NCBI RefSeq assembly: GCF_006345805.1
Contig: NC_043018.1
Span: forward strand, 24,552,001-24,616,000
Length of the DNA stretch: 64,000 nt
Reading direction: 5' to 3'
From: Octopus sinensis
Taxonomy: Eukaryota
Part shown: positions 1 to 64,000 of the stretch, piece after piece
Layout of the letters: each line of letters begins with the position of its first letter
Position numbering within the stretch: position 1 is the stretch's first letter
The notes under the pieces: generated by a model
Database searches by the model: none
Told to the model about the DNA's origin: nothing
Seen by the model: the letters and a program-made list of their open reading frames with translations, nothing else
Translations under genes and position numbers: made by a program

Positions 1-356
1 GCTGGAGCACTGCCTTTAGTCGAGCAAATCGACCCCAGGACTTATTCTTTGTAAGCCCAGTACTTATTCTATCGGTCTCTTTTGCCGAACCGCTAAGTGA
101 CGGGGACGTAAACACACCAGCATCGGTTGTCAAGCAATGCTAGGGGGACAAACACAGACACACAAACACACATACATACATACATATATATACATATATA
201 CGACAGGCTTCTTTCAGTTTCCGTCTACCAAATCCACTCACAAGGCATTGGTCGGCCCGGGACTATAGCAGAAGACACTTGCCCAAGATGCCATGCAGTG
301 GGACTGAACCCGGAACCATGTGGTTGGTTAGCAAGCTACTTACCACACAGCCACTC
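1..356 (-). mobile_element. tRNA-derived SINE family A (CORE-like), cut by window edge
   Basis: Minus strand reads GAGTGGCTGTGTGG (A box) ... GGTTCAGTCC (B box) ... CTTGGGCAAGTGTCTT; many near-identical copies in the window. Confidence 0.9.
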
Positions 357-619
357 GAGAAGGAAATTTTACATCAATTGTGTTCAACTAATAAATAATA
401 AGAAAATGTAATGTCTTTCTTTTTTACACTCTCTATGAGTATGTGTATATTTCTGCACGTGTGTGCATGCATGTGCCTCCCATCTTAAAAAGTTCTGTTA
501 CCTCAACAGACTGAATGTCCAGCCAACCATGCCAAACAATCAACATTCAATTGTTTTATTCTGATGGACTAAGTCAACTACCCAAGTATTCCAAGGCAGT
601 ATTTGAACTCAGAGCATGG

Positions 620-988
620 AAGCACTCCGTCGGTTACGACGATGAGGGTTCCGGTTGATCCGAATCAACGGAACAGCCTGCTCGTGAAATTAACGTGTAA
701 GTGGCTGAGCACTCCACAGACACGTGCACCCTTAACGTAGTTCTCGGGGATATTCAGCGTGACACAGAGAGTGACAAGGCCGGCCCTTTGAAATACAGGT
801 ACAACAGAAACAGGAAGTAAGAGAGAGAAAGTTGTGGTGAAAGAGTACAGCAGGGATCACCACCATCCCCTGCCGGAGCCTCGTGGAGCTTTTAGGTGTT
901 TTCGCACAATAAACACTCACAACGCCCGGTCTGGGAATCGAAACCGCGATCCTATGACCGCGAGACCGCTGCCCTAACCACTGGGCCT
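620..988 (-). mobile_element. tRNA-derived SINE family B
   Basis: Head GGCCCAGTGGTTAGGGCAGCGG...GGTTTCGATTCC; homologous to 21645-22024 and to the head of 53607-53900. Confidence 0.88.
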
Positions 989-1148
989 CCACTACTCAGA
1001 GCATACAGAGTCAAAACAAAACACAAGAATTTGGATATTGGTAAGACTTTACCATTACTGTTCTTAGGATGTATGGAAACAGCTCCACAGTTCTCAGATT
1101 GTGTATGACATATACAATTAAATACAATTAAAAAGTAAGGGTTTAAAT

Positions 1149-1410
1149 CAGGGATTCTCAACCATTTTTTTTTATCTATGGACCCCTTTTATTACAATTT
1201 TATTCTTGTGGACCCCACCATAGCCATTCGATGTTTAAAAACTAGTTTTAAAGAAACTCCTTCCAAAATTCCTATTTTGTTTCTTCACACATTAACTTGT
1301 GTAGGTTGAATTATGTAAAATGTTAGACAGAGAAACATAGCTGTTTCTTGCAATACATGACCATAATTTTCTCTAATTTCTAAACTTTAAAACAGAAATT
1401 TTTAAAAGGA
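1149..1410. mobile_element. hAT/Charlie-like MITE fragment
   Basis: Starts CAGGGATTCTCAACC...GGACCCC; homologous to 59923-60165. Confidence 0.6.
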
Positions 1411-1461
1411 AAACTTCCCATGCAAATTGCTCTGGGGATTTTCTATTATTAAAGTGACAAT

Positions 1462-1770
1462 CTGACAGAATCGTTACCGCATTGTATTTAGCTGCATTCC
1501 TTCCGGCTCTTTACGTTCTGAGTTTTATCCTCTCGGGGTCGATATAATCACCTTAATCCGTTTTTCTGTCCTTGTTTGTCCTTTCTGTGTTTAGCCCCTT
1601 GTATTTCGTCTGTCGCTACGTTCTGAGTTCAAATTTCGCCAAGGTCGACTTTGCATTTCACCCTTTCGGGGTTGATGAAATAAGGAGCAGTGAAACACTA
1701 GGGTCCATGCAATCGACAAGTTCCCTCCCCAAAAATTTCAGGCCTCGTGCCTTTAGTAGAAAGGATTATT
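1462..1770 (+). mobile_element. Meta-domain SINE family C, nested dimer (Tx1-type tail followed by rest of host copy)
   Basis: TTTAGCCCCTT tail joins GTATTTCGTCTG at 1601; ends with tail 2 AGAAAGGATTATT. Confidence 0.75.
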
Positions 1771-1779
1771 TTATAAAGG

Positions 1780-2000
1780 GACAAGCTGACAGATTCGTTA
1801 GCATGCCGAGCAAAATGCTCAGAGGCATTTCGTCTGTTTTTATGTTCCGAGTTCAAATTCCGCCGAGGTCGAATTTGCCTTTTATCCTTTCGGGGTCGAT
1901 AAAATAAGCATCAGTTAAGCACTGGAGCCGATGTAATCGACTAGTCCCCCTCTCACCAAATTTTAGATCTTGAGCCTATAGAAGAAAGGATTATCATCAT
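1780..2000 (+). mobile_element. SINE family C, tail 2
   Basis: GAGTTCAAATTCCGCCGAGGTCG, Meta core CCTTTCGGGGTCGATAAAATAAG, ATT-type tail. Confidence 0.85.
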
Positions 2001-2509
2001 TTCATCTCAAGTGTTCGACAAAGTATAAAAAGAAAAATGTTGAGTAACGTTGACATAGTTCCAACTGACATAAATGGAATAACGGCAATGCTGACACGTT
2101 ATCGCCAATAATTGAAGAAGGTGAGCTTCCTGAAACTAAAGTGCAAAGTGATCAATAAGATATCTTATGTAAACATTAAGAAAAAGGAGCTTCTAAGAGC
2201 TGCATAAGATTGTGAAATCATTCTTCACATTTCGTTGATTAAAATGCAACAGTTAAAAAATAGACAAAAAAAACTAATTAGAGGAGAATCAAATGCCATG
2301 TAAGAGGAATATATGGTAAAAGAAAACACATTTTTAAAGCCATTCCTATCTCTAAGATTATTATATGTAGTGTGTAATATGCGGAATCGATTCTGACAGA
2401 ATTCCAGCTCAGAACGGAAAGACACGTGATTTTACAACACCAACAATAACAAAGTGACGTGATTACATTAACAACATCAACGTAGAGATGTGATTACACA
2501 TAACACATA

Positions 2510-2828
2510 GCTAGTCCCCAGGGGGCCCTCACGATTCTAGGAGTCCAACTCTGATCTATGTGCCATGACTTGTTGTCAATAATAAGTCTATACTATAAGG
2601 CCCAGTGCGTTGATTTGTGCCGGGTGGGAGCCTCGCAAGTCTAGGAGCCCGATTTTGAACTTTTGCTGCCAATAAGTAAACATCCGAGGGTCCAATGCAT
2701 TGATTTGCCCGGGGACCTCACGGGTCTAGGAACCCAATTCTGATTTATGTATGCTGTCATATAAATACTATAGGGTCCAGTGCCTCGATTTGCCCCGGGA
2801 TCTATAAATATTGCTACGATTGCCCTGC
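2510..2828. repeat. Degenerate ~90-110 bp tandem repeat, probably a subterminal array of a DNA-transposon end
   Basis: Three recurrences of GGTCCAGTGC..GATTTGCCCGGG..CCTCACG..TCTAGGA; ends ...GCCCTG. Confidence 0.5.
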
Positions 2829-2919
2829 ACATAACAATAACAAAAGACTTGGTTGTATATAACAACAACTTAGAGACGTGATTGTATTACAGCAACAACA
2901 GACAACTTGATTGCATTTA

Positions 2920-3268
2920 ATAATCTTTTTTGTTATAGGTACAAGGCCTGAAATTTTGGGGGAAGTGGCCTAGTTGCTTACATCGAACCCAGTACGGGAT
3001 TGGTATGTATTCCACCGAAAAGGGTAGTATTTGAATTCAGACCATAACGAATCGGAAGAAATACCTATTTCTTTATTACCCACAAGGGGATAAACATAGA
3101 GGGGATAAACAAGGACAGACATAGGTATTAAGTCGATTACATCGACCCCAGTGCGTAACTGGTACTTAATTTATCGACCTCGGCGGAATTTGAACTCAGA
3201 ACGCAATCGGAAGAAATACCGCTAAGCATTTTGTTAGGGTCACTAACGATTCTGCCAGCTTCGCCGCC
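2920..3268 (-). mobile_element. Old SINE C (tail 2) interrupted by young Tx1-tailed SINE C at 3066-3204
   Basis: 16-bp direct repeat AATCGGAAGAAATACC at 3050-3065 and 3205-3220. Confidence 0.85.
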
Positions 3269-3284
3269 GGCACCTTATATAATA

Positions 3285-3319
<35 letters not shown>

Positions 3320-3847
3320 CAACAGCAACACAAATACGTGAGTTCAAGGCAACAATAACAAAGAAATGTGATTGCACATAACGTGGAAACGTGATTGATT
3401 AAACAACAAAGATGCGATTACACCTAACAACACCAGTAACAAACAACACGAGCCGTGGAAACGTGCCGCCAAAATGTATCGAGACAAGGATGGAATCAGT
3501 GATACTGCTTCGATAACATTAACACACAAGCAACAGAACACACACACAGACATACCAACAAACCAACACACCAAATAACGAGGTAGCCTCAACAGACAAT
3601 CAGACGGTCTGCTAGAAATGGCAGTCACATCTCCCTCAAAGCGCACACTACCGTCTTTAGCAAGATATAAGAAAAGATGGTTATGATCGGAACATCACTG
3701 ATCGTAGATTCATTGTATCGGAGCTAAACAGAGAACGAACGAATATACACCACACACACAGGTGTGTGTGTTGAGTAATCCTCTAGTTTAATGTTATTTG
3801 GGTTTTGTAACTTCACATAAAAATATAAATCATGTGTGTGTGTGTGC

Positions 3848-3920
3848 AGATAGACAGATAGATAGACGGATAGACAGATAGATAGACGGATAGATAGACG
3901 GATAGATAGATAGATAGACG

Positions 3921-3986
<66 letters not shown>

Positions 3987-4195
3987 CGGATAGATAGACA
4001 GATAGATAGACGGACAGACAGATAGATAGACAGACAGATAGATAGACAGAGATACAGATAGATAGATAGACAGATTGACGGACAGACAGATAGACAGAGA
4101 TACAGATAGATAGACAGATAGACGGACAGACAGATAGACAGAGATACAGATAGATAGATAGACAGATAGACAGACAGACAGATAGACAGAGATAC

Positions 4196-4226
<31 letters not shown>

Positions 4227-4259
4227 CAGATAGACGGACAGACAGATAGACAGAGATAC

Positions 4260-4338
<79 letters not shown>
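3848..4338. repeat. (GATA/GACA)n plus (GA)n microsatellite
   Basis: Direct inspection. Confidence 0.97.
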
Positions 4339-4340
<2 letters not shown>

Positions 4341-4372
4341 TATGCTCGAAACGTCGACAACTCTCCTCTCAC

Positions 4373-4470
4373 CGAGCATCAAATTAATATATTGCTGGTG
4401 CACGTCCTCACGTTCGGTTTTTTCTCCTCTGTATTTTAATTGCTTGTTCTTTGAATTGAATACATATATA
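4373..4470 (-). other. Possible alternative first exon ending ATG CTC G|GTGAGA (5' limit unknown)
   Basis: Unique sequence with a donor-like site in phase 1, the same phase as exon 7450-7588. Confidence 0.25.
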
Positions 4471-4899
4471 TATATATATATATAATATATATACACATAC
4501 ACACACAGACGTAACACTAATAAAGATCTGCTGTGTTGTCGAGACAAAGGAATGGTAGATGGTGGAAGTCTCCGCATCAACCCACCGACCGCCCCATGGA
4601 ATGATGATTGTCATTATTCCACTCGGTTTTGTTATTATCATTTATTATTACATTCATCGACAAAAATAACCGTCATTCCACAATCCATAATAGACATTAT
4701 CAACACAGATAACGCTATCATCACACACACACACATACAAACTGACATTATCAATAAACAGTGAAACAGCAAGTACAGCAGTAACAGCAAGATTGCTGGT
4801 TCAAATCTCACATTGTCTTAAATATATATCCCTCAACAAGCTTTGTTTAATTTCTGTCTTGACTATCAATTTGTTTCTTCCCTCCCCAACTATCCTTCT

Positions 4900-4989
4900 A
4901 CTTATCAACTTACCCATCAATCTATCTATCTATCTATCAATCTGTCAACCTATCTATCTATCTATCAACCTATCTATCAATCTATCAAC

Positions 4990-5026
<37 letters not shown>

Positions 5027-5200
5027 AATCTATCAACCTATCTATCAATCTATCAACCTATCTATCTATCAATCTATCAACCTATCTATCTATCAACCTA
5101 TCAATCTATCAACCTATCAATCTTTCAACCTATCAATCTATCAACCTATCAATCTTTCAACCTATCAACCTACCTATCCATCCATCTACCTTCTCACCTT
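4900..5200. repeat. (TCTA/TCAA)n compound microsatellite
   Basis: Direct inspection. Confidence 0.95.
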
Positions 5201-5334
5201 TCAACCTGTCAATATATCCTGTCATTCATACAGCCACCTCTCCATCCAGCAATCTGTTGATCAATGTATTTATTAAAACAGCTATCAATCCTTCTCTTTC
5301 TGTTATTAATCTCTCATGTAAAACACACTCACGC

Positions 5335-5430
5335 ACGCACGACAACCGCGAAATCGCTATTCATTCAGAAACCGCGAAACACACAAAACGAAGACAGCCA
5401 CTACAATTGTGACCACTACACAGTAATTAT
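5335..5430 (-). promoter_or_regulatory. CpG-rich candidate promoter element with two E2F-like TTTCGCGG sites
   Basis: CCGCGAAA at 5346-5353 and 5372-5379. Confidence 0.3.
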
Positions 5431-6337
5431 TATTATTATTTAGACACAGGTCAGTAACAATCTGGTTGACCACCTATGCTTAAAGTTGTTCTCGCTATGA
5501 ACATCTCGTCTTTTATTTATTGTATTCAAGACTACAGTATCAAAAGTAACGAACATGTTTTTTCTTTCAAGGCAGAACGGTGTGATTTGAAGGATATTTG
5601 GCTGCCATTTTCAGCAGGTCGAACGACTACGTATTGTATGTGTAGTAAATATTGTATATCGTTGTAGAGGTTCGAAATCACTCAAAAGTAATCAGTACCT
5701 TTTAGTTGTTCAAACCCCGGGTCAACCCTGACTTAGCATACCTATTCTCGAAAGCGTTCCAGCCTAGACCACCTCTCTCTTTCTCTCTTTTTTTTCTCCG
5801 GTCATAGGGAAATAAGCACCACATTATCCAACGTGTGTGTGTGTGTGTGTCTTTTCCGATTGAAAGACAGCAGATACGTGTGTGTGTGTGTGACTGATTT
5901 AAGGTAGAATTGGCTGCTACTTCTAGCAGATCGGAGGAACAGCGTTGCATGATATAGGGGGGAAAGAAGGGGTGGGGGGATAACTATCAATTAAAATATG
6001 AAAGCAACACGAGGAGTGTGTGTGTGTGTATATACAACACGCTCGAACGTACAGTGTGCATGTTAGTATATATGTGTATGTGTGTGTATTTTGTTACATA
6101 CACATGAATTTGAATGAATGAATGAAAATATAGATATATATACTTGCTGAGTCTAGAGAATGGTGTTTGCGTGTGTATATGTACATATATATATACACAC
6201 ACACGTATGTACATACATACATACATATATAAGCTCAAACAGAAAATGTCATATATATATATATATATAATTCAACACACAGTCGTGCTCCAGCATGGCA
6301 CTAGTTTAAAACGAAGTAAAGTATGACAGTATATGCC

Positions 6338-6369
<32 letters not shown>

Positions 6370-6749
6370 TAACATACATACTCATCTCTAAGGACCACTC
6401 AGTTACACGCAACGGTAAAAATATATATACATGCGTTCAATTTATGTTCGTATATGCATGTATGTATACGTCTGTGTCTTCGTGTTCTTTAGTTCGAGCT
6501 AGTGGCACCCGCTAAGACCATGTTGGAGCACATGTGAATGCCCACATGTATGTATAGCAAATAATTATGTCTGTGCGAGGTTATTTATTTGTAACTAGCA
6601 ACAGGAAAGCTTCAGATAAAATGTTATATCTGATAAAATACATCCATACACATTTTAAAGTTTGTGTTTGTATGCGTATGTATGGAGGATATATAGATAG
6701 AATAGATGGATGAAGAGAGAGAAAGATAGCTACATACATGAATATATAG

Positions 6750-7112
6750 AAAGATAGATAAATACATACATGGATAGATAGAAAGAGATACATACATGGA
6801 CAGATAGAAAGATAGGTGCATACACTGATAGATAGAAAGATAGAAGCATACATACATTGATAGATAGATAGATAGAAGCATACATACATTGATAGATAGA
6901 TAGATAGAAGCATACATACATTGATAGATAGATAGATAGAAGCATACATACATTGATAGATAGATAGATAGATAGAGGCATACATACATTGATAGATAGA
7001 TAGATAGATAGAGGCATACATACATTGATAGATAGATAGATAGATAGAGGCATACATACATTGATAGATAGATAGATAGATAGAGGCATACATACATTGA
7101 TAGATAGATAGG

Positions 7113-7150
<38 letters not shown>

Positions 7151-7250
7151 CATACATACATTGATAGATAGATAGATAGATAGATACATACATACATATA
7201 TTGATAGATGCATACATACATTGATAGATAGAAAGATAGATACGTAGACA
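6750..7250. repeat. Minisatellite (GATA)n-GGCATACATACATT
   Basis: Direct inspection, more than 10 units. Confidence 0.95.
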
Positions 7251-7449
7251 GGTAGATAAAACTGGAACAGGTGCAGGAATACTGAAGAAAAGAGGAGAGG
7301 GTTGTGAAATGCATGTTTAAGGAAAACAATATGCAAACACACACACACACGTATAGGTAGAGATATATATTACAAAACATGGATAGCACAAATGTCTCTT
7401 TGACTATATATGTATGCCAAATTTTGGTATAACGCTCCATTGTATTTAC

Positions 7450-7588
7450 CTCCACAATTAATTGTTGTGTGCTGTGGCCGAATTCTTTCCATTCTGTCAT
7501 CTGGCGCAGTGGAATCACTTGTTTGGCAATTGCCGTCCATATTCTTGGTGGTCCGATTCTCCAGTTCTGGTGTGACTCGGTTCGACAT
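7450..7588 (-). CDS. Candidate first coding exon of an unidentified gene (MSNRVTPELENRTTKNMDGNCQTSDSTAPDDRMERIRPQHTTINCG)
   Basis: ATG-initiated non-repetitive hydrophilic ORF of 46 codons + 1 nt, ending at donor GAG|GTAAAT; CpG-rich unique sequence upstream. Confidence 0.55.
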
Positions 7589-7779
7589 TTAATCAAAATT
7601 CTTCAAATACAAACTATATATAGGGAGATATATATATATGTATGTGTTATATGTATATATCAATATTTATGTATATACATATGTGTGTTTATGTTTACGC
7701 TATTGGAGTGGATGTACGTACGTATTAATCGATAGATAAATAAACAGATATTTATGTAGAGAGAGAGAAGGAAAATATT

Positions 7780-7920
7780 TGTTGCTGCTACACCGGAACG
7801 AGCAGTAATGTTAGTCTTGATAACAATGTTTAAAGTAAAATAGGATAAAAGGAAAAAGCAAGCAGGCGACTCTGCCAAGAATTGCGGGAAAAACGTCTCG
7901 CGAAAGAAATTTGGAAATGG
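7780..7920 (-). promoter_or_regulatory. Candidate promoter/5'UTR of the 7588 exon
   Basis: CpG-retaining; E2F-like TTTCCCGC (7884-7891) and TTTCGCGA (7898-7905) on the minus strand. Confidence 0.35.
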
Positions 7921-8599
7921 GTGAGGTTTGAGGGAGGAGAAGGAGGTGACGATAGAATGAGTGTTTGAGTGTGAGTGATAGAGTGATATAGTAAGCGGAG
8001 TCGAAAGAGAGAGAGGGATTAAGGTAAAAGGAAGTGAAAATGAGAGAGGGTGATACAGAAAGGTGAAGAAAAGGTAGATAAGATTGACATGAAATAGATA
8101 AGATAAATAAATAGAAAGAGAGATAGATAAATAGATAGAGAGAGAGAGGGGGGGGGAGAAATTGTCTTATAAAATGTGAGAGGTAGTGCTTTAGTGGGGC
8201 TGAGGGAGGAGGAGTATGGTATAGTATCAAACGAGATAGAGTGGAAGTTAGGAAACAAGAGAGAAAGGAATACGCGAGAGTGAAGGGGTCGGAAGGGAAA
8301 CGAGAGTGAGAGAGGGTGACAGAGGAAAAGAAATAATGTAGGTGAGAGGGGTGACAAAAAAATATATGAGAAAAGTAGAGAGAGTGAGGGAGGGAAGAGT
8401 GAGAGAGGGAGATGTGTTGATACATTGAGAGAGACAGAGAGAGAATTAAAGGGAGGGTGAGGGTTAGAGAAATAAAGAGACAGAGAATAAAAGGTGTATG
8501 AGAGGAAGGTATAGTGGGATGTTAGTCCAAAGAAAAAGAAAGAGAGAGGGAAGGTCCTTATCAAGTAGATTGATAATATCAATAGGTGGATAGACTGAG

Positions 8600-8606
8600 G
8601 GGTAGG

Positions 8607-8658
<52 letters not shown>

Positions 8659-8706
8659 CAGGCAGATAGATAGATAGATAGATAGACAGGCAGACAGACA
8701 GATAGC

Positions 8707-8766
<60 letters not shown>

Positions 8767-8787
8767 TAGATAGATAGACAGGCAGAC

Positions 8788-8826
<39 letters not shown>

Positions 8827-8843
8827 CAGGCAGACAGACAGAC

Positions 8844-8898
<55 letters not shown>

Positions 8899-8920
8899 CA
8901 GGCAGACAGATAGATAGATA
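8600..8920. repeat. (GATA/GACA)n microsatellite
   Basis: Direct inspection. Confidence 0.97.
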
Positions 8921-9572
8921 TGTTTCTTTATTAGCCACACAGGGCTGCACACAGATAGAACAAATTACAAGGTAGAGCTTTTCTTTTGAAGGTTTAAAAA
9001 AAAAAAAAAGGAAGGGGGAGTTTCGATCAAAAGGGATCGTAAAAGGAGAGAAAGAGGACAAAAAAAAGGGGGGTTAAAAAAAAAGGGGGAGAGGGAAAAA
9101 AAAAATGATCAATAGGGATCGTTATCACAGAAATGTCAATATGAAGTGTAAAGGGGAGGACAGGTGAGGTTTACCCGTGGAAAGAAAAGCCTACGGAAAA
9201 GACCACGGTAACCTCGGTCAATGGAGTCACATGTTATATTTCTTTTTTTTTTTTTTTTTTTTTTTTGCAAATAAGCAACTCTCTGTTTTCAATTTCTGGG
9301 TTCATAGGATCATGCTCAAGGTGGCTTCGTCATTCATACGTGCCATTCTTGCTACATTCACCCATCTTTTTTTAAAACATTCGCTAGACAAAACTTGCCT
9401 CTCTACTCTCACTTTCCTTTTCAAGTGGTACTTGAAGAAGTTGATGAGAGATTGACCAGAGAGGAAAGTGTTTGTCTCCAATCCTTTCAGACGCGTCCAC
9501 CAGATACATTCTTTCGCCATAGCCACAAGGATGATGAAAATAGCTCTTCCTTCCCGTTTGAAGGAGGGAGGC
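8921..9572 (-). mobile_element. 5'-truncated Tx1/L1-group LINE, copy 1 (ORF2 C-terminus + 3'UTR)
   Basis: Encodes [15 protein letters not shown]...RWVNVARM..MIL*, homologous to ORF 22793-23605; ends GCCCTGTGTGGCTAATAAAGAAA; (GATA)n on both sides. Confidence 0.85.
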
Positions 9573-9598
9573 AGATAGATAGATAGATAGATAGATAG

Positions 9599-9657
<59 letters not shown>

Positions 9658-9726
9658 TAGATAGATAGATAGATAGTAGATAGATAGATAGATAGATAGA
9701 TAGACAGGCAGACAGATAGATAGATA

Positions 9727-10380
9727 TGTTTCTTTATTAGCCACACAGGGCTGCACACAGATAGAACAAATTACAAGGTAGAGCTTTTCTTTTGAAGGTT
9801 TAAAAAAAAAAAAAAAGGAAGGGGGAGTTTCGATCAAAAGGGATCGTAAAAGGAGAGAAAGAGGACAAAAAAAAGGGGGGTTAAAAAAAAAAGGGGGAGA
9901 GGGAAAAAAAAAATGATCAATAGGGATCGTTATCACAGAAATGTCAATATGAAGTGTAAAGGGGAGGACAGGTGAGGTTTACCCGTGGAAAGAAAAGCCT
10001 ACGGAAAAGACCACGGTAACCTCGGTCAATGGAGTCACATGTTATATTTCTTTTTTTTTTTTTTTTTTTTTTTTGCAAATAAGCAACTCTCTGTTTTCAA
10101 TTTCTGGGTTCATAGGATCATGCTCAAGGTGGCTTCGTCATTCATACGTGCCATTCTTGCTACATTCACCCATCTTTTTTTAAAACATTCGCTAGACAAA
10201 ACTTGCCTCTCTACTCTCACTTTCCTTTTCAAGTGGTACTTGAAGAAGTTGATGAGAGATTGACCAGAGAGGAAAGTGTTTGTCTCCAATCCTTTCAGAC
10301 GCGTCCACCAGATACATTCTTTCGCCATAGCCACAAGGATGATGAAAATAGCTCTTCCTTCCCGTTTGAAGGAGGGAGGC
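9727..10380 (-). mobile_element. Tx1 LINE copy 2, near-identical tandem duplicate of copy 1
   Basis: Same truncation point; appears to differ only in homopolymer lengths. Confidence 0.85.
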
Positions 10381-10523
<143 letters not shown>

Positions 10524-10532
10524 CAGGCAGAC

Positions 10533-10627
<95 letters not shown>

Positions 10628-10645
10628 TAGATAGATAGATAGATA

Positions 10646-11265
10646 TGTTTCTTTATTAACCACACAGGGCTACAAACAGACAGGACAAAATTACAAGCTA
10701 GAGCTTTTCTTTTGGGGGTAAAAGAAGGGGGTTTGGTTTTCAATCAAAAGGGATCGTAAATGGAAAGAAAGAGGACAAAGAAAGGGGGGGATAAAATAAA
10801 ATTTTAAAAAAGGGGGGGGGGGGGGAAATTTGATCAATAGGGATCGTTATCACAGAAATGTCAATATGAAGTGTAAAGGGGAGGACAGGTGAGGATTACC
10901 CATGGAAAGAAAAGCCTACGGAAAAGACCACGGTAACCTCGGTCAATGAAGTCACATGTTATATTTCTTTTTTTTTTTTTTTGCAAATAAGCAACTCTCT
11001 GTATTAATTTTTACATTTCATAGAATCATAGTCAAGGTGGCTTCGTCATTCATACGTGCCATCCTTGCTACATTCACCCATCTTTTTTTAAAACATTCAC
11101 TAGACAAAACTTGCCTCTCTACTCTCACTTTCCTCTTCAAGTGATACTTGAAGAAGTTGATGAGAGATTGACCAGAGAGGAAAGTGTTTGTCTCTAATCC
11201 TTTCAGGCGCGTCCACCAGATACATTCTTTCGCCATACTGCAGATGGATTCATCGACAGGAAGAA
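10646..11265 (-). mobile_element. Tx1 LINE copy 3, diverged, with an internal deletion near its 5' end
   Basis: Same ORF end and 3'UTR with substitutions; 3' end abuts (GATA)n. Confidence 0.8.
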
Positions 11266-11718
11266 AGCTGCCAAGAGGGGGGAGGGTAGCACCATGCTGC
11301 AAATGAACAAATGATTTTGTTGTTGTTGTTGTTACAATGACAGAATCGTTAAATATTGAACCAAATGTTGAAAAGTAAACATTTAGTTCCAAATACATAT
11401 GTTCTAAATTCGAATCCTGAAAAGGCCAACATTACCTTTCATTCTCTGGGGCCAAACCATCATGTATTAGGTTTAATTCTATCCATTTCACTGCCACTCC
11501 ATTGGTTCCTGCAAATTTGTTGTTTTGGATTGACAACAGCTCTTTATGTTCTGTGTTCAAACCTTGCCAAGGTCAACATCTTTGTCTTTCATCTCTTTGG
11601 GGGTTGATGAAGTAAATTACAAGTCATGTGTGAATAAGGCCAGATTCAGCACCATAGAGGGCCCTAAGTACTTCAATGATTTTGGTGCCCCATATATAAT
11701 TCAAAATACAAACAATAA

Positions 11719-11780
<62 letters not shown>

Positions 11781-11796
11781 TAATAATAATAATTAA

Positions 11797-12028
11797 TTTT
11801 TTTATTGGCCACAAGGGTTGACAAAAATCAATTATTACATAAAGGGACAAAAACAGGACGAAAGGTTACAAAGGGTTTTGTCCGTTTGTGAAAAAATCCG
11901 AGTAAAGAAGCAGTTTAACAATGAAAAGATTATAACAACGAAAACCTCCCAATAGGGTGAGGCGTTACGAAAAGGTTCCTGGTGGAAAAAAACCCATAAA
12001 AGCCAATGGGAGCCTGGTCAAAAGGGGG
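11797..12028 (-). mobile_element. 3'UTR of a sister Tx1-like family inserted in (TAA)n
   Basis: Ends CCCTTGTGGCCAATAAAAA; shares the GTGGAAA..CC..AAAG.C...GG..CCT.GGTCAA block with copies 1-3. Confidence 0.6.
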
Positions 12029-12039
12029 TAGTAATAATA

Positions 12040-12237
12040 AGCATTTCTACTGGAGGCAGAAAGCCTCAAATTTGTGGGAAGGGGACTAGTCAATTACATT
12101 GACCCCAGTGTTTCACTGGTACTTGATTTATTGACCCCTGAAAGGATGACAGGCAAAGTTGACCTCAGTGGAATCTGAACTCAGAATGTAGCAATGGGCA
12201 AAATTCCATTAAGCTTTTCTTCCAGCATGCTAACAAT
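12040..12237 (-). mobile_element. SINE family C, tail 2, CpG-decayed
   Basis: Meta core with CG to TG/CA changes. Confidence 0.8.
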
Positions 12238-12555
12238 TAAGCAAAATTTAGAGAAAACTCACATTCTGGTGTATGAGTCAAATGCTTCTCTTAGTGTGGG
12301 ATACAGCACACACAAACGCACACACACAGTGTGCAACGAATAAAGTGAAACTAATTCACTTTCTGTAGTGAGTGACTATTTCACTCTACATTCCCACTTC
12401 CAATTTACACACATAGACACGCAAATATATAAATAAAATTGTAAGCTAACGTGTGTGTGTGCGTGTGTGTGAGTGTGTGTGTGCGTGTGCGTGTGTGTGT
12501 GTGTGAGGATGCGTGTGTGTGTGTGTGTGTGCGTGTGCGTGAGTGTGTGACAGGA

Positions 12556-12898
12556 AAGTTTTTTACGACGAATATAAGACCTATATCCAAGTAGCAGAAA
12601 GATCGCCCAAAAGTGTATATAGATTTTTAAATGTATTTATATATTCATCTATACACAGATGTATGTATAATGTGTGTGTATATATTTCCATAGCGGTAAC
12701 CTTTCACTCCATACAAAGTTTTTTAGGACGAATATAAGATCTAAAGTTATCTCTAAGAAAAAGAAAGATCGCCCAAAAGTGTATATAGATATTTAAATGT
12801 ATTTATATATTCATCTATACACACATGTATGTATAATGTGCGTGTATATATTTCCATAGAGGTAACCATTCAATCCATACAAAGTTTTTTAGGACGAA
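12556..12898. repeat. ~166-bp tandem duplication (about 2 units)
   Basis: AAAGATCGCCCAAAAGTGTATATAGAT... occurs twice; AAAGTTTTTTA(G/C)GACGAA three times. Confidence 0.9.
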
Positions 12899-12900
12899 AA

Positions 12901-40565: not shown

Positions 40566-40614
40566 ATGGATAGCACCAATAATGAGTTTAAGAATTACTC
40601 TGCAAACGAAACAG
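40566..40614 (+). CDS. Candidate first coding exon MDSTNNEFKNYSANET, membrane-protein (GPCR-like) N-terminus
   Basis: AAAATGG start context, perfect donor CAG|GTGAGT, two N-glycosylation sequons (NYS, NET). Confidence 0.55.
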
Positions 40615-41452
40615 GTGAGTTAATTTCTACCTTTGAGTTAATTCTTCCTCGTGTTTTACTCTTGTTTATTGTTGGGGTTGTTTTCAGAATACAATTTAGT
40701 GTCTTGTTCCTGTTATCAAACATTCAGAGAGCAGAAATGCCTATTATTATTAATGGAAATCCCACCCTGAATTTACCCACGACTGTCTTTTCTTTTCTTT
40801 CTATAATACTAAGACCAAACATTCTTGTTTGGTCTTAGTATTATTATATCTCTCATTCGTTATTTCTCTTGTGGCAACAAAAATGAGAGAGCAATGCTAT
40901 GTACACACCACACATTCACAAATATACACAAGCACACACGTATTATATAATATTTATATACATATATATATACATATACACATATATATACGCACCCATG
41001 ATACAGTATCTGAATGTTTGTGTTTATGCATGAAAATACGGATATTTGGTTGCATTATGTATTTGTATTATGGATGTATGTGTTATATATGGTGCATATA
41101 TAAATATGAGCATGGCTTGTATATGAATGTATATGATAATGCATTGATATACATATTTAATGCGTGCATATGAAGTATATATATGCAACGACTTGAAAAT
41201 GAATGTGCAATATTTGAGCGCCTGTACGTATGTATACGCGGGTAGGTTTATTTATATCTCTGAGAGAAAGGGAGGGATGTGTAAATATAAATATGTCTTC
41301 ATACACGTATATATATATCGAGTGTGTGTGTTACGAATGATGTACACGACCAATATACGCATGCATACAGATATGTATGTATGATATCTGCACTCACTAT
41401 GAATGGTATACGTTTATGCATGACTATGCGACCAAATGTGTGTGTGTGTGTA

Positions 41453-41490
<38 letters not shown>

Positions 41491-42392
41491 ATGCATCTCT
41501 ATGTCTGACGATGTATGTCCCACCACGATTTCCACTTTATTTCTGATGTTCTATTCTTGTAACCTGGGCAACTGTTGAAATTATTTTCGTGTGCATTGAC
41601 AGGATCAGTAGAGCGTCGGTAGACCAAAAATGCCTACTCTATATCGTTACATCCTCTATGATCATCACCAGCGTAGAAATATTCGGTTTTCATATCCCAC
41701 CGAATTGTACTTTGCCTTTCATTCATTAGGGAATGGTAAACATAAAGTTCCAGTAAATTACTCTACAGCATCTTCTCCGACACACCCCTCTAACTCTCTC
41801 GCTCTCTCTGTTTCCCTTATACCAAACACTGTAGCCTTGTGGAAACCAATCTTGGAAATTATTGTTCTCGTGGTTGTTGATTTTAAAATTCCCCATCTTT
41901 AATGTATCAAAAAATAAACACCATCGCCAGAACAACAAATGGTTGACCCGGGGGCAACTTTCGACTGGGTCTCTTTGTATGTATCTAAGTTATATATATT
42001 TATACATATATATATTTATATTTATATTCTTGTGTATTAGAATGTGTAGCATTGTTCAGCCTTCAGTCTAGCCTGACCTAGTAAATCTATCTTGAGAGAC
42101 ATCCAGTCACCATAATTCCGTCACGTTTTATTTTATCTTCTTCTTTTCTGTTGATATTTCAGGTATGCCAGACCTGCCTCTTTCTCAGACGGCAGTAGCA
42201 TGTAGTTTGGGGAAGATATGACTGCTATTTCTAGCATGCTGAGCGACTGCATAAGTTACCCTCGTATTGTGTGTGTTTATACAAACGTATTTGTGCATCA
42301 TTCAAGTTGAAGCTGTTTATTATAATTACAAATAATGTTTGCAAACGGTTATTGTTATCAAAATGAATGGGTCCCAAGGACGCTCAGGAGGT

Positions 42393-42598
42393 AGTTATAT
42401 TTTCTGCATAATGCTATCAGCCGGTTTTTGTTATCGATAAGGCTCCATTACAGTGTGTGTGTATGTGTGCGTGTATATACATACACACTGGAACGAAGCC
42501 TTATATATATATATATATATAAACCCATGCAAACACACTGGAACGAAGTCTTTTCGATAACAAAAACCGGCTGATAGCATTATGCAGAGAATATAACT
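42393..42598. repeat. Inverted repeat/MITE, ~65-bp arms around a microsatellite spacer
   Basis: CTGCATAATGCTATCAGCCGGTTTTTGTTATCGA and its reverse complement. Confidence 0.9.
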
Positions 42599-42604
42599 TC
42601 ATCC

Positions 42605-42731
42605 TATGCTTACTTCATGAGGCCGGAATCCTCCGAAGTTAGTGATCCCAGAGGCGTCATCATGCGTAGAGCCGAACAGGTCCACCAGTGCTCGCCATTG
42701 CTGGCGGTCCCGTGCCAGCTTTTCTGCAGCC
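42605..42731 (-). mobile_element. RTE LINE extreme 3' end
   Basis: AEKLARDRQQWRALV. Confidence 0.6.
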
Positions 42732-42762
<31 letters not shown>

Positions 42763-42803
42763 CTGGGGAGTCATAGTCATATAAAAACCAAGTTAAATAT
42801 ATA

Positions 42804-43660
42804 TTCTCTTTTACTTGTTTCAGTCATTTGACTGTGGCCATGCTGGAGCACCGCCTTTAGTCGCGTCCCATGACTTATTCTTAGTAAGCCTAGCACTTAG
42901 TCTATCGGTCTCTTTTTGCCGAACCGCTAAGTGACGGGGACGTAAACACACCAGCATCGGTTGTCAAGCGATGATGCGGGGGACAAACACACACAAACGT
43001 AAACACACACACACATATATATATATACATATATATGACGGGCTTCATTCAGTTTCCGTCTACCAAATCCACTCACAAGGCTTAGGCTGGCCTGAGGCTA
43101 TAGTAGAAGACACTTGCCCAAGGTGCCACCAGAACCATGTGGTTCGTAAGCAAGCTACTTACTACACAGCCACTCTTACGCTTCTATACATATTTTAAAC
43201 ACTTTGATTTGATCCCTGCAATTTAAGTTTCTTAGGCGTACAAAAGCCTAGCTCGCCAGGTTTTATATATATATATATATATATATTCTTGCTTTAGTCA
43301 TTTGACTGCGGCAGTGCTGGAGCACCACCGTTCGTCGAACAAATCGACACCCCAGAACTTATTCTTTGTAAGCTTAGTACTTATTTGATCGGCATCTTTT
43401 GCCGAACCGCTAAGTTACGGGGACGTAAACACACCAACATCAGTTGTCAGGCGATGGTGGACACACACACACACGCATATATATATATATATATATACAA
43501 CGGGCTTCTTTCAGTTTCCGTCTATCAAATCCATTCAGAAGGCTTTGGTTGGCCCGAGGTTATAGTAGAAGACACTTGTCCAAGGTGCCACGCAGTGGGA
43601 CTGAGCCCAGAACCATGTAGTTTGGGAGCATTCTTCTTACCATACAGCCACTCTTGTGCT
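42804..43660 (-). mobile_element. Two SINE A copies (42804-43175, 43288-43660)
   Basis: Homology. Confidence 0.9.
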
Positions 43661-44066
43661 TATATTAAACAACAGGAAGCTATAGGAACTGAACCCTGTA
43701 CCCATCAGATACAGGCTGTGTGGTCTACCATTAAGCTAAACGGTCCCTGACAAATATATGAAGCGACCCGCCAATACAGTTTGCAGTATTGCGAAAGTGC
43801 TGACTGAAAGTCGTTTTAAATCCCTTTGGTGGGCCGATACAGAGAGTAGCAGTAATATAATGGGATTAAAACTGACCCGTATTCCCTCATATTCCGTTGT
43901 CAAAGAAAAACGGTGCAACTTCCGTCTTGTGTCACGATAAATAATTCTCAATGTCTATTGAATATCATTTTTTTAAAACTCTGTCAACACTGATGGAACG
44001 AGAGCCATGACCATTCATCTCCATCAAGTCAACAAGAGTATGATTTAACCCTTTTGACACCAACCT

Positions 44067-44226
44067 GTTTCTTTATTACCCACAAGGGGCTAAGCATAGA
44101 GGGGACAAACAAGGACAGACAAACGGATTAAGTCGATTACATCGACCCCAGTGCGTAACTGGTACTTAATTTATCGACCCCGAAAGGATGAAAGGCAAAG
44201 TCGACCTCGGCGGAATTTGAACTCAG
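44067..44226 (-). mobile_element. 5'-truncated SINE C with Tx1-type tail
   Basis: Meta core and tail. Confidence 0.9.
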
Positions 44227-45089
44227 CACCCTAGTTCTAGAAAAAGAAAAAAACTTCCTGTTTTAAAGGGATCTAAATTAGAACACCTGTCAAAATTTCT
44301 TGTTCATTTACGTTTCAAACACCAGCTTACTAATGACAAAATTATTCTAGTATATATTCCAGTATTTTTTTAAAAATTGGAACAAAGATAGGGAGTTTCA
44401 AATGGAATATATATAAGAATAGTGTGGAAATTTTTGGCTGTTGTTTCTGACAGATCGTTTGACCACGCAACTCCCTACCTACTCGTGGTTTCTAAATTCA
44501 TAACTGAGACGGTTTCATGAAGCGACTTTCAGTATTCCATCCGCCTATCTGCAACAGTCAGCCGTGGTGTGTCTTGATGAAGATAAAACCCTCATTGTTA
44601 TTTTTTGTAGAGCACCGGACGAAATGCTTTGCAACACTTTCAGTTGCGTCTTTTCTTATTTTCTTATATTCTTGTATTCGAATCTTGATGAAATCGAATG
44701 TTATTTTTCAACCTTCCGGGACTGTTCATTTAAAGTGCCGGTCAGGTGTTACGATCCTTTGTATTATTGTATTAAGGCGGTAAACTCAAAATGAGAATAC
44801 AAAACACGAACAGAAACCAGAATGACAGAATACAACGCAAACACGAACGTTATTCTGAATACGTTGATGTATTCAGACTTGTCTTTCTGAAGATGTTATC
44901 GTCATAACATTTCGACTGCCATACCCTCCGGCTTTCTTCACGTTTAAAGCTCTAAATTTCCACCATTTCTTTGCCCCACGGGGGAAATAATATGGTAAAT
45001 ATAATTAAGATTTGTAGCCTTACTAGTGGGTTAAGTTCAGTCCTTGCATCAGTCAAGGTGTGTGTGTGTGTGTGCCTAGGCACGCGCTT

Positions 45090-45440
45090 GTATTTTAGTC
45101 CTTCCTGTACAGTTGGCTTGTATACTGGGCAGCTAGGGGTCCCCATAATCCCAGTTTTGAGCATAGTTACATCTTCCCAGGTGATGCTAAATTATTTAAT
45201 GATCTTTGAAGAAGGCGCGCTCTGTCGTCTTGAGTCTCTCTCTCTCCCTCCCTTCGATACTCTCGTGGTATCTATTTTACACCTGTCTTGGATATTCGTT
45301 CTTCTGGCAGTTGGAAAACATGGCCTGCAAGTTTCGCTCTTCTTCCCGCCACGATCTTCTGCAGGCTGCGCAGATTGGCTCATCTCAGGCGTTCAGGACC
45401 TGTGATCCTGTTCCTGTAGGTGAGTATTCGACGTAAACAC
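45090..45440 (-). mobile_element. RTE LINE C-terminal fragment
   Basis: ANLRSLQKIVAGRRAKLAGHVFQLPEERISK, with stops. Confidence 0.65.
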
Positions 45441-46060
45441 CATTGGTTGATGTGTAACGAATTAGCGGCATCGCAAGTAGTGGAATACCTAATAAGGAGG
45501 ATACCCCTTGTATGGATAAAAGTATGAGAACAGCCTGCCCAACACCCGCGGGTTTAGTTAAGGCTCCTATTCGAAATTTCGAGAACATTAGCAAATAAAG
45601 CAAACGCTTAAAGATAAGGGCGTCAAACTGAATATGGCGGTGTGTAACAATGGTTCAGATACAAGGCCGGCAATGTCGAGGGTCAGGGTTTAGCAGACAT
45701 CATCAACTCTTATTACTTGACTGGTACATAATTTTATCGACCATGAAGGGATGAAAGATAAAACTAACATCGGTTGGCAGGCATTTTGTCCGGTGCCGTA
45801 ACGATTCTGTCAATCCATCGACCATTTCCATATCTGTGTATAATAATGACGAACCCCCATTACCGCCACCATTCGGCTAAAACACGAACTTCATTATATT
45901 TTCTGAAGAAACCAACAATACTTTGAATATTCATAATTATGTTTTTCCTGTATATTAAATACGTAATTGTATAATGTATATATTATACTATTATATACCA
46001 TACATCTTATCTGTCTGTCTCTCTCTTTATCTATCTATCCATCCATCCATCTATCTATCC

Positions 46061-46098
<38 letters not shown>

Positions 46099-46104
46099 CT
46101 ATAT

Positions 46105-46161
<57 letters not shown>

Positions 46162-46589
46162 TAGATAAGGAAGGATAGTATTGTTTGATCCAATATTATT
46201 GGTGGCTCAGCCAGATTGTTATAACTGCGTATAGGATTTCATATTTGGGTCGCCTTACACACGACCAATCTGGTGATTTATAACTAAGATGCATTTAGGC
46301 ATATCAAGTGACTGCGATACTTGACTGGTAGATGTTCTATCGACCATAGATGTAAAGAAAAAGAAAAAGACGAAGTTGATCTCACTGTTATATTGGTTTC
46401 GAATTTTGGCACAAAGCCAGTAATTTCTTGGAAAGAGTAAGTAGATTACATCGACCCCATTGCTCAACTGGTACTTGCTTTGTCCAGCTCGAAAGGCGAA
46501 GTCGACCTCGGCGGAATATCTCCCTGTTGTATTGCGTCAAGCAAAATCATCCTTGTCGTATATTTAAACGGTTACATATTTTATAAGGA

Positions 46590-46754
46590 CGTTTTGAGGT
46601 CATATTCCGCCGAGGTCGACTTTGCCTTTCATCCTTTCGGGGTCGAGTAAATAAGTACCAGTTACGCACTGGGGTCGATATAATCGACTTAATCCGTTTG
46701 TCTGTCCTTGTTTGTCCTCTCTGTGTTTAACCCTTTGTGGGTAGTAAAGAAATA
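46590..46754 (+). mobile_element. 5'-truncated SINE C with Tx1-type tail
   Basis: TSD CATATTTTATAAGGA at 46575-46589 and 46755-46769. Confidence 0.9.
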
Positions 46755-47004
46755 CATATTTTATAAGGAGGCCGATTGGTTTGGTAGTAATATTCCGACA
46801 TTGCGTTCCTGAGTTCAAATCCAGCCGTGGTCAATTTAACCTTTTATTCTACCGGTGACTAATAGTACCAGTTAAATTCATTCTCAGTCGGTTGCACTAC
46901 ACTATGAGATGTCGTGGGAGACTACCCAATATAGTTCCTTTCCCTTGTGTGTTGCTAAGAGGGGTGTTAGTAATGTTCTGGGACCGATTTAGTCGATCGA
47001 TCCT

Positions 47005-47265
47005 TTCATCCATCCATCCATTTTTGGCACCCTTCCTGGGAGAGTCGTAGGAATATAGAGTCCTCAAACATCTCCACACCGTCCTATCAGAAGCAACCGT
47101 CGTTACACTTTCCCGCTGGATTCCCAAGACTGACCAGTTGAGATTGTGGATATTATCCAACCACGTCGCTCGTGGTCTATCCTTACGTCTTCTGCCGGTT
47201 GGCTCGGCTTGAAGAATCTGTTTTGCAACATCATTTCGTTCAGTTTCACCCATATTCCTTTGTCA
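47005..47265 (-). mobile_element. RTE LINE 3' end with (GGAT)n tail
   Basis: KQILQAEPTGRRRKDRPRATWLDNI...DRTVWR. Confidence 0.75.
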
Positions 47266-47295
47266 AGGAGAAACAATGCAACCACTGCCGATATC

Positions 47296-47512
47296 AAGGC
47301 GGCGAGCTGGCAGAAGCGTTAGCATTCTTGGCGACATGCTTAGCGGTATTTCGTCTGTCTATACGTTCTGAGTCCAAATTCCACCGAGGTCGACTCTGCC
47401 TTTCGTCCTTTCGGGGTCAATAAATTAAGTACCAGTTGCGTACTAGGGTAGATCTAATCACCTGGCCTCCTCCTCCAAAATTTCGGGCCTTGTGCCTAGA
47501 GTAGAAAAGAAT
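47296..47512 (+). mobile_element. SINE C, tail 2, full length and uninterrupted
   Basis: Intact CTTAGCGGTATTTCGTCTG site. Confidence 0.9.
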
Positions 47513-47534
47513 ATCCTCTTTCTTTACTGTTATC

Positions 47535-47910
47535 TTTTACTAGTTTCAGTCATTAGACTGCGGCCCTGCTGAGGCACCACCTTCAAGAATTTTAGTCGAA
47601 CGAATCGATCCCAGTACTTATTTTTTAAAGCCTGGTATTCTATCAGTCTCTTTTGCCGAACCCCTAGGATACAGGTGCATAAACCAACACTGATTGTCAA
47701 TCATTTGGTGGAGAAGAGGGTGAACACACACACACACACATATACGACGGGGGCTTCTTTCAGTTTCCATCCACCAAATCCACTCACAAGGCCTTGGTCA
47801 GCCCAAGGCTGTAGTAGAAGACGCTTGCTCAAGGAACCACACACTGGGATGGAACTCAGAACCCTGTAGTTGGAAAGCAAACTTTTTACCACCCAGCCAT
47901 GCCTGCTCCT
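47535..47910 (-). mobile_element. SINE family A, diverged
   Basis: Homology. Confidence 0.82.
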
Positions 47911-48699
47911 ATATTTTATACATTTATAATTATTCTTTTAGTGATATCGTGGCTCTTTGCGTTCTGTGTTCAAATCTCGCCGAGGTCAACCTTGTCTCTC
48001 ATCTTTCCGGGGTCGATGAATAAAATACCCGCCAAATCTCTCGCTCTCAATTTAGTACAGTGCATTGTGAAAGGGTCATTGAGTACCACTAATATGGAGT
48101 ACCACCCATCTGGAGTGGGTGTCAAGGAAGGATTAACTGTTACCTGTCCTCTGGTATGCTACAAAAACCGCACGAGGAAACTAGATATGGTGGGTATCGA
48201 CGGACCGATATGCTTGCCGCACACCAGACGACAGCTTCATCTTTTGTCTGACCTATGTATCACATGCGATAGACAGGACATATGTGTCATGTATGATAAC
48301 CACCATGCGTCATACACGATACCATTCCCCGTTTCACCATGCGTCATACATGATACGCATTCCCAATCTTTTTCAAACACCAGAGTAACTTACAATAAGG
48401 AAAGCCTTATATTACTCAGAGCGTATGAAACGTGGGCAGACTGAAAACAAGCATGGATGTTTTGGACAAACCAATGAAAATGCTTTTGAACAAGCAAAGC
48501 ATTAAAGAATCAAGACGATATATTTATACTTAACCTCTAGCGTAGCTAGAGTGTGTGCCGCCCGGACCCCATAAAAAAACACATTTACTACAGCAAGCCC
48601 AAAAGTGGTACCCCTTTAAAAGTGTCGCCCAGGTTGGACCTGTCCTACCCGCTCCTAGCCACCCTAGTGTACTTAACCCCACTTCTATTAAATATACAT

Positions 48700-49070
48700 A
48701 CTCTTTACTCTTTTACTTGTTTCAGTCATTTGACTGCGGCCATGCTGGAGCACCGCCTTTAGTCGAGCAAATCGACCCCGGGACTTATTCTTTGTAAGCC
48801 CAGTACTTATTCTATCGGTCTCTTTTGCCGAACCGCTAAGTGACAGGGACGGAAGCACACCAGCATCGGTTGTCAAGCAATGCTAGGGGTACAAACACAG
48901 ACACACAAACATATACACACACACACATATATATATATATATACATATATACGACAGGCTTCTTTCAGTTTCCGTCTACCAAATCCACTCACAAGGCATT
49001 GGTCGGCCCGGGGCTATAGCAGAAGACACTTGCCCAAGATGCCACGCAGTGGGACTGAACCCGGAACCAT
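48700..49070 (-). mobile_element. SINE family A, young
   Basis: Nearly identical to 1-356. Confidence 0.93.
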
Positions 49071-49297
49071 ATTTCAAGTATTTTTATTTCTTTGTTTAGA
49101 ACGGTATTTCTCAATCAAGTTTTTTTTGTTTTTAATCTATGGGCTCCTCTGGTTCCCATTTTACTTTCGGGGATGGTGACCCCCCATAGTAATTCGATGT
49201 TTAAAGAATTATATTTTAATGATTAATATTCTTTTATACGTCTCAGCTCTGGCCATGCTGGAGTACCATTCTATAAAAGGTTGTTTAAATGTAGACA

Positions 49298-49650
49298 GTA
49301 GCCATGCTGGGGCACCACCTTGAAGAATTGTAGTCGAGTGAATCGTCCCCATTACTTATATTTTAAGCCTGGGACTTGTTCTATCGATCTCTTTGCCAAA
49401 CCGCTAAGTTAAGGGGATGTAAACACGAACACCAGTTATCAAGTGGTGGGTGACAGACAGACAGACACACACACACATACACATAACATACATTTTACGA
49501 CAGGCTTCTTTCAGTTTTCGTCTAGTAAATCCATTCATGAGGCTTTGGTCTGCCCGAGGCTATAGAAGGCATTTGCCCAATGTGCTACTCAGTGGGACTG
49601 AACCTGGAACCATGTGGTTGAGAAGCAAGCTTCTTTCCACACAACCATGC
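49298..49650 (-). mobile_element. SINE family A, diverged
   Basis: Homology. Confidence 0.82.
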
Positions 49651-49695
49651 CTGGTTTTTGTTTTTAGGAGATCGAGCGATCCTGTGCTGTTTTAA

Positions 49696-50104
49696 GGATC
49701 GTTTCGGTTTGAACGGCAGTTTTTAACATAATTTCTAAGTAACTAAAAAATGTTAAACTTCGTATACTGGTAGAATATGTTTATAAAACATCTTTTTCTC
49801 TTGGCTTTATTGAGAAAATTCTATAGTTTGTAAGATATTTCTTGTTTTTTCTTCAATTTCTGCAATTTCAACCAATCACTGACGTCTATTGAGGTAATAA
49901 ACATTCTGTGCCGTATGAATATGTCCCTCGTTTAAGAAACAGATTGGGTTTATTTACATTTCTGAAGAAAAAAAGATACCCTACCCCTCACCCCTAACCC
50001 TAAAACAGATTGAAATGCAATAAATCGATACTAGGGTCATACTTATGGGTGACAATTTCATATGACACCGCTAGAAAAAACTGCCGTTCAAACCGAAAAG
50101 GTCC
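49696..50104. mobile_element. MITE with GG-terminal TIRs and 8-bp TSD (Merlin-like)
   Basis: TIR GGATCGTTTCGGTTTGAACGGCAGTTTT / AAAACTGCCGTTCAAACCGAAAAGGTCC; TSD TGTTTTAA at 49688-49695 and 50105-50112. Confidence 0.85.
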
Positions 50105-50887
50105 TGTTTTAAGAGTGTTGGGTGTTCTAATGTCTGCATTGTGTGGGAGAGAAAGTGTTGTTAGAATGGTGTTGCATGGGTTAAATCAAGAAAGCTCCCA
50201 CATAGAGACACGACTGCCACTCTTACTCAACACTCTTAACTGCCACTCTTACTTCGTTTCTCCAGAAAATATTCCGGACTACATTATCTAATGAGTAGTT
50301 TTTATCGAATACATTAACATGTTTAAATTAAATTTGTGAGATTTGACTGCTGTTTCTAGCAGGGAGACTGCGTTGGACAGTAGCAGGGTACGGTTTTGTC
50401 TTATCCGTGGATGTAGAGGGGGAAGATTACGTTACGTTTTTGCGTCCAGATTTTCAATTCCTACTTCGCAACACTAGACTTCGTCGTTAGCAAAGGCATC
50501 CCTGAGAAATGCATGAACATCACACAATCTTGCATTTCCTAGCTCATCTTAATATATGTGAGAGCTTTCTGTTCGAGATTCAAATGTTGTTTGGTTGTTG
50601 CCGTAAAACGGATCAATAGACAATCGACGCTAGCAGCTTCAGTTTACTTTTTGGCACCCTCCTTTAGTCTTGCTTGCTAACTTATCTTCTCACCGTGGGG
50701 TCGAATTGATGTTGCAATTTTCCTGAGGACGATTAAAAATATGTTTTAATTATTATTATTATGTATCGAAAATTTACTTATAAACTTCTGTCGATACTTG
50801 TCTTCCCTCTTCAATCTCTCACTGTGTCCATTTCATTTCATTTTATTCCTCTCCCTCGCTCACTATTTAGCTGGAGATGATTTTTAA

Positions 50888-51055
50888 AGGCGCAGGAGTG
50901 GCTGTGTGGTAAGTAGCTTGCTTACCAACCACATGGTTCCGGGTTCAGTCCCACTGCGTGGCACCTTGGGCAAGTGTCTTCTGCTATAGCCTCGGGCCGA
51001 CCAATGCCTTGTGAGTGGATTTGGTAGACGGAAACTAAAAGAAGCCCGTCGTATA

Positions 51056-51093
<38 letters not shown>

Positions 51094-51326
51094 TATATAT
51101 ATATATATATATGCATGTGTGTTTTGTGGTCGTGTTTGTCCCCCTAGCATTGCTTGACAACCGATGCTGGTGTGTTTACGTCCCCGTCACTTAGCGGTTC
51201 GGCAAAAAGAGACCGATAGAATAAGTACTGGGCTTACAAAAAGAATAAGTCCCGGGGTCGATTTGCTCGATTAAAGGCGGTGCTCCAGCATGGCCGCAGT
51301 CAAATGACTGAAACAAGTAAATGAGT
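50888..51326 (+). mobile_element. SINE family A, full length, young
   Basis: Complete head AGGCGCAGGAGTGGCTGTGTGG through tail. Confidence 0.95.
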
Positions 51327-51591
51327 ATATATATATTTCTCTTGTTTATTCTAGCTCTGGGCAGCCCCTCTCATCTTTCTTATTCTCAGTCGTTTTAAGC
51401 GCATGAATGTGTGATCATATATTGTATGTCTTTCTCACTTTCTATCTATTTTTTTGTTTGTTTTTTACATCATAATTTCTCTCTCTCTCTCTCTCGTAAT
51501 GTAAACACGAACCACTCTGATCTGTTGGTAATGTTGGCACTATATGCATGAATATATATAATCACACACACAAACACACACACATATATAA

Positions 51592-51782
51592 TGGGAAAGG
51601 CCGGTTTATGGGATTACCTTGGGTTTCCCGTTCATAAAGGGTTTAGCTTTATAGCGTATAGCCAGACCCCCAAAACCTGTTGGTCATGGGCCAATAGGTT
51701 TTTTGGATCTGACGACAGGCCATAAAGTTAAACCCTTTATGGACAGGAAACCCAAGGTAATCCCATAATCCGGCCTTCCCCA
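51592..51782. repeat. Fold-back palindrome, ~95-bp arms
   Basis: AAGGCCGG.TTATGGGATTACCTTGGGTTTCC... and its reverse complement; half copy at 22253-22350. Confidence 0.9.
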
Positions 51783-51852
51783 CTTTTAATATATATTGCT
51801 CTATATTTTAGAATGTGCTTCTTCCGGAATTGTTTTCTTTTTACAAATGATA

Positions 51853-52149
51853 TCTTTATATATAAAAGTGAAGTTGTGTGTCTGTCTCCTACGATTTAGA
51901 TTCCTAACTACTCTCACATTTTGCGGTGCAGTTTAACCAAACGTGGGTATCTTATAGTCGTGATTCATATCGAGCCCTTCTGGGTATTAGCGCGCGTCTA
52001 CGATGAGTCTACGATTAAAAAAAAAATTACCATAATTTTTTTTCCCATTTTTAATGCATTTTTTTGCTATTTTTTGGCCATAACTCTCTAAAAATGCTTA
52101 TATAGTTATTTCCCTTACAAACCCGAGCAACGCCGGGCGATACTGTTAG
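51853..52149 (+). mobile_element. Non-autonomous Helitron
   Basis: A|TC start, 3' hairpin CCCGAGCAACGCCGGG, TTAG|T end; same family as 12901. Confidence 0.9.
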
Positions 52150-52539
52150 TGATTATATATATATATATATATGTATATATAGTGCAGTATATGGTATTTA
52201 TTGGCTAATATGCAATTTTAATATAAGCTACACTCGAAGTTTTAGCCTCGCTGGGAACTGTAAACAAATGTTTTGTGTGTATGCATGAGATAGAAATCAC
52301 TTTACAGTCGAATGAAAAATATGTAACATGTTTAGAAATTCATATTGCCACCAAAACATTTTTTTTTTGCGTCTTCTGCAGGTCATTGCTGCATATGTAT
52401 AATACATACATGCTTCCATATGCATGGAGACATATGTCCATCCATCAATCAATCCATCCATCCATCTTGTTGTTGAAGTTCCAATGAAGAAGCCTTGGAG
52501 CTAGCTTAGAAAGCGGCTTTAATTTTTCCCGCCAAACTA

Positions 52540-52815
52540 AAGCCACGTGGTAGGTGACGCCATTCTTCCTGCTCCGGTAGATGGCGTCTGTTACGCCTAC
52601 AGTACAGACACATAGTGCTCGCTCGTCGGGTTTTCGTTTTCATGCAATATGACCGGACGCACCAAGCACAGACCATAAACCTATGTCTCATCACCAGTGA
52701 TGATAGTTTTCATGAAGTCTGGGTCGTAGTTTGCACAATCCAGCATGTCCCGAGCAGTTCCGTCCCGTGACTTTTCGAGGCCCCATCACTCCAATGAAAA
52801 TTCATTGTTCAATAT
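52540..52815 (-). mobile_element. mariner relic
   Basis: DPDFMKTIITGDET*VYG. Confidence 0.7.
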
Positions 52816-53399
52816 CTCACGTTATCCTAAACACATATTTAAAAGCACAATAAGTTAAATTTACTCAGGTCTATTACACATTTCAATAAGTAAAACTTCC
52901 AGATATGAATAAAAGCGCAGTTTTATAATCCAGGTAACTTTCAAAGACAAACACGGCGCACTTTTCGCTTCTCGAGATCATCGATCGTTTTAGAATAATC
53001 AAGCTGAGAGCTAAGTTCGTGTTCATTAGATATAGATAATCCACAAAGTCTGCTACACGTTCGTGGTATAATGTAATATTTTTACAAGAACTTCTGCAGG
53101 GACAATGTATTACCATTTTATTTCTTGAAGTCTTCTGTTAACATAGTTTAATTCTTATTCAAAATCTTAACCAAAGTAAATAGATAACTCATCTACGTAC
53201 TTTGATCTTAACATGGATCTCTTCAAGTGCAGAGGACCCATGCGACCGCAGGTGTTGCAGGGGCTTAGCGACGGCCCTGGTCCCAGCGATTGGGGGTGGG
53301 GTGACACCACCATTCCTGCGCATGCGTGGATAGTTTCGCGCCGGTAGACCGCATAAGTTCCCGATTGTTGCGCCTCTAACTTATCTAAAGCACATGTAA

Positions 53400-53575
53400 A
53401 GTTGGTCTTAATTGAATTTTTTTTCTCTTTGCTGGAATGTGAATGTTAGGAGTCTCTTGGGTGATTTCTGTTGTCTTTTGCATTTGAGGAGTTTGTGTAT
53501 TTAGGATGTTGTTCATTTTGGGGTCTTGAGTGAGCAGTGGGAGATTTTGTATAATTGTGTTGTATGCTTCAACTA
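53400..53575 (-). mobile_element. Penelope-like ORF remnant
   Basis: AYNTIIQNLPLLTQDPKMNNIL resembles the RT-to-GIY-YIG linker. Confidence 0.4.
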
Positions 53576-53606
53576 TGTATATATATATGTGTGTGTGTGT
53601 GTGTGT

Positions 53607-53893
53607 GGAGGCGCAATGGCCCAGTGGTTAGGGCAGCGGACTCGCGGACGTAGGATCGCGGTTTCTATTCCCAGACCGGGCGTTGTGAGTGTTTGTTGAG
53701 CGAAAACACCTAAAAGCTCCACGAGGCTCCGGCAGGGGGTCGTGATCCCTGCTGTACTCTTTCACCACTCTTTCTCTCGCTCTTTCTTCTGTTGGCCTGC
53801 TCGCTTAGCCAAGCGGGGTGGCGTCATTCGAAGGCTAAAACAATGCGAACACATTGTGACCAGCGATGTGTAACATCTGATGGTCTGGTCGGT

Positions 53894-53900
<7 letters not shown>
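53607..53900 (+). mobile_element. SINE family B variant with an alternative tail
   Basis: Family B head and body to ~53790, then a tail ending GGTCGGTCACGTGA. Confidence 0.85.
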
Positions 53901-53940
<40 letters not shown>

Positions 53941-53942
<2 letters not shown>

Positions 53943-54140
53943 GCGTGTGTACTGTTGGCGATTTTTTTCCCCCTGTCTTCCCTTCTCTGGATCCTTCCTT
54001 CTATGTTTCCGACGAAGAGCTCCGCTCGAAACGTTTAACCCTCCTTCTTTCCTTCTTTCCTGAGCATCCAATAATACTATATTTGTTCCACGTCCTCGCG
54101 TTGCATTTTTTTTTGTGCTTTCATGTTTGGATTAACTTTA
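53941..54140 (+). mobile_element. Short Penelope-like/retrozyme element in (TA)n with a decayed hammerhead at 54005-54039
   Basis: GTTT-CCGACGA-AGAGC/tcc/GCTC-GAAA-CG-TT-TAAC. Confidence 0.65.
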
Positions 54141-54381
54141 TATATATATATATATATATATTGATTGATTGATTAATTGAAACGCTAACTTGCTTTGAGA
54201 ATTAGGAGATTAAAAGGAACGCGTGTCTTTGGAGTACTCAGTCATTTAGCAAGTTAATTTAACGTGTGAAATCAATTGATCCAATTCTTGAATGGTCATC
54301 ATCGGAAATGATGCGCGAACCATCACTGCCGCTACCTTATCATTATTATTATCATTATTATTATTATCATTATTATTATTA

Positions 54382-54412
<31 letters not shown>

Positions 54413-54919
54413 AACAACAACAACAACAACAAAGATATTGACATTGACAACAGCAATGATAATAAACGCCATCGTGTAAAGTAACTGTAGTAAAAACAAA
54501 AGCTCTCCTACAACAAAGCGAACCTGTACAGTAACTAAAAGAACAATGCTAACCTGCACTACAACAACATCAAGAAGACTAGACGATGTAATAAACCCTC
54601 CATTTTCCTTTCTCTCAACCCACGTGACAGGAAATGTAAGTAATCGACGTTCGCTCCGTTCCCATCAATTGTTTCTGTCTCAAGTAAACCGAGCTGTTAC
54701 TTTCTTCCTATAACACATCTTGGCTCTCTTTTCTTAATGGAATACTAACTGGCTTGTTGTTGTGGTGGTGGTGGTGGTGCTAGCGGAGGTGGTGGTTGTG
54801 GTTGGTAGAGGGGATGTGTGAAGGGGGAAGATTCACTGTTCGTTTTTAACTTCCTTTATACTTTTGATGTATAACGTATTCACTCTATGAACGAACACGT
54901 CTAGGTTTCACTCCGTGCC

Positions 54920-55472
54920 CCCTCATTTTTGCTCTTTCTCCCCCCCCTCTCTCTCTCTCTCTTCCTCCCTTTCTCCTCTGTCTACTTTTCACTCTTTCTA
55001 CCCCCTTTTTTCTCTTACTCTCCGTTCTCTCTCTCTGTTCTTGCTTCCTCCCCTCTTTCTTGCTTCCTCCTCTATCTCTCTCGTTCTTGCTTTCTTCCTT
55101 CTCTCTCTCGCTTTCACCTCTCCTCTCTCTCTCTCTCTCTCTCTCTCCCTTGTTTCTCTCCCCTCTGTCTCCTTCCCTCCCTTCTCTTTCTCTCGCTTTC
55201 ACCTCTGCTCTCTCTCCCCTCTGTCTCCTTCCCTCCCTTCTCTTTCTCTCGCTTTCACCTCTGCTCTCTCTCCTCTCCCGTCTCTTTCCTTCCTCTCCCT
55301 TGTCTCTCTCCCTTCTGTCTCCCTCTCTTCCTTTTCTCTCTCCCTCTGTCTCCCCTTCCTTTTCTCTTTCCTTCTGTCTGCCTCCCTTCCTTTTCTCTCT
55401 CCCCTCTGTCTCCCTCCCTCCCTTCCTTTTCTCTCTCCCCTCTGTCTCCCTCCCTCCCTTCTCTTTCTCTCG
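54920..55472. repeat. Polypyrimidine low-complexity tract with internal duplications
   Basis: Direct inspection. Confidence 0.95.
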
Positions 55473-55622
55473 CTCCAACGACGTGAGCATCCATACTGTC
55501 GAAGTGAAGTGGATATTCTCCAAGAAATTCCAAGTGATAACGAAGAGCTACTCGTGTTTTACTTACATCGTTTCTGTATGAAGATACGTGGCAAAATAGA
55601 TTAAGGGACCGCGAAGAAGCAA

Positions 55623-56197
55623 CGAGGGACATTCCGGAAGTTTTGAGACTTTCTTTTAGGAGAGGGAATTATATACCTCCCAGATTACTTTATAGATTTA
55701 GTTTATCCCTATTATACATCTAATAAGCTGACCCGACAACTTTTATTCCACATCGAAGGAGACGGCTACAACAGCACTTGGAACACACTCTACCAAACAC
55801 TGCTCGTCACGGGTGACCGGTTTGCAGATTGCAACCAGGGCGTGAAGACAGTTTGGGAGCTCGATATGCAATGAAGCTTTGTTTTAAAACTGGGCAAAAT
55901 AAGAAAAGAAAAAAAAAAAGAAACCCTTCAAAAACTTATGAAATGTTCCAGACTGCTTCTCCGTGACTTTTGGTTGTTTCCCAAACTGGAGAAGATGAAA
56001 GCTGCTGTAGCAAGGGCGTTGGTCACCTTCCCTATGGAGGACTTACATTGGCCTTCACCAGGTGGCTAGAGTGCTACAAGTGCTACAAGTGCTTCAAGTG
56101 CTATGAGATCGGAGAGGATTGCTTCAAGTGCTTTGAAGAGGAGATTACAATGAATGCCCCTCTTGAAGATGTCTCAATTCTTTTGGAATGCACTTTG
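55623..56197 (+). mobile_element. Deleted mariner element
   Basis: Imperfect TIRs CGAGGGACATTCCGGAAGTTTTGAGAC / GTCTCAATTCTTTTGGAATGCACTTTG|TA; DFWLFPKL remnant. Confidence 0.6.
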
Positions 56198-56747
56198 TAT
56201 AAGGTTTGTGCAACGTTTTCATGTAAATAAGAGATGATAGAATTTTGCTTCATGACTTTTGGTTTTTATCGCAATTTGCTATCACAGTTTTAGACCTCAA
56301 ATGAGCATGTTAACCGAGTAAAGGTTGAGGGAGATTTGGCTGCTCTTTTTAACAGATCGAGCGATTACATAGAGGCTCCCTTAATTGGCTCGTTGATGTT
56401 AGTGCTGTTGTTGGGTTTTAGACAATCCAACGACCACCCACTGTAAGGCAGGTGAAGTAGGGGTGTATACTTGATTAGATCAACCTAGGTATTTGACTGC
56501 TGTCTACGAGGCAACGAAGGAGCCCCTGCGTAATAACCCCTCTCCCAAACATGCCTCACATTACACTTTCTCAGCTTAAAAATAGGGTCATATATATATA
56601 TATGAATAATGTAGTCTAGGTTTCCTGCACATGGGGGAAATAGCAGGATGGCCATGAACGGAATTCTTTTGATTATGGATCTCATAAGATCAGGTCTGAC
56701 CTGGAGTTAACCAACATCTGTACATTTTAGTATAGACTTAAGCGGAA

Positions 56748-57210
56748 GGTAAATGAACTGGCAGAATCGTTAGGCGGCGATCTGGCAGAAACGTTAGCAC
56801 GCCGGGCGAAATGCATAGCCGTATTTCGTCTGCCGTTACGTTCTGAGTTCAAATTCTGCCGAGGTCGACTTTGCCTTTCATCCTTTCGGGGTCGATAAAT
56901 TAAATACCAGTTACGCACTGGGGTCGATGTAATCGACTTAATACCTTTGTCTGTCCTTGTTTTCCCCCTCTATGTTTAACCCCTAGTGAGCAATAAAGAA
57001 ATAAGAATCGTTAGTGCTTCGCACAAAAGTGCTTAGCGCCATAAGTTCCTGCTGTTTGTGTTCTGAGATCGAATTCCGCCAAGGTGTACTCCACCTTTCA
57101 TCCTTTCGGTGACGAAAAAAGTAAAGTACCAGTCAAATACTGGGGTCGACGGAATTGACTTACCCCTCCACTCAAACTTGCTCGTCTCTTTGCCCTACTT
57201 AGAAAGAATT
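56748..57210 (+). mobile_element. Old SINE C interrupted by a full-length Tx1-tailed SINE C (56773-57003)
   Basis: TSD AGAATCGTTA at 56763-56772 and 57004-57013. Confidence 0.85.
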
Positions 57211-57719
57211 AGACATACCGTACATTTAAAGGTCTGGTGTGTGTGTGTAAATATAGACGTTTTAACGGACCCCGGTTGTTGGTACCGATCTGATATAGGT
57301 ACGACGCCTATAGTACCACAAACATAGTGAAGCAGTAGTAATAGATATAGTGGATTAAGATCTAAATACGGTGTACCTCATGGAGTATGTATAAGTCTTA
57401 TTACTGAGTCTATCTCCTAGGAAGCTAATTCCATGCTGAGCACGTCTTCGTAACAGTTTCGTCCAGAAAGGTACATAGGTGTACTTTGTGCCCTAATTGC
57501 TCATTACATGCAATTTACACTCACACACTGTGATTGTTGGTTGCTAAGGGATTCTATTTTTGTGACACTGTCTCGTGAGAGATACAGTTCTCGAAATAGA
57601 ACGCCCCTTAGCAGGAGACTTGCTGTATACGATGTGGGAAGGGTTAGGTCTTCTGGTGCTTCTCTCTATATATTCGCGTTGGAACCTCAAAAAATTCATG
57701 ATTTTGTTAATATTTGCTG

Positions 57720-57897
57720 AGGTGCATGCATGACTGTGTGGTAGGAATTTTTCTTCCCAACCACATGGTTCCGGGTTCAGTTCCACTGCGTGGTTCCTTG
57801 GGCGAGTGTCGTCTACTAAAGCCTCGTGTCAACCAAAGCCTTGTGAGTGGATTTGGTAGACGGAAACTGAAAGAAGCCCATCATGTCTCTCTCACAC

Positions 57898-57940
<43 letters not shown>

Positions 57941-58175
57941 CATACATACATGCATATATATAATGTATGTCTTTGTGTTTGTCTCCCACCACTGTTTGAC
58001 AACCGGTGTTAGAATGTTTACGTCCTTGTATTTTAGCGGTTCAGCGTAAGAGACTGATAGAATGAACCAATAAATAAATACTGAGTTCGATTCATTCGGC
58101 TAAAAAAAAAAAAAAAGAAAAATTAAGGCAGTGCCCCAGCAAGGCCGCACTCTAATGATTGAAATAAGTAAAAGA
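57720..58175 (+). mobile_element. SINE family A
   Basis: Homology. Confidence 0.85.
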
Positions 58176-58658
58176 TATCTCATTAAGACTGATCGTAATG
58201 TGCTCTACGGGGATCCGTATTTGTCTTCTTGCTAAATCTGTGCGCACACACACTCGTCCATTCATACATTTCAGAACCTCGTAGAATCTAATTTGATCTT
58301 TCGAGAGGCTCTAAGTGTACGTAACGGAGTCGGGTGGGTGTGGGCCTGGGTAAGTACGAAATATCAGGAGGACAAATATTTGTTATGATAAGGTCTATAG
58401 AGGAATGTAACGAAATCTGAGAGCGAAAACTAATAGTCATGTGTAGGTGTGTGTGTGTGGGGGGGGGGAGCGTGGTAACATGCTTTTACAAATGTGTCGC
58501 AACACACAGCCCACGCATGCGTGCAGTCACACACACACACACTCACTCACTCGCCGTATTTCAAAGCTTATAAGATGCAACTCAGTTTTGGCAATCTCTG
58601 TTGAGCAACTCTTATCTAGTAACCACCCCGTCCTCTCCATCGTGTCTGTGTATGTTTG

Positions 58659-58700
<42 letters not shown>

Positions 58701-58703
<3 letters not shown>

Positions 58704-58872
58704 AGAATTCACACACAAAAAAAGCATAAGACGAAGACAGGTGGTGTAGACAACAAACAGATGTATTAGTATAACGCTCGGGAAGTGAAAAAGTCTTTAA
58801 CGTTTCGAGCCTACGCTCTTCCACAGAAAGGAACAAGGAGAGAAAATAAAGAACGTGTAGTGGCTAGCGATC
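58701..58872 (-). mobile_element. Second copy of the hammerhead-like element (motif 58795-58830)
   Basis: Minus strand CTTT-CTGTGGA-AGAGC/gtag/GCTC-GAAA-CG-TT-AAAG; (TA)n on both sides. Confidence 0.7.
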
Positions 58873-59922
58873 TATATATATATATATATATATATATATC
58901 TACACACAGTGCAGGGGCGTGGCTTACTGGTTAGGGTATTTAGCTGACAATCGTAAGGTCGTGAAATCTATACCCGGCGTTGCTTTATGTCCTTCAACAT
59001 TTTATTTCGTCAGGGTGAAAAAGTCGACAAAAAAAAAAAAAAAAAAAAAGAAAAAGGTTTCTTGCCAGTTTTACGGTAGTTTTATATTCATCCTCTGCTG
59101 GTTGCATATCCTTGGCTTTTTCTACATTTCATCTGCCAATTATGAAGCATTGCAACTATTACGTAATTCTGAACCCCCAGAAACAGTCGTCGGACATGAA
59201 ATACCATGCTCTGTCCCTTCAATGTTCTGTATGTTTTTGTGCTCCATGTTAATTTGTTTTGTAAATATATAAATATCTATATGCTTATACATGAGTGTTC
59301 ATTTGGACATATTCAGTCTTTGTCTCTCTGTCTACACACATATACACACATCATGAACAAGTGTTTATATACATCTCTCTTTCTCTCTCTCCCCTTCTCC
59401 CCCCTCTCTCTCTATATATATATTTCTAGGACTTTATGAACAAAAAAATGGGCACTTTATAAGCCGTCAGATACAGTCTGTTTTAGTTGTGTGTGTATGT
59501 GTGTAATTCCGAGTTCTGGCGCGTTTCGAAATTGCGAGTTCTCGGGTTTCGATATCCCTGCCAGTATACTTTGCCCAGTATATCTTTCTACCGGAGCTTC
59601 CAAGCGATCAAACCTTTTGAGTGAAACTCGGTCGCTCATCGGCTAGTCTGTACCTTAGGTATCTTCCACTTGACTTAGAGAATCCGATCTTTCGTTTATA
59701 TTTCGAAATTTCCAGCACATTTTGTCTACCGGGGCCACGGAAAATACTAGAATTTATAAGCGGTTTCTGTTTTAAAGACAAGGTCAGCAATTTTGATGGG
59801 GGAGATGGGAATTAGATGGAAAGCAAATTCAACTTCATTGGAGTTTGAGCTAAGTATTAAAGTCAGAAGAAATGCCACAAAACATTTTGTCTGACACGCT
59901 AACGATTCTGCCTGCTTGCCCC

Positions 59923-60165
59923 AATTGTTCTCAACCATGTTTTGCTTACAGACCCCTTTTGGTTCCTATTTTACTTGGATGGAGCCTCCTAGCCATTCGA
60001 TACTTAAAAATTATTCTATTTTTATAATTAAATATTAGGAATTGTATAAGAAAAATAATTTGGGTATTTTAACAATATAAACAATTCATTGCTCATAAAT
60101 TTTTAGCAACAAAATCTTAAGTAGACCCCCAAGGGTCATATGGACCTTTGGGTTGAGAACCACCG
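59923..60165. mobile_element. hAT/Charlie-like MITE
   Basis: TIR core GTTCTCAACC / GGTTGAGAAC. Confidence 0.7.
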
Positions 60166-60186
60166 AGTTAGACGATAAATAGAAAA

Positions 60187-60530
60187 GAAGCTTGCTTCCA
60201 AGCCACATGGTTCCTGGTTCAGCCCCACTGCGTAGCACCTTGGGAAAATGTCTTGTGCTATAGCTGACCAAAGCCTGGTGAGTGGATTTGGTAGACGGAA
60301 ACTGAAAGAAGCCCGTCGTGTGTGTGTGTGTCTGTTTGTCTCTCCATACCGTTTGACAACCGGTGTTACTGTGTTCACATCTCCGTAACATAGCGGTACG
60401 GCAAACAAGACCAATAGAATAAGTACCAGGTTAAAGAAATAATCCCTGGGGTCGATTTGTTCGACTAAAACCCTTCAAGGTGGTGCTCTAGTATGGCCGC
60501 AGTCAACTGACTGAAACAAGTGAAAAAGAT
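60187..60530 (+). mobile_element. SINE family A
   Basis: Homology. Confidence 0.87.
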
Positions 60531-61889
60531 AATGACATAAAAGAAATTATGTTTTTGTTTTCCTATTTCTTTTCCCTTTTCTTGTTTTCCCATTTTTTCC
60601 CCTTTTTCGTCTTTTTCTATTTTAAAGATTTTTTTTTTTTGCTTTAATGTTGTGAATTAATTATTTCTTTGTGTCTGTAGCGGAGCGTCAAGTACAATTT
60701 TGTGCATTATTAGCAGTTGTTGTTTTTTTTTTTATGTTGCTGTAGTGAAAAGGATTAAGATATTTTCAATTGCGAAAACATCTTGATAAGGTTGGTTTGA
60801 TGAGGCTTTCTCAGTCTTTTTTAGATGCGATTAAGTTGTTTAGTAAAGAGTATATTAAACCTACTTTAGTTAATTATTTTCCCTTTCTTGTTTGTCCATT
60901 TATATTATTATGTTTTGTTTTATTTTTATGAATATTATATAATAGTTACTTTTTGGGGAATGTGGTGGTGGGTACATAAGTATAATGTTGTATTAATGTA
61001 TTTCTAGAATTGGACTGGATTCAGTGATGGGGGCTTGTTGATTTTCTTATAGTTAGAGAAGGAGAAAAGGTATCTATGGTTCCGCACGGGGCCTCTATGA
61101 CTTGTTATAGTGAGGGAGGGCAGTATTCGAAAAGCGGAGGGCTTGTCCTGAATGCTTGTAACAGAACGGACTTCGGTAAAGACAGCCAAGGACCAGGCGG
61201 GGGTGTTAAACCGAGTGTCGGATTCAGTGCACAACCCGAAGAAATAATGGTAGGGTGAGGTAAATTTATCCACCGCTGTGTAGTGGCTTGTATGCCTTTT
61301 AACGGGTTTGATTAGCGTGTCTCTGACGTAATTACAAGTTCTTGGTTCTTATGAGTCGAGGAAAGAAATATACGAAAACGATTTGCAATTAACTGCGAGG
61401 CTTCATTCAACCGCTGAATGAATTTGTACAACAGCTGGTTGGTTACATCATGATGATAACTGTCTGAAGAAAATATACAGATTTGCTTCTCAAATCAGTC
61501 GGAACTTGGTGATGTGTGCTTGGCAGACAGGAACAGAAATACGTGACATTCCTTCATGCTGTCTCTCATTCTCTGTTTATAGGTGCGATACAAAAGGGGA
61601 CACACGTAGCGTGTCAAATTTACCTGCAAAACAACTCTCCTCTCTTTCTGAAGATTCCCACCTCACTGGCGAAAACAGTAAAGATTCTCATTTAAAGATG
61701 CCATCAGGTTCCAGAGAGCAAGCATTTTTTTACCGCGCTTGGTCTGTCATGTGATTCGATTGAACAGCTAACGTATCCAATCTCAACAACGGACTCGGTC
61801 AATGTATTACACCATCACATGACCAAGTCACGTGACCAAGCGTAGAAAACCTGAATATGAGCCATTCTCTGACTATTTAACCCTAGTTA

Positions 61890-62325
61890 GGCGATCTAGT
61901 AACATCCACTTCCTACAGCCTCAATAACCTTGAGAGCTATTCCAACGGAGTGCAACTCTTGGTAGGGTTTACCATGCTGGGTAGGTCAAACGATAGAGGC
62001 TTGACTAATATGGACCCCATGTTTTCCCAGATGTGAAAATGAGTTTTGCTTAGAGCCAATACCCTTACCTAGAAAAAAAAAGCAAGTTACAGAATCATTG
62101 GTGACCATTCTGAACCAATAAAATCTGGGAGAGGAAGGACTTCTCTCGAGAGAACGTATGCCTGAAGTGTAGGTGTGGATGAAACTCAAAAAGGGGACAA
62201 GAGAAGCTGAAAAAAACACAGGAGTTCGACTGGAGAGGAGTAGAAAAGATAGTCCTGAGTAGAAACCGGTGGAAAAAGTAACCGGTGACTTTTGCTCCAT
62301 GAAGAGCAAAGGGATTAAGTGAGTA
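61890..62325 (+). mobile_element. Bipartite RTE-derived element
   Basis: Shares CAACGGAGTGCAA, TAGAGC.AA..C...ACCTAGAAAA, CTGGGAGAGGA and TGCTC...AAGGGATTAAG blocks with 30404-30815. Confidence 0.55.
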
Positions 62326-62738
62326 ATAAGTAGACAGATCTATTGATAGAGATGATTTAGTACTAGCGGTTGAAACTAATTAGAAATGTATGCGATGAAA
62401 TTAGATAAATTACAACTTTTATTGAATTTAATTAAATTTAATACTATGGTGACAAGAGATAAATAGGTGAATTCATGTTGAAGAGATAAACAGGTGAATT
62501 TGCGATGACACATATGTGGAGAGCATTAAACAATAATAACTTAGAAATATAATTAGGTGATGAGATTGACAAAGATAGGCAGACGTTGATATATAGCGAA
62601 GTTAGTGTTGACATATTTAATGCAAGAGTGAGATATGCATATATATAATAAAAATTAAATATAGTTCTGCAATCAATCAATATATATGTGTGTGTGTGTG
62701 TGTGTGTAATGCGCTACACGATTTTGTGTGTGTGTGTG

Positions 62739-62784
<46 letters not shown>

Positions 62785-62884
62785 GTTTGAGTAACGTTTT
62801 AGCGTTTGAAGCTGTTGAATTTGTTCCTCTTGTTAAGATTTATTATGTTTTGTGAACCATTCTACTCGAGCTGGAGTCGTTCTG

Positions 62885-62924
<40 letters not shown>

Positions 62925-62927
62925 GTA

Positions 62928-63332
62928 TGGTGAGCTGGCAGAAACGTTAGCACGCCGGGCGAAATGTTTTGCAACATTTCGTCTGCCGCTACGTTCTGAG
63001 TTCAAATTCCGCCGAGGTCGACTTTGTCTTTCATCCTTTCGGGGTCGATAAATTAAGTACCAGTTACGCACTGGGGTCGATATAATCGACTTAATCCGTT
63101 TGTCTGTCCTTGTTTGTCCTCTCTGTGTGTAGCCTCTTGTGGGCAGTAAAGAAATAGGTATTTCGTCTGACTCTACATTCTGAGTTCAAATTCCGCCGAG
63201 GTCGACTTTGTCTTTCTTCCTTTCGAGGTCGATAAATTAAGTACCAGTTACGTACTGGGGTCGATCTAATCGACTGGCTCCCTCCCTCCAAATTTCAGGC
63301 CTTGTGCCTTGAGCAGAAAGGATTATTATTAT
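62928..63332 (+). mobile_element. SINE C nested dimer (Tx1-type tail, then rest of a tail-2 copy)
   Basis: Junction AAAGAAATA|GGTATTTCGTCTG at 63156/63157. Confidence 0.9.
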
Positions 63333-63387
63333 TTTTGGGGAAGTTCCTTCTGCTATCTTCATTGTCTCATAATGTTTTAATGTTCAT

Positions 63388-63595
63388 GCAGCGAGCTGAC
63401 AGAATCGTTAGCACGCTGGACGACATGCTTGGCGACATTTCGCCTGTTGCTGCATTTTGAGTTCAAATTCCGCCGAGGTTGATTTTGCCTTTCATCCCTT
63501 TCGAGGTCGATAAATTAAGTACCAGTTGCATATTAGGGTTGATCAAATCGACTGCCCCCTCCCCCCTTGTGCCAAAAGTAGAAAGGATTATTTTA
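63388..63595 (+). mobile_element. SINE C, tail 2
   Basis: Head, Meta core, GAAAGGATTATT tail. Confidence 0.88.
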
Positions 63596-64000
63596 TTTAT
63601 TTTCTGGGATGTTCCTTCCGCTGTCTTCATTGTCCCATAATGTTTTAATGTTCATAAATTCCGATGCTTTGCCCGGCATTGCAACATTCATAAGAAATTT
63701 CGATGTTATTTTATCGTTTGGTCTGCCGCAGTATCTATAGTCTAGGCAGTGAAATAGCCTGAATTGTGTTGCGGTTAGGGTTAGGAACACTTTGAAATTA
63801 CAGATTGAAAATTCAGAAAGCCATGATGAACTTCCGCTGTGAATCATACATGTAAAGTATTTTGAGGGTGATAAATGTAATTTTCTTATTTTCCTGTTAT
63901 TTTGGGTTTTTTTTTCTTTTACCTACTTCCTTATCCTCTAATTATAACTTTCATCATTAACTTTCCCAACAATAATTCCGCCATTGTCGACGGTTCAGGT

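Follow-up and report, generated by a model that had tools for sequence, protein, structure and literature searches.

The window, a 64-kb stretch of the Octopus sinensis genome, contains at 2920-3268 a composite SINE locus on the minus strand, in which a young insert with tail 1 lies inside an old tail-2 copy of the same family, SINE C. Positions within SINE C are numbered here along a 231-nt family consensus built in this analysis. Read along the minus strand, the locus begins with the host head (3221-3268; consensus positions 1-47), which contains an A-box-like motif and is followed by the 5' copy of a 16-bp target-site duplication (3205-3220) that starts at position 48 and includes letters private to the host. 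A young, 5'-truncated insert of 139 bp (3066-3204), with a B-box-like motif and a Tx1-like tail (about 3130-3066), separates this copy from the 3' copy of the duplication (3050-3065), and the remainder of the old tail-2 host occupies 2920-3049. As claimed in the original prediction, the host-private variant is present in both copies (3220-3205 and 3065-3050), which are identical. The further claim that the insert continues in register with the host stands only approximately, in that the two are joined near register but two letters off, over a 2-letter microhomology. The insert (3204-3066) also has a 27-bp internal deletion. The A-box-like match of the SINE C head falls at 11-21, and the B-box-like motif is one letter longer than the B-box consensus; an Rfam search with window 62880-63620 gave no match at the gathering score and no tRNA match.

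A single-copy contig from a related species, organism E, is an empty orthologous site with one copy of the 16-bp repeat. The contig matches window 2985-3065 with 3 differences (three runs, three studies) and past 3065 jumps to window 3221 onward, where 13 letters are identical, 6 are missing and 15 of the next 17 agree; the host head and a single copy of the repeat are present, and the insert is absent. Because organism E keeps the whole host with a single 16-bp copy, the locus represents an independent insertion, and the search for an empty-site orthologue thereby came out in favour of the prediction. Two runs from organism B (X2 and X5) read on into the insert, and X2 is near-identical to the window. 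The six host-head letters missing in the organism E orthologue (3234-3239) form a separate small indel.

The window contains nine tail-1 copies, eight with intact ends and one that is 3'-clipped at about 1600, in line with the predicted "nine or so", and the four nested composites predicted are all present. At 1462-1770 (plus strand), an old 3'-clipped tail-1 unit, from which the last ~19 tail letters are missing, gives way at about 1600 to a tail-2 host that resumes at position 49. At 56748-57210 (plus strand), an older host is interrupted at position 15 by a full-length tail-1 copy (56774-57003), flanked by an 11-bp duplication (56763-56773 and 57004-57014). The composite at 62928-63332 (plus strand) consists of a tail-1 unit with an insert-like head, after which the tail-2 host resumes at position 48 (63157); it has no separate host head, and no private letters are in common with the host at the junction. 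The proposal that three window hosts resume at the same position therefore holds exactly for 3065 and 63157 (position 48) and to within one letter near 1601, where the host resumes at position 49. Two tail-1 copies at 35995-36220 and 36221-36400 lie tail to tail on opposite strands, with a common 16-bp target read in both directions. A run of 100 N at 26728-26827 may be an assembly gap.

Frequency of position 48 as a target of SINE C

In the 2.72-Gb genome, exact-match patterns find tail 1 at 93,741 sites, and at 28,080 of these (30%) the tail is followed by 8 letters of position 48. A flank-blind sample consists of 75 10-kb stretches around the first 100 tails among the matches listed, the window, and 25 stretches chosen regardless of content, mostly from one chromosome; the first 30 loci were excluded from frequency estimates because the 4 flank letters of the query biased them. 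Among the 161 tails in this sample, 55 resume in SINE C at position 48 and 8 at position 15; a further 3 resume only a few letters away from position 48, 1 resumes before the head, and 94 lie in non-SINE DNA. These short, non-coding SINE copies are flanked by target-site duplications. The hosts at the 55 position-48 junctions carry tail 1 in 35 cases and tail 2 in 15, and 5 are cut short; the hosts are thus not mainly tail-2 copies, the type that the original prediction described for the window.

The rate at position 48 is 4-15%, depending on whether the 28,080 cases are related to the ~160,000 free exact sites or to the ~470,000 copies, both of them rough denominators derived from 1.06 Mb of sampled DNA, and on the treatment of arrays; the value of 4% results from collapsing arrays and dividing by the full set of ~470,000 copies. 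In the controls, the tail followed by the same 7 letters and A or G occurs 1,528 times, a rate of no more than 0.7% given some 210,000 non-SINE sites, and the tail followed by 4 letters and any letter other than T occurs 4,918 times over 8.7 million sites (0.05%), with 27 of 30 tail-plus-4-letter cases lying outside SINE C. Position 48 is therefore used about 5-20 times as often as the best-matched non-SINE sites, which agrees with the predicted enrichment of self-targeting over the frequency of the motif, and the upstream context adds less than twofold (16 of 36 versus a background of about 25%). An opposite-strand site within SINE C, at position 136, is found in 782 exact cases with clean duplications (L191-L210), 36 times less often than position 48 when an 11-letter pattern is compared with an 8-letter one.

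A Tx1-like LINE at the same position and its relatives

In two loci, a LINE ends directly before position 48. The corresponding young LINE family has 137 exact 3' ends, and in 53 of 54 distinct loci (30 picked by similarity and 30 by pattern, 6 in both) it lies at position 48, as assigned by script in 50 and by eye in 3. The sequence-specific, Tx1-type machinery of the original prediction thus appears in the form of a LINE family that itself occupies the site. When long stretches were fetched, 19 of 20 loci proved full length (5.35 kb) and 98.5-99.7% alike. The full-length loci start at a common point and are accompanied by a host head and by a duplication of 7-17 identical letters; exact duplications of 7-17 bp are seen in 21 of 22 LINE junctions, and the host letter at position 48 (C or G) is the same on both sides in 22 of 22 loci. 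The only locus away from position 48 (L289) is a SINE body that ends in 35 young-LINE-like letters and continues into non-SINE DNA, possibly a tail exchange.

ORF2 of this LINE has 1,134 codons with matches to Exo_endo_phos, RVT_1 and zf-RVT, and is open in 3 of the 8 copies checked, and the 520-codon frame of ORF1 contains a zf-CCHC match above the cut-off. ORF2 has the AP-type endonuclease, reverse transcriptase and C-terminal zinc finger expected of Tx1 clade LINEs, of which a separate ORF1 with a CCHC knuckle is a further feature. The best solved relative of ORF2 is that of L1 (E 1.8e-64); the LINE protein matches a protein automatically named TX1 149 kDa at 35%, and its nearest named relative, at 62%, is from Argonauta. 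The element at SINE position 48 is, from its sequence, a Tx1-like LINE with intact ORFs and a predicted endonuclease and reverse transcriptase. Older copies of the LINE (83-90% alike) are also at position 48 in 4 of 4 cases, which indicates that the lineage spans the time at which the SINE spread; the young LINE itself is younger than most SINE copies, which are 5.6% diverged.

The SINE shares its tail with Tx1-like LINEs, though not letter for letter. The SINE C tail agrees with the young LINE at 28 of 34 letters, no better than with three other Tx1-like families. One of the older LINE copies at position 48 (L371) has a tail that resembles the SINE consensus at 32 of 34 letters; it is one short piece and could be a chimera. 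Among the loci examined, an exact match to the SINE tail was found in none of the LINEs, and a relaxed pattern gave 4 loci. The SINE and the young LINE also differ in the first letter of the junction, which is G in 50 and C in 1 of 56 SINE junctions, whereas C is found at position 48 in 28 of 81 tail-1 monomers and in 12 of 22 young LINE hosts; this avoidance of C may reflect an earlier enzyme, different priming or pairing of the RNA end.

Relatives of the LINE are associated with other positions and other repeats. Of the 14 best matches to an old ORF1-only element with a knuckle and a Tx1-like tail (L346-L359), 12 lie at position 15 and the other 2 do not include the end of the element. SINE C itself is found at position 15 in 1,640 cases. 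Among the first 100 matches listed, C-type tails account for 92 of 100 at position 15, 5 of 100 at position 48 and 21 of 100 overall (counted by eye); this subfamily is taken to be older because C-type units tend to end arrays. A diverged sister group of the ORF1-only element (L360-L367) lies in front of a different short repeat in 7 of 11 weaker matches. A young sister LINE (L129:600-5090; L321-L345), 57% identical in ORF2 to the position-48 LINE, has a single junction motif in 25 of 25 matches, 23 of which run on as a different, tRNA-like SINE, and its tail agrees at 29 of 30 letters with the SINE C tail over the latter's upstream half. A tree built without named Tx1 or L1 rows groups the two SINE-targeting LINE families at only 83/96, and this grouping is not claimed. 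Several 3' pieces in the window (9344-11248 and 22832-23972) and at L131 and L205 belong to a further Tx1-like family whose tail is related; they are followed by a CTAT-type microsatellite.

Formation of the composites

A separate host head is kept in only 4 of 58 composites. Among 14 tail-2 composites, the head is host-like in 4, insert-like in 7 and unclear in 3, with overlapping score ranges; about a third thus retain the head of the host, while most have that of the insert instead, and the locus at 2920-3268, with its host head, is of the minority type. Host-private letters at 48-57 are common to both sides in 3 of 10 cases, which means that their expected presence in both duplication copies was confirmed at 2920-3268 without being general. 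A pairing of cDNA and host head similar to that proposed for R2 would fit the single-head composites, and the homology-assisted 5' junction of the original prediction is the favoured inference. The accompanying suggestion that a truncated insert regains a promoter from its host is possible from the anatomy, in a minority of cases; with 7 of 14 tail-2 composites insert-headed, such rescue would not be the rule. A hairpin is not put forward as a target signal: the head folds with the site at the edge of the loop (z -3.2), but L315 was inserted without the upstream arm.

SINE C likely borrows the endonuclease and reverse transcriptase of the Tx1-like LINE lineage by means of its tail and is hence likely sent into its own family. 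The observations behind this reading are the fixed site, the duplications of 7-17 bp, the older hosts, the empty orthologue, the LINE at the same base and the likeness of the tails. The LINE protein would nick the SINE at 47/48 and prime on SINE RNA, with a looser specificity in trans, as 58% of SINE tails lie elsewhere. The cDNA, which matches the host upstream of the nick, would then anneal to the host head, leaving one head, that of the insert more often than that of the host. Repeated insertions, together with some local duplication, would yield 184-bp arrays. The insertions of the older C-type subfamily at position 15 are probably the work of an earlier machinery from this group.

The same nesting could in principle come from amplification of a dimer formed once, which would account for the many composites with an outer duplication and a single head. 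However, the empty site at 2920-3268 and the age order contradict this: the host is more diverged than the insert in 13 of 13 tail-2 pairs, and nested tail-2 halves (11%) resemble free tail-2 copies (13%) rather than free tail-1 copies (5.6%). In addition, 0 of 595 locus pairs have two or more rare letters in common in both halves, and a Mantel test gives rho 0.13 (p 0.10). The halves of equal age and the linked variants of Alu-type dimeric SINEs were not found in the SINE C composites. An amplified dimer is accordingly refuted as a rule and is the least probable of the explanations considered, and the independent insertions of the original prediction are upheld; where the host carries tail 1, the order of ages is weak (host older in 18 versus 8, p 0.075). 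Tandem duplication of DNA, or copying on the same template, fits the arrays L022, L054, L088 and L008, whose units share private letters, and would explain why some tail-1/tail-1 junctions have rare letters in common across the whole unit (15-27% versus 2-5% after shuffling in 4 of the 6 bins beyond position 77, and 5-7% in the remaining two). These whole-unit letters argue that some of the tail-1/tail-1 junctions, roughly a fifth, are local duplications, and local homogenisation is seen in some arrays (L022, L054), unlike most junctions. As the main source of the junctions this process is nevertheless refuted and very improbable, given the empty site at 2920-3268 and that it can place neither a tail-1 unit before a tail-2 host nor a LINE at the same base, that most junctions have no rare letters in common, and that 37 of 118 first units of clusters already resume at position 48.

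A generic short target preference combined with a high density of SINEs draws on the fit of both SINE sites to the loose motif of non-SINE targets and on the coverage of SINE C, up to 5.8% of the sampled DNA. The same 7 letters outside the SINE are used at no more than 0.7%, compared with 4-15% at position 48, and the rarity of the opposite-strand site, the weak effect of upstream context (16 of 36) and the 53 of 54 LINE loci that lie at position 48 likewise contradict such a preference, which is largely refuted and only slightly more probable than the dimer. RNA-guided homing as the main cause, in which a read-through 3' extension pairs at a loosely cut site and the target is inherited from the source, is unlikely, although it is the strongest competitor. 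In its favour, the letters that come directly after the tail depend on the subfamily, in non-SINE DNA as well (flanks starting with GG in 11 of 16 for one subfamily and 0 of 20 for another), 50 of 56 junctions begin with G, and the rate climbs with the length of the match (0.05%, up to 0.7%, 4-15%). The three LINE loci L306, L314 and L316 also have in common, in the 5' copy of the duplication, a variant that is not the host's, which implies that the RNA carries target sequence at its 5' end. However, the host letter kept at position 48 in 22 of 22 LINE loci indicates a 3' junction without overwriting, and most non-SINE duplications agree from the first letter, in a test of overwriting that is weak and biased by selection. 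Furthermore, separate element families explain positions 48 and 15, and the gradient would be the same for an enzyme whose preferred site is long. RNA guidance may well contribute without being the main cause.

With targeting by the borrowed LINE machinery as the preferred reading, a wider picture can be drawn and is, on balance, credible: a closed parasite loop within a radiation of octopod Tx1-like LINEs, for which SINE families would serve as address-coded landing pads, with one base to a family. One SINE would have captured the tail of its parasite and then inserted into its own copies in tens of thousands of cases, young heads overwriting old ones, with the driver intact and probably active.

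Relation to known systems

Dewa is another L1/Tx1-group LINE with a fixed multicopy target. Like Tx1L, Keno, Kibi, Koshi and Dewa, the system described here involves an endonuclease-bearing LINE, a fixed multicopy target and duplications of 7-17 bp. Unlike in the Tx1L and Keno group, the target is an interspersed SINE of at least 400,000 copies, entered between A-box-like and B-box-like motifs, and three related families use three SINE positions. The fixed multicopy targets of the Tx1 group include Tx1D for Xenopus Tx1L and U2 for Keno, and Kibi and Koshi also have such targets, according to the parts of PMC4494074 consulted.

The closest parallel is provided by the crocodilian Tx1-Mar LINEs and their SINEU passengers, which have a fixed target inside Mariner-N4 (Kojima 2015, PMC4494074, in the portion consulted), with a specificity of 13-23% for SINEU-1/2 and 90% for SINEU-3. 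As far as that portion describes them, both systems have looser passengers, two hot positions used by different families, and tandem sequential insertions. In contrast to SINEU, the target of SINE C is the passenger's own family, in which the LINE-like tail belongs to the younger members, and an in-register insertion restores a SINE of normal appearance. At the 5' junction of R2, the cDNA pairs with upstream target DNA via strand invasion or recombination, as stated in the consulted part of PMC6895275; the likeness lies in an RNA with target-like 5' sequence, which fits the single-head composites. R2, as described there, has a restriction-like endonuclease and an rDNA target, whereas the homology here would be that of the SINE's own head. 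For an octopus, the available text of PMC13282606 gives 13 recently active L1-Tx1 families and contains no information on their targets. A literature search turned up neither a Tx1 family that targets a SINE nor a description of SINE C homing, either of which Repbase, subscription journals or supplements may hold. The present case would be a transposon-targeting Tx1 system whose target is the passenger SINE's own family.

The near-identical LINEs with single-base targets and their 57%-identical sisters with other targets form a natural series in which the reading of DNA by the endonuclease can be followed, and tens of thousands of natural junctions provide data on how 5' junctions form. A SINE can offer its own driver a safe harbour, and existing SINE copies can be renewed where they lie. 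Nested copies also skew the annotation and dating of repeats in these genomes.

Tandem SINEs and SINE-derived satellites are multimers or arrays of SINE parts (PMC10702118, in the part consulted); compared with those described there, the units here begin at one base set by the LINE and are mostly separate insertions. Arrays of 7 or more 184-bp units that share private letters occur at L054-L060 and L022-L024, and one of them has a higher-order structure, such that these arrays could be seeds of SINE-derived satellites.
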